Made by a program: the position numbers and the translations under genes. Source: a virus. From it: a DNA stretch of 64,000 nucleotides. The DNA is taken from IMG/VR virus record IMGVR_UViG_3300020020_000027, positions 1 to 64,000 of that record. One strand, 5' to 3'. This document shows, piece by piece, positions 1 to 64,000 of this stretch; positions within the stretch are counted from its first letter, which is position 1; every line of letters starts with the position of its first letter. Below the pieces are notes generated by a model that was not told where the DNA came from, made no database searches, and saw nothing but the letters and a program-made list of their open reading frames with translations.

Positions 1-187
1 CCCATTAGTTCGGTTGGCTTGAGGACAAAAAAGAATGGTCGTGCGTGCTTACAAAGCCTCAAGCGATAGAAGGTAAGTCGTATGATCTGTGGGGAGAACC
101 CACGGTATTCACGCCGCGTGAAGCATGAAACAAAGACTTGCCTTCTCCTAAAAGTCCTTTGAGAATTACACAGTGGAGCTGATGAAA

Positions 188-267
188 AGCAGCAGACTGA
201 ATTGGGTATCGGTTATCATTTATTGGAAAATGAAACAATCCCGATCCCTACCTACTTGTTTGCTGCT
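188..267 (+). ncRNA. Y RNA copy 1 (minimal form)
   Basis: Terminal stem AGCAGCAGAC/GTTTGCTGCT, ACTGA and CTTGT motifs, GGTTATC, upper stem GGG-ATCGG/CCGATCCC; Ro60 gene at 4401. Confidence 0.8.
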
Positions 268-270
268 CTT

Positions 271-344
271 GGTGGTTATGGTGTACCGGAAGTGCACGGC
301 GGGATGTGACCCCGCAAGTCTGGGTTCGACTCCCAGTAATCACC
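271..344 (+). tRNA. tRNA-His(GTG)
   Basis: G-1 plus GTGGTTA/TAATCAC acceptor, anticodon arm GCGGG-ATGTGAC-CCCGC, T arm CTGGG-TTCGACT-CCCAG. Confidence 0.9.
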
Positions 345-347
345 CAA

Positions 348-469
348 AATTGTTCAACTGAATTGTGAATTGGTGATCACCACTAGATCGGGTCCTTGGA
401 AGATAGGTAAAGATCTTCGCTTGGCTATGCCAAGTGACCACTCCAATTCCTGTAACTTGTTGGACAATT
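348..469 (+). ncRNA. Y RNA copy 2 (three-way-junction insert)
   Basis: AATTGTTCAAC/GTTGGACAATT stem, ACTGA, GGTGATC, CTTGT; insert GGTC/GACC closing two hairpins. Confidence 0.75.
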
Positions 470-495
470 CATATAGCTTCAAGTAATCCACCAAA

Positions 496-610
496 GTGTT
501 GGACTGAAATGGAATTGATTATCAAGAGTCCGCAAGTATGCAAAAACTTGGCCTTGAAGCTACCCCGCCACAAGGTAGGACAAATCGATACCAGCAATCT
601 TGTTTGACAC
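496..610 (+). ncRNA. Y RNA copy 3 (three-way-junction insert)
   Basis: GTGTTGGAC/GTTTGACAC stem, ACTGA, GATTATC, CTTGT; insert GTCC/GGAC closing CAAGT/ACTTG and CCTTG/CAAGG. Confidence 0.75.
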
Positions 611-619
611 ACAAAACAT

Positions 620-758
620 GGGTAGGTGGTTCGCGGGTGAAATTCCCGACCTGTTTGGTAGTGTCATAGTCTGACGGCACAGGAATGGCACGTGACAGAC
701 AATGGTAAGTCCGTCTAAGCTACTAAAGCAGTGGGTGGTTCGATTCCCCCTATACCCG
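620..758 (+). ncRNA. tRNA-like structured element (acceptor and T arm, long non-canonical body)
   Basis: GGGTA/TACCC ends, GG-TTCGATT-CC T loop, long helix CTGTTTGGTAG/CTACTAAAGCAG, extra CGGG-TGAAATT-CCCG hairpin. Confidence 0.45.
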
Positions 759-761
759 CGC

Positions 762-857
762 TGCTTGACTGAATGAATTCGGTTATCGGTGAAATAGAAG
801 GAAGCTCGATATATTGAGCGTCTATTATAATTCCGAATTTAACTCACTTGTTAGGCA
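762..857 (+). ncRNA. Y RNA copy 4 (hairpin insert)
   Basis: TGCTTGAC/GTTAGGCA stem, ACTGA, GAATTCGG/CCGAATTT upper stem, GGTTATC, CTTGT. Confidence 0.8.
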
Positions 858-883
858 CACAAAGGCCCGCGACCCTCGGGGAC

Positions 884-956
884 AATGCTTGACTGAACGG
901 ATATTGGTTATCACACAGCCAAAGTTAATCCGATATCCACGTGCTTGTTAAGCATT
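884..956 (+). ncRNA. Y RNA copy 5 (minimal form)
   Basis: AATGCTTGAC/GTTAAGCATT stem, ACTGA, GGATATTGG/CCGATATCC upper stem, GGTTATC, CTTGT. Confidence 0.8.
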
Positions 957-971
957 ATTAAATTAAATAAC

Positions 972-1043
972 AATGTTGGACTGACGAGGATTGGTTATCT
1001 CTCTTTAAGATTCCTCCGATCCGTGTTTTACTTGTTCGACATT
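972..1043 (+). ncRNA. Y RNA copy 6 (minimal form)
   Basis: AATGTTGGAC/GTTCGACATT stem, ACTGA, GGATTGG/CCGATCC upper stem, GGTTATC, CTTGT. Confidence 0.8.
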
Positions 1044-1126
1044 TATAAGACTTCTTGCGTTACCTGCATCCCGCAAGGAGAAGGAAGGGTGTTGGGATAG
1101 GAGAAAGACTCCAATGCCCTTCCGAT

Positions 1127-1200
1127 CTGGATATAGCCTAACTTGGTAGGGCACTAGCTTTGGGAGCTAGAGATTACAGGTTCGAATCCTGTTATCCAGA
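1127..1200 (+). tRNA. tRNA-Pro(TGG)
   Basis: CTGGATA/TATCCAG acceptor, CTAGC-TTTGGGA-GCTAG anticodon arm, ACAGG-TTCGAAT-CCTGT T arm. Confidence 0.95.
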
Positions 1201-1380
1201 CGGTATGTCTTTTAATTGTTGTGTAGAGATATTCCTAGCGTTTGCTGCTACAAACACTAAAAGCATGTGTCCAGTAGTTCAATAAGATATTGATTGCTAG
1301 GTCATTCAAATCGATATTGCGAACGAACAGACAGGGCAGGTGAAAAGACCTGGGTAAAGTAGCCTGCCCCCAACTAAGCT

Positions 1381-1598
1381 CCCAATGTGTGATGTTTTCT
1401 CCCGCTCGGGGTAAGTTCCGCTAGGGTCACTACTCATCACACATTGGGGTTAAACCCCCAATACATAGACATTCCAATGCGGGTGCGCCGAACAATTTGG
1501 ATTGGGATACGCTGTGTATTGGGCTAAACGCCCAATGTGTGATGGACTGTTCATTTTTCAGGGTTAGTTCAGCCTACCTTAGACCATTACACATTGGG
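1381..1598 (+). repeat. Three tandem 67-68 nt hairpin units (CCCAAT...ATTGGG) with TAAA linkers
   Basis: Units at 1381-1448, 1457-1523 and 1531-1598; 12-15 bp terminal stems, variable interiors. Confidence 0.8.
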
Positions 1599-1790
1599 TT
1601 AAAAGCTCCTGGCTGTCCGGCTGGAGATCGGGCGGACCTACATGTCTGGTAGGTTAACTCCATGTCTGGTACCGTACATGGCCCAAACGGTACACTACAA
1701 ATGGGAACGTGACATAGGCTTGGGATGTCACACGTATCAGGTGTGTTTAGTGCCTAGTAATAGGTCTTGGGTTTGCCTGATTAAAGTTTT

Positions 1791-1875
1791 GGGGATGTTG
1801 GCGTAATGAGGAGTTGGCACCGAATCCACAGTAATTGTGGTTGCCCTTGCGTAGGTTCGAATCCTACTGTCCCCT
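1791..1875 (+). ncRNA. tRNA-like element (intact acceptor and T arm, no canonical D or anticodon arm)
   Basis: GGGGATG/TGTCCCC acceptor, GTAGG-TTCGAAT-CCTAC T arm; irregular helix ending CCACA-GTAAT-TGTGG. Confidence 0.6.
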
Positions 1876-1876
1876 C

Positions 1877-2016
1877 GATGTTGGACTGAGTTATTATCGG
1901 TTATCATCTAACTACTAATTAGAAGGTCCAGGTTCGAATCCTGGTCGGCCCACGGGGGCCGATGGTGTAATGGATAGCACAAGAACTACTCGATAATAGA
2001 CAACTTGTTCGACATC
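1877..2016 (+). ncRNA. yrlA: YrlA-type Y RNA (copy 7) with circularly permuted tRNA domain
   Basis: GATGTTGGAC/GTTCGACATC stem with ACTGA, GGTTATC and CTTGT; internal order is anticodon-like arm TCTAA-CTACTAA-TTAGA, T arm CCAGG-TTCGAAT-CCTGG, closed acceptor TCGGCCC/GGGCCGA, D arm GTG-TAATGGATAG-CAC. Confidence 0.9.
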
Positions 2017-2032
2017 AGAAAATGGAGTTGTC

Positions 2033-2185
2033 ATGAAAGTTGTATACATTCTAGCGGGAATCTTAACGGTAATAATAGCCAGCGGATTCACCATTTGGAT
2101 TGGATACATATTAGTAAATGGAATGCGAAAAAGAATAGCGCGAATCAATCAAACGCGAAAAGACAAGCAAATACGGAGGTTCTAG
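2033..2185 (+). CDS. Small membrane protein (50 aa)
   Basis: GGAG RBS; MKVVYILAGILTVIIASGFTIWIGYILV TM segment plus basic tail; stop overlaps next GTG; below the ORF-track cutoff. Confidence 0.65.
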   Translation: MKVVYILAGILTVIIASGFTIWIGYILVNGMRKRIARINQTRKDKQIRRF

Positions 2186-3186
2186 TGAAGAACACCCGTC
2201 GCTATGTCGCAATTCTTGCCGGAACTGGCATTGCATTGGGACTTGGCGCGTGTAGTACAACTTCCGAGCCTGATAAGGTTGGGCTGTACTACATGGAGGG
2301 TCCATCCGATGGGTACCAGTTTGGTGAGTGCATTCAGCCAGGCAAAACCGGTTCACCCGAATGGAATAATTCTGTAGTATATTTGCCGACAAGCCTACGC
2401 ACGTGGGTTATCGACGATATGCCAGATCCAACAGACCCACTAAATAAGTCTGTCATTGCTCCTGGTGCTGACTCAGGAAATGTCACGGTAGTTTCGGCAA
2501 AGCCTGAGAAGGACCAGCCATCAGGTGTTCAGGTAAAGATTTCTACTAAGACATCTTTCTACCTCAACACTTTTTGCGATAAGAGTGGTGGCAAGGCAAA
2601 GGAATTCTGGGAGAAAATCGGACGACGATACTTTGCGGATACGGACAAGGGATGGAAGGACATGTTGGAGGCAGAAATGACTCCAATACAGAACACCATT
2701 ATCAAGGACGTGTCCCGCAACTATAGTGCAGATCCATTCATCGCCAATGCAAATGGCGAACAGAATGAAGCACAGAAGACAATATCGGAACGTCTCGCAG
2801 TGGAATTCAACCGGCTTGCTGGAGGACAATTCTTCTGTGGTCCCACATTTAATCGAGCATCGGACACCTGTCCAGCACTTGAAATGCTTATTATCGGCGT
2901 GGAATATGCCGATCGTGGCATTCAGGCAGCAAGAAATGAAAAGCAAAAGGCAGTTGAACTTGCCGCGGCGAAGTTGGCCGAAGCACAGGGTATAGCTGCC
3001 GCCCTGGTGGCAGAAGCACAAGGCAAGCGCGATGCCGCCAACGCTGTGGGCGCACTGTACAACTCGCCTGGATGGGTGGCCTTGCAAAAGCAAATCGAGG
3101 CAGGCAAGGCACTTATCGAAGCCTGCAAGCAGGCCAAGGAATGCCGACTTATTGTTGGCGCCGATGGCACGCTGATAATGCAATAA
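2185..3186 (+). CDS. SPFH/band-7-like lipoprotein
   Basis: GGAGGT RBS before GTG at 2185; lipobox LGAC; C-terminal Ala-rich coiled coil; resembles actinophage band-7 proteins. Confidence 0.7.
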   Translation: MKNTRRYVAILAGTGIALGLGACSTTSEPDKVGLYYMEGPSDGYQFGECIQPGKTGSPEWNNSVVYLPTSLRTWVIDDMPDPTDPLNKSVIAPGADSGNVTVVSAKPEKDQPSGVQVKISTKTSFYLNTFCDKSGGKAKEFWEKIGRRYFADTDKGWKDMLEAEMTPIQNTIIKDVSRNYSADPFIANANGEQNEAQKTISERLAVEFNRLAGGQFFCGPTFNRASDTCPALEMLIIGVEYADRGIQAARNEKQKAVELAAAKLAEAQGIAAALVAEAQGKRDAANAVGALYNSPGWVALQKQIEAGKALIEACKQAKECRLIVGADGTLIMQ

Positions 3187-3448
3187 ACTTCCTGGTGTGG
3201 GACAAGCTTCCTAGGAAGCTTTCGACCCAACTCGCAGGAAATAAAATTGAGTATTGAATATAAACTTCCTGCTGTTGACGGGCCGGGAAGGGTGGAAAAC
3301 GAAGTCTGGTGTGGAATACCGGGTTCTTAACGATGGAGAACAGGTCCAGATGAAGAGGTGCATATAGTGGCACCCATGCGGCAACTTCCACAATAAACTT
3401 CTCCGTGATGGAGGGGTTGGGGAAATGGCAGTTAGCTGACTGCCTGGT

Positions 3449-3521
3449 CGAGGAGATGTTTTGCGGCATCATGGTTAAAGGGTCTCGTAAGCCCGAGGGG
3501 GTTCGAATCCTCCATCCTCAC
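3449..3521 (+). pseudogene. Degenerate tRNA-like element with Thr(CGT) anticodon loop
   Basis: GGGT-CTCGTAA-GCCC, GGGGG-TTCGAAT-CCTCC T arm, partial acceptor GAGGA/TCCTC; no valid D arm. Confidence 0.4.
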
Positions 3522-3602
3522 GCTTGATTCATGGCTTTCGGCGGTTATGATATAAGGGTACCTAAAGTCACCCTCCGAACAATATGGGTGCGTTGAGCGT
3601 AA

Positions 3603-3674
3603 GCGTTATTAGTGTTAATGGGAACACATCTGCCTTCCAAGCAGAAGTTGTGGGTTCGAATCCTACATAGCGCA
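3603..3674 (+). tRNA. tRNA-Gly(TCC)
   Basis: GCGTTAT/ATAGCGC acceptor, TCTGC-CTTCCAA-GCAGA anticodon arm, canonical T arm. Confidence 0.93.
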
Positions 3675-3817
3675 CGGGGAATCCGAAGTGATTTAATTCC
3701 TATATGGCAGATCCACGGACGGGAATTAGTCAGATGGTATAGCTGGCCATTGCACCTATGCACCCCCCGTGGAGGAGGTGCTCAAGGATTCCTCACCATC
3801 CAAATAAAAGGACAGCT

Positions 3818-4054
3818 ATGAACACTTACATTGTAACCTATAAACATCAAATCAAAAATAAAGAACATGACCCTAAGAACAAAGTAACTAATAAATGCAC
3901 TGCATCGAATGTATGTACAGATTCAACGGGGGAGCATCATTCTTTCTTGGCAGAAGGAATAACTACACTAGAACTGAAAGAACGACTTACACAGGCTGGA
4001 ATGCATATCACAAGAATAGAACTAGCAACAATGGTGAGGAAACTCCACCACTGA
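3818..4054 (+). CDS. Hypothetical protein
   Basis: AAGGA RBS before ATG at 3818; Cys/His pattern C..C..GEHH. Confidence 0.6.
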   Translation: MNTYIVTYKHQIKNKEHDPKNKVTNKCTASNVCTDSTGEHHSFLAEGITTLELKERLTQAGMHITRIELATMVRKLHH

Positions 4055-4060
4055 ATAAAG

Positions 4061-4134
4061 CGCCAGGATGTCTCGCTTGACTGCGCAGTTACGAGACGGT
4101 GTGGAAGCAGTAGGTTCAACTCCTACCCTGGCGG
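4061..4134 (+). ncRNA. tRNA-like element (perfect acceptor and T arm, single hairpin body)
   Basis: CGCCAGG/CCTGGCG, GTAGG-TTCAACT-CCTAC, body GTCTCG..CGAGAC. Confidence 0.65.
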
Positions 4135-4326
4135 CGACCCGTTTTGGCAGTTTGTCGGATAGTGTAAGTCGTCAGCGCCCAATAAGATTCTGTTCTTATT
4201 CCTTTTAATGGGAAGACCGCTCAGATGTCGAGCTTGGTGACTATAATCAAACTGCCCATCCTGCGCTCACAGGATGTGTTTTAACACTCCGTATTTCTGG
4301 TAGTGTGGTGAAACAGGCCGTTAAAA

Positions 4327-4361
4327 GATAATGGAGCTGGTCGTTACCCAGCTCCATTATC
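4327..4361 (+). promoter_or_regulatory. Perfect 14-bp hairpin upstream of Ro60
   Basis: GATAATGGAGCTGG/CCAGCTCCATTATC; terminator or processing site unresolved. Confidence 0.5.
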
Positions 4362-4400
4362 CAAATTCTTGTTACTTTTAAAAGTGACTGTGAGGAAAAA

Positions 4401-6029
4401 GTGCCTAACTACCTTCACAAGCATCTGACTACGGATACTCCGCAGACGGAACCGGAGAGTCCTCTCCAGGTTGCCAACTCTGCTGGAGGTTTTTCTTTTC
4501 AGGTGAATCCCATCGATCGATTGATGCGCTTCCTTATCCTCGGTTCCGAGGGTGGTACGTATTACATCGGCGAGAAGGATTTGACTAAGCAGAATCTGGA
4601 CAATCTCAAGCACCTTACCGAAACTAATCCTTATACAGTAATTCATAAGGCGCTTTTAGTTTCTGATGAAGGACGAGCGTACCGCAACGATGCCGCCATT
4701 CTTGCCCTCGCTTACGTGATGACGTTTGGTGACGACAAGGCCAAGGCTTATGCTCGCGGTCATGTCAAAGATATTGTGCGTACGTCCTACCATCTTTTCC
4801 AGTTTGAGTCTTTCCTTAAGGCTCTTGCTCCTGGATCAGGCTTGGGAACGTCGAGAAACCGAGCAATCGCCTCTTGGTACGAGGCAAAGACACCCGAAGA
4901 CATCGCTTACCAGGCGGTCAAGTACCGTCAGCGGCTAGGCTGGACGCACGCGGATAGCCTACGCCAGTCTCGGCCACAGTTTTACACTGATTTGTACCAT
5001 GATGTAGCAAAGTGGATTCTTGGCAAGTACACGGGTGATCTCACTCAATTGCCAGACATCATTCGCGACTTTGAGGAAGTACAAAAGGCCGATGATGTCA
5101 CGAATGTTCTTGCTATCATGGAATGGGCCAAGCTTCCTTGGGAGGCTTTGCCTACCAAGTTCCTGAAGAACCCAGAGATTTGGCACAAGCTGTTCTATAC
5201 TGGCCAGCTTAAGGGACAAGCACTGGTGCGAAACATCACTAGGCTGGCTCGAATAAACGCGTTTGATGATCTGGTATTCACCGAGAATTATGCAAATGCA
5301 CTTACCGATGAGAATATGATCAAGCGGACGCGTTTGCATCCACTTAATTTCCTCAACGCATTGGTGGTGCACACTGAAGGTCAGAACCAGCACAAGAAGC
5401 CTGACTGGATGTACTTCAGCCGCAAGATAAAGGATTGGACGCAAAGTCCCATTATTACCGACGCATTGGATGCTGGTGTTCATTTGGCGTTCAAGCACAT
5501 TGAGCCAACCAACAAGCGCACTTTGCTTGCCGTGGATGTTTCTAGCTCAATGTCATCCTCGATCGGTATGGGTCTTGACTTAAGTGCAGCACAAATTTCC
5601 GGGGTAATGGCAGCAGCCATTGCCAAAACCGAGCCATACTACCAAATCATGGGATTCGCAAGCACATTCAAGGATTTGGGTATCTCGGCCGACATGAGTC
5701 TTACCACAGTCATGAACAAGGTACAACAGATGAACTTCGGTTCTACCAACTGTGCTTTGCCAATGACGTGGGCCACGGAGGGTGAGAAGAAATTCGATAC
5801 ATTCGTGGTCCTTACCGACAACGAGACTTATGCCGGATCTGTGCACCCCCATATCGCTTTACAACAGTACCGAAAGAAGTCAGGCATCGACGCTCGACTA
5901 ATCGTCGTTGGTGTTGCCTCAAACGGCTTCACCATTGCCGACCCCAATGATTCTGGCATGCTCGACGTTGTAGGGGCAGATGCCAATTTGCCTAAGCTCA
6001 TTGCTGAGTTTAGCTCAGGCAGGATTTGA
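4401..6029 (+). CDS. rsr: Ro60 (TROVE + vWA) Y-RNA-binding protein
   Basis: NSAGGFSF..RLMRFLILGSEGGTYY, AVKYRQRLGWTHAD, MIDAS DVSSSM, TDNET, FTIADPNDSGMLDVVG. Confidence 0.97.
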   Translation: MPNYLHKHLTTDTPQTEPESPLQVANSAGGFSFQVNPIDRLMRFLILGSEGGTYYIGEKDLTKQNLDNLKHLTETNPYTVIHKALLVSDEGRAYRNDAAILALAYVMTFGDDKAKAYARGHVKDIVRTSYHLFQFESFLKALAPGSGLGTSRNRAIASWYEAKTPEDIAYQAVKYRQRLGWTHADSLRQSRPQFYTDLYHDVAKWILGKYTGDLTQLPDIIRDFEEVQKADDVTNVLAIMEWAKLPWEALPTKFLKNPEIWHKLFYTGQLKGQALVRNITRLARINAFDDLVFTENYANALTDENMIKRTRLHPLNFLNALVVHTEGQNQHKKPDWMYFSRKIKDWTQSPIITDALDAGVHLAFKHIEPTNKRTLLAVDVSSSMSSSIGMGLDLSAAQISGVMAAAIAKTEPYYQIMGFASTFKDLGISADMSLTTVMNKVQQMNFGSTNCALPMTWATEGEKKFDTFVVLTDNETYAGSVHPHIALQQYRKKSGIDARLIVVGVASNGFTIADPNDSGMLDVVGADANLPKLIAEFSSGRI

Positions 6030-6176
6030 CATTAATGAGAGCATACTGAGGGTACATTCCCCGTAGGTATGTTGCAAGATGGAATAGGAACTAGAAGCCG
6101 GAAGAGAACTCCGGATCGGCGTGTGTGATGCTGCGGCCTGGGTGAACATCCTATTCCATCCCAATTAGGAGTAATA

Positions 6177-6542
6177 ATGAAGACAATAAATAAAATTGGA
6201 ATTAGTGTAGTGGCAGCCGTAGCGGCTGGCGGATTTTCTGCGGCTTATGCGATAACTGGATCAGGTCCGAAAACATCACCAGCTCCACATAACAATACCA
6301 CTACCACAATAACCGTAGTTAGCGAATCACCTTCACCAACACAAAAAGTAAATCCTAAGCCAAAGCCTTCAGTGGCAATTCAAATAAATCCTACTCCTAA
6401 TATCCCTACCCCTCGACCATCAGACGCTGGCACAAGTACTGGCAGTGGTGGTGGGGGTATTTCAATAAGTCCAGGCAATCTTCATCCATCACCAAAGTAT
6501 ATTTCACCTTCGCCACTTATTAAGACCACAAAATTGCCATGA
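6177..6542 (+). CDS. Secreted or membrane Pro/Thr-rich protein
   Basis: AGGAG RBS, signal-peptide-like N-terminus, low-complexity body. Confidence 0.7.
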   Translation: MKTINKIGISVVAAVAAGGFSAAYAITGSGPKTSPAPHNNTTTTITVVSESPSPTQKVNPKPKPSVAIQINPTPNIPTPRPSDAGTSTGSGGGGISISPGNLHPSPKYISPSPLIKTTKLP

Positions 6543-6730
6543 CATATACATTGGCGCCATGTCCGGAAAGCATACATGGACAGCACAATGCCGCGAACAG
6601 AGACGGTATCTGTACTTGGTGTTATCGAAGAATTGCACCAAGTTGGCCAATGCCAAAAGTAACCGATAGATCTGATTTAACCGAATATTATGAATATTTC
6701 TACGATAATGACTGGGGTGCTCCACAGTGA
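6539..6730 (+). CDS. Small Cys/His hypothetical protein
   Basis: ATGA overlap with upstream gene; C..H..H..CTWC. Confidence 0.6.
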   Translation: MTYTLAPCPESIHGQHNAANRDGICTWCYRRIAPSWPMPKVTDRSDLTEYYEYFYDNDWGAPQ

Positions 6731-6948
6731 GCGAGCCTTATTTGAGTTGTAATTGTAATTTGGAAATTTCTGGTTTGACTGAAGATGCAACCATTACTAT
6801 TTTCGAGACCCATATCTGTAATAATCGGCAGTCATTGGAATCTATTCCACCTAGATGGTATGAGTGTGTTTTTCATCCAGTAACGGTATTTATTTTGGCA
6901 GTAGGTACTGTAACGGTTCTTTGGATTCTATATCCAAACGGACTATGA
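6727..6948 (+). CDS. Small membrane protein
   Basis: GTGA overlap; C-terminal TM segment. Confidence 0.55.
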   Translation: MSEPYLSCNCNLEISGLTEDATITIFETHICNNRQSLESIPPRWYECVFHPVTVFILAVGTVTVLWILYPNGL

Positions 6949-6955
6949 AGTGGTT

Positions 6956-7029
6956 GACCCTATAACTCAGCTGGTTAGAGATACGGACTCATAATCCGTC
7001 GGTCGTGGGTTCGAGTCCCACTGGGGTCA
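6956..7029 (+). tRNA. tRNA with CAT anticodon (Met or Ile2)
   Basis: GACCCTA/TGGGGTC acceptor, ACGGA-CTCATAA-TCCGT anticodon arm, canonical T arm. Confidence 0.92.
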
Positions 7030-7058
7030 CGGTAAGACCAGACTAAAAGGGAGTTTCC

Positions 7059-7226
7059 ATGGAGGAAGAGAAGACCCTCACAGACACAGTTCCCACTGTT
7101 GAGGAATTCGAGGCAGAAATCGAAGAGGAAGACGACCCTGAGGGTGATGAAGACCTCTTCGAGGAAGAGGAAGACGAAGACGAAGACTGGGAAGAGGAAG
7201 ACGAAGAGACCCCCGAAGACAAGTAA
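7059..7226 (+). CDS. Hyper-acidic 55-aa protein
   Basis: AAGGGAG RBS; MEEEKTLTDTVPTVEEFEAEIEEEDDPEGDEDLFEEEEDEDEDWEEEDEETPEDK; below the ORF-track cutoff. Confidence 0.75.
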   Translation: MEEEKTLTDTVPTVEEFEAEIEEEDDPEGDEDLFEEEEDEDEDWEEEDEETPEDK

Positions 7227-7310
7227 AATCGGTAACTAAACTTGGTGGTCTAGGACTAGACAAGAGCGTGGATAAAGGGAGTCCGATGTAGCTCCACGTC
7301 GCCACCATTA

Positions 7311-7383
7311 GCCCTCATAACTCAATGGATAGAGTAGCGGACTTCTACTCCGCGTGCTGTAGGTTCGAATCCTACTGAGGGTA
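7311..7383 (+). tRNA. tRNA-Arg(TCT)
   Basis: GCCCTCA/TGAGGGT acceptor, GCGGA-CTTCTAC-TCCGC anticodon arm, canonical T arm. Confidence 0.93.
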
Positions 7384-7497
7384 CATGTTTAAAAGATGGT
7401 TCAATAATAGATTCCCAGAAAAACGATTGTGTTTGCGGCCATGGTGCTTTCGTGGACAAACATACGATCATAGATGTGAATGTCATCAATTCGACTA

Positions 7498-7578
7498 GCC
7501 TCCGTAGCTCAGTGGAAGAGTCACAGTACACCCCGCAGTAGTGTGCTGTAGACGCAGGTTCGATTCCTGTCGGGGGTA
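7498..7578 (+). tRNA. Atypical tRNA with extended anticodon arm (9-bp stem, 9-nt loop)
   Basis: Normal acceptor GCCTCCG/CGGGGGT, D arm and T arm; anticodon arm ACAGTACAC-CCCGCAGTA-GTGTGCTGT. Confidence 0.75.
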
Positions 7579-7579
7579 C

Positions 7580-8128
7580 ATGGAACCAATTTGGTTAGCT
7601 ATTATTGTTGCTGTTGGTGCACTATTTAGTAGTGTATTGACATCAAGTCTCAATGCCTGGCAAATTCGTAAGGGCAAAGAGCAAGATTATGCACGGCAGG
7701 ACGCCGTAGCTGACCATTTGGAAAAGCGTCAAGACGAAATACAAATTCAGGCTGAAGAGAAAGCTAGGTTGCTTGAAGAGCATCAGCAAAAAGCTGAAGA
7801 AGCAACTCAAATATTGATAGAATCCAATAAATTGGTAGCAACCCAAGCTTTCGAATCAACACAAATAACCTATGGCAAACTTGACCAAATACATGAGTTG
7901 GTTAATTCCAGTTTGACTTCACAAATGGAAGAGGCCCATACTGCACTTGCTCAACAACTTGTGTTGATGCGTGAGGTCATTGCACTAAACGCAGCAGCGG
8001 GGCGCGCAGCATCAAAAGAAGCATTGGAAACAATAAAAATAATTGAGCTTAAAGTTGCTGAACTTGCATCCAAATTATCCGATAGAGCCAAAGCAACTGA
8101 GATTGCCGACAAGAAAGTAGTCGTGTAA
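7580..8128 (+). CDS. Membrane-anchored coiled-coil protein
   Basis: N-terminal TM segment MEPIWLAIIVAVG, helical Q/E-rich body; upstream in-frame extension overlaps the tRNA. Confidence 0.7.
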   Translation: MEPIWLAIIVAVGALFSSVLTSSLNAWQIRKGKEQDYARQDAVADHLEKRQDEIQIQAEEKARLLEEHQQKAEEATQILIESNKLVATQAFESTQITYGKLDQIHELVNSSLTSQMEEAHTALAQQLVLMREVIALNAAAGRAASKEALETIKIIELKVAELASKLSDRAKATEIADKKVVV

Positions 8129-8337
8129 TGACTAAAGAAGAGAAAGCAATAATCGTCGAGGTGCTTTGCAGTCAGGCTTTAGCCGAACACCTAGGCGACA
8201 TACGAGATTCCGAAAGGCGACTTTGGGGTCTTATAGGCGTCACCGAAATATGTGTGGAAAATGACTCGGCTTGGGAAAATGTCGAAGCCACACTGAAGCA
8301 ACACAAGATCTCACCCCCGAAATATTTATCCTCATAA
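8128..8337 (+). CDS. Hypothetical protein
   Basis: TAATG coupling with upstream gene. Confidence 0.55.
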   Translation: MTKEEKAIIVEVLCSQALAEHLGDIRDSERRLWGLIGVTEICVENDSAWENVEATLKQHKISPPKYLSS

Positions 8338-8832
8338 TTAGGACAAATCATCAAACATGGGTATTTATTTGACTAAAGGCCAGATTTTGCTTGCCGTTGT
8401 TCTTGGTGCTATACTTGGGGTAGCACTGGCCGGAGTGACAGGAATGTTAAGTGCCTAAAATAACATTTAAACAGGCACTACAAGGTAACCTGTCAAATGT
8501 ACTCAAGCGGGCAGCATCACCTGATCACTATAGAGCCGAGCCTGCGCCTGATCCCAACGGCAATCGCGAACAGCGCAGACTATGGAATAAACTCCACAAG
8601 AAAAAGACTTGATCGGGCGCCTCGAATAGTTCCGGTTATTCCCCGATCTAGAATGATGCCCGCGAATCGCTGCCGGATGTGGCCCGACTCCAGATCACAG
8701 GCTTTGGTAGGTCACTAGCGACTAGCGGGCATTTCAAAAATTGGAGAAATAATGAACGAGTTTGGGCCAATAGCTAAATTTGGGATGGTATTGTTTGCCA
8801 TCGTAGCAATAATAGGTTTGGTTTTCTTTTAA

Positions 8833-8905
8833 CTCCAGGTATCCCAACGGCAGAGGAGTCCCGTTTAAACCGGGTGAAGTGTGGGTTCGAATCCCATCCT
8901 GGAGA
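8833..8905 (+). tRNA. tRNA-Leu(TAA), short variable loop
   Basis: CTCCAGG/CCTGGAG acceptor, CCCG-TTTAAAC-CGGG anticodon arm, GTGGG-TTCGAAT-CCCAT T arm. Confidence 0.85.
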
Positions 8906-9005
8906 CTGGAAGGGCACGTTTTTCTGTTGGAGATCGAAGTCTGGTTCATACGCCCACAGGCGTGCGTGCCCTTCCTTCAAGTAAATCCCTAAAATTGGAC
9001 TTGCC

Positions 9006-9236
9006 ATGAATGACAAGAATTTGATCTTCTTGGCAATAATCTCATCCGTAGCAACATGTGGACTTTTAATACCCATCTGGACCATTTTACTATTAATTTA
9101 CTTTATTGTTAAGGCACTAAAAAATGAACCAAAGAAGAAGAAACCAGAAGTGATATTACCGTCAAACAATTATGTATCTGACTGGACGTTCACAATAAAG
9201 GAAAATATCAATGCAGAAGAAGACTGGATACATTAA
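9006..9236 (+). CDS. Small membrane protein
   Basis: Hydrophobic N-half followed by a Lys cluster. Confidence 0.6.
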   Translation: MNDKNLIFLAIISSVATCGLLIPIWTILLLIYFIVKALKNEPKKKKPEVILPSNNYVSDWTFTIKENINAEEDWIH

Positions 9237-10014
9237 AGTAACGCCAGCTCTCGCACATAAATGGTTGGCGACTAATCACGATAATCGACCAATTCGAGAG
9301 CATTTGGTTAAGTCATTCGCCGTAGATATGGAAAATGGCGATTGGGATGACAACGGTGAGACAATTAAGTTCGACGAAAGTGGAGAACTTATCGATGGAC
9401 AACACAGACTGTTGGCCATCATCGAATCCAACAAGACCGTCACCTTGCTTGTTGTGTGGGGAGTGAAGCGCAGAGCACAGGATACCGTAGACACAGGAGC
9501 AAAGCGTACCTTCTCCGATGTTCTTTCTTTGAGAGGGGAAAAGAATGCTCCAGTACTTGGCGCCATAGTCCGCAAAGTTTGTATGTGGGAAGACGGAATG
9601 ACGTTGGGCAAGAAGGTAATCCTGAGCAATAACATTCTCTTCAAAACCTTGGACAAGTATCCGTGGCTGCGAGATGTAGCCACCCAAGCCAGTAACCTTG
9701 CCGCTGGAAGCGGCATGATGGCATCTGTAGCAGGGTACTGCTGGTGGGCTTTCTGGCAAATCAGTCCCGAAGATTGCAAGGGTTTCTTCGAGCGACTAAA
9801 CGACAATGCCAATTCAGTAAAGGGCAATCCTATTGACTCCTTGAAGCGAAAGCTGAATGATATTTCCAAAAATGATCACGAACGAAAGTCGGATATTTGG
9901 ATGGCAGCGGTCACTATCAAAGCATGGAATAAGTTCCGTGATGGAACTAATTGGGAAGTCGTGGACTTCCGGCCTGGTGGTGTCAATCCAGAAAAGCTAC
10001 CTGTGCCACACTGA
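9211..10014 (+). CDS. ParB/Srx-like N-terminal domain protein
   Basis: VTPALAHKWL..NRPI..DM..GDW..NGETIKF..LIDGQHRLLAI. Confidence 0.75.
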   Translation: MQKKTGYIKVTPALAHKWLATNHDNRPIREHLVKSFAVDMENGDWDDNGETIKFDESGELIDGQHRLLAIIESNKTVTLLVVWGVKRRAQDTVDTGAKRTFSDVLSLRGEKNAPVLGAIVRKVCMWEDGMTLGKKVILSNNILFKTLDKYPWLRDVATQASNLAAGSGMMASVAGYCWWAFWQISPEDCKGFFERLNDNANSVKGNPIDSLKRKLNDISKNDHERKSDIWMAAVTIKAWNKFRDGTNWEVVDFRPGGVNPEKLPVPH

Positions 10015-10042
10015 AAACTCAAGTCCATCGATGAACTTGGCC

Positions 10043-10103
10043 TTGACACATGTGTCAGCACAGCGCTAGACTTAGGCGTCAGGAGACCTCCTGACGCCTA
10101 AGT
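10043..10103 (+). promoter_or_regulatory. Housekeeping-type promoter with overlapping palindrome and 16-bp inverted repeat
   Basis: TTGACA-N18-TAGACT; palindrome TGACACATGTGTCA at 10044-10057; ACTTAGGCGTCAGGAG/CTCCTGACGCCTAAGT at 10070-10103. Confidence 0.6.
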
Positions 10104-10282
10104 TCATTTATAGACGTGACAGAGGGAAACAGTTAACTCACGAGTAATGCAGATTCCTGGCGGAAATCTGTTCTTCGGCTCGTCTCGGGTTTTTTGTCCG
10201 ATTTTCCCTTTGACTGGAAGCCGCGAATAACCCTCTGTCACCCAAACTTGTACCACAATAAAAAATAGTTGGGAAACAAAAG

Positions 10283-10540
10283 ATGACGTTAGAAGATGAA
10301 CTTTTCGATGATAAAGTATCATTAGTTGAATCCATCAAGCCGGATGATTGGCTAACGCCAATTGAAGTTGCAGAACTATTCCGCGTTACAGCCCGCACAG
10401 TTACTAGGTGGCTGGATCGACCGGGATTTTCTTGGGTAAAGACTTTCAAGACGCCTGGTGGGCATCGCAGGTATTACCGTCCAGACGTCATGAAGGCATT
10501 GGAAAACTATGAAGACAAACAAACTAGCACCCAACCTTAA
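10283..10540 (+). CDS. BldC/Xis-like MerR-type HTH DNA-binding protein
   Basis: LTPIEVAELFRVTARTVTRW..KTPGGHRRY closely matches the BldC signature. Confidence 0.85.
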   Translation: MTLEDELFDDKVSLVESIKPDDWLTPIEVAELFRVTARTVTRWLDRPGFSWVKTFKTPGGHRRYYRPDVMKALENYEDKQTSTQP

Positions 10541-10805
10541 GTACGATGAACTGTTTGAGAGGTTGGGCAAGGATGGAAGATTATTAAAGGAAACTATAGG
10601 TGATATGGTAGAAGGAAGACGTCAACTCAAAGAACAATATCGCGAAGAACTTGAAGATTACGATCGAGAAATGCTAACTTTCCTTTGGCGCTGTAGGTCA
10701 CTACTTTCTACTGTAGCTATAGCTCGAATGATAGGTCTCTCCCGTCAGAGATTGTATGAGAAGTGGTCTAAGTTTGGCTTCGACACCAATGAGGTTACAA
10801 AGTGA
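10509..10805 (+). CDS. Putative HTH protein
   Basis: C-terminal LSTVAIARMIGLSRQRLYE. Confidence 0.6.
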   Translation: MKTNKLAPNLKYDELFERLGKDGRLLKETIGDMVEGRRQLKEQYREELEDYDREMLTFLWRCRSLLSTVAIARMIGLSRQRLYEKWSKFGFDTNEVTK

Positions 10806-11011
10806 CCAATCATTGGGTCTGGGACGATGATCCCAACGAATCACTGTGCAGTCAAGATGTTTCCCAAGTGAATTGGGTTGAAGGCGAAATTGATTGCCCA
10901 AAGTGTTTGGAAATAGACCAATTCATAAAGGTAGTAGAGTCTTTCAATACTAATTTTGATATGAGAGATTCGCTGGTAGCGGCTATAGGCATGTGGAAGA
11001 GTGGTCTATGA
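10802..11011 (+). CDS. Small Cys-containing hypothetical protein
   Basis: GTGA overlap; H..LC..DCPKC. Confidence 0.55.
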   Translation: MTNHWVWDDDPNESLCSQDVSQVNWVEGEIDCPKCLEIDQFIKVVESFNTNFDMRDSLVAAIGMWKSGL

Positions 11012-11313
11012 GTGATACAACTTTCGACGAAGCTCGGCGCTGTCCATCCTGCGCCGAGCTTGGTCAACCTGCGGGAATTAGGCCAACCGAGAATAGACGA
11101 CAAGGTAAACTCCACATATTTAAATGTCAAAACGAAAGATGTGAGAAATTTGATCGTGATTGGGTGGTGCAGGTCCGTCCGGACGGCACCATACCTGATC
11201 CCATATTGAATAGAGAAAAGAGCTTTCCTCAGGAACGGGGGGTGGCTCGCGCCAGAATTGAACGAGCAAGAGAAGCATTGGATAGATTGAATCAACAATC
11301 ATTGGATAAGTAG
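11008..11313 (+). CDS. Zinc-ribbon hypothetical protein
   Basis: RCPSC...CQNERC; ATGA overlap. Confidence 0.65.
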   Translation: MSDTTFDEARRCPSCAELGQPAGIRPTENRRQGKLHIFKCQNERCEKFDRDWVVQVRPDGTIPDPILNREKSFPQERGVARARIERAREALDRLNQQSLDK

Positions 11314-12870
11314 ATGGAGCTATTTGACTTTCAAGCAGAAACAGTAGAGCGACTTGAACCAAAACGAGGATCACTAATAGCCCACGACATGGGCACCGGG
11401 AAAACTGTGACAGCAATTGCCTTAGATAAATCACGTAGACAAAGCTTTGATAATCCAGCTAAAACACTTATTATTTGTCCACTATCTGTGATTGATACTT
11501 GGGTCAAACATTTTAAACTATGGGCACCTGAACTTAAATTAGCTTGGGTCAACAACAAAAACAGGCGACCCTTCATGGAAGCCATGGATGCCACTTTCCG
11601 TAATGCTAATAGCATTGGCTATGATGTCTTTATCATGCACTATGCAGCAGTCAGACTTGAGCCTGACGTAGCTAGGTATCCATGGTTCCATGTTATTTCA
11701 GATGAAGTACACGCACTACAGGATAGAAAATCCTCTCAGACCAAGGCAGTAAAGAAGATACCAGCGTTTTATAAAACCGGACTTTCTGGTACTCCAGTCT
11801 TCAACAAGCCTGACGATCTCTGGTCAATCCTCAATTGGCTATACCCGAAATATTGGACCAGCTATTGGGCCTATTTCAAACGCTATATAAAGTGGGTTGA
11901 GTACGACGGATATCGAACTATAATCGGGGTAGAAAACGAAGAAGAACTACAACAGGTTATGGCAGGCTTCTATAGTCGAGTAAAAAAAGAGGACGTAATT
12001 AAAGATCTTCCGGACAAGTACTTCAGTGTAGTTAAAACTCGGATGCACCCCAAGCAAGAAAAAGCCTACAAGCAAATGAAGCGCGATATGTTGGCGTGGA
12101 TTGGTGAGCATGAAGACGAGCCAGTAAATGCACCGGTAGTACTTGCTCAACTTACTAGACTACAGCAGTTCGCTTCCGCCTACGCAGAAATCATCAAGAC
12201 GACAAAGAAGCGCAAGAACTGCTATGAATGCGGTCAATTACACATTGAATCTTGCGAAACTTGTGGACCAATATACGAAAAATATGAAAAAGCAATCGAC
12301 AATTATGCTATAGACTATGATGAAGAAGTTGGCCTGCCGCAATTCGGAAGTAATTGTGAAAATCTGAAGCAGGTAAAGTGTATTGGTCATCCACATGAAT
12401 TCGTTCAACTGTCCGAGCCGAGCTGTAAAGTAGACGCTGCGATTGAATTGATTCAAGCATCAGATGAGCCGATTATCTTCTTTAGTCAATTCGCACAAAT
12501 GGCCACTCTCCTTGCTAAGAGATGTGAAAAACTAGGAATCAGTTGTGGTCTCTACACTGGCTCAGTTACTAAGGAAAATCGGGATAAGATAGTTGAAGAC
12601 TTCCAAAGTGGCAAGCTAAAGGTCTTCTCTGGCAGCATCAAGGCGGGTGGCCAGGGTCTAACCCTCACTGCGTCGTCAACGGTCGGCCTACTCAACCGAG
12701 AATGGGCAGAATCACTCAACGACCAGGCAATTGACCGAGCCCATCGGATCGGCCAGAAGAATGCCGTTCACGTAATTGATTTTGTTACCGAAGAAAGTAT
12801 TGATGAAGAGCGTAATTTGGAAATTGCCTTGGATTGGCAAGTAATTAAAAAGTTACTAGGTGAACTATGA
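11314..12870 (+). CDS. SNF2-family (SF2) DNA helicase
   Basis: DMGTGKT, DEVH, SGTP, GGQGLTLT, QAIDRAHRIGQ. Confidence 0.95.
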   Translation: MELFDFQAETVERLEPKRGSLIAHDMGTGKTVTAIALDKSRRQSFDNPAKTLIICPLSVIDTWVKHFKLWAPELKLAWVNNKNRRPFMEAMDATFRNANSIGYDVFIMHYAAVRLEPDVARYPWFHVISDEVHALQDRKSSQTKAVKKIPAFYKTGLSGTPVFNKPDDLWSILNWLYPKYWTSYWAYFKRYIKWVEYDGYRTIIGVENEEELQQVMAGFYSRVKKEDVIKDLPDKYFSVVKTRMHPKQEKAYKQMKRDMLAWIGEHEDEPVNAPVVLAQLTRLQQFASAYAEIIKTTKKRKNCYECGQLHIESCETCGPIYEKYEKAIDNYAIDYDEEVGLPQFGSNCENLKQVKCIGHPHEFVQLSEPSCKVDAAIELIQASDEPIIFFSQFAQMATLLAKRCEKLGISCGLYTGSVTKENRDKIVEDFQSGKLKVFSGSIKAGGQGLTLTASSTVGLLNREWAESLNDQAIDRAHRIGQKNAVHVIDFVTEESIDEERNLEIALDWQVIKKLLGEL

Positions 12871-13027
12871 AAAAACTAGCACCGGGTATGACTGTGCAGA
12901 GCGCCAGGAATTCCTGGCGAGTTGCGTACTGTGTTCGGTGTGGTTGGTGTAGTGAGCTTTTGTCATATGCCAACGCGAAAAAACTAGCCTGTGACGAAGA
13001 CTCTCATATATGTAAAAGGAATACTAA

Positions 13028-13429
13028 ATGAACTTCATTCACAGAACACCAAGATTACACCAGAATCCAAATGATCCTGCATATCACATGCTATACACTG
13101 GACACACATCTACTCCCAAAGTTCATCGCATGGGCTGCTATATCTGCTCGGATATGGAATTCGCTCGGATAGGAATGCCACTTTGTAACCTTTGCTGTGC
13201 CTGTGCTCAATTGGGTAAGGAAGGTCACATACCCGCCGATGACAGTTATTGCGATGACTGTAGACATACACTATGCGAAGACTGTGTTAATTTACCCGCA
13301 CAAAAAGAACCTATTTGCACTTGCAACACGCCATGTTGTGAGGTTGACGTTGGTGTCGGCATCATAACTTGCGAAAGCAAGCACTGTCCAACACACGGAG
13401 AAAACAATGACAAGAGCGAGATTAAGTAA
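13028..13429 (+). CDS. Cys-rich hypothetical protein
   Basis: AAAGGA RBS; multiple CxxC pairs. Confidence 0.65.
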   Translation: MNFIHRTPRLHQNPNDPAYHMLYTGHTSTPKVHRMGCYICSDMEFARIGMPLCNLCCACAQLGKEGHIPADDSYCDDCRHTLCEDCVNLPAQKEPICTCNTPCCEVDVGVGIITCESKHCPTHGENNDKSEIK

Positions 13430-13704
13430 GGAAGAACTAGAACTTATCGAAGATGCTTTGATATATTATGGGGTTTCGAACTTAGATTTGCGCGTGGTAA
13501 TATCCACAATAATTAGAAAGATTAAAGTAACCAAGGGTCAGTCACCATACGAAACCATCATGATGGAGCCATACAAATGAGTTGTCAAGAATGTAACAAA
13601 CTAAGAAACACACCAATATTTTTCCAATTGCTGCAAGACTGGTTCAAGATGAGTGCAGATAAAGTCACTAGTATCTTTCATCGGAAAGGACATAAGATCT
13701 TCTG

Positions 13705-14412
13705 ATGCAACAAAAAACCAGGACGGTAGTTCTCACTCCGTCTAGGTCACGACCAAATAAGCTAGATAGAATGCTAAATTCTATCGCATCACTGTCCGTT
13801 GGTGAAGTGGCAGTCTATGTCGGAATAGATATGGATGACCCAAGTTACCAAGACTACCAAGACCTACTAAAGAAATACAAAATCCTAACAATATTCAATG
13901 ATTCTAGGAAGACTCTTTCGGCCTGGACAAACTCTCTGTCCACAGCCGCACTATATTCCTATGGAGTGGATGGAACTTATCTAGTTTCCATGGGCGACGA
14001 TCACGAAGTGAAATCTGACTTGTGGAACCTTTCTCTGATGAATTCCATTCATGCCCTAGATGGACCAGGCTTTGCCTACGGGGACGACACAATAAATGGA
14101 TCTGGGCTATGTACCGCCTGGATGGCCTCAGGTAAAGTGGTTAACGCGCTAGGCTGGATGATGCTGCCAAACTGCAAGCACTTCTATGTAGACAATGCCA
14201 TTATGGAACTTGGTCAAACCTCAAATCGGATTGCATACAGACCAAAAGTTGTGATTGAGCATCTGCACCCAGTAATTGAGAAATCGGAAATAGATAAGAC
14301 TTATATAGATGCTAGTAGTAACATCGAAAAAGATTTATTAGCTTTTCGAAACTGGCATGTTGGAGCACAATTCCATCAAGATGTTCAAACAATCTTAGAG
14401 GTGACGTGGTAA
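13705..14412 (+). CDS. GT-A-fold glycosyltransferase-like protein
   Basis: LTPSRSRP, GIDMDDP, MGDDH, HFYVDN, IEHLHP. Confidence 0.75.
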   Translation: MQQKTRTVVLTPSRSRPNKLDRMLNSIASLSVGEVAVYVGIDMDDPSYQDYQDLLKKYKILTIFNDSRKTLSAWTNSLSTAALYSYGVDGTYLVSMGDDHEVKSDLWNLSLMNSIHALDGPGFAYGDDTINGSGLCTAWMASGKVVNALGWMMLPNCKHFYVDNAIMELGQTSNRIAYRPKVVIEHLHPVIEKSEIDKTYIDASSNIEKDLLAFRNWHVGAQFHQDVQTILEVTW

Positions 14413-14735
14413 TCTTGCTTAATGAAATGGCCAAAGAGTTTCATAGCCTTAATGTGGACAAAGGCTTTTGGGATGATTCAAGAGACCCACTTAAAGTCCT
14501 CATGTTAATCGTGACGGAACTCTCTGAGGCAGCCGAGGAATTTAGGCATGACCAACCAGCCAACCACACATACTACCTGGGTCCAGAACCAAAAGGTGTG
14601 CCTATAGAAATGGCGGACGCCATTATTCGTATTCTGGACGCATGTGCTGCTTGGGGGATTGACCTAGACGAAGCAGTAATGATAAAGTATCACTACAACA
14701 AGACCCGTCCATTCATGCACGGTAAGAAAAGCTAA
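14406..14735 (+). CDS. MazG-like nucleotide pyrophosphohydrolase
   Basis: LIVTELSEAAEEFR..EMADAIIRILD..KYHYNKTR. Confidence 0.85.
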   Translation: MVILLNEMAKEFHSLNVDKGFWDDSRDPLKVLMLIVTELSEAAEEFRHDQPANHTYYLGPEPKGVPIEMADAIIRILDACAAWGIDLDEAVMIKYHYNKTRPFMHGKKS

Positions 14736-14749
14736 CCGGAGGAATAGAA

Positions 14750-15028
14750 GTGCGGATTCCCACACTAGGCCGAACAGTTCACTATCGCGGCAAGGAAGGC
14801 GTTAAGGCCCTACGTGCCGCTATTGTTTCCTGTACAGTTGAGGAGCTTGACCAACAAAACGTTCTTGATGGGCACATTTCCGATCTAGACGATGAAATGC
14901 ATGTACATCTGCACGTAATTACTCCGGGAGCGCGAGGTCACTTTGAGGAATTCAATGTTCCTTTTGGCGAGCCACAGACTGATGGAAAAATCCCTCCGGG
15001 CACTTGGTGCTGGCCTAAACTGGTTTAA
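14750..15028 (+). CDS. Conserved phage-type hypothetical protein
   Basis: GGAGG RBS; PTLGRTVHY..AAIV..GTWCWP. Confidence 0.7.
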   Translation: MRIPTLGRTVHYRGKEGVKALRAAIVSCTVEELDQQNVLDGHISDLDDEMHVHLHVITPGARGHFEEFNVPFGEPQTDGKIPPGTWCWPKLV

Positions 15029-15344
15029 TCAACAATCAGGAGACTATAAAGCACTGATTGGTTTGGGCGTATTAGGGTTCGTTGATTATTTTCTGGGTTT
15101 TGCTTTGATTATTTATTTTGACTTATAGTGGTCTGGGCAGCCAAGTAAGAATAAGAGGCATTGTGTTGGGCTGACCGGACACTGCATCTTCAAGATGCCT
15201 CTTATCACCACTTAAGCTGAGGAGACACCTTTATTGTTGCGATTCACCCTCGGACTTCACTTTGGAAGTTGTGTGACTTTATCTTATCTAGTTTTGAGGG
15301 TCACACCAATGATACGATTGGGTTCAAGAGGTGTCTCCTCTTTA

Positions 15345-15415
15345 TGGAGTATAGTGTAATGGTAGCACGCTTGCCTTTGGAGCAGGCAGTTTAGGTTCGA
15401 ACCCTGATACTCCAG
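15345..15415 (+). tRNA. tRNA-Gln(TTG)
   Basis: TGGAGTA/TACTCCA acceptor, CTTGC-CTTTGGA-GCAGG anticodon arm, T loop TTCGAAC. Confidence 0.9.
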
Positions 15416-15416
15416 C

Positions 15417-15806
15417 ATGTATGAAATAACAAAAATCCTTGAGTGTGAGGACTGCGGTCGAGTATTAAAAACCTTGACTGAATACGAAAACCAACAGGTT
15501 GCGACAAATCCATACAATTATATTTCTTACTGCGATGAATGTAAAGCTAGTCGCGCCAAACGGGGTGAAGCAGCAATCTACGCAATTCATCCTGGCTGGA
15601 TAACCTCACTATATGATGGTGATCGACACTATATTGGAGTGGGCTCATTAGTTCGACTTTATGAATTAAGAACAGGGGAATGGATCCCTTGGCACAATAA
15701 TAAAGGACGTGATCCGAATAAATACATCCACCTTTATCCAAGACCAGACGGAAACTACGGTAGGCCAGAAGATGTCAAAGGACAGACCAAACAGGATAAC
15801 GTTTAA
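15417..15806 (+). CDS. Hypothetical protein with CxxC pairs
   Basis: CEDC...CDEC. Confidence 0.6.
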   Translation: MYEITKILECEDCGRVLKTLTEYENQQVATNPYNYISYCDECKASRAKRGEAAIYAIHPGWITSLYDGDRHYIGVGSLVRLYELRTGEWIPWHNNKGRDPNKYIHLYPRPDGNYGRPEDVKGQTKQDNV

Positions 15807-15987
15807 TATAAATGACATCGACTCCGAAACACTAACGAAGCTTTCCGAAGATACCGGACAGACCAAGACAAACGTGCTAATTAGGTCAATCAAACTTTAT
15901 TCTCTCTTGTACAGATCAATAGAGGATGGTAGCAAGTTAGTGATAAGATCTTCCAACGGTGATGAGGAAGTAATTAGGTTCCTTTAG
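15772..15987 (+). CDS. Ribbon-helix-helix (CopG-like) protein
   Basis: RITFNI..LTKLSEDTGQTKTNVLIRSIKLY. Confidence 0.7.
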   Translation: MSKDRPNRITFNINDIDSETLTKLSEDTGQTKTNVLIRSIKLYSLLYRSIEDGSKLVIRSSNGDEEVIRFL

Positions 15988-16004
15988 ACTGAAGGATTCA
16001 TTAA

Positions 16005-16319
16005 ATGATCGTATGGATTAGCGTCAGTAACTCTGACGACAGATTGTCTTCCATTCTTTGGGCAGAATATATCAAAGAGGTAGACAAGGTGATATCCCAC
16101 CACGTATTTGAAACTCATGCAGCCATGGTACACTCTCTACCTACCTCACACTCTATGGATTGTCATTGGTGTGTTGATTTAGGTAAAGGTACATTCATGC
16201 AATCCAATTTAGTCCGAGAGCTAACTAAGGTTGCTAAGGTATTTAGGCAGGACAAAATCGTTTGGTACGAGTGCAAAGCAACCCACCATATTCTTGGGGT
16301 TGATAATGAATTGGAATGA
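16005..16319 (+). CDS. Hypothetical protein
   Basis: GAAGGA RBS; 104-aa ORF within the operon. Confidence 0.6.
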   Translation: MIVWISVSNSDDRLSSILWAEYIKEVDKVISHHVFETHAAMVHSLPTSHSMDCHWCVDLGKGTFMQSNLVRELTKVAKVFRQDKIVWYECKATHHILGVDNELE

Positions 16320-16521
16320 CATTTCACCTGAAAATGCAATGGGATTAGATCTAACCGAACGCTTGGACATCACAGCCCCGCTTAACGAAGAAGGAGTTCG
16401 CTGTCCTTGGCCTTGGGAACCACAAACACTAACTAATCCTCCCTTTGGACAATACCACTGCGGATATTGTGGAGCCATGGTACTAGCGGGAGTTCCACAT
16501 ATAGACTATAGGGAAGATTGA
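16306..16521 (+). CDS. Small Cys/His hypothetical protein
   Basis: RCPWPW..YHCGYCG..PHIDY. Confidence 0.6.
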   Translation: MNWNDISPENAMGLDLTERLDITAPLNEEGVRCPWPWEPQTLTNPPFGQYHCGYCGAMVLAGVPHIDYRED

Positions 16522-17702
16522 TGGATGTTCAGAAATACATAGATCTAGGTTTAATCCATTCTATTCATACTTCTGAGCGTCGATCTTTCAGGGGCTGCCG
16601 TCGTCGATGGGACTGGTCATATCGACAGAACTACCACCCTACGGTAACGCCAAAACCACTTGAATTCGGCACAGCTTATCACATTGCCATGGAAGTTTGG
16701 TATGAGCCAACTAATTGGTTTGGTGATAGAACCAAACAAGCTAGTCTGGCACTGGAAGCCTTCCAGGATACCGTACAGGACCAATACAGTAGATACATTG
16801 AACTAAACGGTACCCCGGAAGATGAAATCATCGAGAGCTATAAAGACAGCTTGATACTTGGTAGTGATATGGTTCGGTATTATACAAATAAAATAAGTCC
16901 AAAGATCGACCAAGACTGGACCCCAATAGCAGTAGAAATTCCTTTCGAGGTCAGCTTGGGATTCACCTGCAAATGTGAAGCTTGTTGGAAATTGTACTAC
17001 GAATACCTGATTAAGCATGTATTTAGTAAGTACGAGCATATAAAGACTGAAGAGGAAATAAAAGCTAATTTCCCTGGTCTGCCCGTAACCTTCGGTGGAC
17101 GAATCGATGCCATCTTCAAGGATATTCAGGATCGCATATTTTGTGTTGACTGGAAAACGACATCCAGAATTCTAGACGATTACGATGAAGCTGCGTTCCT
17201 CGAACTGGACGACCAGGTAGCAGGGTACCCAGTGGCGATTCGCAAGCTTGGGCGCCGCGTGGATGGCTTCATTTACCACGAACAGCGAAAGGCCGTGCCC
17301 GAGCCACCCAAGCAGCTTCAGCGGGCATACAAGGGTAGAGTTTTCAGTACTAATAAGACATCCGCAGTCGAGCACGAAAGCTTTGTTAATGCCGTTATGG
17401 CAGAAGACGCACGTGCATATAATATGGGATTATATGACGAGTACCTAGAATTCCTTCAGGGTAATATGGCCCCAAAATTCTATCAACGACATGTTATATA
17501 CAAAACTGATATACAGATCGAAAATTTCTGGAATGATTTAATCAGTGAAGCCAAAGACATGCTGATGGAACCGAGAGTCTATCCTCAACCATCTCGGTTC
17601 AGTTGTAATTCATGCATGTACCGAGTGCCTTGCGACGGACAGAATCGTGGCGAGGATTTTTCTTACACACTAAACACACTATTTGTTCGGGACAGACAAT
17701 GA
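16518..17702 (+). CDS. PD-(D/E)XK RecB/Cas4-like exonuclease
   Basis: CRRRW..FGTAYH, GRID..VDWKT, QVAGY, C-terminal CNSCMYRVPC. Confidence 0.9.
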   Translation: MMDVQKYIDLGLIHSIHTSERRSFRGCRRRWDWSYRQNYHPTVTPKPLEFGTAYHIAMEVWYEPTNWFGDRTKQASLALEAFQDTVQDQYSRYIELNGTPEDEIIESYKDSLILGSDMVRYYTNKISPKIDQDWTPIAVEIPFEVSLGFTCKCEACWKLYYEYLIKHVFSKYEHIKTEEEIKANFPGLPVTFGGRIDAIFKDIQDRIFCVDWKTTSRILDDYDEAAFLELDDQVAGYPVAIRKLGRRVDGFIYHEQRKAVPEPPKQLQRAYKGRVFSTNKTSAVEHESFVNAVMAEDARAYNMGLYDEYLEFLQGNMAPKFYQRHVIYKTDIQIENFWNDLISEAKDMLMEPRVYPQPSRFSCNSCMYRVPCDGQNRGEDFSYTLNTLFVRDRQ

Positions 17703-18043
17703 CTACTTTATATCGACTAATTGAGGAAATGAAGCATTGCAACGAAAAAGCTGTTGAGTTTTCTGCGAAGTTCAACAAAAGAGCCGAATTTCTTGAGGGA
17801 TTGTCCAACAATCGCGCAGAAAACGCAGGAATATTAGATCCATTTAAGAAAGCTCAGAGATTAAGAGCATTAAAAAGAGACGACCACATGCTAGAAGATT
17901 TCGGTAAAGCTCAATCATTCTTCAAAGGTGAAGTGGAACGGATATCAGCATATTTGAACGGGTTGTTGGCTTACAAACAGCTAATTGGTATTAGGCCAAC
18001 TATGGACCCGCACGATGAGATCCACATAGATTACGGTCTATGA
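17699..18043 (+). CDS. Hypothetical protein
   Basis: ATGA overlap with the nuclease gene. Confidence 0.6.
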   Translation: MTTLYRLIEEMKHCNEKAVEFSAKFNKRAEFLEGLSNNRAENAGILDPFKKAQRLRALKRDDHMLEDFGKAQSFFKGEVERISAYLNGLLAYKQLIGIRPTMDPHDEIHIDYGL

Positions 18044-18054
18044 CTCTACTGCTC

Positions 18055-18083
18055 TGGACAGGTCTAGACACACGTGATAGGCT
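18055..18083 (+). promoter_or_regulatory. Putative promoter
   Basis: TGGACA-N17-TAGGCT in the gap before the AAA ATPase gene. Confidence 0.4.
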
Positions 18084-18122
18084 ACTGACACCTGTGACAA
18101 CACAACGGACAAAGGCGACAAT

Positions 18123-18857
18123 GTGTCAGTCAAGCAAATTGCTGATCTGCCTATTTACGAAGTCAAAGACAGAACTCCAAAATTCAACTTTCTAGTTTAT
18201 GGTGAAAGCGGTGTTGGAAAGACTAGGTTCTGTGGATCAGTGATTGAAGTTCCGGAACTTTGTCCAGCTCTGTTACTTGACGTCGAGGGTGGCAGTCTCA
18301 CGCTTAAAACTATTTATCCAGGTCTTGAGTGTGTCCGAATCGATACTTGGGAAAAACTAAAAAAGGTTTATTCCCGACTTAAGAGCCATCCAGACCATGG
18401 TTACAAAACTCTAATCATTGACAGTGTAACTGAAATGCAAAAGATGGGCATGGATTATACCATGCGCATTCGTAAAGACGGAGACGATCTAAACGTACCT
18501 GAACTGAAAGAATGGAACATCAACATTGAACAGGTCAGAAGGTACGTTAGGGCTTTCCGAGATCTAGAAGGTATCAACACACTTTTTACTGCTTTAGTAA
18601 GAGTTGATACGGATAAGCGAACCGGACTATCCAGGAAGAAGCCATCACTTAATGGTAAAGTGGCCGACGAAGTGTGTGGTTTCCTAGACATTGTTACTTA
18701 CTTAGGCATGGAGGAAGTGGACAAGGTAAATACACGAATCTTACAAACTGGAAATACTCCAGGGACAATTGCCAAGGACCGATCTAATTTCTTGCCGATG
18801 CTAATAGCCAATCCCACGATGCTAGACATATACAAACATATTAATCAGGAAGGCTGA
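18123..18857 (+). CDS. AAA_24/Sak4-like ATPase (recombination)
   Basis: YGESGVGKT, LLDVEGG, TLIIDSVT, AKDRS. Confidence 0.88.
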   Translation: MSVKQIADLPIYEVKDRTPKFNFLVYGESGVGKTRFCGSVIEVPELCPALLLDVEGGSLTLKTIYPGLECVRIDTWEKLKKVYSRLKSHPDHGYKTLIIDSVTEMQKMGMDYTMRIRKDGDDLNVPELKEWNINIEQVRRYVRAFRDLEGINTLFTALVRVDTDKRTGLSRKKPSLNGKVADEVCGFLDIVTYLGMEEVDKVNTRILQTGNTPGTIAKDRSNFLPMLIANPTMLDIYKHINQEG

Positions 18858-18862
18858 TTCAG

Positions 18863-19369
18863 GTGACCTTTAAGCTAAACATGTCCGATAAAGAGGCAGA
18901 ATCTAAGGAATTTGAATTTCCTCCGAGTGGCGAATATCTTTGCAGAATTACTGACCTTGAACTCAAGTCTGTACAGAAGCCTGGCGACAGCTTCGGCAAT
19001 CCATTTTGGAAAGTTACCCTGGTTGTAGAAAAGGTCTTCGCTGCAAATTCTGAGCAGTATGTGGGAACGACTATTCCGACCAGTGTTATGCTCTACAAAG
19101 GCGCGCTTTACTCGATTAAGCAGCTTTGTGAGGCACTACACCCAGAATTCATTGAAGGTAAGGACATTAACCTTCCTTCGGCAGAAAACGGCGCCCCTGA
19201 TCCCGATCCATGGTTGGGTCAATTGGTGAAAATTAAAGGGGTTAAGTTTGCCGAAAACACCCGGCGCAAGGATGGTACTACTCGTGAATATGCCGAGTTT
19301 CAAATCAGATACCGCGCTGCCAAGAGTGATAGCAAGACTAGCGACAATGGGCTGCCTTTGCCTTCCTGA
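18863..19369 (+). CDS. DUF669-like ssDNA-binding protein
   Basis: PPSGEYLCRITD..GNP; position between the Sak4-like ATPase and primase. Confidence 0.65.
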   Translation: MTFKLNMSDKEAESKEFEFPPSGEYLCRITDLELKSVQKPGDSFGNPFWKVTLVVEKVFAANSEQYVGTTIPTSVMLYKGALYSIKQLCEALHPEFIEGKDINLPSAENGAPDPDPWLGQLVKIKGVKFAENTRRKDGTTREYAEFQIRYRAAKSDSKTSDNGLPLPS

Positions 19370-19441
19370 TCTATAAATCAGACCTAACAACCCAGTAAAG
19401 CCTTATGGCTTTGCTGGGTTGTACAACATTTGACTAGGTGA

Positions 19442-20464
19442 TTGTTGTTTAATCCATATGAAATTAGTGCACTATCGTATTTTGATGCCGGATTCAGTCC
19501 ACTTCCTGCTAATGGGAAACTTCTAGCAGTTAAAGAAGCCTCTGGACGACACCCAATGGCTAACATAGATAAAATAAAATCTTGGATATCTACACACAAA
19601 TCATTCAATGTAGCATTAAGACTCCCACTAAATGTAATAGCACTTGACATAGATGCTTACAAGGGAGACCTTGAAAGATTAAAGAAGACCGAAGATGAAT
19701 TGGGCAAGCTGCCTACTACGTGGAATTCGGACTCCCGTGGAGGACAGGGCGGCAAGGTATTATACCGAATCCCTGAAGCATTAGCATCAAAGAAATGGCT
19801 CAGCAATATCAATGGAATTACCATAATACAACACACCCACCGTTATGTTATGGTTCTTCCATCATATAATAGAGAATCAGAAACCAGATACATGTGGTAT
19901 CAAGGTTTGGGCGGGCAGATAATTCCCGGTTATTACATACCTACGGTTCATGATATTGCTGAATTGCCAATCGAATGGGCGCAGGCACTAAAAAGGGATG
20001 ACCAGATGACTTTCAATTCCAACTCGGAAGTGAATAATCTGGGGCTTGAGATATTCGATGAAGTGCCTCCCTGTAAATACATGACCATATTAATCAGAAT
20101 GTGTAAAGAGAAGTTGTATGAATCTTACGACTTCGGCCTTCATGACACAGGTCTATCGATTCTGGCCTTACTACTGCGCGCTGCCGCCGACGGACACAGC
20201 GGAATATTCGACGCAATAGAAGAAATGTCTCAAGTATATTGTTCTGCATCTCGTCCGAGGGATTTAGCAATTGATTGGGACAACATACTGTCATGGCAAT
20301 TGGCCCAAGTAGACGCAAGAGATATAAGCACAGTTGACTCTTGTGAGCTAAACATTTTTTTAGAAAACCAGATTGAAGCCGAAGTAAGAATGCTTATTGC
20401 GACGGGGATGACCGAGTTTAGAGCAAGAAGGCTACTAAATGGCAGAAGAGGCAGGTTAATGTGA
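19442..20464 (+). CDS. Bifunctional primase-polymerase (Prim-Pol)
   Basis: YFDAGFSPLP..NVALRLP..IALDIDAY..HRYVMVLPS. Confidence 0.85.
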   Translation: MLFNPYEISALSYFDAGFSPLPANGKLLAVKEASGRHPMANIDKIKSWISTHKSFNVALRLPLNVIALDIDAYKGDLERLKKTEDELGKLPTTWNSDSRGGQGGKVLYRIPEALASKKWLSNINGITIIQHTHRYVMVLPSYNRESETRYMWYQGLGGQIIPGYYIPTVHDIAELPIEWAQALKRDDQMTFNSNSEVNNLGLEIFDEVPPCKYMTILIRMCKEKLYESYDFGLHDTGLSILALLLRAAADGHSGIFDAIEEMSQVYCSASRPRDLAIDWDNILSWQLAQVDARDISTVDSCELNIFLENQIEAEVRMLIATGMTEFRARRLLNGRRGRLM

Positions 20465-21714
20465 TTCCTACAGGCGACCAGGAGGAAGCACTAAAACAAA
20501 TACACAAGTGGTTTCACCAAACCACTAATAGGGTATTTAGACTAGGGGGTCTGGCTGGTACCGGGAAAAGCTCACTAATTCCACTGATTCACACATACTT
20601 GGGGATAGAAAGCCGCGAAGTGATATACTCCGCGCCCACCAACAAAGCTACTTTGATCATACAGAACAGACTGAGCCGAACCGGAATTATAGCTAACGCA
20701 CTAACCATACATAAGACCTTCTATATTAAGCAGGAACGCCACTGCGATGACTGCCCACTAAAGGAAACCCTAAAAAACATCTGTCACGGCCGATCAGGTT
20801 ACAACCAATGCGGCTGCTATTTGGACTTCTTGGCCAGAGCCAGCGTAAACACCAACATAAAGCTGATCATTTGCGATGAAAGCTCAATGGTAAATCGTGA
20901 AGTCTATGAAGATTTGATGCACTCATTGCATGAGCGAGTGAAGATATTATTCATTGGAGATCATGGACAACTCGAAGCTATTGATGACGATACAAAAATA
21001 ACCAAAGCTATGGGTAAGTTCGAGCTTATGAAATTCCCAGACTTCACCCTAGTTGAGATACAAAGGCAAGCAAAGGACTCAGCAATAATTCAGCTTGCTT
21101 ACAAAGCAAGGAATGGGTTCGATATTGAAATTGGCGATCATGGTCCGGGAGTGCGGAAAGTCAGCATAACTGGTGATATAGATTTCGATGTCACAGATCC
21201 CGACCTGGTTGGAATAACATACTTCGCCAATGCAGATCCCACAAATCCAAATCATCGAGGAAGAATTTCCGTCACTGACCTCAACAAGATTTGGCGAGCA
21301 AATCTGGGCATAACCAGTCCACATCCTATACTGGGCGAGCGCTTGGTCTGTCGAGACTATATTAGGCGTTTGGGAATCCCTAAAGGTACCATGGGTGTCA
21401 TCCACGACATAAAAAATATCGACAAAGAATCTTATTACGTCAAGCTGGTGCTAGATGATGGTCGCGAATACGAAAGCACCATTTCTTCTGAGCAATTTCA
21501 CCGTAATAAGGCAATCTGGGGAAGACAGCACCTGGATAAATGGGATTTCGGATATGGCCTAACCTGTCACACTGCACAAGGATCGGAATTTGAATCAGTA
21601 GTTATCTTTGAACCATCTAAAGGATTTGCAAATTGGCTAGGAAGACAATCATATAGTAGATGGCTATATACTGCTATAACTAGAGCGAAGCGCAATCTAT
21701 TGCTAGTGGGGTGA
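20461..21714 (+). CDS. RecD/Dda-like SF1B helicase
   Basis: GLAGTGKS, APTNKA, DESSM, GDHGQL, HTAQGSE, YTAITRA. Confidence 0.93.
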   Translation: MIPTGDQEEALKQIHKWFHQTTNRVFRLGGLAGTGKSSLIPLIHTYLGIESREVIYSAPTNKATLIIQNRLSRTGIIANALTIHKTFYIKQERHCDDCPLKETLKNICHGRSGYNQCGCYLDFLARASVNTNIKLIICDESSMVNREVYEDLMHSLHERVKILFIGDHGQLEAIDDDTKITKAMGKFELMKFPDFTLVEIQRQAKDSAIIQLAYKARNGFDIEIGDHGPGVRKVSITGDIDFDVTDPDLVGITYFANADPTNPNHRGRISVTDLNKIWRANLGITSPHPILGERLVCRDYIRRLGIPKGTMGVIHDIKNIDKESYYVKLVLDDGREYESTISSEQFHRNKAIWGRQHLDKWDFGYGLTCHTAQGSEFESVVIFEPSKGFANWLGRQSYSRWLYTAITRAKRNLLLVG

Positions 21715-21717
21715 CTC

Positions 21718-22437
21718 ATGCCCCTACATCACCATTGGCCACCAGGCAAAATACTTCCCATACAAGAACTACTTCCTGAACATCCTAAAGTATCCGATTT
21801 GCCCAAATTACCCGGAAAGATAACTGGCCAGTTTACCTGCCCTGGCCTGCTATACTGCCTGTGGAAGTCGGGTCGGCACGCAGCGATGGTTACTGCGTGT
21901 AATAGATGGTCATGTGGGCGATGCGCAAAAATCAAGATCGACGAAATAACACAAGTTTTTGCGGACGCTACAGTTGACTCGCCAATGGTGTATGATGCAT
22001 TATTTGAACAACACGAACTAAACAAGGTACTTAAACTGTTTAGGAAAAAAGAAATATCCGCCCTTAGCCTCAAGCTTCCCAACGAAACATACATATTGGC
22101 CTCAGACCATGCTGAAGCCAGAACCTGGACAATGACTCCATTAACTCGGGCCAGTGCTATAGCTAAATTACAAACCGTAGATACTACCAGAATTCGACGC
22201 AGAGATTTTATCAATAATTGGCGACCAGAAGCTCTTTACGAACCAAAAAAGGATACCGTGGTATTCTCTACTGTGTTCGCCAACATGGATGATCTGAAAG
22301 AAATTATTAGCGACTATGGCCTTGACATAAATAGCGAATTCATTCCAGGTGATCCACTCGATGCGGTTGAACGATTGACAAAGCTTCGAAAAGACCACAC
22401 TATAGTATTTGATAATGTCGAATACTTAGTCGAGTAG
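21718..22437 (+). CDS. Hypothetical protein with Zn-binding motif
   Basis: CPG...ACNRWSCGRCA. Confidence 0.65.
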   Translation: MPLHHHWPPGKILPIQELLPEHPKVSDLPKLPGKITGQFTCPGLLYCLWKSGRHAAMVTACNRWSCGRCAKIKIDEITQVFADATVDSPMVYDALFEQHELNKVLKLFRKKEISALSLKLPNETYILASDHAEARTWTMTPLTRASAIAKLQTVDTTRIRRRDFINNWRPEALYEPKKDTVVFSTVFANMDDLKEIISDYGLDINSEFIPGDPLDAVERLTKLRKDHTIVFDNVEYLVE

Positions 22438-22445
22438 GTGATATT

Positions 22446-22943
22446 ATGGGCGGTAGAGGTTTAAATAGAAGAGACGACCCCGTAGCCGGAAGAGAGGCTT
22501 CACTACCCGGCGAATATCGTGCTGTCCTGGCCTTAAGGCGCAAAGGAGTTGGCTACGATGATATCGCGGAACAACTTGGCTACGAAAGTAGATTCGAAGT
22601 TATTGATATCTTAAATCGAATCTACCGAAACGTCAAGCCAATCAATGTCGAAGAAGTCCGGGATAGTATTGAATCACAAATAGATGACTTGACTACCGTA
22701 TACATGGAACCAGCCCTTATGGGCAACGATAAGTCAGCTAAATTTGTCTTGGCCGCATTGAAACTTAAAGCTCAAATACGTGGTGCCATTCTACCGCCAC
22801 AAGTCAACGTGCAAATAACCGGACAGAAACCTTGGGAAAAGGTCTATGCCACGACGTTGTCCGATGTGGACGAAAAGGGAAACATCATCGAGGGAGATGT
22901 GATCGAGGATGAGTCAGAATCAAAAGAAGAATATGATTTTTAG
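22446..22943 (+). CDS. HTH protein, possible terminase small subunit
   Basis: LALRRKGVGYDDIAEQLGY, helical core, acidic IIEGDVIED tail. Confidence 0.55.
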   Translation: MGGRGLNRRDDPVAGREASLPGEYRAVLALRRKGVGYDDIAEQLGYESRFEVIDILNRIYRNVKPINVEEVRDSIESQIDDLTTVYMEPALMGNDKSAKFVLAALKLKAQIRGAILPPQVNVQITGQKPWEKVYATTLSDVDEKGNIIEGDVIEDESESKEEYDF

Positions 22944-23123
22944 TTACATCGGTTTTGTGTTTAAAGTCATTCTGGTTGGTTTCGCCCGCAACGTGCTGCG
23001 GATTGGTCGCCATGTCGCAGATCATCGGATGCGTGATGGCGCAGTGGTAGCTAGCTTTAACCGTAGTGAGGCTTATCGCAAGCGCTACCAGGGACGACAC
23101 TTTGCTAAGATCTGGAGTCCTCA

Positions 23124-23360
23124 ATGGACTTAGTAATAGCCGCGCTACAAAAGCTCCAGCAAACTAGACATGAACGTCTGGATTTGATGCATGAACGTTA
23201 CAGCGGTCAAGATTTCGGTGAATTAACCAACGTAATAGCAGATGTAATCAATCTGCTGGAACAATTTTATGTTTTAGCAACTTTACCAGCCGACGGATTT
23301 GTCTCTATTACTCCGGAGCGTCCAGGTGGACAAGAGGAAACATCCACTAGCGATATGTGA
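23124..23360 (+). CDS. Hypothetical protein
   Basis: GGAG RBS; operon position. Confidence 0.5.
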   Translation: MDLVIAALQKLQQTRHERLDLMHERYSGQDFGELTNVIADVINLLEQFYVLATLPADGFVSITPERPGGQEETSTSDM

Positions 23361-25620
23361 AAATTGCCCTTGGCGTGAAGAGGGTGCCTACGTACCTAGC
23401 CTAATCCCTAAAAGTGAAATAAAGGTTGCTGTTGTAGGTGAAGCTCCAGGTGCCTATGAGGCTAAGACAGGTATTCCTTTTACTGGTCCATCAGGTGAAT
23501 TACTTGACCGAGTAATGGAACATCATGGTTTCAAACGCAAAGAACTTGCCCTGATCAACACGGTTGCCTGCCGACCCCACGGACCCACGGAGAAGCCACC
23601 TAAAGGCGCCATTGCCGCCTGTAGACCGCGTCTGGAGTCGGATCTGAGGCGAGCTGGCGCACCGGTCATCCTCGCGGTAGGCGGCACCAGCGCGCAAGCA
23701 ATTTTGGGTGAAAGCAAACCTATATCAAAGTTAAGAATTGGTCAGTCCAGGGACAGTAGGTTTGGTCCTGTCATCTCAACCTGGCATCCTGCGTTTTGCT
23801 TGCGAACGCCAGATTCATTCCCGTCATTCGTTCATGATACAGGAAAATTAAATGGAAAAGAGCTTGCGCCGTGGGCGCCACCGGAGTACAAGGTCTTTAA
23901 TGATCCGGCTGTGGCGCTGGTCGCTATCCGTAGGCTATTTGGAGTCAAACGTATCGTTATCGATATTGAAGCAGCCTCCGATAAAGATATTGACGATTCG
24001 CACCCAGAAGATTATGACTTACTATGTGTTGGTGTTGCGTACGCCCGGGGACAGGCTGTTATATTTGGCGATCGGGTATTCAAAGACCAAGAGTGCATTG
24101 ATGCTTTCAAAACACTTCTCCAAAACGTTCAAATTGACGGATGGAATCTGAAATTTGACTTACTAGGATTGTCTCCAATCTTTGGGTTGATGAAGGTGGG
24201 ACGTGACGGTATGCTCATGTCCTATACGGTAGACGAGCGTCCTAGGCAGCATGGACTCAAGCACAGATCAGTGGAAGATCTCAACGCACCAAGGTATGAC
24301 GAAGAAATAGCGCAATATACCAAAGGTAAAGACGGAAGTTTCGCTAACATACCTAAAGATCTGCTTTACAAATACAACGCCTATGACGTAGGCGCCACCT
24401 GGGACGAGATGGACTACCTCGACCTGATGATGGGACCACAGCAACACAAGCTACACAAATTCCTGATTGATGCAGTGAACATGCTAATGCACGTAGAACT
24501 ATCCCCATTGCATTTCGATCTACAATATAATGCTGGACTAGAAGAGATATATCTCAGGAAAATAGCAAGCTCACAAGTCGATATTGAGGACCACGTCGGC
24601 TATGAATTGAATCCACGTTCGTGGATGCAAATCATGAAGTATTTTGCCAGTAAAGGCATGACCATACCGACTACGAACCGTGACTTCCTAGTAAAAATAC
24701 GACCACTCTGTGCACTTGAGGTGCAAAAATTCATCGATCTAATTCTCATTAATCGTAACCTGTCAAAAGCATACGGGACATATGTCAAGGGACTGCGGAA
24801 GAAGGTAAAAGATGGGAAGATTAATACTACTTTTTCACTTCACGCCACAACGTCTGGCAGAACTGCTTCTAAGAAACCTAATTTGCAGAACGTCAAGCGG
24901 GATAAACCAATTAGAAATCAATTCACGGCCGGAGAAGGGCTGATACTTGTTCAAGCCGACTATTCTCAAGCGGAAGGCCGGACCATTGCTGATTTGGCTA
25001 AAGATAAATACCTACAGAAGGTATTTTCAGATCCGAAGATTGATATCTTTAATGACATGTGCGATCGCATTTGGTCAGGAGGTTGGGATAAAGAGAACCG
25101 TGTCTCAATCAAGTCTATCTTCTACGGGTATTCATACGGTCGCAAAGCAAAGTCGATTGCTCAAGAGCTCAAGAAACCAGTCGAATATGCCATAGATCTA
25201 ATGAAGGAATTCAAGGCACTCATTCCCGATGTTGTGGCCTGGCAAGCAGCAATCAGGCATGAAGTACTAGAAAAACAAGAACTTTGGACACCATTTGGCC
25301 GTAGACGCAGCTTCCATCTTATTACTAATGAAAATCTAGAAGATGTTATCAATGAAGCGCTGAGTTTCAAACCACAATCAATCGCCTCGGACATATGCTT
25401 GCGTGCGGCTGTAAGACTTCAGCCTCGACTGAAGTCAGAATTCAATGCAGATATTAAACTACTAATCCATGATGCCATTGTTACTGAATGTGCACCGGAA
25501 CATCGAGAAGACGTAATTTCCGTGATGAGTGAAGAAATGGTACGTTCTGGAAGAGAATACACCGATTGGGTGCCATTCAAGGTTGATACATCTTGGGGGT
25601 TTAGACTAGGAGAATTGTGA
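23326..25620 (+). CDS. polA: Family A DNA polymerase with N-terminal uracil-DNA glycosylase-like domain
   Basis: VGEAPG..PFTGPSG..WHPA (UDG family 4); DIE, NLKFD, YNAYD (3'-5' exonuclease); DYSQAE, KSIFYGYSYG, IHD (polymerase). GTG start chosen from the GGAG RBS. Confidence 0.95.
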   Translation: MDKRKHPLAICENCPWREEGAYVPSLIPKSEIKVAVVGEAPGAYEAKTGIPFTGPSGELLDRVMEHHGFKRKELALINTVACRPHGPTEKPPKGAIAACRPRLESDLRRAGAPVILAVGGTSAQAILGESKPISKLRIGQSRDSRFGPVISTWHPAFCLRTPDSFPSFVHDTGKLNGKELAPWAPPEYKVFNDPAVALVAIRRLFGVKRIVIDIEAASDKDIDDSHPEDYDLLCVGVAYARGQAVIFGDRVFKDQECIDAFKTLLQNVQIDGWNLKFDLLGLSPIFGLMKVGRDGMLMSYTVDERPRQHGLKHRSVEDLNAPRYDEEIAQYTKGKDGSFANIPKDLLYKYNAYDVGATWDEMDYLDLMMGPQQHKLHKFLIDAVNMLMHVELSPLHFDLQYNAGLEEIYLRKIASSQVDIEDHVGYELNPRSWMQIMKYFASKGMTIPTTNRDFLVKIRPLCALEVQKFIDLILINRNLSKAYGTYVKGLRKKVKDGKINTTFSLHATTSGRTASKKPNLQNVKRDKPIRNQFTAGEGLILVQADYSQAEGRTIADLAKDKYLQKVFSDPKIDIFNDMCDRIWSGGWDKENRVSIKSIFYGYSYGRKAKSIAQELKKPVEYAIDLMKEFKALIPDVVAWQAAIRHEVLEKQELWTPFGRRRSFHLITNENLEDVINEALSFKPQSIASDICLRAAVRLQPRLKSEFNADIKLLIHDAIVTECAPEHREDVISVMSEEMVRSGREYTDWVPFKVDTSWGFRLGEL

Positions 25621-25671
25621 GTAAAATATTAATTGGAACATTGATAACTGTTACAATCATACTTTTATGTT

Positions 25672-27462
25672 TTGGAGCTTTTGAATTATATGGAACTTAA
25701 CGCCTGGGATTACTTTGAAATTCGATTTGATCCGAATCCAAGTGGTACTTACTTAAATGGTTACTGGACATGCTACGCTGAGCCAGGTTACGATGGATCG
25801 GGCTCAAGTCCACTGGAAGCAATGGCCGAATGCATGATTGCCATGTCCAAAGCATTGATAGAACAATCGAATGCAGATAAGAAGAACAAAGAGGCCGAAT
25901 GAAGATAGTAAAACCAACTAATCCACCCACTATGGCTGTAATTGTAGATACAGTCATTCATGATGAATTAGTTTTTAACATAACTCCATCACATATCGAG
26001 CATACCCGAATAGATTTAGTTTGGGTTAGTAAGGGTATGGTAGGAGTACTAATTGGCACACCAGAATTAGTGGGAGCTGCCATACCGCCAGCTATCAAGC
26101 CTGGCATGCGAATAGTCGCCAAGATAACTATCCATCCTAGTGTGGTACACATATACGAAGACAACATCGAGGAGATCTGATGGAACAGTTAGAACCATAC
26201 AAAACTGAGATAGAATTCGCCGATGTTAAAGTTGAAATTATGTTTGACGGGTTCTGTCTGACAGTAATGTCAGAATCCAAGTACGTTTTCGCTGCATCGG
26301 TTAATGATCCATCTGTGTCCGATCGAGGAAATGCTTGCCTTTTGCTGTTCGATCCGGATGAGTTGGCTACTAGACTAGACGATGAAGAGGAAACATCTGA
26401 CGAATTCTGTTTGGTTCGAGACTTAGATTACTCCATCTGCAATCTTCCTAGAGGACACGAAGGAGTAGTGCATCAAGAGGTACTTGAGGATGGAACGCTG
26501 TGGGCGGAATGGCGCTCAATCACAAAATACAGCGAAACCAACCGAGCAGAAAAGTATCTTACTCCTAGCGAAAGATCACCAAATGTGGTGAAAGATAGTT
26601 TTAATGAATGAAGAGGAACCAAAGACAAGAAAAAGTGCGGTCTATAACGTTAATGAAGTAATTTTGAACGACTCTGAATCTTGGAAGGACGGAGCTATAA
26701 GGCAGTCAATCCGAGATATTATTGAAGAGTTGGAAGACGTCACTATTTCTGGTTGGTCTAGTTATTTAGATGATGAAATGTCAAAGAAGAAGAAGAAGAA
26801 GAAGAAATCAAGATGGCAGCGCAAAGACAAATGAACATTGAACTTTGGTATTGTACCTGTATTAAGGGCAAGAATGATGGATTCAAGAATCTTGGGCAGC
26901 AACACTGGGTTCACTCAGTTTGCCTCAAACCAACCTATCTATTTTGGATTAATCAAGTGTTGATTGAAAAGTACTGGAGCGAGCTCGATGAAATCATTGA
27001 GCGAATAATCGACCAAAGCGAACTAGATGATGGCCTAGACAAGGGACGAGCCGAGACGGCTTGTTTATTCATTGCCATGTTACTCCGACCACACAATCCC
27101 AGCGTCAAAGACGTACGTGATATGGCAGTCAAGCGTTATAGGGACAGACATGTCATTAGATCCGGTATTGCAGGCTGAGAAGTCCTGCCGCAGTTGTCGC
27201 CGTCCAATTTTTTGGTATCCAACAATTGGATGGATACACGATGAATTAATGCAATACGTCAATCAGGAAAATACTTGTGATTCCGCACATCCAGTATCAT
27301 GCGGGTCGCATCGCAGAGGAGCTTGTCCTCATGGATGGACCTGACTTACGCAAGAAGAAAATAATTCATCGAGTTATCGAACGAATCGATGCAAGAATCT
27401 TAATTCTGGTGGCAATCCGCAACCGTCTGGCCGAGCTGGAGCAAAAAGATCAAGGATCTTGA
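25672..27462 (+). CDS. Cluster of about 7 small hypothetical ORFs (25672-25902, 25899-26180, 26180-26611, 26604-26834, 26831-27178, and others)
   Basis: Tightly coupled same-strand ORFs; no recognisable families. Confidence 0.5.
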
Positions 27463-27523
27463 TTCGGACCCTACCCCTACCCTAGACACGTAGATCAACA
27501 GGGCTCAGATTGGACACAAAACG

Positions 27524-27982
27524 GTGAAGTTAAAATTCGATGTAACAAAAAACTCCCGAATAATGGCTATAGACCCGGGAGTTACTTGCGGTTTTGCTTC
27601 AACTGGTCCGATGATGTCTGATCTTAAGGTTTTCCAGAAAAAATTCATTATGCATGATGACTTCATCGAGGTCATAAACGAATTTTACCCTGACATCCTA
27701 GTCATCGAGAAGTTCGTCATGACACATAGAGATAAAACGGACTTCACAGCAATTGAATACATCGGGTTGGGCAGATGGTTTGCCCAACGTCGAAAAATTC
27801 CATTTGTATTACAAACGCCTGGACTTGGTAAAGGTTACTTTACTAATGATAAACTCAAGCGCTTGGGTGTATACGTGCCGGGTAAGCCCCATGCCATGGA
27901 TGCCACCCGTCATTTGTATCAATTTATGATTCTCAACGAACTCTTTGACCTGACACTACTAAAGGAATCACGTGACAGTTAA
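27524..27982 (+). CDS. RuvC-like Holliday junction resolvase
   Basis: IMAIDPGVTCG, LVIEKF, HAMDATRH. Confidence 0.85.
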   Translation: MKLKFDVTKNSRIMAIDPGVTCGFASTGPMMSDLKVFQKKFIMHDDFIEVINEFYPDILVIEKFVMTHRDKTDFTAIEYIGLGRWFAQRRKIPFVLQTPGLGKGYFTNDKLKRLGVYVPGKPHAMDATRHLYQFMILNELFDLTLLKESRDS

Positions 27983-28102
27983 ATTTAGTTTTTCTTTAAG
28001 GTATTTTGTTCTCGGAGCATATCTGGATCGTACCTTAAAGACAGTGCACATATATCCACTACCGTTTGTTAGAATTTCTTTCTCAGACAGATAGGGAATA
28101 AT

Positions 28103-28378
28103 ATGGAAAAAGTTTATCTATTGGGCAGCGAATACAAGGATGACAATCAAAAAGATACGATCATCTATGGAAACATAAACGATGCGATATCTCATGCTAA
28201 GGATTTTATACAAAGAATGTGTAACGCTAAGAGCAAGATAAAGCAACTTGACGTTGATGGGTATGTATACTTTGGCATCAATCTTTCTGAAGGTATTCTA
28301 GTTTACGTGCAAGAGAAGACCATTGTATACACTACATCATCTTCATATTCATTTGGTCCACCAACTTTAGTTGAATAG
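28103..28378 (+). CDS. Hypothetical protein
   Basis: AGGGA RBS; last rightward gene of the arm. Confidence 0.55.
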   Translation: MEKVYLLGSEYKDDNQKDTIIYGNINDAISHAKDFIQRMCNAKSKIKQLDVDGYVYFGINLSEGILVYVQEKTIVYTTSSSYSFGPPTLVE

Positions 28379-28380
28379 AA

Positions 28381-28409
28381 TGGCCGGGCTATATGCCCGG
28401 CCAATTTTT
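28381..28409. terminator. Intrinsic terminator between convergent arms
   Basis: TGGCCGGGC-TATAT-GCCCGGCCA followed by ATTTTT. Confidence 0.75.
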
Positions 28410-28773
28410 ACTTTGGTCCCAACACACCCGTCTTGTGTGCATCCTCAAATGGTGACACCTGATGTCTCGTCATCAAAGCGAGGAACGACAGCACTAGCAA
28501 GTTGAATGAACCAACTTGTTCTTGGGTCAAATCTAGACCGTATGCGCCTGCCAGAGCTACCGCTGAGGACACAGCGTAAGTGAATACTTGTGGGGCTATG
28601 GGTCGCGTTCTCCATGCCGCGATAGCACCAAAAACAGCACTAATGAACGTTATTATCAGGGCTGCTTGCTCGGGGGAGAGGAAGCCCAAACCGAATGTAA
28701 CAAGAAAATTTATCGCACCTGCTATAACAGCAAACCATAAAGTAAATTCTCTACCTAGTATATTCTTCATCAT
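28408..28773 (-). CDS. Holin
   Basis: Four hydrophobic segments, GRE..TRHQVSP; directly after the endolysin. Confidence 0.8.
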   Translation of the reverse strand: MMKNILGREFTLWFAVIAGAINFLVTFGLGFLSPEQAALIITFISAVFGAIAAWRTRPIAPQVFTYAVSSAVALAGAYGLDLTQEQVGSFNLLVLSFLALMTRHQVSPFEDAHKTGVLGPK

Positions 28774-28808
28774 AGTACTTACCCCTTTGTATTATGTTCA
28801 AGTTAATG

Positions 28809-29678
28809 TCACTCCTGCTCAAGAACATCGACTTGAATTTGTGTAGCCGGTAGGGTTACGGTAGTGTTAGGGAAATTAATCACAGCTTTGAGTGGCCAAT
28901 CAATTGTAGTACTTCCAGAACCATTCTTTATTTGACACAGTTGCTGTAACCTCGCCCATGCGTCAGCACCATATATTCTGCCATCACCACCAGTAACAAT
29001 ACGAGAAAGTGCCGATGCAGTTTCATCGCCATAGTCGCTGTCCGGACCAGCCACAGGAAGACATGCAGGATCAAATTGAAGAAGTTGTAGTTGCATAGCC
29101 CTTACTTTTTCACCGACGTCGCTATATTTACAGAACATATCATCGTCTCCAATTCCAGCTACAATAGCCAAATACTGTTCTTTTGTTTCGCCTCTTAGGG
29201 CAGACAAAATAGCATCCGCTGCCACCATGTCTTCGACGTATTTGCGGCGGATTTCTCCATGAACGTGCCATTTGTGATCAGGTGTAGTGATCGATATTCC
29301 CTTGGTGACAAAGTCATATCGTTTGGCGTCACCACTACCAAACCAACCATTGAAAGCATTGAGATATATTCTGCGAGGATCGGTGACATCATTCCATACC
29401 CACCACAACCGATCACTGCACAAGGTCATGTCTCTGGTATTCATTGACATGTCAATGGCCGCAGCCAAATCACGTGGCCATTTTCCCGGAGGGGCTTTAT
29501 CATCGGGACGAATCACTGAGTAGTTAGTCGAAGACTGGTCTTCGATTGATATGTGGTACCCTCCCCGAGCCTGATGGGCAGGGTCGCCCACAATGCCCGA
29601 AAGCACTGCCGAAGGGTAATAGCTTTCCCAATTGCTGGCAATATACCTAGTAGTAGCATGCGCTTTGGTTGTCATCAC
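28809..29678 (-). CDS. Endolysin (Zn-peptidase-like plus PG-binding domain)
   Basis: GIVGDPAH..YH..AAID..HKWHVH; C-terminal GEKVRAMQ..DSDYGDET. Confidence 0.8.
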   Translation of the reverse strand: MMTTKAHATTRYIASNWESYYPSAVLSGIVGDPAHQARGGYHISIEDQSSTNYSVIRPDDKAPPGKWPRDLAAAIDMSMNTRDMTLCSDRLWWVWNDVTDPRRIYLNAFNGWFGSGDAKRYDFVTKGISITTPDHKWHVHGEIRRKYVEDMVAADAILSALRGETKEQYLAIVAGIGDDDMFCKYSDVGEKVRAMQLQLLQFDPACLPVAGPDSDYGDETASALSRIVTGGDGRIYGADAWARLQQLCQIKNGSGSTTIDWPLKAVINFPNTTVTLPATQIQVDVLEQE

Positions 29679-29923
29679 GGTACCGCAATCACATCGTAAT
29701 TTGGCTCTTCGGCTGCCCGATATCTGTTCTTCTCCCCTACGGTGTAGACCTCCATGGCTTCTTCATCACGTACAGTGAATGAGTCATTGAACCAATCATA
29801 TATCCAACACTTATTACCTTGTTTGTCTACTAAAAGTATTCCTTTAGGGAACCTCGAAATCATGATTTCCCCGTTTAGTGGACCACCAAAACAAATTCCT
29901 TCATAGTACAGATTTTCATCCAT
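29675..29923 (-). CDS. Hypothetical protein
   Basis: CFGGPLNG motif; coupled to neighbours. Confidence 0.6.
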   Translation of the reverse strand: MDENLYYEGICFGGPLNGEIMISRFPKGILLVDKQGNKCWIYDWFNDSFTVRDEEAMEVYTVGEKNRYRAAEEPNYDVIAVP

Positions 29924-30524
29924 CGGTTTGGCTCCTTACTCGCTGACCACCAACCATATTTATTCTAGGCAAAGCACGCTCTCGAATACTTGTGTTACGT
30001 GCCCTAAGTTCATCACTTTTGGGTGCTCTAGGACTAGGCAAATCCGGTGCCGCCAGACCAGCCCTTCTAGCACGAATCAAATCTCTTTTTTCTCGAACAC
30101 GAACTTGATCTATAGGTGAACGCTGCTTTATTACTTGAATCGGATTGTTATCCACTGCATTGATATATTCGTCAGGGAAGCCCGCAGCTTGTAACCTGTT
30201 CTTCAATGTTTGAGGATCGTCAGTAGGAGTCATTGGACCCAATGCAACCTTCGCCGCAGCCAACCGTTCCCGTTTTTGTTGTCTAGCCATTGTAGCATTC
30301 GGATGATCATCATCTCTAGGCATTATCGATTCGTAAATAGCAAACTCTGCTAGTTCATCTTCATCGTTTATTTCATATTCGGCCGAAAGCCATTCCATCC
30401 GCTGTGGTGGAATCGACAGCCCATTATACTCAATTGTCATATCGTCATTAACTATTTCCCGGACAACTTCTATTCTTTTTGCTTCCTGGTTATATCTTGC
30501 GCAAATGACCCTCATCTCACGCAT
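29916..30524 (-). CDS. Hypothetical protein (tail region)
   Basis: Coupled ORF in the tail operon. Confidence 0.6.
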   Translation of the reverse strand: MREMRVICARYNQEAKRIEVVREIVNDDMTIEYNGLSIPPQRMEWLSAEYEINDEDELAEFAIYESIMPRDDDHPNATMARQQKRERLAAAKVALGPMTPTDDPQTLKNRLQAAGFPDEYINAVDNNPIQVIKQRSPIDQVRVREKRDLIRARRAGLAAPDLPSPRAPKSDELRARNTSIRERALPRINMVGGQRVRSQTDG

Positions 30525-31264
30525 TAACTACACCTCACAACAAAGAAGTTTACCAACTTGCTGCTACCAGTAGAACCGAATCGAACAGTAAAATCTGATG
30601 TCGAGTATCCATCCAAACTCCATTGCAATGTGCTGCCTGACTGATGTACAGTAATTATTGGTAGCATAGGATCGGCGAATGGCGTAAAATAAGCATGTGT
30701 CCATGTAGAGAAACCAGAGCTTGCCAGGAATACTCCAGGATAAAATGTTTGTCTGTTATCGTATTGCCATGAGTCTCGTATTTTACCTTTAAGCAGAATT
30801 ATTTCTGGTATGACTGGATCTACCCCCAGCCAAACATATGATTCATTTCCACCAAATGGTAGATGGGAAAGCATACCAAATCTTCTGGTCAGGATTACCT
30901 TACCACCATCCTGAAAAAGATCAGCTAACCTTTCTACTTGTATCTGTACAGCTTGATCCTTGTCTGGTGGTATACCAAAATCAAAGCCGAACCAGGATAT
31001 TTCATGGGTATCATTATCACCTAATGGGAACATGCGAATTTCCGGAACAGAACCATGCATGATTCTAAGCACAGTCGTTCCGTCTGATTCTTTAACCTTA
31101 ATGTCTCCATTAAGTACGATCAGATCACCATCCTCAATTGAGGTGTGACCAATCCGCAAGCCAACTTCAGAATTCCTTACTCTTTCAGTAAGATCCTTAA
31201 CATATTCGATAATATCTGGTTGTCCACGAAGTCTTGTAGGCTCAGCGTCATATCTATTACTCAT
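30524..31264 (-). CDS. Minor tail protein
   Basis: N-terminal helix then beta-rich region, C-terminal H-type-lectin-like STSDFTVRF; synteny. Confidence 0.65.
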   Translation of the reverse strand: MSNRYDAEPTRLRGQPDIIEYVKDLTERVRNSEVGLRIGHTSIEDGDLIVLNGDIKVKESDGTTVLRIMHGSVPEIRMFPLGDNDTHEISWFGFDFGIPPDKDQAVQIQVERLADLFQDGGKVILTRRFGMLSHLPFGGNESYVWLGVDPVIPEIILLKGKIRDSWQYDNRQTFYPGVFLASSGFSTWTHAYFTPFADPMLPIITVHQSGSTLQWSLDGYSTSDFTVRFGSTGSSKLVNFFVVRCS

Positions 31265-32331
31265 GAAACATCACCCTCAAACATTAGTCGAACATATTCT
31301 ACGTGATCATCACTGGGTGGGTAATACTCCCAGCCTAAAATTCTAGAATTAAATATTAAATTAGATCCGATATGTGATGGATCATTAAAATGAATTTCTG
31401 CTTTATCGCCCAATCCATAGCTACCAAACTGCGGCTCCAGGTCACCCTTGACCTCAACCGTGTAAACCGGTACTCCGGCCTTCCTAAACCTTGACGCTTG
31501 TACAGTCAATCCGGTAAGCAAACCTGCATCAGATATGTCTTTAAAGCTAAGTGCCACATCGTATCTAGGAAAATTCGAGTTAATTAGATCTGTATGTATC
31601 ACTTCTTGGGTCAGCATAGACGAGCCCTCGCCCGCGCCTACTCCGTAGATATGGGTGGCCCTGCCGGACATGGAGCCGTTGTTCCAGTAGTTTGTAATTT
31701 CGCCATCGTAATACAATATTAGCGGCTCATTTGAACCTAGGGTGGGATAACCAATTCTCAAAGTCTTAGTAAAAGCTCCTTCGCTTTCCGCGACATCTAT
31801 GGTCCAATCGAAACCATCATCGCCATTAGCAACGCTATCCATGGCTTGGCGGTATCGCTTAAATTCTACTCCCTTTACCATAAGGGTCTTGAGTACCACA
31901 TCAGGAAAAGATGAAGGTAGGGTTACTTGCCAACTGTTTGAATCGGACATCATTGAAGTCCAAAGATTTAGAAATATATTACGCTGCTCAACTTCTATTT
32001 CTTCAATGTCAACTAAAATCAATCGAGCTTCAGGATAGCTTTCAAAAGCTTTGCAATATAACTCATAAATCTTTGCTTGACTCTGATAAGTTCTGGTCCA
32101 CACGATCCCGCCCCAAATCGGCTGGGTATCACGTAAACACATTACATAGCATCTTCCCTCTTCAGTAGCCGACATCAAATCACTATTGTCTTTACCGGTC
32201 TGATCTAATTGAAATGAACCACGCAATTCACCTTGACCAAATCCACGAGTCATTGACACACCCTGAAGACGAATTTCTTCAATTATTTGTCCAGTCAGCA
32301 TGTCACCAAAAACGTAAGCAATATCCGCCAT
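31261..32331 (-). CDS. Minor tail/baseplate hub protein (ReqiPepy6 gp37-like)
   Basis: PIWGGIVW, GFDWTID, GAGEG, YGLGD; synteny. Confidence 0.75.
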   Translation of the reverse strand: MADIAYVFGDMLTGQIIEEIRLQGVSMTRGFGQGELRGSFQLDQTGKDNSDLMSATEEGRCYVMCLRDTQPIWGGIVWTRTYQSQAKIYELYCKAFESYPEARLILVDIEEIEVEQRNIFLNLWTSMMSDSNSWQVTLPSSFPDVVLKTLMVKGVEFKRYRQAMDSVANGDDGFDWTIDVAESEGAFTKTLRIGYPTLGSNEPLILYYDGEITNYWNNGSMSGRATHIYGVGAGEGSSMLTQEVIHTDLINSNFPRYDVALSFKDISDAGLLTGLTVQASRFRKAGVPVYTVEVKGDLEPQFGSYGLGDKAEIHFNDPSHIGSNLIFNSRILGWEYYPPSDDHVEYVRLMFEGDVS

Positions 32332-32339
32332 AAGCTCTC

Positions 32340-33521
32340 CTAGATAAAACCATATAAAGCAAAACTCGATCCAGCAATAAAGCTTCCTGCTCCAGGCACC
32401 AATCTAATCGAAGTAATTGCCGCAGAACTGCGCCATCTACCCATAGCATTACGTGTTACCAAGGATCCAGTCGCAGTACCATTGCTCCATGAACTTTGGT
32501 TAATTGATAGCTTTAAGAATGTAGTAGATGCATACCAAGGAATGTCAATAGTGAATATTGCTGGATGACTCGCCGTAGTACCGGCTGCTGGCATCTCACG
32601 CATGGGGATGCCAATTTGGGCCAACGACTCAACAGCAGCCGTAGCAGCCTGCTGACCTGCCATCTCCTGGTAGTCATAGTTCGCAGCAGTGTCTCCGTTG
32701 AATTGCATGAACAGGTTTGTCTGAACACCTGCTGTATCAGATCTACAAAGCACATACAACCTTAAGTTTCTATACGTCGCTGGAATGGATGAGAAAGTAA
32801 CTGACGCAGTCGTTCCTACCAAGACCGATTCATTTATCTTAGCAAATCCAGCAGGATATACTTGGTTATATGCCGCACCATCCCAAATATATTCCCGGCC
32901 AACATCCATAGACCAAACACGCTGTCCGGCAGATATCTCAGTGCTTCCTGGACGGGTAGCATCGCTTCTTGCCCTTATTTGTCCACCAAGGGCTGCCATA
33001 TATATTCTGGTGTCAGTTATTTCACCATTAGTAATAGCCGTATCGTTGGCAGCAACCGCCACCTGTGCAACAGTAATAGAATTAGCCGGAGCTGCTGGTA
33101 CTGCTGGAGATGAAGCAGGAGTACCAGTTATTACCTGAAGCTGTACATCATTGCTTGCCCCACTGTATTGTGCATCACGTACATTAACGACAACGATATC
33201 AATTCGGGCCAAGGTAGCATGGGCGGCGGCGATGCTCAAAGTTACCTGAGCATCATTGACAGCGAAATAGTTTCCTTGTGTGCTGCTCTCTGAACCAGGA
33301 ATAGAGCACGCTCCCGATCCCACCAGCACAGTCATGTTGGGTGAACCCGCCTGAGTGACGGCAAACTCAGTACCGAAGCCCTGATGCACTCCGCCTCGGG
33401 CTCTTAGTGATGTTGCAGAGGAAAAAGTTCCGGCCTGAAGCGATGCCAAATACATCCGCATCTGCGCCGCTGTATGCGTGCTCAGCGCCTGTATCCAACC
33501 GGGCGGATTTAGAATTGTCAT
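32340..33521 (-). CDS. Minor tail protein
   Basis: VTQAGSPNMTVLV..RIDIVV..GTPASSPAVP..ITDTR typical of actinophage minor tail proteins. Confidence 0.8.
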   Translation of the reverse strand: MTILNPPGWIQALSTHTAAQMRMYLASLQAGTFSSATSLRARGGVHQGFGTEFAVTQAGSPNMTVLVGSGACSIPGSESSTQGNYFAVNDAQVTLSIAAAHATLARIDIVVVNVRDAQYSGASNDVQLQVITGTPASSPAVPAAPANSITVAQVAVAANDTAITNGEITDTRIYMAALGGQIRARSDATRPGSTEISAGQRVWSMDVGREYIWDGAAYNQVYPAGFAKINESVLVGTTASVTFSSIPATYRNLRLYVLCRSDTAGVQTNLFMQFNGDTAANYDYQEMAGQQAATAAVESLAQIGIPMREMPAAGTTASHPAIFTIDIPWYASTTFLKLSINQSSWSNGTATGSLVTRNAMGRWRSSAAITSIRLVPGAGSFIAGSSFALYGFI

Positions 33522-33522
33522 A

Positions 33523-34383
33523 TTATCTCCAAGCCGAACGGAAGCTAACGTTCAACGAACTACCCACACCAGCTGACGCACCATAGCGAATAAATGTGCT
33601 TCCGGGATTCAAGAAAAACCATTCGAAGTTGGTCATGGTGTTTCTTCGATTAACTGTACCATTCAATCGTACTGTTTTATATAAAGCATCTATCACCAAG
33701 GTTTCGCCTGCGGCTAAGTCTATATTGAAAGCTAAAATATTACCATAAGTTTCATCACGTATTGATGGACTGGTAGACGGACCGGTAATGGTAAAGATTG
33801 GTGGTGTCGGTCTATTGCCTGCATTGTTGACAAAGCTTCCATCTGGTGATGCCGCCCCACCAAAGCTGAGATCAAAATCTAAGTTGAACCCAAAACCCGT
33901 AAGTGACCCAGCTGTGAATGGAATATCAACTAAGTTAGATGTCGAAGTATAAATTCTTGGGTCCTCAGCGAACATTTTGAATTGAGCTTTAGCTTGACCC
34001 GTACGTCTGATCTGTTCCCAATCGTACTTAACTCCCAATGGCTTTACGTATACTACTCTTTCATCTAATCCTGGTACTTTAAAATAAAATGGTAATGTAA
34101 CTCTGCTGGGCGCAAAATTGAATTTCAGTGAGTCCAGATAAGTTTCCATTGTACCAGAATCAGTGAAGATTTCAGCATTTATTAGTATGTCCCGCCCACG
34201 CTCAAATTCAGCATCCATGAATCCGCCATCTGCACCTTCATGCTCTCTTCGCGTTTCGCGGTATGGTGCATTATCCAGTCCTATCACGGTAATGACATCA
34301 ACGAAGGGCAAACCCGAGGAACTAGAGTTAAGCACAATCCCTGAGTTCCCCAACATAAACGTGAGATCTTCGGTTAATGTCAT
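33523..34383 (-). CDS. Distal tail (Dit-like) protein
   Basis: Follows tape measure; AEDPRIY, NAGNRPTPP..GP, FRSAW. Confidence 0.8.
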   Translation of the reverse strand: MTLTEDLTFMLGNSGIVLNSSSSGLPFVDVITVIGLDNAPYRETRREHEGADGGFMDAEFERGRDILINAEIFTDSGTMETYLDSLKFNFAPSRVTLPFYFKVPGLDERVVYVKPLGVKYDWEQIRRTGQAKAQFKMFAEDPRIYTSTSNLVDIPFTAGSLTGFGFNLDFDLSFGGAASPDGSFVNNAGNRPTPPIFTITGPSTSPSIRDETYGNILAFNIDLAAGETLVIDALYKTVRLNGTVNRRNTMTNFEWFFLNPGSTFIRYGASAGVGSSLNVSFRSAWR

Positions 34384-34391
34384 TTAGGACC

Positions 34392-37151
34392 TCATAGCCT
34401 ATTACCCAGCTCGAACCCAAGCTCCTCAGCGTGGATTCTCGGGTTGATTTCCTGCGTACTTACTGTGATGTTTTGAATTATGGTCTTCTCCTGCACCGGA
34501 ACACCAGCAAATGCGGTAGTGGGAACAGTAAAAGTAGGAGCTGCTAGTTGTCCGATCTGTCCCGTTACTCCCTGTAGCTGAGCCTTTATCACAGGGATCT
34601 GACTCATCAGACCATTCAAGAATCCCTGCATGATATTCTTACCCACTGGAACCAAGAGCTTGAGGTCAACAGACTTTGGCCCCTTGACCTTAGGGATCAT
34701 ATCGGTAATCTCTTTAAGTTTCTCTCGCAGATCCTTAACTTTCTCAGTGATACCTCTAATAAAGCCCAGAATCAAGTTTCTACCAGCGTCAATCAACCAA
34801 TCGCCAGCATTCTTAAAGAAATCAAGTAGCGGCTTGACTGCATTACGGACGGAGTCAACAATGTCTCTCCACGCACCACCAAATTTATCCCGGACACTGT
34901 TGGCCACATCAAAAACAAAGTCTCGCACCTTCTGTGCCCATCCACTTACCACATTGAACACGTCTCGCCAGAACGAAAGCGAAGCATCGTATACCTTGTG
35001 CCAAGCATCGGATATCTTCTGGGCTATTGGGTTTATCCAGTCCTTTATTATCTCACTAATCAACGTGGTAAAGAATCTAATTACATCAAGAATTAAACCG
35101 AACACTTCGCGGAATAGATCAGTTAGTGGCCTCAATCTATCCGCAACATTCTGGGCAACCTCCATGATAAATCCGACGACTCGGTCACGTAGATTAACAA
35201 AGAATGATACCACAGCATTGAAAGCTATAACTATCCACGACCACAGTGTCTTGAGGGCATTGACAAAAGCAAAGACACTTAATATTACCCCCGCAATTAT
35301 AGTGACGAAGGCCAACAAAGGTGCCGCAAGCATCACTGCGCCTATGATTAGCATCCACTTCACCAGTTGCGCAGCGAAGGCAAGGAACGGTCGGATAGAA
35401 TCGGAATTCTTCTCCCACCATTCGGCCATCTTATTTATTGCAGGGATAACAAAGTTGTTTATTACATCAGCTATATACTCGAATGCCTGTCCTGCAAGGT
35501 CTTGAATTATTCGAGCAGATTCTTTAATCTTGGGTACAACAACCTCAACCCAAATTTGAATAAACCTTCTCACTGCTGGAAGGATCTTATTTTCGATCAC
35601 TTCCCACAGTCGCTCAAGCGCTGGCCTAAGGTTACTGTCGAACGATTTCTGTACACTCTGTGCTGCCTGCATCGCCGTGCGCCAGAAATCAACAATAACT
35701 CTATTTATTTGCGATATGATATCTCTAAATTGTTGACTGTTCTTCCAAGCTAGAACGAACGCTGTACCGAATGCCAAAATAGCAGCAGTTACTGCGGCAA
35801 TTGCCGCTAGTATTGCTACCAACGCGGTACCCGCCAGCATAATTCCGGAGACGAAGAAAGCCAATACACCAATTAGAACGACCAGTACACCAACTGCAAT
35901 TGATATTACTGATCCCCATAGGAGCACTTGGGCAATGACATTCTTTACTGGCTCGGGTAGCCGCTCAAACGCATCCAGTACCCGTCCTAGGATGGTCATG
36001 AATTGAATCAAATGCGGCATTACTGCGCGGCCAAGTGTTTCTTTTATAAGTTTCCACTTGTTCTCTAGCAATACCGTCTTTGCTGCTACACTATTAGCCA
36101 TAGTTTCGTAAGAATTTTGGAATACTCCGGTAGAGTTGGTCATGAAACCCATCATCTCTTCGAAGTCACCAAAGTTCTTAAATGCTGTGTCCCAGAACCT
36201 CCTGGCCTGAATTGTGCCGCCTGCACCTTTGAACAATTCTTGGAAGAATGCCGCTCGCTCAGGCTGTGCCATCTCAGCAAGCTTTTTGTTCATTTGGGTC
36301 ATGACCTCAATTAGAGGTAAGAATTCTCCTCTTGCGTCTCTGACCTTTATTCCGATTTGTTCCAGTCGACCAACTGTAGTTGGGTGGGCGAAAGATTCCA
36401 AAGCTCTTGCTGCTGAAGCAGCAGCCATAGCAGCAGACAAACCGTTTCGGGTGAGGAATGCCAGCATGGCACCCAATGTCTCAATGGACTGTCCAGATCT
36501 AGCCGCAGCAGGGAGCGCTCTACCAATGACGTTAGACAATTCCTCATAGGTGATAACACCCTTTCGAACAATTTGGAACTGTACATCCTGAATACGACCA
36601 AGGTCTTTCGTACTCAAGCCCAAAGAGTTCAAGATTGCAATGTTAGATCTGGCTGCATTTTCAATAGTAGTTTGTCCAGCAACCGCTTCCTTGGCAAAAC
36701 CTTTAAGTAATTGTTCAGATTCAGCTAGAGTTACATTCATCGATGAGAAGACAAAGAACAGAGTTTCTTGCATCTGCTCAAACGGAATTTCAACCTCGCG
36801 GGCTACCCTCCGGCCAACCGCAGCCAAGTCTTCCAGACTGATGGAAACATCATCGACCTGAGTCTTAGTCGCGCGCACTTGCTTTTCGTAAGCTACTGCA
36901 ACATCGGAAGCACTTTTAAGGAAATGTAGTCCTGCAACTCCCATACCGGCCATGGCAGTACCGGCTAGCATTGACGTCATAGCGAATTGCTGCATAGTCA
37001 ATGCTAACCGCTGCATACTCCGATCAAAATTACTCATATTAGAAGCCGCAGCATTTGCCGCAGATCCAACGTTATTGCCAAATGAGCGTATAATCCTACT
37101 AGCTTCGTCCCTGGCACGAAGCACGATCCATAGATCACGGGTTATGGCCAT
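34392..37151 (-). CDS. Tape measure protein
   Basis: 919 aa, TP901-type core, hydrophobic segment, W/F-spaced helical repeats. Confidence 0.95.
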   Translation of the reverse strand: MAITRDLWIVLRARDEASRIIRSFGNNVGSAANAAASNMSNFDRSMQRLALTMQQFAMTSMLAGTAMAGMGVAGLHFLKSASDVAVAYEKQVRATKTQVDDVSISLEDLAAVGRRVAREVEIPFEQMQETLFFVFSSMNVTLAESEQLLKGFAKEAVAGQTTIENAARSNIAILNSLGLSTKDLGRIQDVQFQIVRKGVITYEELSNVIGRALPAAARSGQSIETLGAMLAFLTRNGLSAAMAAASAARALESFAHPTTVGRLEQIGIKVRDARGEFLPLIEVMTQMNKKLAEMAQPERAAFFQELFKGAGGTIQARRFWDTAFKNFGDFEEMMGFMTNSTGVFQNSYETMANSVAAKTVLLENKWKLIKETLGRAVMPHLIQFMTILGRVLDAFERLPEPVKNVIAQVLLWGSVISIAVGVLVVLIGVLAFFVSGIMLAGTALVAILAAIAAVTAAILAFGTAFVLAWKNSQQFRDIISQINRVIVDFWRTAMQAAQSVQKSFDSNLRPALERLWEVIENKILPAVRRFIQIWVEVVVPKIKESARIIQDLAGQAFEYIADVINNFVIPAINKMAEWWEKNSDSIRPFLAFAAQLVKWMLIIGAVMLAAPLLAFVTIIAGVILSVFAFVNALKTLWSWIVIAFNAVVSFFVNLRDRVVGFIMEVAQNVADRLRPLTDLFREVFGLILDVIRFFTTLISEIIKDWINPIAQKISDAWHKVYDASLSFWRDVFNVVSGWAQKVRDFVFDVANSVRDKFGGAWRDIVDSVRNAVKPLLDFFKNAGDWLIDAGRNLILGFIRGITEKVKDLREKLKEITDMIPKVKGPKSVDLKLLVPVGKNIMQGFLNGLMSQIPVIKAQLQGVTGQIGQLAAPTFTVPTTAFAGVPVQEKTIIQNITVSTQEINPRIHAEELGFELGNRL

Positions 37152-37159
37152 TTAGCACC

Positions 37160-37758
37160 TTAAGTTTTGTTGTTTTTATTATCCAGCTCGGCTCGAACTG
37201 CCCTAGCTTCCTGCACTCCATGTAAGAGGAACATGAATAGTGCATCTTGCTGTAATATACCGCCAGGTCTAGGGAGGGCATTCAATTCTTGACAATCATT
37301 AATTAGTTGAATGACTAATCCAACGTCAATATCAACTTGCTTAGCCTTTGTCAGTATGGCAGCTCTGAGCCGATGCGCTAGTTTTTTATATCTTCGTCCT
37401 CTTCAAAAGAATTCAACTCATTAATGTACTTTTGGATCTCGTCACCTATCCTACCTTCAAGAATTTTGACATGTGCTGGATTCTTGAAATCAAGCAATTT
37501 ATCATTGGCATCAGTTAAATTATGCCTAACGATTAGATTCGCAAATTCCCAAAGCGTAGTCTTCTCTTGCAGCAAATCCATTTGCAGTTTCATCGAATCG
37601 TTCTTGGATTTACTTTGCATTTCCATTGCAACAGATGCCATCATGTCTTTTCTAACCAAAGACTCACCAAATGTCATCCGCCGAATTTCAACCACGCCAC
37701 CTTGACAAGATGTTAGCTTGAATTCATCAGAATTCTGTATAACTACAGCAATAGGCAT
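37160..37758 (-). CDS. Tail assembly chaperone G/GT with -1 frameshift
   Basis: G ORF 37758-37378 ends ATA AAA AAC TAG (slippery A AAA AAC at 37387-37381); -1 frame open to 37160 encoding CQELNALPRPGGILQQD. Confidence 0.85.
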
Positions 37759-37947
37759 TGAAAATTGCTCCTTAAGTACTAATAACAGGTATCGCGATAA
37801 CGAGTAGAAAGAACACCGAAAGTAGAGTCAGACCTAGTGGAAGCATTCCGACGCTGGTTCGGAAAGTCTCCACAAGAAAACAAGCTATTGCAGCTAGTAT
37901 TGCAATCAAAGCTATCAAAGCGAGTGGGTCCATCTTGACTCCCCCAA

Positions 37948-39777
37948 TCAGAACGATACATAGACATCGACTTCATTGGCATCCGGGTGTGATCTTGGTC
38001 GTATCCCGATCGAACCGGTACCGTATGTTACCCCAGACTGCTTACTCTTGAGGATCGGGTAACCGTCCGAGGCAAAGGCCATAATCTGCACACTAATTCG
38101 CTTGACATACGTAGTATTACCAGCCACAGTTTTTGGCTTAAGGTATATACAATGCTTGCCAACCAATGGCATCCAACCATGAATATCTGTGCCAGCTACG
38201 CCACCGGATATTTGCCTGGCCAGATCCGTTTCGTTCACCCGATTAACTGTTGGCACGGTCACCCCCACAATCAGCCTGGCAGCATCACTGGATGTAGCTT
38301 GCCCTATTACTTTAGCCTTTACCTTCGACAGTGGCCTCGACGTATTTGTCTCTACTATCTGACCAACTGCTTTAATCTTCTTACTTGATATAGCCTGTGC
38401 AGTGTCTGTTTCAACAACTTGTCCAACTGTGGATGGTGCACCAGGGCTGATAACAGACTGTGCGGTATTCGTTTGTTGTACTTGTCCAACAAGCTTTACC
38501 TTACTCTTGGACACCGTATTTGCTGTGTTGGTATTTACTACTTGACCAATGGTCACAGTCTTGCGTCGAGTTACTACTTGGGCAGTTTCAGTTTCAGTAA
38601 CTTGACCGATAGCTTTAACTTTAAGCTTGGTGAATGCCTGGGCAGTATTGACGTTGGTTATTTGACCAACAGCACGGGTCTTGCGTCGAGTAAATGCCTG
38701 TGCAGTATCAGCGGCAGCAACCTGAGTTACTGTCTTGGTTTTAAGTTCATTTATTGTTTGGGTAGTATTGCTGTTTACTACCTGACCAATAGTCCGGGTC
38801 TTTCTGACTGCAACATTCTGGGCAGTATTAGTCTGAACAACCTGCCCAACAACAATGGTTTGGCCAGTAAGCTCAGTAACTGCATTCGAGGCACTGATCT
38901 CGCTGACTTGCCCAATTGTTCTCGTCTTGCGTCTGGTTACTGCCTGTGCGGTATTAGTCTCGACTATTTGTGTGAATGCTTTGAGCTTACGTTTGGTAAT
39001 AGCTTGCGCGGTATCAGTTGCAGCTATTTGTCCAACAACTTTAGTTTTACGCTTAGTTATAGCTTGTGCTGTATTGGTATTAGTAACTTGGTTTACTGTA
39101 ACATTTATTGGTGCAGCAGCAGCTCCAATAACGGCAATAAGAACTTGAGCTTTGAAGTTGGCCGTCAACAACAATGTGGCAGTACAAGTGCCAGTGGAAC
39201 CGGCAACAGCCTTTTCACCAGTCATCATGGTGAAACCGCCACCACCACCGGCTGTTGCCCAACCATCCATTCGTTCGGTGACGCTGGCAAGAGTAGCGTT
39301 AGCCCAAGTGGAAGTACCCGCAGTAGATGAAACATCTTGACCGGTAGCAAAAGCAGCCATAACTAGGCGGTTAGCACCTGCGGTAGTACCTGCGGCAATG
39401 CTAACTGAAGTATCCGCCACCAGCTCTGTGGTAGGAGTAGCAAAGTCGAATGGCGTTCCAGTAGTAACACAACCACGCAGGATAATCATCCGACCAACCA
39501 TGTGGTCGCCTGCATCGGCTATTGAAGGTGCAGCCTCACTTGCGGTTAATCTACGCCAAAGAACTGTGAGTTTAGTCGGGGCTGTTCCTGTCGAAACATT
39601 GGATTGGGTTGCTTGTGCCCAGTTAGTGGGTGGCGTGACGGTATCACCAGTAGCTGACTCGATGAAAGTAAAAGCTACGTCGTTGAGTATTGCAGTGTAT
39701 CCACCGGGATAAGCGGGGGTAATGCCAGCAGCACCGCTAGTGACAGCACCTACACCAACTACCGTTGGCATTGCCAT
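37948..39777 (-). CDS. Virion-associated repeat protein
   Basis: Ala/Thr-rich N-domain plus more than 10 copies of a 21-22 aa GQVxxTNTAQAxTxxKxK repeat. Confidence 0.7.
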   Translation of the reverse strand: MAMPTVVGVGAVTSGAAGITPAYPGGYTAILNDVAFTFIESATGDTVTPPTNWAQATQSNVSTGTAPTKLTVLWRRLTASEAAPSIADAGDHMVGRMIILRGCVTTGTPFDFATPTTELVADTSVSIAAGTTAGANRLVMAAFATGQDVSSTAGTSTWANATLASVTERMDGWATAGGGGGFTMMTGEKAVAGSTGTCTATLLLTANFKAQVLIAVIGAAAAPINVTVNQVTNTNTAQAITKRKTKVVGQIAATDTAQAITKRKLKAFTQIVETNTAQAVTRRKTRTIGQVSEISASNAVTELTGQTIVVGQVVQTNTAQNVAVRKTRTIGQVVNSNTTQTINELKTKTVTQVAAADTAQAFTRRKTRAVGQITNVNTAQAFTKLKVKAIGQVTETETAQVVTRRKTVTIGQVVNTNTANTVSKSKVKLVGQVQQTNTAQSVISPGAPSTVGQVVETDTAQAISSKKIKAVGQIVETNTSRPLSKVKAKVIGQATSSDAARLIVGVTVPTVNRVNETDLARQISGGVAGTDIHGWMPLVGKHCIYLKPKTVAGNTTYVKRISVQIMAFASDGYPILKSKQSGVTYGTGSIGIRPRSHPDANEVDVYVSF

Positions 39778-39799
39778 CTATTACACCCCCCTACCTCCA

Positions 39800-41977
39800 T
39801 TACGCATTGTCTGGAATAAGACCAATAGCTGTCACTTGTGAAATGTCGGTTGCACCAATCACTTTCGAGGCCACAGTATTTGCCGCTACGTACTGGGTAC
39901 CATCTACTCCATCAATGGTATAAGTGAGTGTGGCCCCACGGGTTCCAGATGGCGTGGTGACTAAAATACTGACCATTGACTGAGCCAGTGTGTCTTGATA
40001 GACATATGCACTGAATGCTCCACCCTCAATTTCCAATGCACTGTATGCTACAGCTAGTTGAGTAGCAAGTTCTGCTAGCGCCCACTGTATACCGACGTCA
40101 GGTGTAGCATCACCCGCGTTACCAAACTCAATCGCCAATGCATCAAGCTTGGCTTGAGTAACCACATAAGGACCGCTACCGCTACCCCTAAGCGTTCGGC
40201 ACATCCAACGGTAAGTCGTGGTGTCAAATCCAGCATCAATGGCGTCGCCACCCATGGGATTAATCGTCACGCCATCATTGGCCTGAACTTGAAGGGATGC
40301 TGCTGAAGTACTTGCTGCCCAACCCAACGAATACATCCGAATACCTCGCCCGATGACATTATTTGTCGCCATGGCATAAGTTTCCATCGGAATTTTACAC
40401 AAGTTGCTGGCATTGACAGTAATTTGCGCAACACCATCGGCAGAAGCACCAATCACTGGAGGTATTTCATCCACTGCGCTGATAGCACCAGCCGAAGTAA
40501 ATGCTACCAACGTGCCACCGTTGCTGGTGTAAACGTTGAAGTTGGCACTAGTTCCGGTAGTTGTGGCAGTTCCGGCAGAATCTGGTCGCAACGGTCTGAT
40601 GTTAACCAGACCCATTGGGAAACCCTTGCGGGCACTTGAAAAGAAAACATCGTCGTAATAGACGGTAGCCGTAGTACTTGTCTGCCAACCTAGTCTAAAT
40701 CTAGTGACTTCGCCAGCAGACATGCCTGTATTAGTAGCTTGCGTTTGCGTTACTGGTAGTGTAGCGTCCAAACTGTCATAGTCAACTTGCCAATCACATA
40801 TGTGTGTGGTGGTACGTGGATCATAAAGCAATTCGATGCCGATCCACTTATTGAAAGCGACTACCGCATTGGATACTACTTCAGTTCCCGTGCCGACTTT
40901 TACCCCAATTTTCTGGGTAGCCGTACGATACCAAACCTTAACGCTGTTTGCTGCTATGCTGACTACCTCAACGGAAGCTAGCTCTACGTCCACTCCTGGC
41001 AGAGCGCCATCGAAATAAATAGCAAATGAGGGATTAGCTGCCAGCGGCGATCCGAAGCCTCCATCGAGGTTTTTGTCAAACCCATCAATCCAGGTAACAC
41101 TTTCGGCAGCTGCACTGGAGGTGAGCTTAAGACTATAGGTCCCAGAGCGTTTAAAGGTAGAAACTACTTCAGGTGTACCCACCACCTCATCGAAGACAGG
41201 AAGATCACCAGCCGAACCAATTTGCGTCAAGGTGGTAGGCGTGCCGAATTCAAATCCGCACATCGCTCGGGCAATGGGAGCATATTTTCCTGTTGCGCTA
41301 TAGAGGACGATCATAATGCTGTCGGTGGGAGATGATGGAGAAATGCTCGCCGTCACATTGAGTGGCGCAATTGACTGATAAGCTCTAACGGACACGGACA
41401 TCCGAATGCCCCTAGTACCATTCGTCCGTGAGGGTGAAGCTATTTCTTGCCAGTTATCAGTATGCCCATTGATATCAGGAATGGCTCCGGCAGCAGCAGA
41501 AGCCGAATGTAAGGCAATACCCAAAGCCTCGTATGAACCAGAGTCAGCCGAGGTTAGAGTTTGGGAGGCTACCAAAGAATAGACTGAAGACTCTTGGTAA
41601 GTCATGCTGACCCCAGCCAGTCCAGTGGTATCGGCATAAATTTCAAAGTCGACACTCTCTAGCTCAAGTGCCACCCACACCACTTGCTGCGGACCATTAA
41701 CGGTTACCGTAAGAGTCCAAGGAGATTCAACACCAACATTGACCTTAGTGAAGACGAAAGGGTTCTGCCATGAATCCGAGCTTGCAAATCCTGTTTTTTC
41801 GAATCCAGTAATGTCAAGGTCAGTGGGAGTACCATCGCTCGACCCAGTGGCAGTACCAGAGGCAAGTATCACCACCATATTTCCGGCAGTAGTACTTGCA
41901 GGCAATGATACTGATCCACTGGAGCCAGAAAAGTTACCGTTATTAATTTGAATAATACTATCTTGAGACAGCGGCAT
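39800..41977 (-). CDS. Large beta-rich virion accessory protein
   Basis: 725 aa Ser/Thr/Gly-rich, YYDDV lectin-like strand; structural operon. Confidence 0.65.
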   Translation of the reverse strand: MPLSQDSIIQINNGNFSGSSGSVSLPASTTAGNMVVILASGTATGSSDGTPTDLDITGFEKTGFASSDSWQNPFVFTKVNVGVESPWTLTVTVNGPQQVVWVALELESVDFEIYADTTGLAGVSMTYQESSVYSLVASQTLTSADSGSYEALGIALHSASAAAGAIPDINGHTDNWQEIASPSRTNGTRGIRMSVSVRAYQSIAPLNVTASISPSSPTDSIMIVLYSATGKYAPIARAMCGFEFGTPTTLTQIGSAGDLPVFDEVVGTPEVVSTFKRSGTYSLKLTSSAAAESVTWIDGFDKNLDGGFGSPLAANPSFAIYFDGALPGVDVELASVEVVSIAANSVKVWYRTATQKIGVKVGTGTEVVSNAVVAFNKWIGIELLYDPRTTTHICDWQVDYDSLDATLPVTQTQATNTGMSAGEVTRFRLGWQTSTTATVYYDDVFFSSARKGFPMGLVNIRPLRPDSAGTATTTGTSANFNVYTSNGGTLVAFTSAGAISAVDEIPPVIGASADGVAQITVNASNLCKIPMETYAMATNNVIGRGIRMYSLGWAASTSAASLQVQANDGVTINPMGGDAIDAGFDTTTYRWMCRTLRGSGSGPYVVTQAKLDALAIEFGNAGDATPDVGIQWALAELATQLAVAYSALEIEGGAFSAYVYQDTLAQSMVSILVTTPSGTRGATLTYTIDGVDGTQYVAANTVASKVIGATDISQVTAIGLIPDNA

Positions 41978-41986
41978 TGTCGCTCC

Positions 41987-42463
41987 CTACGAAGCTCGAT
42001 AGAACCCACCCACGGCAATCTGTGCCGTTATGTCAGAACCATCCGGAGTCACGACAAAGTCATGCAATGTCATCGGAATTATGTTGGCGTCAGTACCAGC
42101 AGCAGAATCAGAGTCATAAGCAGTAACAAAATCGTTCCAGCCGTCACCTGCCACAACTGCGGTCCACGTCTGATCTGGAATGTCGACATCTGTCCGGTCG
42201 TTGGTATCATCAACGGTAACGGTTATTCCGCCAGTGGCGTTGTCCAGAACTTTACGGGCATAACCAGAGTTGGTCACTTCGTTGGTGGTTCCAGCCACAA
42301 GTGCGGTAACTGTGTCCACATCAATCAAAGTGGCGTCGGCCTCGATTCCCGCTGTTGCCAAAATCAAAATAACGAAAACCGAGTTAGCCGGATCGTTGGC
42401 GTTGACCCGGCTACCAAACTCAGCCACACGACCTTTGGCTATGTTAAAAACTATATTGGGCAT
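41987..42463 (-). CDS. Putative structural protein
   Basis: FNIAKG..EVTNSGYAR..TPDGSDIT; phage-type beta protein. Confidence 0.65.
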   Translation of the reverse strand: MPNIVFNIAKGRVAEFGSRVNANDPANSVFVILILATAGIEADATLIDVDTVTALVAGTTNEVTNSGYARKVLDNATGGITVTVDDTNDRTDVDIPDQTWTAVVAGDGWNDFVTAYDSDSAAGTDANIIPMTLHDFVVTPDGSDITAQIAVGGFYRAS

Positions 42464-42970
42464 TTATTGACTCCCAACCGTACATATTACAAACACACCA
42501 ACATCAAAAGTTGGAGCTGGAAGCGATCCCAAGTAACCATAGGTTACTTTCCAACCCACAGGAACTCCACTGTCCAGTAGAGGTTGTGATTCTTTCAAAA
42601 AGAACTGATTTGGATCATCCACTTGCAAGTCAGCCCCACCACCGGTAGCAAAGAGCCCAGACGAACAAGTCTTTTGTGCTACAAGCGAATACTTATTCGA
42701 TTCAGTTACTGAAAACTGGACTACTTCACTGAATTGTTGGGTGCGCGGATACTGTTGCCAATTTAATGACGTGTATCCATTAGGACAAGACTCCGATGAG
42801 TCTATGACTATCAATTCGCCTTTATTTGGATGAGAATTTTTGTAGCATCCGTTAATCGATCCATTAGTTCCTGGAATTGATGCCCAAGCAAAAGTCCCAA
42901 CAGCTAGTGCAGAAAGTACACTAGATAAAATTATAACTGAACTTCTCTTTAAGCCTTTAACCATGGACAT
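42464..42970 (-). CDS. Secreted-type hypothetical protein
   Basis: Signal-like AVGTFAWASIP, INGCY, CP..LNW, ATGGG, VIC. Confidence 0.6.
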   Translation of the reverse strand: MSMVKGLKRSSVIILSSVLSALAVGTFAWASIPGTNGSINGCYKNSHPNKGELIVIDSSESCPNGYTSLNWQQYPRTQQFSEVVQFSVTESNKYSLVAQKTCSSGLFATGGGADLQVDDPNQFFLKESQPLLDSGVPVGWKVTYGYLGSLPAPTFDVGVFVICTVGSQ

Positions 42971-43415
42971 TCACCAGCTCAAGCTCAAAGCACCAGTCCA
43001 CTTCCCACTTACCTTCGGTTGTTTGGGTTTTGTCTGGTTGCTTGGTGACTTTGTACATGAAGTCTTTCTTCACCCAAGAGCCATCGTCATCTTCCAACAC
43101 GTGAAAAACAACTTCGTCTGCCTGGTGGAAAGTATGAGTGGTTGACCAAGGATTGGTTTCCGGACCGCCAGGACGATGCACGGTACGGTGATTCACCCAC
43201 GTTGCCCATCCCTCGGTGACGGCATTAGCCACATAATCCATGCTGATTTTATCTTTAGTGGGTGCCTTGTTCTCGAAACTCACTCCAAGAAGTGGCCAAG
43301 ACTTTGGTTGATTATCCAATGGGTCAACCAAAATACGCTCACCAGTCATGGAATCATAACGAGTGATTCGATTCGACCCATCACTATAATCAGCTAATTT
43401 TCTGAAAGTGAACAT
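42957..43415 (-). CDS. Hypothetical protein
   Basis: Coupled ORF in the structural operon. Confidence 0.6.
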   Translation of the reverse strand: MFTFRKLADYSDGSNRITRYDSMTGERILVDPLDNQPKSWPLLGVSFENKAPTKDKISMDYVANAVTEGWATWVNHRTVHRPGGPETNPWSTTHTFHQADEVVFHVLEDDDGSWVKKDFMYKVTKQPDKTQTTEGKWEVDWCFELELVNVHG

Positions 43416-43421
43416 CCAAGC

Positions 43422-43955
43422 TCACGTCCTCTTGAAATAAGCATTAGTTTGCTTGGCTGTCGTAGCTTTTGCTATATTCGTCTGAGTTACTTTTGTGCTG
43501 CGATTCCTAAAACTAACGGCGTTATTCGCAGCTGGCAATGCACCAAGCGGAGTGACTGCACCAGTATCTATGTACGAGTTAGTTGGTGCGGTAATTGTCG
43601 CAATAAACAATTCCGTTCCACCCGTACGACCATAGACTTTCCACGCGGTAGCAGTAGGAAACGAAGCCAAACCAGTAGCAAAGCTAATGGTATTCGACCC
43701 AGTAACACCTGAAGCCACCACTCCAGTCTTAGCCGTGGCAACTGGTGGAGACTCCACACCATTTACTACCACCGACACTTTGTAGGAATACGTAGCCGCA
43801 GCCAAGGTTCCACCGGTCAGTGATGGAGTGACAGAAAAATCACCCGCTGCGGGCGCACCACCCTGCACGCCAGTAACTACTACATCGGTAGTTTCCCCGG
43901 CCGCATTACGATACGTGACTGTATGAAACAGTTTCGAAGTCTTATTAGACATCAC
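43422..43955 (-). CDS. Tail-associated protein with FN3/Ig-like domain
   Basis: GGTLAAATYSYKVS..ATAWKVY..YIDTG, paralogous to the insert in the tail tube. Confidence 0.7.
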   Translation of the reverse strand: MMSNKTSKLFHTVTYRNAAGETTDVVVTGVQGGAPAAGDFSVTPSLTGGTLAAATYSYKVSVVVNGVESPPVATAKTGVVASGVTGSNTISFATGLASFPTATAWKVYGRTGGTELFIATITAPTNSYIDTGAVTPLGALPAANNAVSFRNRSTKVTQTNIAKATTAKQTNAYFKRT

Positions 43956-45223
43956 ACCACCTGCGCAATATTCTCTTGAGTACCAACTTCAATCGTGTAC
44001 GAGTTACCACTTGCATCGATAACGTTCATATACTCGATTGATGCTCGCACCAAGTCGCCCTGACCAGAAAGACCTACTTCGTAGGTGTTCTTCACTGACA
44101 CTGGAGCATTAACCTGGACGTAATTGGTAGCCGACTTCTCTCCCCGAATAAAAATAAGCTGAGCAGTAAGTGCCTTAAACGCATCAAACTCAGTACGGTT
44201 AAAGAAGTCACGCTCCATGGTAATGGTGCACTCACGCTCACCAAATTTTACATACTGAGCGCCACGACCAGTATCTTTCAGTCGGAACTGAGGCTCAGCA
44301 TTGTCATTGACCATGAACTCGAACGTGTCGGTATCAAATACCTGCGTTCCAGCAATATTGACTTCATATTGTCCGGCACCAAACGGAACCGTGGTGGGGT
44401 AAACCGGGCTTGGTAGTGATTGAACAGATTCGTCACTACCAATAATACTCATGTTGAACATGAGCAAGCCATCACTGGGAGTGATGGTAAATGAGCTAAG
44501 CACACAACCTCTATAACCGAAAACTATTCCATTTCGCACTACCGTCAACGAGAGCGATAAAACCGGGGTAGCGTTGGGCGTCGGGTCAAAAACGTAGACC
44601 TTGTCAGTAGTGCCTGTCTTTGTGGCCGAGACCCGCGACGCGAGGAGAAAGTAAATTATTACATCCTCAAGTGCTTCCATTTCAATGTCGCCATTGACAT
44701 GAACGTTACCCGGAACGGCACCAAGTACATCGACACTTTGTCTGATTGGACGACGCCAAACAGTTGCCTGATCGAACTTCAATGATTCCGAGTTGAACGG
44801 GAAGAACTTGGTCGGGGCAGTGTATGAGCCGTAATTAAGTGCACTATTGAAGGTAGGCAATGCACCCGATGGAGCACCTGGTGAAGTGTCTATATCCGTT
44901 ATCACCAAGCCAACGGTTTTGTACAGCAATTCTGTACCAGTACCACCACCGGCTGCGGTCTTGTAAAGCTTATAACCAGTGGCACCTGTGACTGCCGCCC
45001 ACGACACGGTCACAGTACTGGTGGCACCAGTGGTAATGATGGTTTGCTCATTGCTCCGCAGCGTTTGACCGGCTGCGTTTATTGCGGTTACAGCATAAAT
45101 ATATGTACCGGCAGTAATAGTTCCGCCGGAGGCAGCGGTAGCCAAAGCAGATTGCACAGGTGGCGGCAAAACCTCAATGGCCAGACCCATGAATCCGCCG
45201 CCACCAATACCAGGTTGGGTCAT
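43952..45223 (-). CDS. Major tail tube protein with inserted FN3/Ig-like domain
   Basis: GIGGGGFMGLAIE..YTAPTKFFPFNSESL..YRGCVLSSFTI; synteny. Confidence 0.85.
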   Translation of the reverse strand: MTQPGIGGGGFMGLAIEVLPPPVQSALATAASGGTITAGTYIYAVTAINAAGQTLRSNEQTIITTGATSTVTVSWAAVTGATGYKLYKTAAGGGTGTELLYKTVGLVITDIDTSPGAPSGALPTFNSALNYGSYTAPTKFFPFNSESLKFDQATVWRRPIRQSVDVLGAVPGNVHVNGDIEMEALEDVIIYFLLASRVSATKTGTTDKVYVFDPTPNATPVLSLSLTVVRNGIVFGYRGCVLSSFTITPSDGLLMFNMSIIGSDESVQSLPSPVYPTTVPFGAGQYEVNIAGTQVFDTDTFEFMVNDNAEPQFRLKDTGRGAQYVKFGERECTITMERDFFNRTEFDAFKALTAQLIFIRGEKSATNYVQVNAPVSVKNTYEVGLSGQGDLVRASIEYMNVIDASGNSYTIEVGTQENIAQVV

Positions 45224-45236
45224 AGTTTAGCGCCTC

Positions 45237-45446
45237 CTATATTTTTAGTTCCTCATCGTCTTCAAGGACGTGCAGAACCAAATTAACGCCAGCAGGAATT
45301 CCTATTTCACCGAACTTACACCGACGCTTAGCTTCTATCCGCACCATCTTGAAGTCGTCAATTATCAAAGGCTTTTTAGGTCCAACCAAGCCGAAATCTG
45401 GAATGGTTCCAACTTGGTCTGAGGTAATTACCGCAAAAAGCTGCAT
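45237..45446 (-). CDS. Hypothetical protein
   Basis: ORF between tail terminator and tail tube. Confidence 0.5.
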   Translation of the reverse strand: MQLFAVITSDQVGTIPDFGLVGPKKPLIIDDFKMVRIEAKRRCKFGEIGIPAGVNLVLHVLEDDEELKI

Positions 45447-45453
45447 ATCTCAC

Positions 45454-45906
45454 CTACGGTATATCTGTTAGGTTAGTCTTGCTTTGTCCAACAAACGTCA
45501 ATTGGGTAGCTCTAAACATTGATCCAGACCTGTACCTAAAGCCTGGATCCCACGATTCAACAAATCCGTGGATAATGTTCCCACCCATTTCCGTGTCTTG
45601 ATGCAAAAAATGTTCAATTGTTTCGGCTAGTACATCAGTTTCTAATGACTTCGTTCCTTCATCGCCTACGGTGTTGTTATATATGGTGACTAACACGGTC
45701 ATACGATTTCTTGTCCCTGCTCCAGGAAACGCCACGCGCTGTAATGCCCGGTCTTTACGACCAGCCATTACCACGACAGTTTTGCCTGGAGGAAGCTCGT
45801 TCTGTTCGCCATATAAAACATTATCAACACCTAAAACCACTTTATTGGTATTAATTTGACTCAATATGTACTGAGCTAGAACGGTGGTTTTGTCCGTGTG
45901 GGGCAT
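45454..45906 (-). CDS. Tail terminator-like protein
   Basis: Size and synteny; GGAGG RBS. Confidence 0.6.
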   Translation of the reverse strand: MPHTDKTTVLAQYILSQINTNKVVLGVDNVLYGEQNELPPGKTVVVMAGRKDRALQRVAFPGAGTRNRMTVLVTIYNNTVGDEGTKSLETDVLAETIEHFLHQDTEMGGNIIHGFVESWDPGFRYRSGSMFRATQLTFVGQSKTNLTDIP

Positions 45907-45914
45907 GCCACCTC

Positions 45915-46472
45915 CTAGAATTCTTTATGCTCGAACGGCCAAAAGTCTTTTTTACTAGTCACTTGACGAATCCATGAATCAAATATAACTACGATATGCT
46001 CAATGTCTTTTTCTTGAAGCAAGGCAAATTGTCGTCTGGGCACATGCTTGGTTCCTTGCTGATGATATTTGGCATATGGAATTATCTTATCTAACGCTTC
46101 CATATCAGCCGAGTCGCGAGTAATTCTCCATATATGACGGGACTGAGCAGAATCTGATAGTCTTTCAGTCACACCAAGCAAGGGATAAATTACGTAAGAA
46201 TAAGACATTCCAGACTTAAGCTTTTTGTTTAATGTTTCAAAGGTAAGTGGTGGCCAGGCAGGACGGCCCATAACGTCGAAATTAACTGCTATTGAATTCA
46301 TAATAACAATTCTTACTGACTGGGTCAGCGGCCAGGTCATATCACCAAACTGTCTGGCCATTCTAAAAGTACTAGTTTTCAGCAAATCTGCATTTATTAG
46401 GAATGGTTTAATATCAATTTCTATCGGAAAGTTTGGGATACGAAATCCCGAACCGGCCATGATAGTAGGCAT
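45915..46472 (-). CDS. Virion morphogenesis (Mu gpG/P2 gpS-like) protein
   Basis: NF..GRPAWPPL..YAKYHQQGTKHVPRRQF. Confidence 0.75.
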   Translation of the reverse strand: MPTIMAGSGFRIPNFPIEIDIKPFLINADLLKTSTFRMARQFGDMTWPLTQSVRIVIMNSIAVNFDVMGRPAWPPLTFETLNKKLKSGMSYSYVIYPLLGVTERLSDSAQSRHIWRITRDSADMEALDKIIPYAKYHQQGTKHVPRRQFALLQEKDIEHIVVIFDSWIRQVTSKKDFWPFEHKEF

Positions 46473-46921
46473 CAGAACCTACTTCCCAAACTAAAATATG
46501 GTCCACCCAGCGACGGATCAGCCGGAGTCGGCTCCTGCGCAGAACTGGCATCATTCGGATAATAACTGGATACATCAAAACTAGGCACGGGCACTTCAGG
46601 GATGACAATTGTTCTCTCTAAAAGTGCCATTACTACGGCGTCGGCATTATCACATAGTCGCTTGGCATAGTCATTACCTTCATCTTGATTCTCACTGTAG
46701 AATCGATCCATTATCCATGATGCATAATATTTAGAAATAATCGTACGAATTAGTTTAGGTGTATTTCCACTAGTGGTCCAACCGGATACATTATACACCA
46801 CTGAAATTTTAGCTAGTGTTTCTTCTTCTAAATGGGCAAGGAGTTCAGTGTCAATGCTGGCAAGGGTAAGCTTGACTGGGTCAAGCCACCCTTGAATCTC
46901 AGGTAACGTCACCCTTGCCAC
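46472..46921 (-). CDS. Head-tail adaptor (Mu gp36-like)
   Basis: TPKLIRTIISKYYAS; synteny. Confidence 0.65.
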   Translation of the reverse strand: MARVTLPEIQGWLDPVKLTLASIDTELLAHLEEETLAKISVVYNVSGWTTSGNTPKLIRTIISKYYASWIMDRFYSENQDEGNDYAKRLCDNADAVVMALLERTIVIPEVPVPSFDVSSYYPNDASSAQEPTPADPSLGGPYFSLGSRF

Positions 46922-46928
46922 AATTTAC

Positions 46929-47240
46929 CTACTTCTTGTCCTTAGTTTGTCCAAGCGCAGCTTCTTTGGCCGCTGCTTCCTCTTTAGCTGCCGCAGCTTC
47001 TTTCTTTGCTAAAGCCTCTTTTTCCTTCTCGGTCAACTCAGCGGTCTCGCGCTCAAAGTCGTCCATTGTTGGCTCTGTCTCTTCCTGCTTTGGCTTGCTG
47101 TCCTCAATCTTCACCGCTCCCCGCTCGTAGAGCCGGGTAAGTTGCTCTTTAGTGAACTGCTTAGGATCAATCACATCACCGGTCTTAATCAGCTCGGTGT
47201 TGTGGTTGATATCCATTGCTGCCACAACTCGCTTAGCCAT
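46929..47240 (-). CDS. Head-associated small protein
   Basis: INHN..KTGD..LTRLYERGAV plus charged tail; follows the capsid gene. Confidence 0.6.
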   Translation of the reverse strand: MAKRVVAAMDINHNTELIKTGDVIDPKQFTKEQLTRLYERGAVKIEDSKPKQEETEPTMDDFERETAELTEKEKEALAKKEAAAAKEEAAAKEAALGQTKDKK

Positions 47241-47254
47241 AAAACAACCTCACA

Positions 47255-48214
47255 TTAGACGTTAGTGGCGTCCAGGATCACGTAACCGGCAATCTGCTTG
47301 TCGGAAGCGTCCAGCGCGGTCATCTTGTGATCATAGGAACGCGAAACCCGAATCACGTCACTCTTGCGGGGGTTTTCCCGCCACCGGTCAACAACCTGAC
47401 CATTCCAGACAAATTCGTACCCAAAAGCAGGAAGCTTCAAACCTGGACGAGAAGGCACGTAGGCCATCAGTACGTCATTGCCCCACAAATAAGCCAGAGA
47501 CTCTGCCTGACCAAGAGGAGCCGAGTTAATTCCTGCACCAGGAACGATAACAGACTGGAAACCCAACACCGCAGCAAGCAATTCCTGCGAGAAAATCGCT
47601 CGCTCAGAGTACTTAATGCGCTCAAGGAAGTCCGGGTGATCTTCTAGAATCGACATTGAGGTGTACGGCACCAGCAAAACATTCGGCTCTAGGAAAATCT
47701 TCGAGTGAATTGCGCGCTTGCCCACCCGAAGGTTAGAAATAGGGTCAGAGTTAGTGTAGTCATTCCACTGTGAAGTACCCGAGAGGGTCACAGTGTTACC
47801 TGAAGCGTAGTTAGCCGCAGTCGTCACCAAGGTCTGTATGATTCGCTCACGTCCAAGCATTATCTTGGAGGTGATAATCTCAGTTCCGTCTCGGTCTGGA
47901 GCCAATGGAGAGTCAGCATTTCTCCGCTCTTCGTCGGTAACATAAATCTGCAAAGCATGCTCAATACAGAAATATGTATCCGTCGAAACGGTAGCGCCAG
48001 TAACCTCACGTGCGACAGCACCAGGAGCGCGAACATCGTCCTCAGGCAGCCAACCTTCACGGCCGAAGGTGTAATACTTATCGGATTGTTTTTGGACATT
48101 CAGTGCCGGAAACAGGCGGTCGCCGACCATCCCGTTATTTGGCCACCCAATGCTTATCTGAGTAAGTACTTGATCAACATGCACTTCCCCAGATCCACTT
48201 GGACTGTAGACCAT
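47255..48214 (-). CDS. Major capsid protein
   Basis: HVDQVLTQISIG..LFP..V..SDKY..RAPG..QWNDY.NSDP..PAFGY; AGGAG RBS. Confidence 0.9.
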   Translation of the reverse strand: MVYSPSGSGEVHVDQVLTQISIGWPNNGMVGDRLFPALNVQKQSDKYYTFGREGWLPEDDVRAPGAVAREVTGATVSTDTYFCIEHALQIYVTDEERRNADSPLAPDRDGTEIITSKIMLGRERIIQTLVTTAANYASGNTVTLSGTSQWNDYTNSDPISNLRVGKRAIHSKIFLEPNVLLVPYTSMSILEDHPDFLERIKYSERAIFSQELLAAVLGFQSVIVPGAGINSAPLGQAESLAYLWGNDVLMAYVPSRPGLKLPAFGYEFVWNGQVVDRWRENPRKSDVIRVSRSYDHKMTALDASDKQIAGYVILDATNV

Positions 48215-48244
48215 GTAAAGCTCCTAAAAGTAGCTAGTATTAGA

Positions 48245-48634
48245 TTAGGAGACCCACTTGACGCCTGGCGTAAGTAGAACATCAATAATTGCCCCGGCCG
48301 TACCGGTCTGTAGTGCCACACCAGCGACAAAGTTACCCGCAGCAGTACCCAAAATCGCTTTGCCATCAACTCCGGAAACCAGCCGGTCGCCTGGAGCTGC
48401 ACCACCAGTGCCAAGAGTTACCGGCGCAATACCCTGAAGACGAACCGCAACTACTCCGCCCTCGACAACCTTGGACGCATCCATGTTGTCCATGACCACA
48501 CCAAGGCAAAACTGAGCCAACGTCGGGGTGAGGTCAATGTGGTTTTGGGTAGTTCCAATGGCACAGAAGCGATACTGGATCGCAGCAGCCACTCCCTCTG
48601 GAATACGGCCAACATCTAGAATAAAATTAGCCAT
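48245..48634 (-). CDS. Capsid cement/decoration protein (DUF2190-like)
   Basis: Gly/Ala-rich, GD.LVSG.DGKA..GVAL..AGAIIDVLL. Confidence 0.8.
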   Translation of the reverse strand: MANFILDVGRIPEGVAAAIQYRFCAIGTTQNHIDLTPTLAQFCLGVVMDNMDASKVVEGGVVAVRLQGIAPVTLGTGGAAPGDRLVSGVDGKAILGTAAGNFVAGVALQTGTAGAIIDVLLTPGVKWVS

Positions 48635-48645
48635 GTGTCACTCCC

Positions 48646-49980
48646 TTATTTACTCGCCTGAGCGCCATCGCCCATACGGTAACGCTCGTACAGCGTTGGA
48701 TCTGCCGATGCAACCTTCTCCACTGCCGTGAGGAAGTCAAGCTTCTCATCCAGCATAAGCTTATTGGTCCGCTCGCTGAATTCCTGCGTGGCAGATTTCT
48801 CTCCCATGGAGTAGTTGTGTCGCACGGCTGCACCCGAGCGCTCGCCAAGCTCCACCATGAAGTTGGTCGAAGTACGCACATTCTCCAGGAATGCAACGAA
48901 CTTACCGGTAAGCTCCTCATTCATGCCAAGCATGATTTCCCGAGCAAGCTCCTTGGCTGATGGAGTCAAAGCCATCTTGTCGTTGTCAAACTCAGACAAG
49001 CGAGAATCAACCAGAGTTTCGCGCATTCTCTTATTGCCATCAGCAATAGCCTTCGCCTGAGTCTCAAAATGAACCAGCAAAGACTTGGCCACTGGGTTAG
49101 CCTCAGCGAGCTTGCGGAACTCCTCGATCTCCTCCAGCTTGGCCACTGGCGTCTTGTCTTCGATCACAGGTGGCTTGTTAAGCTCAGCGAGCTTGGTCGT
49201 CACCCCATCGATAATTGCCTGTAGATCCTTTTGATCCATATTCGTTCCCTCTTTGAGCGAAGTAACGTCTTTACCGGTGATACCTGACACCAAATCAAAC
49301 GCGTTATCTATCACAGATTCAGACAAGTTGATCGGCACTAGGTTCTTCATGAACGGACGGTTCGTCAAGGCTCCGCCGATGACGACATCATCAAACTCTT
49401 TACCCTGTGGGTCTTCCCACTTGTCGGCAAATTCGAGCGAGAAGTACTTGAACTTCTTCTCTCGAACCTTCTCAGCAATGTCCTTCACAAACTCAACAAA
49501 AAGCCAAAGTCCATCAGAACGAACCTGAGAATCCTTTACCCACGCAGCAGCGCCATCGGCACTGTCGTTATCGTGATTAAGGTTGATACTTGGGTCGATT
49601 CCTCGAACCTTTTTCTTGACACTATCTGCAAGAGCATTAATCTTTTGCAGGCTAGCGTCAATCACACCAAATACTGGGTGCTTATACTGTCCGAATGGAA
49701 GAGCATGAATCCAGGTCGAATCACCTTCCAACTTAACGTCGGAAAGGCTTACGATATATCTAAGATTCTCGCCCATTTTGCCTCCTTCCCTGGCATAAAG
49801 TGCTTGAACTTGTTCCAGTGCCTGAGCATGTGTTTCGTGACATCCGATTTTTGAATTAGTACCTTTTTTGTAGACGCAGTGTCTACCTTCGTCCATCCTG
49901 ACTTCCCAAGGCATGTTACCTCCGGATATTACCTTATCGACATGGACTTCGCCTGAGCCGGACGGACTATAAACTGACAT
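48646..49980 (-). CDS. Prohead protease/scaffold (Mu gpI-like)
   Basis: INLNHD..AAAWV..FKYFSLEF..GGALTNRPF; alternative in-frame starts at 49914 and 49776, probable scaffold start at 49239. Confidence 0.88.
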   Translation of the reverse strand: MSVYSPSGSGEVHVDKVISGGNMPWEVRMDEGRHCVYKKGTNSKIGCHETHAQALEQVQALYAREGGKMGENLRYIVSLSDVKLEGDSTWIHALPFGQYKHPVFGVIDASLQKINALADSVKKKVRGIDPSINLNHDNDSADGAAAWVKDSQVRSDGLWLFVEFVKDIAEKVREKKFKYFSLEFADKWEDPQGKEFDDVVIGGALTNRPFMKNLVPINLSESVIDNAFDLVSGITGKDVTSLKEGTNMDQKDLQAIIDGVTTKLAELNKPPVIEDKTPVAKLEEIEEFRKLAEANPVAKSLLVHFETQAKAIADGNKRMRETLVDSRLSEFDNDKMALTPSAKELAREIMLGMNEELTGKFVAFLENVRTSTNFMVELGERSGAAVRHNYSMGEKSATQEFSERTNKLMLDEKLDFLTAVEKVASADPTLYERYRMGDGAQASK

Positions 49981-50195
49981 CGCCTTGACACCTGTGTCAC
50001 TCGTATGTTTTGGCACTTGCAAGGAAAACTGCCTGAGTCAATTTGTTTACAAGAAACTCAGTATCTTCCTTCCTCTCGTCAGCACTTGGGTGCTCATCGT
50101 AAGATATTTGTAATGAATGAATTATGCCCCAGTCGTCCATCATCTTCGCTACTAAAATCCACTTTCGACTAATTCTATCGAAGTAAAGCGAAACT

Positions 50196-50411
50196 TTATC
50201 CACCGGAGCGAGCCAGGCCAGCATTTGACCAAAACATTACTTCTTCAAGATGTGTAATCGCTAGGGACTTCTCTCTACCATCAGGAATTATCTCGTTAAG
50301 TTCCAAAGCCAACGTCAAACATTTCATTCGAACGCTAGTGTGATCATTTCGTTTTTCTTCAGTACTCGCTGGATGGAACATGAACCTGTTTTCCAGATCT
50401 ACTATTTCCAT
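50196..50411 (-). CDS. Acb2/Tad1-like hairpin protein
   Basis: LENRFMFHP..PDGREKSLAITHLEEVMFWSNAGLAR. Confidence 0.7.
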   Translation of the reverse strand: MEIVDLENRFMFHPASTEEKRNDHTSVRMKCLTLALELNEIIPDGREKSLAITHLEEVMFWSNAGLARSGG

Positions 50412-50414
50412 AAA

Positions 50415-51914
50415 TTAGCCTCCGGATCGGTCCGTGCCTGCATTTTTGGCCGGAGTATTGATATATGGCGAGCCTTTTTGCTTGGAACCAGATGACGTAG
50501 GAGGCTTTACGCTACTGGATGGTGAGGCCAAACCACCTTGTCCAGGCATAGGCATCTCGCGAGCCGTGGATTCGTCCAGTGGAGGCAAGCTCATCGAGGA
50601 TCGAATAAGGTTTTCCAACGGCAAATCAGGTGTCAAAATGCGTGCCCCCACCAAGTTGCGCAGCGCGAAGGTCATGGTTCGAGTGTCTTCCCACTCGCCC
50701 ATGCGTCGTACACAAAGTTTGGGGTACCCATTGAACCGCAAATAATTCTTGTCTACCAGCGGCTTGATGACTTTGCGGTTGATCATCGCGGCTAAGGTAT
50801 TGGCTACATACCTGGTAGACTTATAGAAAGTGTCTAGGCTCTCCGTGGAGACTTCACCACTACCCATAAACGAAGCCAAGATTGACTCATATATTTTATG
50901 GTCATGATGCTCAATTGACGGAATCGGATCGACCGGCTGACCTTCGAGCTTAGCGAAGATAACTTCCCAGCTCCACGGGATAGTAATGTAAGCTTTCTCG
51001 TTCGTCCGCAGGTTACGACCTAGATCGTTCGCCAATTCCTTATCTTTAGGAGTGAATCCCATGGGTAGTTTGATGACTGGCACACCAATTCCATGCCGTT
51101 CCTTCTGGATGGCATCGATTTTGTACATAGTGTCTTTGTAATACCAGTGCTTGAAGGCGGTTCGCAGCAATGATGTGCCACGTATATCGCCACCTTCCAT
51201 CTCAAACACCTGGATCAGCAGATTAGACATAGGTATTTCTATCTTTTTGGTGAAATCTAATCCATTGATTGGCTCCAAAGTAACCCCTATGATGCGATTA
51301 ACTGCATCATAATTCCACCCTTGAATGTCAAGGGGATGAATCGGGGGTAGGTTTACCTTAAGCTTCCCAGATTTCCGGTCGAGATACCAAGCAAGCTCAA
51401 AACAGAAAAAGCCATAGTCCAAGCTACGCAAACTGTCCTCAATGAAATGCTCCCATAGCGTTTCCATGTCATCGAACAGTGTTTCCTGGACAAATTTGGC
51501 TATATTCTTGTCTATAGTAGCGTCACTGAACGGTTCCATATACCATTCGGCACCTTGAATAGGAGTTTTCACTATTCTAAGGGCGGATCTTACCGTGCCA
51601 TCGCTACGGACCATATCATAAAATGTCCGCAAACCCCTTTTATCTCTCAGCTCTGGAACGTTTTCCAGACGTGTCCAGGCGGTAAAAGGTGATGGGTCGA
51701 TGAACGACATTTCGGCGAAACCGGTAGTTTCAGTAAGCTCATTATGGTCAGTTCTTTCACTGACTATGATGTATGATCCCTCATGCGGGTCATAATTTGC
51801 GTGCACGATGTCGTAACGATGCAATACCTCAGTTAATTCAAGCTCTCGTTCAGCTTTAAATTCCTCTAGGATGGTCACTGCATCGTCTTGGTTGCCTATG
51901 TTGTCATCCGACAC
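50415..51914 (-). CDS. Portal protein (DUF935/Mu gp29-like)
   Basis: LDYGFFCFE, GTSLLRTAFKHWYYK, ERHGIGVPV; follows terminase. Confidence 0.9.
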   Translation of the reverse strand: MSDDNIGNQDDAVTILEEFKAERELELTEVLHRYDIVHANYDPHEGSYIIVSERTDHNELTETTGFAEMSFIDPSPFTAWTRLENVPELRDKRGLRTFYDMVRSDGTVRSALRIVKTPIQGAEWYMEPFSDATIDKNIAKFVQETLFDDMETLWEHFIEDSLRSLDYGFFCFELAWYLDRKSGKLKVNLPPIHPLDIQGWNYDAVNRIIGVTLEPINGLDFTKKIEIPMSNLLIQVFEMEGGDIRGTSLLRTAFKHWYYKDTMYKIDAIQKERHGIGVPVIKLPMGFTPKDKELANDLGRNLRTNEKAYITIPWSWEVIFAKLEGQPVDPIPSIEHHDHKIYESILASFMGSGEVSTESLDTFYKSTRYVANTLAAMINRKVIKPLVDKNYLRFNGYPKLCVRRMGEWEDTRTMTFALRNLVGARILTPDLPLENLIRSSMSLPPLDESTAREMPMPGQGGLASPSSSVKPPTSSGSKQKGSPYINTPAKNAGTDRSGG

Positions 51915-51983
51915 GCCAGCTCCGCTTCGTGCTTTTGGGTAATACTATGCGGTAGCTGTACATAGGATGTCAAGAGCCATATA

Positions 51984-53405
51984 CTAGAACGTTTGGCCAT
52001 CCATCGTGACAAATCCGGCATTGGCCAAGGTAGGGTACTTTTCCCTTACTTCTTGAGTAAAAAATCCACTGTCGGACAGTCCTTGCTTAAGCTCGCTTTC
52101 GTCTATTACATCAGAAAGACGAACACGCATACCGAGCTTAAAAATGTGCATAATGCCATATCGTAGAGCATCCATAGCATGGTCGTCACACTTCTTGGCT
52201 TGTTCTCTTGGGTCTCGGTCTTTTCCTCCTTCAGCAGACTTATAATTGTTGAATTCCCGAATCGTGTTTTTGCAGGACGGATCGACATATAATCCAGGTA
52301 CTCCACCGCCCCTATTTTTGAGGAACGTCTTGACCAAGTCGACACCTTCACGCCAATTATCCTTACTTAGTGGGTCTCCTACACAGGGACCATACTTAAT
52401 CGATATATCCTGAATCGCCTCAGGGTCAGCCGCGTCTCCAAAAATCAAGTCCAACTGGTAACCAGCGGGGTTCTCCCGCTCCCGCCAAATTTGCATGTGC
52501 TCATCGAGGGTCAATTGGGGCTGGTAATGCTCCCGCCAGACATGCACAGTGTCCTGTGGACTGACCTGAAACTCAATCGCGGCGCAAGGGTTCACAAAAC
52601 CAAAGTCAATAGACATAAAATTAGGCCAATCTGGCCGGTATTCATGCCTGCGCACATGGGTACGCTCCATGAACTCCTTATAAATTTTACCACTAAACGA
52701 GGTGAAGTCCGCAGCTATTTCCTGTTCAAACGCATCCTTCGACATATTGCGCTTGAGTCGCTTGATCTCAGGGTCATCATAACCCTCGGGGAATATTACA
52801 CTGTTATCCCAACTAGGGTATTGCCAGCTTTCATATTCCGGCTCACGGTCATCCAAACCGCGCTGCCACAGCTCATAAAAGAAATTCTGTCCCTCAGGCG
52901 TCGAAGTAAATATCGCTTTACCGCGCTTATCAGATAAAGCAGGCTCAATCATCCGGTCCCAGGTCTCGCGCTGGTGCTTGGCAGCTTCGCACATCACCAC
53001 CAAATCGAGCCCGTCACCAACTAGTGTTTCCTTGCGCTCCGCGCTGTGCACCTCAATCCTGGTGTCCCAAGGAAACTGGATGTACATGTCACCTTGCTTG
53101 GCATTATATGCCTTTCTGATCTCCGGGAACTTGATGAACTCCAGCTTCATCATAATATCGGCCCAAATAACCCTGAATTCCTTCTCTCCGAGCACGTACG
53201 TGGGGCCAACCAACCAAATTCTCTTATCAGGAACAAAAAGGAACGGTTCTATATCCTTAGCAGTCATAAAAGTTTTGCCAGCTCGACGTCCACAAGCGGC
53301 CACCTTAAACCGGGCATTACTTTTATGGAATTCTACCTGCTTGGGGTGCGGCTGGTAGCCAATCATCTTAAAAAATTTAGCCTTATCGACTACCTGCCGC
53401 TCCAT
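51984..53405 (-). CDS. terL: Terminase large subunit
   Basis: CGRRAGKT, VMCEAA, TSTPEG, IDFGFVNP, DDHAMDALRY. Confidence 0.95.
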   Translation of the reverse strand: MERQVVDKAKFFKMIGYQPHPKQVEFHKSNARFKVAACGRRAGKTFMTAKDIEPFLFVPDKRIWLVGPTYVLGEKEFRVIWADIMMKLEFIKFPEIRKAYNAKQGDMYIQFPWDTRIEVHSAERKETLVGDGLDLVVMCEAAKHQRETWDRMIEPALSDKRGKAIFTSTPEGQNFFYELWQRGLDDREPEYESWQYPSWDNSVIFPEGYDDPEIKRLKRNMSKDAFEQEIAADFTSFSGKIYKEFMERTHVRRHEYRPDWPNFMSIDFGFVNPCAAIEFQVSPQDTVHVWREHYQPQLTLDEHMQIWRERENPAGYQLDLIFGDAADPEAIQDISIKYGPCVGDPLSKDNWREGVDLVKTFLKNRGGGVPGLYVDPSCKNTIREFNNYKSAEGGKDRDPREQAKKCDDHAMDALRYGIMHIFKLGMRVRLSDVIDESELKQGLSDSGFFTQEVREKYPTLANAGFVTMDGQTF

Positions 53406-53540
53406 ATTATCTCATCTCCTTTGTTGTGGAGTTAAGCATTCACCGATAACTATATGTGTCCACCCTACTCCTTGCGCAAAAATTATTTTCTGGCCACAAT
53501 TCGTACATTTTGCCGTTCCGGATTCCAAATAATTCATTGT

Positions 53541-55143
53541 TTATCTCATCTCCGTAACCACTGCTATCTCACTAACGTCTATGTTGAATACCACATTTCC
53601 ATACTGATCTCCAATTTGGACCAGGTTATGCAAGAACTTCGCTGGGTGCTTCTGCACGTATCCAGTAAACTCTTTACCACTTTTAAGGGTAATCTTTATG
53701 CTGGTTCTAGCATTATAACAATCAGTCAGAATTAAATTCCACGTGGAGGGTTGGACGCCATCCATATTAGTGCCTCTCGATACCACCAACTACCATCATT
53801 GCAACATAAAATTCCATCACTAGTATACAAAACGCACTTGTGCAGGCTGCCTTGATCATCTAAATGATGAATGTTCCTAAGGCCACCAACTTTTCCAAAT
53901 TGCCTGAGCAATTCTCCACTATGACCACATACTGGACATGGACCACCATACACTTCGGTGAATACCATGTCGAATGTAGAAGCCATATTATCTCCTAGGT
54001 TGCGCCCGCAAGCATTCCACATTTACTACAGTGTGCACCCAACCTAGGTCTACCACTATGACTATTTGGGTTCCACAGTTCTTGCAAGTTACCACTATCA
54101 ATTCCTCAATTTAGCCTGTCGGTCGGAGAAGCTTTGGCGCCACTTAGGGCTACTTCAATTGTGGCTCACGAGATGCCGCCAGCAGGGCAATAAAGAATTC
54201 GAGAGCCGGACTGGTGTCGGTCGCAAATTGCGTGGTGAGTTGGAGGTACAATCTAGCTGCTTCATCACGAGTTAAAACCATCTTCAGCTCTATTGGTCCA
54301 TCTTGTTCTCTAAATGTACTAAACTCTGCCATAATTCTCTCTATCTTTGTCTAGTTGATCTTTAATACCCTGCAATGGAGTCGAGTCTGGGTGATCCCAA
54401 GGAAGACCGCCCCTAGACACAGAACTATATTCACAGCTCTTTAGCTGACAAGCATGAAGTCCTCCGGCTGACCAATAAAACATAGGAATATCTTTGTGTA
54501 TGGGACATACACAGCTTTCATCGCATTGGTGTTGAATTTCGTTCTGCTCGTCTTTCATGGTTTTCCCAATCCTTTGTGGCCAACGTCCCACTAATGATGC
54601 TACAGATCATCGCCGCTATAGGCCATTTAGTCACCAGAAATACTGCTACATAAGTTATTATAAAGAAAAAATTAGTGTAACAAATTGCATAAATTAATTT
54701 AATTAGTGTTGCTCTGTTATGTGGTTTCATATTCCCCTCCGGCAGCGACGTTTCGCAAAATAAAGGATATAATATTTTCCCACGTAGGAACGAATTTTGT
54801 AATAGTCAGACTCTGCATAAATAGCATATTTATGCTTTCCTGTCTGATAGATGCGCCAGGTATATAAAGGGTGTTGAACCTGAAAAATTATTGGTGCTGG
54901 CTTGAATTTATTCATCATTCGCCGTCCAATGATTTTTCATTGTGTCACTCGCTTAAATTGTCCTGGAGTCGGTGTCAAACACCAACAACAATAATCGTGT
55001 TCCGGTATGCTGCAATCAGCCGTAGGTTCATGTCCCCAAATCATACAAGTGGTCCATTCTATTATTGTTCTGAACCAATCAGGCTTATACTCGGGCGGAC
55101 CATCCCATAGCCAAAACATTATCTTTTTTCTCATTGTAACCAC
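53541..55143 (-). CDS. Cluster of small leftward hypothetical ORFs
   Basis: Several 50-95 aa ORFs, some Cys/His-rich (53732-54022, 54319-54591, 54937-55143). Confidence 0.45.
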
Positions 55144-55913
55144 ACAGTCTTGGCATGAGTAGTTTTTACTTTAGGATGTATAAATACCGGTATTCCAATA
55201 GTGGCGAGACGATAACAGAAGCTTAAATCTTCGCCGATAATGTGCCCCCGAGAATTGCGCTTGGCGGTCGGCATGTGCACTCGCTCGAACCAACGGCGCC
55301 CGTAGAAGTTTTGCACAGCCATCGCTGCGCCCCGTGAAATCAACAGAGCGGCGGTTCCAGTGCCCGCTACCTGTATGGGCTCGGACGCCTCAAGATCAAC
55401 GTCCTGCTTCAAGGTAAACGATAAGATTTCTTTTTTCTCTTTTCCATCTTTAATTTCTCCTGATTTATTTTCTTCAGTTTCGTCTGCTTCAACGGTAAAT
55501 ATAGATAGGTCATAAGCAGTAATAAACTCTTCAGTCAAGTATCCGCCGAAGCCATCTTTATCGGTTTTGGTCATACCTTTACATAGTGCTCCGATTACGT
55601 CTTTGTTTGCTTGGAGAAGATTAGCTACGGTGTCTGGAGCAAAACCCATATCAGTGTCTATCCACCAGATATGAGTGGCATCAGTTTTATCCAAGAAGTA
55701 TTCCATCAGCTCGTTCCGAGCTTCTGGAATACTTAAGGGAGATGATAGGGCAGATATTGTATCCTTAGTGAAAAGGTCAGGGTCCGCTGTGTTCGATAGC
55801 TTTAATAGGCTGTGCAGGAAACTATGACTGACATTTTCACCATGTATATAAGCTATTTGCACTTTAGGTTTGGGTGGGTTAGTAATTTCGGACATGACAC
55901 GAGTGTAAACCAT
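55131..55913 (-). CDS. GT-A-fold glycosyltransferase-like protein
   Basis: IPEARN, WIDTDMGF (DxD), GTGTAALLISR, GEDLSFCYR, HAK. Confidence 0.85.
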   Translation of the reverse strand: MVYTRVMSEITNPPKPKVQIAYIHGENVSHSFLHSLLKLSNTADPDLFTKDTISALSSPLSIPEARNELMEYFLDKTDATHIWWIDTDMGFAPDTVANLLQANKDVIGALCKGMTKTDKDGFGGYLTEEFITAYDLSIFTVEADETEENKSGEIKDGKEKKEILSFTLKQDVDLEASEPIQVAGTGTAALLISRGAAMAVQNFYGRRWFERVHMPTAKRNSRGHIIGEDLSFCYRLATIGIPVFIHPKVKTTHAKTVWLQ

Positions 55914-56888
55914 CTACCAGATTTAAGCGAGCTCAATTATTGAGTAGATAATACTATGTTTTTTATGTATTCTAGGTTGACTATGTTGATTCTCATAACG
56001 CTATATAGAAAATAAACTATGAATATTATGTATACCTAGATGACATAGTGTAATACCACCACTCGATCTAACGACCTAGTATACTAAGATCAAAAACGAT
56101 CAATGCAGTAAGAGAGACCGGCTCGCGCCCGATTTGCCCTTTTTGTACCTTTTAATATAGTTTCTTACACTTTGTTATACTTTGTTATACTTTGATACAG
56201 TATATACACAATTGACCGATATGATACGAAATGTCCGTTTATAAGATCATATAATACGATATGACTTGATCGGTCTGGAATACTCTCTTCCGGCACACTA
56301 TAATACGATATGTCCGTATTATACACATATAGGGGGGTGGGTATATATGGGGATATGTCCGATATATGCGCATAATAGGTCAAGATCACCGCGGGGGTGA
56401 TCAATGAATGCCCATATATGAGGATATGTCCGGATTTATACGATATATATCCATATAGTGGTGTGACGAAGGTCACAGATCAACTTCCAGAATATGCCCA
56501 TATGTCCGAATTATACCTATATACCCCCATATAGCAGGGTAAAAGGGCATGATCAACTGCCCCACTGTAAAGGGATAAAATAGGACATTTCACACTATAT
56601 AGGGACAAACCAGGGCATGGTATAGTGGACTTAGTCGAGGGAGCTCAAGATCAAGAGGCAAAACGGGCATACCGAGACAAAAGACGACAAGATACCACAA
56701 AGAGGGGAAACGGTACATGTCCGACAAGTACGGACATAGCCGGTGAAATCCTCCTAAATGGTCCTTTGAACATTAAATAGTGGATTTATCGGAATTAGGT
56801 GGATATTCCCTGGAATGAGGGGATAAGCCTGATGTATCCGGATATATCTCGACGTGTCCAGACAAAACCGGACATAAGGAGATATACC

Positions 56889-57143
56889 ATGGAAAAGCGC
56901 TACAAAGTCGGAAATGTCACCGATTTCGGGAAATTGCTAGCCGAAGCGGTCAAATACGACAATTCGTCACGTATAGTGTCATTATACGAAATAGACGACA
57001 AAGACGAAATGTCCACTTATCTACTGATAATTTGGGAAATATCAGTAGATAAGACAGAATATGAACTAAGTCGGACAAAATACGAAATAGACGAAACAGC
57101 TATCTTTAGTTGGATAGAAGCTGCTTTTGGAGTTTCTGTCTAG
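56889..57143 (+). CDS. Hypothetical protein
   Basis: TAAGGAGATATACC RBS before ATG. Confidence 0.6.
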   Translation: MEKRYKVGNVTDFGKLLAEAVKYDNSSRIVSLYEIDDKDEMSTYLLIIWEISVDKTEYELSRTKYEIDETAIFSWIEAAFGVSV

Positions 57144-57528
57144 ACAAAATACGACATTCTAAGACATGTCGAGATATACCTGGATACATCAGGATGTTTT
57201 GTGAGAACTTACCTTAATTCCGAAATGGCACGATATTCCCGGTTATATCCTGACATGTCCGAGCTAGCGCTAGACAAAAACGGACATATCACGATATAAG
57301 GAGTTAAAATGATACGTTCTATGACAGATCACGCTTTGTCCTGCGATGTTTGTTATTCGTGGGTTACGTCCGGAGATTTCGGAAATAACCCGAAATGCCA
57401 GACAGGTACTGAAATAAGGCAGGAAATCATCAAAGATAACGAAATGGTCTGGGAAAGCACCATAAGCTAGGACAAAAAAGGTCAAAACAGGACATGTCAG
57501 GAAATAACTGGACAAAGGAGCTTATAGC

Positions 57529-57846
57529 ATGTCATTTCAAGAAATAAACGGACAAGTCGTAGAAGATGCACCATATCACGACATGTCAGATCATGCCTGC
57601 TCATTTCCGGAAGATCAGTCCAAATGCGACTTTATCGTACATGTCGGCGTATGTGTCTCATATACGGAAAATTACGAAACGCAGGAAATGGGCGACAAAG
57701 TGTACATGGTAGTAAATATGCCAGATTCCGCCAATATGGTGGAAATGCGGGAAATAACCGACATGTCCGGACAATGGCCGACATGGAAGGCAAATCCAGA
57801 CATGCCACTTATATCCGTCGAACCGTGGAAAATCGGACTTGTCTAG
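57529..57846 (+). CDS. Hypothetical protein
   Basis: AAAGGAG RBS. Confidence 0.6.
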   Translation: MSFQEINGQVVEDAPYHDMSDHACSFPEDQSKCDFIVHVGVCVSYTENYETQEMGDKVYMVVNMPDSANMVEMREITDMSGQWPTWKANPDMPLISVEPWKIGLV

Positions 57847-58449
57847 ACATAGTCTGACACGACGGATTTAACACCCCAAAGTAGTATAAAACGGACTAGT
57901 CTGACATAATAGGACATGTCAGGATATATCTGGGAATATCGATGCTGGGTATGACATACTAGGACAAATCTGGACTTATCTGGACGAAAGCGGACATAGG
58001 AGTACTTATGTACGTAATTCGGACCAAACACGGCTGTTTCATAGCAAAATCGGACATTTGGTGGCATGCCGTACGTATCTACTATTTCTGGACAGATCAG
58101 GACGTATCGTGCAATATGCACGTAAATGGAGTAATAGTGGACATGTAGTACTACCGAGCACCAAATCGGACATGTCCGGATAAGTCTGGTTTTGTCCTAG
58201 TATGTCGAGATATGTCGCATTCATGGTGCTTTGTCCTAATTTGACCCAGTACGTCTAGAAATACACCAAGATCACCCTATTTATATAGATGGATCGCGAT
58301 TTGTCAGGAATTCCAGCACAAAATATGACAAATCGGACATGTGTGTACATATAGGGTGGGGGGTGTATATGGCGGATATAGGTGTACAAAAACGGACAAA
58401 GGAGTGCATAGTGTTCGAATACACCATAAGTGTGCTCAAAAGGAAGCAA

Positions 58450-61400
58450 ATGGTACTATGTGTCACATGTAGCCTATGTCGGGACATAGTAGTATCAAAG
58501 CCGACATACAGGGACATACCTATAGATGGCGGACATTTCAGTGCATCTATGGACTTACATGTATGTACCGCTCAAAGGGGAAATGAGACGCACAACCACG
58601 CAATTCACCAGGCATGGCTCGATGAGAACAAATCGGTCATAGGGGTCAGATCATGATAATTCTCCTTATACTGGTCGCATTGCTCACAAACGCCGACAAA
58701 ACGGGCATCACAGTCGGACCGGACTATTGCCACATAGGTGTGCAGACTGAGCCAAAGGCCGCAGCCTACGCACTTTGCTACATACCGGACAAAGAGGGTG
58801 AAAGAGGTGAAATCGGATGATTGACCTTATAGCGGTCATTATGTCCTTAGTGGCCCTTGTCGGACCCTTCGGACTTATCGTCGCGAGTCTACTCAAATCA
58901 TGACAAACACCGACGAGTCGCACGATATCGGTATGTTCTGGGCCAATCTGTACGATTCTAGCTGGATTGCGCGTGATCTGTCCCAAACCATGACAAGCAT
59001 GGACGGAGCGGACAGACTCCACCAAATCGGACAACTCGGGATCACTGCGACAATAGTGATCTTTGGGTTATTGGTGGTATACCTCACAGACTTGTACCAA
59101 GAGGTCAAATCGGACGTAAGGGAGTAAGCGAATGTTCTTCGCCATCATGGTCATTGCGGGCATAGTGTCCATTTTCGCCGCAGACCGGTACTTTAACGAC
59201 AAAGAGCGCTGAGTAGTACAAACCGGACGAACTAGTACAAACCGGACACATCAGTCATAAGGGTTAAACTAGGACAAAGCATCACGATTGCGGCATATCT
59301 CCCGATATAGGATCAATACTCGTCATGTCCGACTTACTACCCCAATCCGGAGCAAATCGGACATCTGGAGTCAAACATGGGCAAGCACGAAGCAAAGGGA
59401 CACGCCTCCCGCACCGGACCAATCGGACAGCTCACCCTAAAGACGGCAAAGCACGTAGTTCACCCCATAGTGCACGTTGTGGCCATTATAGGACTCCACA
59501 CCGCAGCCCTAACAATCATGACCAAAACGCCCATACTGCACTTGATCGGGCTTACGCACTGATTCCAGCACAGAGTAGCACATATAGTACAAAACGGACA
59601 TAGCACCCTATATGCGCGTATATCAGTATATTTCCATACTTGAGTGTGTGTGTATCAGTATATTTCCATACTTGAGTGTACAACACAGACTTGATCCACC
59701 ATATCCGCACAAAACGGACATGGCGGGCATTGATCCTATATCGGACATATACCGACAAGTGGCTCATACGTGCCATGTCCGCGCTTCGTTCAAACGGGTC
59801 TATCGCGACGTTTCGGACATATCGCGAGATTTCGGACACATCACCCAATTCGCCGGTATCTACCAATATCACTACAACAGTTATATATCGGTCGGTGACG
59901 CTCAAAGGTACCTAAAACAGTACAGTTAGGACAAAACGGACAGTTAGGACAAATGGCATGACACGTCACGAACTATCCCAGATAGTCGCAAACCAGGCCA
60001 AACTGTTCAAAGGTCACGTAAGCGACAAAGGTGACCTAGTGTTCCCAACCGCCGGACAAGCCACAATGTTCGCACAAGCGGTCGTTTGGGACCTTCAGGT
60101 CGAAGCCTACCTTCCGGACAATATGGACATCGAAGACACAGACGTCAAAGTGACCGTAAAGGGGCGATGATGAACAAACTGACCTCATCCGGGCTTACCA
60201 GGGCATTGAAGGCAATTCGGGACGCAGACCCCGATGGCGGACATTCGGGTGGAAGCATCCAAATGCTCCACAACCACAAAGACTGGGCAATTCGGACATA
60301 CGGGCTGGAAGTGTGGAAAACGTACATGGCGACCAGTTGGGACAAACCGGACAACTGGGACAATGAGTGCGAAGGTCACGAATCACTCAAAGGCGAAGAT
60401 ATGGGCGAATCGGTCTATTGCGACGGCTCGTGCGTAACGGACAACTGGGGTAAGTCATGACAACTCACACCATAACCTCAGGTATCGACCAAACCGGACA
60501 AAAGTTCCAGCTAGCCCATGACGGACAATTAGCACTAATGTACTCATACGAGGGCAATAGGTGGAATTATATGTCAAGGGCGACAATTCGGTCACTCACC
60601 AAGCTGGCTCACCAAATGGGCATCAAGTGGGACAAACCGGACAAAATACGCGAACTGTACAACTACCGCGTAGCGACCAAACCGGACAGAGTGCGGAAAG
60701 CTCTCGAAAGGGACAAGAAGTACGCACCGTACCGAATAGCACAAATGGGTCAGGACGACTGAAAACGGGCAAATAGGAACGAGACTCTAGGATTAGGTCG
60801 TTCGAGGACAAAGCGGACATGGCGCGCATAAGTCACTTGTCGGTAATATGTGATCATTGTGATCATACCCGGTCATAGGCCACCTTGTCAGCGCATATTA
60901 GTGCATATAGGCTTAAATCGGTAGAAAATAGGACAGATCGGACAAGATGGACATAATAGACAGAACCGACATGTCCATTATCAGGGGAAATAGATCCATT
61001 TAAGATTATGGATCGGCAAATCGACGGAATTCCAAGCATATGCGTCTATATACATGTATATAAGATCATGAGGGGCATAAGTTACCCGTGAGTAGAACGG
61101 GTGCGTGATCATGCATGAATATAGATCGACATCTCTAAATTCGGACAAAGAGGTCATTGCATGAATTTCTACGAACTAATGCGCATGGCGAACAAAACAG
61201 GCGAAGCTGTGCTTTTGCCGGACAACGTACACCTAAGGCGTCCAATGTCGTCGACAACGGACAGATCGTCCAAATCGACCGGAACCAGCATCATAGGGTT
61301 CTTTGAGATGTTTCGCGACAAAGACGGCAGAAGGGTCTTCATCGGCCAAGACGGACAATACCGGCGGATGTGACGTATGCCAAAACCGGACACAAAGCAC

Positions 61401-61583
61401 GAATTGGGCATACAGCTCGGAACGGTCTTCGACACCCTTATGGCGACATACTGCATCGCTCTGGACATACCGGACAGCAAAGGCGAATTCGCTGGGATCG
61501 ACCCAAACGGCGACATAACCCGCTATGACGTCCGTATGGTGGATTACATCCACATGTCCGAATATCCGCTGATAGAGCTGTAA
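58450..61583 (+). CDS. Series of small rightward hypothetical ORFs (58450-58656, 58900-59127, 59377-59562, 59958-60170, 60167-60460, 60457-60762, 61161-61373, 61377-61583)
   Basis: RBS and ATGA coupling for several; no recognisable families. Confidence 0.45.
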
Positions 61584-61613
61584 ACATCAAGACAAGGTGG
61601 TCTATGTCTGGGT

Positions 61614-62240
61614 ATGAAACTCAGACAAATGGGACAGATCGTACTGAAGGGTACGAATCGGACAAAGGAGCTCAAAGTGGTACAGAGGAAGCTATCCAGG
61701 TGGAAGCGCTTCAATCGGGCAATCCACAGCGAAACCGCCCGTACCTGGTCGCACCGGACACCGGCGCTCATGGTGGCCGGAGTCGCCCTTTACGTCAGTT
61801 ACTGGCACATTCGGGGCGGCGCGCTTGATCATGGCCTCGACGCCGTCAGCGCCGCGATCTTGCCGTTGTCCGTGGACGGCATGGTCATCACCTCAGCTCG
61901 CTATGTCACCAAAGCCCAAACGATCTTGGGCAAGACGCTGGCGATCATCGGCTTCATCCTCGGCGTGCTGGCCACGCTCGCCGGTAACCTGATGAGCAGC
62001 GACGGGACGCCGGTCGGCACGGGCTTTGCCGCCTGGCCAGCCATCGCCGTGGTGGTCACCGGAGCGATCTTGCACTGGGGCGACGCCAAGGCCAAGCCGA
62101 AGAAGAGCACCAAGGCGCCCACTAAGGCACCCAGCAAGCCCGCACAGCCCTCAACCCCCGCTACCCCAACCGCCACTACCCCCAACGGCTCGCACGCCGC
62201 ACAAGACCTCTCAACGCCGTTTGTGCCCCAAGCAGCTTAG
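61614..62240 (+). CDS. DUF2637-like multi-TM protein
   Basis: YVSYWHI..HGLD..AAILPLSVDG..WPAIA; locally high GC. Confidence 0.75.
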   Translation: MKLRQMGQIVLKGTNRTKELKVVQRKLSRWKRFNRAIHSETARTWSHRTPALMVAGVALYVSYWHIRGGALDHGLDAVSAAILPLSVDGMVITSARYVTKAQTILGKTLAIIGFILGVLATLAGNLMSSDGTPVGTGFAAWPAIAVVVTGAILHWGDAKAKPKKSTKAPTKAPSKPAQPSTPATPTATTPNGSHAAQDLSTPFVPQAA

Positions 62241-62251
62241 TAAGCTAAGTT

Positions 62252-62298
62252 ACCCCTATCGAGTCCACCCTGAGGTGATCTTGATAGGGGTTTCTTTG
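62252..62298 (+). terminator. Putative intrinsic terminator
   Basis: CCCTATCGAG..CTTGATAGGG stem followed by TTTCTTT after the DUF2637-like gene. Confidence 0.55.
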
Positions 62299-62570
62299 TC
62301 TACTTAGTTACTTAGTTACTTAGTTACTCTTGGTAACCAGGTAGCACAAAAGCACAAAACGGACAAAAGGAACATTTGGGTTCAATAAGGACAAGAATGA
62401 TCTGGATCATCCATATATTTAAATGGATCGCGAATCCTCGAAAATTCCCTGAGCTGCACTTATCCAGATTTCTTGTTAGTGGGAAGTATGGAGGGCGTGT
62501 GCGTAAAGGGTCTGTACAATCGAGCAACAGGCTGAGAGCCAATCTGAGCCAAGATCTTTAAGAGGGGTAG

Positions 62571-63071
62571 ATGACCACCGATAGTGCAAGTAAACGACTC
62601 CAGATCGGTCCCAGGATGCGCGAAGCATGGGCCTACATCGCGGCCCATCCTGGCTGTAGCGAGTACGAAATCAAGATCAATTTTGACCAGCGGCTGTTGT
62701 CCCGTCTGGTCAGGGCCGAAATGGTCGAGCTACGTCCACCAGCGCAAGAAGGCTTGGGCCGTCGTGCGCACGCTCTGACCGCGTGGCAGCACGACGTAAC
62801 CAAACGTCGATGGGCCAAGGATTCCGCCTATCACGAAGCACGTAAGCGCGTCTATGACGACTATGAAACCTATACCGTCCCATGCCCACACGTGAGCTGC
62901 AAAGGCTCCCAAGGTCAACGCTGCACGGGAGACTTCTACGGCCGCGCTCGCAGTGCGCCTCACTACGAACGCTTGATCGTCAAGCTAAACAAGCTCTATG
63001 AGCTATACATAGACAACAATAACAAGATCACAAAACCGTCGCCAGACGACAACACCTCTGACCAGCCCTGA
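62571..63071 (+). CDS. Hypothetical protein (wHTH-like N-terminus, Zn-finger-like C-terminus)
   Basis: GAGGGG RBS; YIAAHPGCS..; VPCPHVSC..QRC..PHYER. Confidence 0.6.
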   Translation: MTTDSASKRLQIGPRMREAWAYIAAHPGCSEYEIKINFDQRLLSRLVRAEMVELRPPAQEGLGRRAHALTAWQHDVTKRRWAKDSAYHEARKRVYDDYETYTVPCPHVSCKGSQGQRCTGDFYGRARSAPHYERLIVKLNKLYELYIDNNNKITKPSPDDNTSDQP

Positions 63072-63631
63072 TCCCCGTTCCCAGTTATCTACCACAAATA
63101 TAGCCGTCAAGATCACAATAGCCTACAGCCTGACCAGCCCTGGTCCCCGTTCTCAGTTATCTACCACAAATATGTCATGTACACCTAAGACAACATAGTC
63201 AACCAATGCTAGTTACTTTAATAAAGATATCTGAGAACGGGGATCAGCCCTGATCACAAGCATGATCATCCGACATCTTAAGTTACTCGACAGTAACCAA
63301 CAGCCCGTTGGTTGGGTCTCTAAACTAAGGGTACCCTAAGATCTTGTTCTATATGGTGGGATTGATCAGCATCTGGACAAAAGGATCAGGGCTGGTGAAT
63401 ATGGGTCGAGATCTTACATTGCTCGATGTATCGATATGTCACTTTTTAATGGTATTTTCACTCATAATGATCAATGTTATGTGAAGTGTGGGATATTTTG
63501 GACAGGTGGTGACACAGGTGTATGGTTGCACTGGACAGGATGGAATGGACTATGTAATGAAACCATGCATTGACAACTATCCACCTAGACATTAATTGAC
63601 ACAGAGAACGCGAAACAGGGATCAGCCCTGG
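63058..63631. repeat. 44-bp direct repeat pair with partial inverted copies
   Basis: CTGACCAGCCCTGRTCCCCGTTCYCAGTTATCTACCACAAATAT at 63058 and 63130; partial inverted copies near 63231 and 63383. Confidence 0.8.
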
Positions 63632-64000
63632 TGGGAGCATGTGCGCTTTATCATGAACACCGCTGATAGAGTATGTTGACTATGTCTAATAATTATGCAT
63701 ACACACTAGTAATTATAGAGCATCCTAGGATGATCTTGAACATATTAAAGTAAGATCGGAAATTTGGCGGAATTCCAGCGCCGTGATAAGGTTGATATAG
63801 GAAGAAGAAAAACCGGAAAGGGGTACGGGTGAATTGCTGGAAGTGTGACGCGCCTGCCACACACTACGTGTGCGTAGTGGTGGGCAGTGACAATGACACT
63901 ACCTACGTCGATCAGTACACCTGTGATTACCACACTAAATTGGACATACCCGACGGGTACGGCATTTTAGAGGTATCACTGAATGAATTAGACCCATTCA

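What the first reader, a model, noticed from the sequence alone, without database searches (positions are those of the whole stretch)
188..1043. Y RNA scaffold resembles animal Y RNA but has a bulged U
Seen: consensus GAC-U-GA-N8-10-GGUUAUC...CUUG-UU. From memory, human Y1 reads GGUC-C-GA-AGGUAGUGA-GUUAUC...CA-CUUG-ACU, so spacing, GUUAUC and CUUG all match. In all seven copies the bulged C is replaced by U and the adjacent U-A pair is flipped to A-U. Copies 1, 5 and 6 (72-80 nt) lack any tRNA-like domain. Inference: the phage Ro60/Y pair may be orthogonal to a host pair, and tRNA-centred YrlA models would miss these minimal Y RNAs.
Basis: partly seen in the sequence, partly recalled or inferred. 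Interest (0 to 1): 0.7.

Follow-up and report, generated by a model that had tools for sequence, protein, structure and literature searches.

The report
Phage Y RNAs with U bulge
A soil phage carries seven Y RNA genes whose protein-docking helix has a U where almost every known Y RNA has a C, and its Ro60 protein has changed the matching RNA-binding residue, so RNA and protein appear to have switched their recognition code together.

Summary
Seven Y-RNA-like genes lie on the + strand upstream of an intact phage Ro60 gene (4401-6029). Six are at 188-1043 and one at 1877-2016. A covariance model built here finds exactly these seven in the 64 kb window (E 2e-13 to 1e-4; next hit E 1.1).

All seven read GAC-U-GA where other Y RNAs read C-C-GR. 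The likeness to animal Y RNA is real, but most prokaryotic Y RNAs share it, and C-bulge ones more strongly.

New here: the U bulge tracks the protein. Among 264 unique model-supported Y RNAs next to Ro60 genes:
- All 201 beside a Ro60 with the His equivalent to human H187 have a C bulge. H187S abolishes Y RNA binding in animals.
- All 44 with a U bulge sit beside a Ro60 with Arg or Lys there.

The window's Ro60 has R191 at that position and has also lost the W144 equivalent. A quick tree needs five changes of the U state; at least three is a safe reading.

This is best read as a co-evolved switch in Ro60/Y RNA recognition, a new variant of a known system. Orthogonality to a host pair is untested and the host is unknown. 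The A-U "flip" is an ordinary variable pair. No binding or expression data exist.

The parts
188..267 (+). Y1, a minimal Y RNA: 10-bp terminal stem, U bulge, upper helix, short loop
   Evidence: CM R1 62.1 bits, E 2e-13; scanner; ortholog in L005 at 1200-1275 with compensatory stem changes
348..469 (+). Y2, a Y RNA with a two-hairpin inner module and no T or D arm. It reads AAC-U-GA and GGUGAUC
   Evidence: CM R1 27.6 bits, E 1e-4, not in the seed; fold
496..610 (+). Y3, a Y RNA with a branched inner module and no T or D arm. It reads GAUUAUC
   Evidence: CM R1 37.4 bits, E 4e-7, not in the seed
762..857 (+). Y4, a Y RNA with one extended inner hairpin
   Evidence: CM R1 39.5 bits, E 1e-7, not in the seed. 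The element in the corresponding place in L005 (1703-1840) carries full T and D arms instead
884..956 (+). Y5, a minimal Y RNA
   Evidence: CM R1 52.6 bits, E 5e-11
972..1043 (+). Y6, a minimal Y RNA
   Evidence: CM R1 54.4 bits, E 2e-11
1877..2016 (+). Y7, a YrlA-type Y RNA. The same U-bulge stem encloses a tRNA-like module (T arm, stem, D arm in permuted order)
   Evidence: CM R1 36.5 bits, E 6e-7, not in the seed. The inner part is called tRNA by Rfam (35.3 bits) and 'tRNA-Ser(act)' by ARAGORN
4401..6029 (+). Ro60 ortholog, 542 aa, with TROVE and Ro60 vWA domains, intact
   Evidence: Pfam PF05731 at 1.7e-28 and PF25045 at 4.5e-63; aligns end to end with human and Xenopus Ro60 and with D. 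radiodurans Rsr
4812..4868 (+). Ro60 residues 138-156. This remodelled segment reads APGSGLGTSRNR where other Ro60s read (R/G)GWGR.LRR. The W144 equivalent is lost (L148) and the R146 equivalent is T150
4971..4973 (+). Codon of R191, the equivalent of human/Xenopus H187
   Evidence: HMMER alignment to 9nen_A and 1yvp_A, residues counted from K170 and R174; codon position. H187S is cited as a Y-RNA-binding-dead mutant in PMC11277228 and PMC4030889

Best explanation
The stretch is an array of seven Y RNA genes that serve the phage's own Ro60 protein.

Each RNA pairs its two ends into the helix that docks on the outer face of the Ro60 ring. Its variable interior presumably recruits a partner. In six copies the interior is a short loop or a hairpin. 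In Y7 it is a tRNA-like module. Characterised Y RNAs tether Ro60 to exoribonucleases such as PNPase, so the partners here may be host nucleases or tRNA-handling factors (inferred).

The array is probably made as part of a long transcript together with the interspersed tRNAs and cut into units (inferred).

The special feature is at position 9, the single unpaired nucleotide of the docking helix. It is C in animals and in nearly all prokaryotes, and U in all seven copies here. The cognate Ro60 has Arg (R191) in place of the His equivalent to H187. It has also rebuilt the neighbouring segment that normally holds the W144 and R146 equivalents.

The same coupling (U at position 9 with Lys or Arg at 187) recurs in several unrelated Ro60 lineages. 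The RNA and the protein therefore most likely changed together and keep binding through a different contact.

A chemically plausible reading (inferred, not shown) is that His accepts a hydrogen bond from the amino group of C, while Lys or Arg donates one to the carbonyl of U.

Shown: the genes, their structure, the U, the protein substitutions and their association. Inferred: binding, the altered specificity, processing and the partners.
For: - Identity as Y RNAs. CM R1 finds 7 hits in the window, 121 in 81 viral loci, 84 in 80 genome loci and 76 in 80 metagenome loci. All are on the strand of the Ro60 gene. It finds none in 673 kb of unrelated viral DNA that carries the bare motif.
- Structure. 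89% of cells are paired against 68% in shuffles and 34-48% when the partner is slid. 127 double-change cells are seen against 44 in shuffles. RNAalifold finds 7 of 9 lower-stem pairs with compensatory changes.
- Position 8 covaries with its 3' partner (C with G, U with A). Position 9 is therefore the unpaired one.
- Association. Among 264 unique Y RNAs, 201 of 201 beside a His-187 Ro60 (122 loci) have C. All 35 in the window clade (R191 type, 5 loci) have U. All 9 beside a Lys-187 Ro60 in L050, L158, L337 and L350 have U. L366 adds 4 more U copies by regex.
- Independence. A FastTree of 208 Ro60 proteins needs 5 changes of the U label, and starred branches force 5.
- Literature. The bulged C9 is called critical for Ro60 binding and retained in bacteria (PMC4030889, PMC11277228). 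H187S abolishes Y RNA binding (PMC11277228). YrlA has the conserved 5' motif GNCGAA (PMC4201824). Phage phiLo Ro60 binds its Y-like RNAs and host PNPase (PMC12135203).
Against: - No binding, expression or end-mapping data exist. Only DNA runs from soil hold the sequence.
- The structural contact between H187 or W144 and the bulged C could not be checked.
- Lys or Arg at 187 does not always go with U. L051 and L150 (Lys, by regex only) and L042 (Arg, by CM) have C.
- W144 is retained in one U lineage (L337), so only the residue at 187 is a consistent correlate.
- The tree is a quick FastTree with many unresolved forks. The three Arg-144/Lys-187 lineages could be fewer origins than drawn.
- Hits are clustered by locus, so the counts of RNAs overstate the number of independent events.
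Confidence: 0.72

Rival explanations
1. Tolerated drift. Ro60 needs an unpaired pyrimidine but does not read its identity. The C-to-U change is then neutral, and the protein substitutions are unrelated lineage markers.
For: Some Ro60s with Lys, Arg or Ser at 187 still have C-bulge RNAs (L051, L150, L042, L109, L140, L341). Only pyrimidines are seen at this position (244 C, 44 U, no purine).
Against: There is no U among 201 unique Y RNAs beside His-187 proteins in 122 loci. Every U lineage has Lys or Arg at 187. Within each U locus all 2 to 9 paralogous RNAs carry U, which is not expected of a neutral site. Reviews state that mutation of C9 disrupts Ro60 binding (PMC4030889).
Confidence: 0.18
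2. First reader's stronger reading. The switch exists to make the phage Ro60/Y pair orthogonal to a host Ro60/Y pair, so that neither titrates the other during infection.
For: The switch is fixed in a whole phage clade (window, L005, L006, L066, L287). Three further U lineages sit on viral or metagenome contigs. Many soil Actinomycetota, the hosts of the nearest cultured phage relatives, encode Ro60 with C-bulge Y RNAs.
Against: The host is unknown. Most Ro60 phages, including ET08 on M. smegmatis (which has its own Rsr/YrlA according to PMC4201824), keep the C-type pair. The bacterium Desulfonema magnum has a U-type pair as its only Ro60, so the switch also arises without a second pair in the same genome.
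Confidence: 0.3
3. Decay. The Ro60 has lost Y RNA binding (as in H187S) and the U-type RNAs are relics or act without Ro60.
For: H187 is replaced and the W144 equivalent is lost.
Against: The Ro60 reading frame is intact and 63-76% identical across the clade, with K174, Y175, R176 and R178 (equivalents of K170-R174) invariant in the 25 closest relatives. The Y RNA stems keep pairing through compensatory changes between orthologs. The array sizes stay at 7-9.
Confidence: 0.04

Closest known systems
Bacterial and phage YrlA/YrlB Y RNAs (Salmonella, M. smegmatis, mycobacteriophage ET08; Chen et al. 2014, PMC4201824)
   Same: They are encoded next to Ro60 on the same strand. A terminal stem carries the Ro60 site. 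Y7 has the permuted T/D-arm tRNA-like module of YrlA. The minimal copies parallel YrlB. ET08 itself has three such genes upstream of Ro60 (L002 4598-4951).
   Different: The conserved C of GNCGAA is U. The partner protein has Arg in place of the H187 equivalent. There are seven copies, six of them without a tRNA-like module.
Vertebrate Y RNAs (Rfam RF00019) and nematode stem-bulge RNAs (RF01656)
   Same: The architecture is the same: lower stem, one bulged pyrimidine, G-U and A-U pairs, internal loop, upper stem, a loop starting UUAU, and CUUG on the 3' side.
   Different: Rfam models score about 32-33 bits on C-bulge phage Y RNAs (L071) but nothing at E<=10 on the window. The bulge is U, there is no 3' oligo-U tail, and the context is prokaryotic.
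Thermus phage phiLo Ro60 with Yrl1 and Yrl2 (PMC12135203)
   Same: A phage-encoded Ro60 with small Y-like RNAs just upstream. That study shows binding and a complex with host PNPase, which supports the proposed mode of action.
   Different: The phiLo RNAs were picked by a CGAA motif (C-type). Their protein is very divergent (about 17% identity to other Ro60s according to the paper). There are two RNAs, not seven.
Rhodococcus phage Trina and related actinophage Y RNA arrays
   Same: Arrays of about 6-9 Y-like genes are interspersed with tRNAs upstream of Ro60 (L003 2398-5906). Some are annotated 'tRNA-OTHER' in the record.
   Different: Trina reads GAGC-C-GR with CAUG on the 3' side, and its Ro60 keeps W and H.

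Membership tests
Prokaryotic Y RNA (YrlA/YrlB type) | Encoded beside a Ro60/Rsr gene | tested here: met
   The seven genes lie 2.4-4.2 kb upstream of the Ro60 gene at 4401-6029, on the same strand. All 281 CM hits in related loci share the strand of Ro60.
Prokaryotic Y RNA (YrlA/YrlB type) | Long stem formed by pairing of the 5' and 3' ends, conserved in structure | tested here: met
   97% of lower-helix cells are paired, and 7 of 11 pairs show changes on both sides.
Prokaryotic Y RNA (YrlA/YrlB type) | 5' strand motif GNCGAA(N0-1)G (Chen et al. 2014) | tested here: not met
   All seven read (G/A)AC-U-GA, so the conserved C is U. The flanking G, the paired C, GA and the spacing are kept.
Prokaryotic Y RNA (YrlA/YrlB type) | Bound by Ro60 | not testable with these tools
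   This needs EMSA or co-immunoprecipitation. No RNA run holds the sequence.
YrlA subfamily | tRNA-like module with conserved T and D arms | tested here: met
   Met for Y7 only: the Rfam tRNA model scores 35.3 bits at 1883-1952, and the T arm and D arm can be read. Y1-Y6 give no tRNA-model signal at E<=10.
Metazoan Y RNA (Rfam RF00019) | Score at or above the family's gathering threshold (38 bits) | tested here: not met
   There is no hit at E<=10 on window 1-2200. A related C-bulge phage RNA reaches 31.7 bits.
tRNA | Cloverleaf with acceptor stem formed by the RNA's own ends and a 3' acceptor end | tested here: not met
   The ARAGORN and Rfam calls at 1883-1953 use the Y stem 5' strand as the acceptor and show several non-standard pairs. 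The element is embedded in the Y7 stem.
Ro60 / TROVE protein | TROVE HEAT-repeat ring plus vWA domain, and the KY(R/K)QR motif | tested here: met
   K174, Y175, R176 and R178 are invariant in the alignment of the 25 closest relatives.
Ro60 / TROVE protein | His at the position of H187, required for Y RNA binding in animals | tested here: not met
   R191 in the window. The position is Arg throughout its clade and His in the Ro60s of 122 C-bulge loci.

The most novel reading that the evidence does not exclude
Ro60 and Y RNA recognise each other through a simple, evolvable two-part code: nucleotide 9 (C or U) read by residue 187 (His, or Lys/Arg). Nature has flipped this code several times. The result is mutually orthogonal Ro60/Y RNA pairs, which let a phage run its own RNA-decay or RNA-repair particle without cross-talk with a host Ro60 system. 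Such pairs could serve as orthogonal RNA-protein tethers.
Probability: 0.35. Interest if true: 0.78.

Novelty: new variant of a known kind. Interest (0 to 1): 0.64.

Why it matters
The Ro60/Y RNA particle is a classic, deeply conserved ribonucleoprotein and a major human autoantigen. In the reviews read here, its bulged C9 and H187 are described as critical for binding, with C9 said to be retained in bacterial Y RNAs.

Natural lineages in which both changed together give a direct, cheap test of how the pair is read: swap C and U, and swap His and Arg or Lys. They would also show that the interface can be re-coded.

For phage biology, the result points to large, diversified Y RNA arrays as a common feature of tRNA-rich actinophage-like genomes. 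Annotation currently misses them or labels them as odd tRNAs. It also raises the possibility that phages insulate their RNA-quality-control machinery from that of the host.

Tried and rejected
- Rfam scans. The gathering scan of the whole window and the E<=10 scan of 1-2200 found only tRNAs and noise. No Y family fired, not even at the published ET08 YrlA locus.
- Megablast of 1-2100 against phage records gave no match.
The contexts of the closest metagenomic Ro60 relatives and of the informative intermediates (P0016, P0035, P0038) could not be fetched.
- A collection scan for GACTGAA-N5-11-GGTTATC in viral contigs returned only single chance matches. None of the 80 loci listed under ids gave a CM hit. 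It was kept as a negative control.
- Sequencing runs: no RNA holder is listed. Only soil DNA runs hold the stretch.
- Primary papers on the Ro60/Y RNA interface (Green 1998, Stein 2005) and two Wolin reviews are not held. Contacts of H187 and W144 with C9 therefore rest on secondary reviews and on the co-variation found here.
- The promoter and terminator scan found nothing relevant inside the array.
- Rejected: the idea that C is the bulge and U pairs with G. Position 8 covaries with the 3' partner across the family.
- Rejected: the idea that the A-U 'flip' is meaningful. That pair varies freely.
- Checked: Desulfonema magnum could have held two Ro60 paralogs with different codes, but it has one Ro60 gene.

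Full report
**What is there.** The window is 64 kb of a 75-kb virus record. GC content is about 45%, and only soil metagenome DNA runs hold the sequence.

At 4401-6029 (+) lies an intact 542-aa Ro60 ortholog with TROVE and Ro60-vWA domains. Its best cultured relatives are:
- Streptomyces phages, about 49% identity;
- Rhodococcus phage Trina, 44%;
- Bxz1-like mycobacteriophages, 37%.

Upstream on the same strand are seven elements with one scaffold: Y1 188-267, Y2 348-469, Y3 496-610, Y4 762-857, Y5 884-956, Y6 972-1043 and Y7 1877-2016.

Each element has:
- a terminal stem of 8-11 bp that ends in a C-G pair;
- one unpaired U;
- a G-U and an A-U pair;
- an internal loop;
- a second helix of 6-10 bp;
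- a loop that starts UUAUC.

The pattern ACTGA-N6-14-GGTTATC occurs five times against 0.11 expected by chance.

**Are they Y RNAs?** I aligned 32 short elements of this kind from 20 Ro60 loci (A2).
- RNAalifold recovers the terminal stem, with compensatory changes in 7 of 9 pairs.
- For the full two-helix structure, 89% of cells pair. Column shuffles give 68%, and sliding the partner gives 34-48%. Double-change cells number 127 against 44 in shuffles.
- Covariance model R1 finds exactly the seven elements in the window with filters off. E-values run from 2e-13 to 1e-4, and four of the seven were not in the seed. The next hit has E 1.1.
- R1 finds 121, 84 and 76 hits in 81 viral, 80 genome and 80 metagenome loci chosen only for encoding a Ro60 relative. 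Every hit is on the strand of the Ro60 gene.
- R1 finds none in 673 kb of unrelated viral contigs that carry the bare motif by chance.

Position next to Ro60, conserved structure and the known Ro60-site motif place these elements in the prokaryotic Y RNA family of Chen et al. 2014 (PMC4201824).

Y7 encloses a T arm, a stem and a D arm in the permuted order typical of YrlA. ARAGORN and the Rfam tRNA model call this part a tRNA. Y1, Y5 and Y6 have only a short loop. Y2-Y4 carry hairpin modules with no tRNA-model signal.

Minimal Y RNAs beside a YrlA are not peculiar to this phage. ET08 has three Y genes upstream of Ro60 and Trina has about eight.

No sigma-70-like promoter or intrinsic terminator lies inside the array. 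That fits processing from a long transcript together with the interspersed tRNAs, but this is an inference.

**Resemblance to animal Y RNA.** The shared features are spacing, GGUUAUC and C-(U/A)-U-G.

These features are general to prokaryotic Y RNAs. In A2 the invariant columns are the paired C, the G after the bulge, UUA-C, and C-N-U-G on the 3' side.

C-bulge phage Y RNAs in L071 score 31.7 bits with Rfam Y_RNA and 33.2 bits with a nematode stem-bulge family. The window gives no hit at E<=10. The likeness is therefore real, but it is weaker here than elsewhere.

The 'flipped' A-U pair is a position that varies freely (A-U 14, G-C 9, G-U 9).

**The U bulge.** In the pooled CM hits, position 9 is C in 244 and U in 44, never a purine.

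Position 8 covaries with its 3' partner (C with G, U with A). It is therefore paired, position 9 is the unpaired nucleotide, and the N of Chen's GNCGAA is position 8. The U thus replaces the conserved C of that motif.

Reviews call this C (C9 in human Y RNAs) critical for Ro60 binding and say that it is retained in bacterial Y RNAs (PMC4030889, PMC11277228).

The U is fixed in the window's clade:
- window, 7 copies;
- L005 (Ro60 76% identical), 6-7 copies;
- L006 (74%), 9 copies;
- L066 (63%), 8 copies;
- L287 (66%), 5 copies.

The next relatives outside the clade have C.

**Co-variation with the protein.** HMMER alignment to human (9nen_A) and Xenopus (1yvp_A) Ro60 gives these equivalences:

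| Window | Human/Xenopus |
|---|---|
| K174 | K170 |
| R178 | R174 |
| R191 | H187 |
| APGSGLGTSRNR (141-152) | MKCGMWGRALRK |

The second segment means that the W144 equivalent is lost and the R146 equivalent is Thr. H187S is the standard Y-RNA-binding-dead mutant (PMC11277228; H187 is also noted in PMC4030889).

Across 264 unique CM-supported Y RNAs:

| Residue at 187 | Y RNAs | Bulge | Loci |
|---|---|---|---|
| His | 201 | all C | 122 |
| Ser | 5 | all C | 3 |
| Arg (window clade) | 35 | all U | 5 |
| Arg (L042) | 1 | C | 1 |
| Lys | 9 | all U | 4 (L050, L158 = Desulfonema magnum, L337, L350) |
| not read | 13 | all C | 7 |

- L042 is a variant that also reads CC in place of GA.
- L366, sister of L158, adds four U copies by regex.
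- W144 is replaced in four of the five U lineages (Leu or Arg) and kept in L337.
- Lys-187 proteins with C-bulge RNAs exist (L051 and L150, by regex only). A basic residue at 187 therefore looks necessary for U in this sample but is not sufficient.
- A FastTree of 208 Ro60 proteins needs five changes of the U label, and starred branches force five. Given the poor resolution, at least three origins is the safe statement.
- About 36 of the 120 listed metagenomic cluster representatives carry the window-type signature (GLGTSRN with RQ(S/A)RP). The clade is therefore sizeable.

**Reading.** The simplest account is a co-evolved change of the Ro60/Y RNA contact. The unpaired C became U, and the residue that reads it became Arg or Lys.

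A hydrogen-bond swap is chemically plausible but inferred: His would accept from the cytosine amino group, and Lys or Arg would donate to the uridine carbonyl.

Whether the switch serves to insulate the phage particle from a host Ro60 system is open:
- The host is unknown.
- Most Ro60 phages keep the C type.
- Desulfonema magnum has the U type as its only Ro60.

The likely function of the particle follows known systems: Y RNAs tether Ro60 to exoribonucleases, and phiLo Ro60 with its Y-like RNAs binds host PNPase (PMC12135203). The seven different inner modules suggest several partners.

**Verdict.** This is a new variant of a known system, with a clear bench test.

This blocked retrieval of the intermediate Ro60 forms that would test the rule further.

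Noticed in passing
window 612-760: A structured, tRNA- or tmRNA-like element between Y3 and Y4. It is conserved almost base for base in the related contig L005 at 1535-1680. ARAGORN and Rfam do not call it.
   Followed up: no
window 1381-1598: Three long hairpins of similar size whose stems begin CCCAAT and end ATTGGG. They lie between tRNA-Pro and Y7. L005 has one similar hairpin at about 2830-2880.
   Followed up: no
window 1795-1875: A tRNA-like element with acceptor-like ends and a GGTTCGAATCC T arm directly upstream of Y7. ARAGORN does not call it as a tRNA.
   Followed up: no
window 1883-1953: The ARAGORN 'tRNA-Ser(act)' call and the 35-bit Rfam tRNA hit are the tRNA-like module of Y7, not a tRNA gene. 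In the GenBank record of phage Trina some features in its Y-gene region are annotated 'tRNA-OTHER'.
   Followed up: yes
L042 4546-5830; L126 3173-3860; L131 3149-3860: A further Y RNA variant reads GAGC-(C/U)-CC-A in place of C-C-GA-A, still followed by CGGUUAUC. It sits beside divergent Ro60s (Propylenella and a viral contig) that have Arg at 187 and Phe or Trp at 144. This may be a third recognition code.
   Followed up: partly
L038 2950-5780; L056 5021-5690: Y RNAs read GAG-U-C-GA. Position 8 is U, paired with A, and the C bulge is kept. The adjacent Ro60s have Leu at 144 but His at 187. This shows that position 8 is the N of GNCGAA.
   Followed up: partly
L071 5389-5758: Phage Y RNAs that nearly reach the Rfam thresholds of vertebrate Y_RNA (31.7 of 38 bits) and of a nematode stem-bulge RNA family (33.2 of 38 bits). 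The core is deeply conserved between phage and animal Y RNAs.
   Followed up: partly
L005 1703-1840 versus window 762-857: The element in the corresponding place carries a full YrlA-type T/D-arm module in L005 but a plain hairpin in the window. Inner modules therefore appear to be exchanged or lost on a constant Ro60-binding stem.
   Followed up: no
L002 (phage ET08) 4598-4951: Three Y genes lie upstream of Ro60: two minimal ones flank the tRNA-like YrlA. A short annotated CDS (gp219, locus 4797-4970) overlaps two of them.
   Followed up: partly
window 7498-7579: ARAGORN tRNA-Gly(acc) of 82 nt. The Rfam tRNA alignment shows 19 nt where the model has 9 in the anticodon region.
   Followed up: no

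What the first reader, a model, noticed from the sequence alone, without database searches (positions are those of the whole stretch)
267..1877. tRNAs and tRNA-like elements punctuate the Y RNA array
Seen: tRNA-His starts 4 nt after copy 1 and ends 4 nt before copy 2. The 620-758 element lies between copies 3 and 4 and ends 4 nt before copy 4. The 1791-1875 element ends 2 nt before copy 7. Established: RNase P and RNase Z read mainly the acceptor/T-arm half of a tRNA. Inference: these elements are cleavage signals that release individual Y RNAs from one polycistronic transcript, as in mitochondrial tRNA punctuation.
Basis: partly seen in the sequence, partly recalled or inferred. Interest (0 to 1): 0.7.

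Follow-up and report, generated by a model that had tools for sequence, protein, structure and literature searches.

The report
tRNA-flanked Y RNAs in a phage
A soil phage that encodes the RNA-binding ring protein Ro60 packs seven of its likely partner "Y RNAs" head-to-tail with real tRNAs and non-decoding tRNA look-alikes, spaced so tightly that the cell's tRNA-trimming enzymes probably cut several Y RNAs free; this extends an arrangement already shown in Deinococcus rather than being a new principle.

Summary
A covariance model finds exactly seven Y-RNA-like copies in the 75-kb genome, all at 188-2016 and upstream of a Ro60/TROVE gene on the same strand. tRNA-His sits 4 nt after copy 1 and 3-4 nt before copy 2. 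A 139-nt element (620-758) ends 3 nt before copy 4. An 85-nt element (1791-1875) ends 1 nt before copy 7. Random placement gives four such junctions with P about 3.5e-5.

The His-to-Y and element-to-Y7 junctions recur in two related phages. The element in front of Y7 belongs to a different non-decoding tRNA-like family in each genome. tRNAs and look-alikes share end signatures: T before the RNase P site, C at position 74, no encoded CCA.

tRNA punctuation is not the general release route. One relative has five Y-Y junctions of 2-10 nt with no tRNA, other junctions are loose, and some Ro60 phages have Y RNAs but no tRNAs. The look-alikes also have conserved interiors, so they are probably RNAs with their own function.

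Chen et al. 2014 showed a Yrn2-tRNA-Asp-Yrn1 precursor in Deinococcus. This scan has noted phage Ro60/Y-RNA arrays among tRNA genes on other DNA. No RNA data exist.

The parts
188..267 (+). Y RNA copy 1. The terminal helix has a bulged U (GAC[U]GA paired with CUUGUU) and is followed by the GGUUAUC motif.
   Evidence: R1 79.4 bits; fold z = -4.6
271..345 (+). tRNA-His(GTG) with encoded G-1 (271), discriminator C344 and C74 at 345. No CCA is encoded.
   Evidence: ARAGORN and RF00005 at 47.2 bits; ends read
349..468 (+). Y RNA copy 2 (5' motif variant AACUGA). It starts 4 nt after the tRNA-His discriminator.
   Evidence: R1 38.9 bits; fold z = -3.1; orthologue after tRNA-His in L003
469..494 (+). 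Spacer whose 3' part (AGTAATCCACCAAAG) resembles the 3' end and trailer of tRNA-His. Probably a relic of a lost tRNA in front of copy 3.
   Evidence: Alignment A3. In L123 the orthologue of copy 3 directly follows tRNA-His.
495..611 (+). Y RNA copy 3
   Evidence: R1 42.0 bits; fold z = -2.7
620..758 (+). 139-nt tRNA-like element. It has an acceptor stem (6/7 pairs), a T arm (4/5 pairs, loop UUCGAUU) and an expanded interior of unresolved structure. T precedes its 5' end and C follows its discriminator.
   Evidence: 92% identical to L003:2543-2681 at the same array position. No Rfam match. ARAGORN calls it only at relaxed thresholds, with a 51-nt 'intron'.
760..858 (+). Y RNA copy 4 (paired stem 762-857). 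It starts 3 nt after the discriminator of the 139-nt element.
   Evidence: R1 44.7 bits; stem found
884..956 (+). Y RNA copy 5 (short form), not next to any tRNA
   Evidence: R1 67.5 bits
972..1043 (+). Y RNA copy 6 (short form), not next to any tRNA
   Evidence: R1 66.5 bits
1046..1123 (+). Two stable hairpins. The second ends 3 nt before tRNA-Pro. L123 has a Y RNA at this position and L003 has another hairpin.
   Evidence: Fold z = -4.4
1127..1201 (+). tRNA-Pro(TGG), canonical
   Evidence: RF00005 70.5 bits
1791..1876 (+). 85-nt non-decoding tRNA-like RNA plus C74. Its acceptor stem (7/7 pairs) and T arm (5/5 pairs) are intact. The 'anticodon' hairpin has a 5-nt loop.
   Evidence: The body is 91% identical to L123:6701-6765, with compensatory changes in the acceptor and T stems.
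1877..2016 (+). Y RNA copy 7, YrlA-like. Inside it are an anticodon-like hairpin (1907-1923), a T arm (1928-1944), a loop-closed 7-pair acceptor stem (1945-1962) and a D arm (1965-1980).
   Evidence: R1 47.5 bits; fold z = -4.5. The arm order matches the YrlA layout described in bioRxiv 10.1101/312249.
4401..6029 (+). Ro60/TROVE + vWA protein gene (542 aa), the presumed partner of the Y RNAs
   Evidence: PF05731 matches of 50 and 46.7 bits; homologues carry PF05731 and PF25045

Best explanation
The window's first 2 kb is part of one densely packed, co-transcribed RNA-gene cluster of a soil phage, probably one that infects actinobacteria. The cluster holds seven Y RNAs (partners of the phage Ro60), decoding tRNAs (His, Pro), several families of non-decoding tRNA-shaped RNAs, and other hairpin RNAs.

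Where a Y RNA abuts a tRNA or tRNA-like element, host RNase P cuts at the 5' end of that element. The host tRNA 3'-end machinery (RNase Z or equivalent, acting on CCA-less precursors) cuts after its discriminator or C74. These two cuts create the neighbouring Y RNA's 3' or 5' end within 1-4 nt of its closing helix. In the window this applies to the 3' end of Y1 and the 5' ends of Y2, Y4 and Y7.

The remaining Y ends (Y2/Y3, Y4/Y5, Y5/Y6, the 3' ends of Y6 and Y7) must be made another way. The likely route is endonuclease cuts in the A/C-rich spacers, followed by exonuclease trimming that stops at the closing helix or at bound Ro60.

Shown here: the anatomy, its conservation, the shared end signatures and the non-random spacing. 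Inferred: co-transcription, which enzymes act, and all cleavage sites.
For: 1. Y RNA identity. There are seven R1 hits and none elsewhere in the genome. Closing helices covary between copies. A Ro60 gene lies 2.4 kb downstream on the same strand. R1 finds 31 further hits in 77 other Ro60 phage loci, all on the Ro60 strand and mostly within 1.1 kb upstream of Ro60.

2. Tight junctions. Four Y/tRNA-like junctions of 4 nt or less, P about 3.5e-5 under random placement.

3. Conservation. His to Y is 4 nt in the window, L003 and L123. The tRNA-like element before Y7 is 1 nt away in all three, yet it is a different family in each: 85 nt with a 5-nt loop, 84 nt with an extended anticodon arm, and 78 nt called 'tRNA-???' by ARAGORN. 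Other junctions: Y to His 4 nt in L123, Y to Pro 4 nt and Trp to Y 2-3 nt in L123, Y to Gly 2-3 nt in L004. In more distant Ro60 phages (40-50% Ro60 identity), a tRNA starts 4-5 nt after the Y RNA at four loci and a Y RNA starts 3 nt after a tRNA at one.

4. Same spacing rule as tRNA-tRNA junctions in these phages: 69 of 618 gaps are 5 nt or less, with modes at 0 and 4.

5. End signatures shared by tRNAs and tRNA-like elements. C at position 74 in 31 of 34 (11 of 13 tRNA-like elements). T immediately 5' of the RNase P site in 10 of 13 tRNA-like elements. None encodes CCA.

6. No sigma-70-like promoter or terminator on the + strand within the array. A single conserved 45-nt motif sits upstream of the cluster's first tRNA (Met) in all four genomes and occurs nowhere else in the window.

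7. Precedent in Chen et al. 2014, PMC4201824. Deinococcus Yrn2, tRNA-Asp and Yrn1 derive from one polycistronic precursor. M. smegmatis YrlA and YrlB derive from one precursor, and its YrlA is cut by RNase P.
Against: - No transcript data of any kind. Only soil-metagenome DNA runs hold the sequence.
- The host and its promoters are unknown, so the promoter scan is weak evidence.
- Tight spacing may simply reflect compact RNA-gene packing. L123 has Y-Y gaps of 2-10 nt with no tRNA.
- Two of the window's tight junctions are loose in L003: Y1-His 58 nt, and 139-nt element to Y4 27 nt.
- The 139-nt element has a mismatch in both its acceptor and T stems, so it may be a poor RNase P/Z substrate.
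- Homologous pairs of tRNA-like elements are not independent counts in the end-signature tally (about 8 families, not 13).
Confidence: 0.62

Rival explanations
1. Adjacency is a by-product. The tRNAs are there only for translation and the tRNA-like elements are decaying pseudo-tRNAs. The tight spacing reflects compact packing and a history of tandem duplication of [tRNA + Y] units, with no selected role in Y RNA maturation. Y RNAs would be released by a tRNA-independent route everywhere.
For: - Y-Y junctions of 2-10 nt with no tRNA in L123, and loose junctions in L003.
- Y RNAs with no tRNA in the fetched stretch of six distant Ro60 phage loci.
- A relic of a tRNA-His 3' end in front of copy 3 shows that a tRNA can be lost while the Y RNA stays.
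- tRNA-tRNA gaps show the same 0-4 nt spacing.
Against: - If the units are co-transcribed, cuts at the tRNA ends necessarily define the abutting Y ends, whether or not that is selected.
- The element before Y7 was replaced by unrelated tRNA-like families while the 1-nt spacing stayed fixed.
- tRNA-like elements keep intact acceptor and T helices through compensatory changes, and keep T(-1) and C74. That is not what decaying pseudogenes do.
Confidence: 0.2
2. The tRNA-like elements are functional small RNAs whose main job is not processing. They could be tRNA decoys or substrates linked to Ro60-based RNA surveillance or repair, or decoys against host tRNA-targeting defences. Their position beside Y RNAs would serve co-expression. 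This is compatible with the best explanation and differs only in what selection acts on.
For: - The interior of the 85-nt element is 91% identical to L123:6701-6765, which lies at a different site with a different acceptor sequence.
- The 139-nt element is 92% identical over its whole length to L003.
- At least two further conserved families lie near Ro60: window 4061-4134 and 3418-3521, with L123 counterparts.
- Y7 itself carries a complete permuted tRNA-like module.
Against: - No function can be assigned.
- The family is absent from L004 and from more distant relatives.
- The element before Y7 is not the same family across genomes. That fits a generic tRNA-shape requirement better than a specific interior function.
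Confidence: 0.3
3. Each Y RNA is its own transcription unit with its own promoter. The tRNAs play no part.
For: Host promoter types are unknown, so the negative consensus scan cannot exclude promoters. Copies 5 and 6 have 15-25 nt AT-rich spacers upstream.
Against: - Gaps of 1-4 nt before Y2, Y4 and Y7 would put any promoter inside the preceding tRNA or tRNA-like element.
- No terminators follow the Y RNAs.
- Characterised bacterial Y RNAs are processed from precursors (PMC4201824).
Confidence: 0.05

Closest known systems
Deinococcus radiodurans Yrn2-tRNA-Asp-Yrn1 polycistronic precursor; M. smegmatis YrlA/YrlB single precursor (Chen et al. 2014, RNA 20:1715, PMC4201824)
   Same: Y RNAs lie upstream of Ro60 on the same strand with a tRNA between them, and they are made from one precursor. 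tRNA-processing enzymes act on Y-RNA loci (RNase P cuts M. smegmatis YrlA).
   Different: - Here there are seven Y RNAs rather than two.
- The setting is a phage.
- Non-decoding tRNA-like RNAs sit at some junctions in addition to real tRNAs.
- The Ro-binding motif is GGAC[U]GAA rather than GNCGAA.
- Processing here is only inferred.
YrlA-type Y RNAs (Rfam RF02553; structure in bioRxiv 10.1101/312249)
   Same: Copy 7 has a Ro-type closing helix plus a T arm, a loop-closed acceptor stem and a D arm, in the YrlA order. It lies within 4 kb of Ro60 on the same strand.
   Different: - The RF02553 model does not hit any copy; its best match in the genome is 14.9 bits against a 69-bit threshold, and it lies elsewhere.
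- Copy 7 also carries a separate anticodon-like hairpin.
- Six of the seven copies lack the tRNA-like module.
Mitochondrial tRNA punctuation (Ojala et al. 1981; reviewed in PMC3790967, seen by title and abstract only)
   Same: tRNA-shaped units within a polycistronic RNA, whose excision by RNase P and RNase Z creates the ends of the neighbouring RNAs.
   Different: In mitochondria nearly every gene boundary is marked. Here only about a quarter of Y RNA ends are, and relatives show that unmarked Y-Y junctions work.
tRNA-like 3'-end or 5'-end signals: MALAT1/mascRNA (Wilusz 2008, cited in 10.1101/312249), MHV68 tRNA-miRNA units, plant tRNA-snoRNA genes, phage T4 tRNA-cluster 'species 1 and 2' RNAs (the last three from my own knowledge)
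   Same: Non-decoding or ordinary tRNA shapes recruit RNase P or RNase Z to release an adjacent non-coding RNA. The T4 case is also a phage tRNA cluster with co-processed small stable RNAs.
   Different: The released neighbours here are Ro60-partner Y RNAs. None of these systems involves Ro60.

Membership tests
tRNA (Rfam RF00005) | Score at or above the 29-bit gathering threshold of the tRNA covariance model | tested here: met
   This row covers tRNA-His (47.2 bits) and tRNA-Pro (70.5 bits) only.
tRNA (Rfam RF00005) | Same threshold, applied to the 620-758 and 1791-1875 elements | tested here: not met
   620-758 has no tRNA hit at E up to 10. For 1791-1875 only the T arm aligns, at 14.4 bits. 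Default ARAGORN calls neither.
tRNA (decoding) | 7-nt anticodon loop on a 5-pair stem | tested here: not met
   1791-1875 has a 5-nt loop (4 nt in its L123 homologue). 620-758 has no assignable anticodon arm.
RNase P / RNase Z substrate shape (acceptor-T minihelix) | 7-pair acceptor stem stacked on a 5-pair T stem with a UUCRANY loop | tested here: met
   1791-1875 has 7/7 and 5/5 pairs. 620-758 has 6/7 and 4/5, so it meets this only weakly. Actual cleavage cannot be tested with these tools.
Bacterial/phage Y RNA (YrlA, RF02553; Chen 2014 criteria) | Match to the RF02553 covariance model (69 bits) | tested here: not met
   No hit on any copy. The best match in the genome is 14.9 bits, over tRNA-Pro.
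Bacterial/phage Y RNA (YrlA, RF02553; Chen 2014 criteria) | Encoded within about 4 kb of a Ro60 orthologue on the same strand | tested here: met
   Copies lie at 188-2016 and Ro60 at 4401-6029, all on +. Copy 1 is 4.2 kb from the Ro60 start.
Bacterial/phage Y RNA (YrlA, RF02553; Chen 2014 criteria) | GNCGAAN0-1G motif near the 5' end, within a helix formed by the paired 5' and 3' ends | tested here: inconclusive
   The terminal helix is present and covaries. The motif here is GGAC[U]GAA, not GNCGAA. More distant relatives found with the same model R1 do carry GNCGAA (GAGCCGAAG, GGGCCGAAGG).
Bacterial/phage Y RNA | Bound by Ro60 | not testable with these tools
   Needs co-immunoprecipitation or a gel-shift assay.
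tRNA punctuation (mitochondrial type) | tRNAs mark most gene boundaries of one polycistronic transcript | tested here: not met
   4 of 14 Y ends in the window lie within 4 nt of a tRNA or tRNA-like element (14 of 60 within 9 nt in four genomes). L123 has five unmarked Y-Y junctions.
tRNA punctuation (mitochondrial type) | One precursor transcript cleaved by RNase P and RNase Z | not testable with these tools
   No RNA runs hold the sequence.

The most novel reading that the evidence does not exclude
These phages keep non-decoding tRNA-shaped RNAs as dedicated, interchangeable processing marks. Any tRNA-shaped cassette will do, provided its discriminator and C74 sit exactly one base before the closing helix of the YrlA-like Y RNA. 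That would explain why three unrelated tRNA-like families occupy this slot in three genomes. It would be a bacterial-virus counterpart of mascRNA or MHV68-type tRNA-guided RNA release, coupled to assembly of the Ro60 RNA-protein complex.
Probability: 0.3. Interest if true: 0.6.

Novelty: new variant of a known kind. Interest (0 to 1): 0.45.

Why it matters
If confirmed, it would show how a phage turns one transcript into a set of different Ro60 partner RNAs by borrowing the host's tRNA-end machinery. It would also add several families of non-decoding tRNA-shaped RNAs to the phage RNA repertoire. The end rules seen here could guide annotation of RNA ends in phage tRNA clusters: T before the 5' cut, C at position 74, and a closing helix 1-4 nt away. 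The principle itself, Y RNAs co-processed with a tRNA, is already established in Deinococcus, so the gain is in scale and detail rather than concept.

Tried and rejected
- Rfam over 1-6000 (E up to 1), over the whole window at gathering thresholds, and over the two elements alone (E up to 10). Only the tRNAs were found; there were no Y_RNA or YrlA hits.
- INPHARED nucleotide search of 1-2100. Only tRNA-Pro matched.
- Pattern scan of viral contigs for GGACTGA...GGTTATC. It gave 118 single chance-like hits and was not used.
- An exact 24-nt motif of the 139-nt element in viral contigs re-found only L003's contig.
- A metagenome scan for the tRNA-like-to-Y7 junction re-found only the L003 and L123 lineages.
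About 35 closer Ro60 homologues from Logan/ENA contigs could therefore not be examined.
- Sequencing runs: no RNA holder was listed. There were only two soil-metagenome DNA runs plus one run with a small share.
- ARAGORN with introns and relaxed thresholds forces 620-759 into a 'tRNA-Thr' with a 51-nt intron, and 1703-1876 into a 'tRNA-Ala' with a 79-nt intron. I judged both unreliable.
- Constrained and two-sequence consensus folding did not settle the interior structure of the 139-nt element.
- Pfam scan of ten neighbouring ORFs found replication and recombination genes (SNF2 helicase, PD-(D/E)XK nuclease, AAA_24, primase-polymerase) and no RNA-processing enzyme.
- One script call returned no answer and was rerun. 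Two review papers were not held.
Full report
**What the window is.** The window is bases 1-64000 of a 75,156-bp IMG/VR virus record that CheckV rates as complete. The only sequencing runs that hold it are soil-metagenome DNA. A 542-aa Ro60/TROVE + vWA protein is encoded at 4401-6029 on the + strand. Its closest cultured relatives are the 'Ro-like RNA binding proteins' of Streptomyces BE-cluster phages, at about 49% identity. Many Mycobacterium, Gordonia and Microbacterium phages follow. The host is therefore probably an actinobacterium; this is an inference.

**The Y RNA array is real.** By eye and by script, the copies share three features:
- a closing helix formed by the 5' and 3' ends, with a bulged U (GAC[U]GA opposite CUUGUU);
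- a second helix ending in YGGUUAUC / CCGAU;
- a variable interior.

The closing helix has a different sequence in every copy but always pairs, for example AGCAGCA/TGCTGCT, AATGCTT/AAGCATT and GATGTTG/CGACATC. I built a covariance model (R1) from nine short copies of the window and two relatives. It finds exactly seven copies in the whole genome: 188-267, 349-468, 495-611, 760-858, 884-956, 972-1043 and 1877-2016, at 39-79 bits. Each copy folds better than shuffled controls, with z from -2.7 to -4.6.

R1 also finds 31 hits in 77 other phage loci fetched through their Ro60 genes. All are on the Ro60 strand and most lie within 1.1 kb upstream of Ro60. The more distant hits carry the published bacterial Y-RNA motif GNCGAA (motif from PMC4201824).

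Copy 7 contains a T arm, a loop-closed 7-pair acceptor stem and a D arm in the YrlA order, plus an anticodon-like hairpin (layout in 10.1101/312249). ARAGORN's 'tRNA-Ser(act)' at 1883-1953 is a miscall of this module. Rfam's YrlA model (RF02553) does not reach any copy, so these copies resemble YrlA in architecture but are not members by that model.

**Checking the observation.** tRNA-His (272-344, with G-1 encoded at 271) begins 4 nt after copy 1, and copy 2 begins 4 nt after its discriminator. The 139-nt element at 620-758 lies 8-9 nt after copy 3, and its discriminator is 3 nt before the paired stem of copy 4. The 85-nt element at 1791-1875 is separated from copy 7 by the single base C1876.

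Both elements have a tRNA-type acceptor stem and T arm. These are intact in the 85-nt element and carry one mismatch each in the 139-nt element. Neither element scores as a tRNA. The 'anticodon' hairpin of the 85-nt element has only a 5-nt loop, so it cannot decode.

Shuffling the order of the eleven elements and redistributing the 755 spacer bases gives four or more Y/tRNA-like junctions of 4 nt or less in 7 of 200,000 trials.

**Relatives.** Three related phage lineages carry the same kind of cluster:

| Locus | Ro60 identity | Y copies found by R1 |
|---|---|---|
| L003 | 76% | 6 |
| L123 (L214 and L215 are near-identical) | 74% | 10 |
| L004 | 63% | 7, plus one more seen by eye |

The junction table shows what is kept and what is not.

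Kept:
- tRNA-His to the next Y is 4 nt in the window, L003 and L123.
- A tRNA-shaped element sits 1 nt before the YrlA-like last copy in all three. The junction sequence N73-C-GATGT is identical.
- Y to His is 4 nt in L123.
- L123 also has Trp to Y (2-3 nt) and Y to Pro (4 nt). L004 has Y to Gly (2-3 nt).

Not kept:
- L003 has a 58-nt hairpin-bearing insert between Y1 and tRNA-His, and 27 nt between the 139-nt element and Y4.
- L004 has no tRNA-like element before its YrlA-type copies.
- L123 has five Y-Y junctions of only 2-10 nt with no tRNA.

In more distant Ro60 phages, a tRNA starts 4-5 nt after the Y RNA at four loci and a Y RNA starts 3 nt after a tRNA at one locus. Six loci have Y RNAs and no tRNA in the 9-16 kb fetched for each. 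tRNA-tRNA gaps in these 84 loci show the same spacing habit: 69 of 618 are 5 nt or less, with modes at 0 and 4.

**What the tRNA-like elements are.** The slot before copy 7 is filled by three unrelated elements:
- window: 85 nt, 5-nt 'anticodon' loop;
- L003: 84 nt, normal D arm, extended anticodon arm; ARAGORN calls it 'Asn';
- L123: 78 nt; ARAGORN calls it 'tRNA-???'.

The body of the window's 85-nt element is 91% identical to L123:6701-6765. That copy lies at a different place (near Ro60) and has a different acceptor sequence. The acceptor and T stems differ by compensatory pairs (G-C to A-T, U·G to G-C, U-A to C-G), and the short loop is kept at 5 versus 4 nt. This is therefore a conserved, non-decoding, tRNA-shaped RNA family and not a decaying pseudogene. 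The 139-nt element is 92% identical to L003:2543-2681 at the same array position. Its interior fold could not be settled.

Further families of this kind lie closer to Ro60. Window 4061-4134 matches L123 6796-6868, with compensatory changes. Window 3418-3521 matches L123 6217-6305.

**Shared end signatures.** I examined 34 tRNAs and tRNA-like elements in the four genomes.
- None encodes CCA.
- Position 74 is C in 31 of 34, and in 11 of 13 tRNA-like elements. The background C frequency is about 23%.
- The base just 5' of the expected RNase P cut is T in 10 of 13 tRNA-like elements and 11 of 21 tRNAs. The background T frequency is 26%.

C1876, between the 85-nt element and copy 7, is therefore that element's C74, and copy 7 starts at what would be position 75. 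Homologous pairs inflate these counts, since there are about eight independent families. Even so, the look-alikes carry the same end context as the real tRNAs, which suggests the same enzymes handle them. A preference of bacterial RNase P for U at -1, and RNase Z acting on CCA-less precursors, are established knowledge that I recall rather than tested.

**Transcription.** No sigma-70-like promoter or intrinsic terminator was found on the + strand within the array; the one terminator-like hit, at 804-819, is an internal hairpin of copy 4. This is weak evidence because the host's promoter type is unknown.

The cluster wraps around the contig ends. The last 150 bases of the record hold tRNA-Met and the start of another small-RNA family, collinear with L003 and L123. 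About 25 nt upstream of that tRNA-Met, all four genomes share a 45-nt motif with a covarying hairpin. It occurs nowhere else in the window. It is a candidate promoter or leader at the head of the cluster.

**Mechanism.** The most likely picture is one long precursor. RNase P and the tRNA 3'-end machinery excise the tRNAs and tRNA-like RNAs and so create the abutting Y RNA ends, 1-4 nt from the closing helix. The other Y ends are made by other nucleases and trimmed back to the helix or to bound Ro60. Copy 7, with its 7-pair closed acceptor stem, resembles M. smegmatis YrlA, which RNase P opens (PMC4201824). It may be cut the same way; this is an inference.

It is also not new in principle. Chen et al. 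2014 showed a Yrn2-tRNA-Asp-Yrn1 polycistronic precursor in Deinococcus and a common precursor for YrlA and YrlB in M. smegmatis.

**Novelty and score.** Three things go beyond the literature I could read:
- the scale (7-10 Y RNAs per phage);
- the several non-decoding tRNA-shaped RNA families with tRNA-type end context;
- the fixed-distance slot before the YrlA-like copy, filled by different families.

Earlier notes of this scan report phage Ro60/Y-RNA arrays among tRNA genes on several other genomes, so the general arrangement is recurrent. I rate this a new variant of a known kind, with interest 0.45. Everything about cleavage remains inference until RNA ends are mapped.

Noticed in passing
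window 67-150; also L003:2079-2157 and 1894-1980, L004:3793-3878, L123:1375-1465, G000:C1 about 75076-75156: A second conserved small-RNA family. It has a covarying closing stem, then GTATGRT, a YWGGGGAGAWCCYWR-type hairpin, a second hairpin, and CAYGAAACAAAG. In L003 and L123 and at the end of this contig it directly follows tRNA-Met. It has no Rfam match.
   Followed up: partly
window 1381-1598; L003:3838-3895; L123:3737-3789: Three tandem hairpins of about 68 nt (CCCAATGTGTGATG...CATCACACATTGGG type) with variable loops. Single counterparts exist in L003 and L123. The L123 hairpin ends about 4 nt before tRNA-Lys.
   Followed up: partly
window 4061-4134 and 3418-3521: Two more tRNA-shaped, non-decoding RNAs between the array and Ro60. 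The first is 75 nt: acceptor stem, one long hairpin and a T arm. The second is 105 nt. Both are conserved in L123 (6796-6868 and 6217-6305), with compensatory stem changes. ARAGORN and Rfam miss both.
   Followed up: partly
G000:C1 about 74914-74990 (L208:3915-3990), upstream of tRNA-Met at 75004-75072: A 45-nt motif, AGTGGTCACCAMAGGGTCC.TAT.CTGGT.GGGGTTAGGCCAG, with a covarying hairpin. It is conserved upstream of the first tRNA of the RNA cluster in all four related phages and is unique in this genome. It is a candidate promoter or leader element.
   Followed up: partly
contig ends (window 1 and G000:C1:75156): The RNA-gene cluster is split by the ends of the record. tRNA-Met and a truncated family-B RNA lie at the very end, and the cluster continues at base 1. 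Compared with L003 and L123, a stretch appears to be missing between them, including a 92-nt tRNA-like element.
   Followed up: partly
window 1883-1953: ARAGORN and Rfam call a 'tRNA-Ser(act)' (35.3 bits) here. It is the tRNA-like module of Y copy 7, read together with the Ro-binding strand as a false acceptor stem.
   Followed up: yes
window 2033-2176 and 2176-3186: A 47-aa hydrophobic ORF starts 16 nt after copy 7, with a GGAG ribosome-binding site. It is followed by a 336-aa ORF with a lipoprotein-like N-terminus and no Pfam match. The RNA array may therefore share a transcript with mRNAs.
   Followed up: no
window 1701-1790: This stretch begins ATGGGAACGT, like the 5' end of a 100-nt tRNA-like element of L123 (4694-4793), but it lacks the T arm and the 3' acceptor strand. 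It is probably a remnant of that element.
   Followed up: no
34 tRNA and tRNA-like genes in the window, L003, L004 and L123: C at position 74, often followed by G, in 31 of 34, with no encoded CCA. The meaning of this trailer signature for 3'-end processing is unknown to me.
   Followed up: partly
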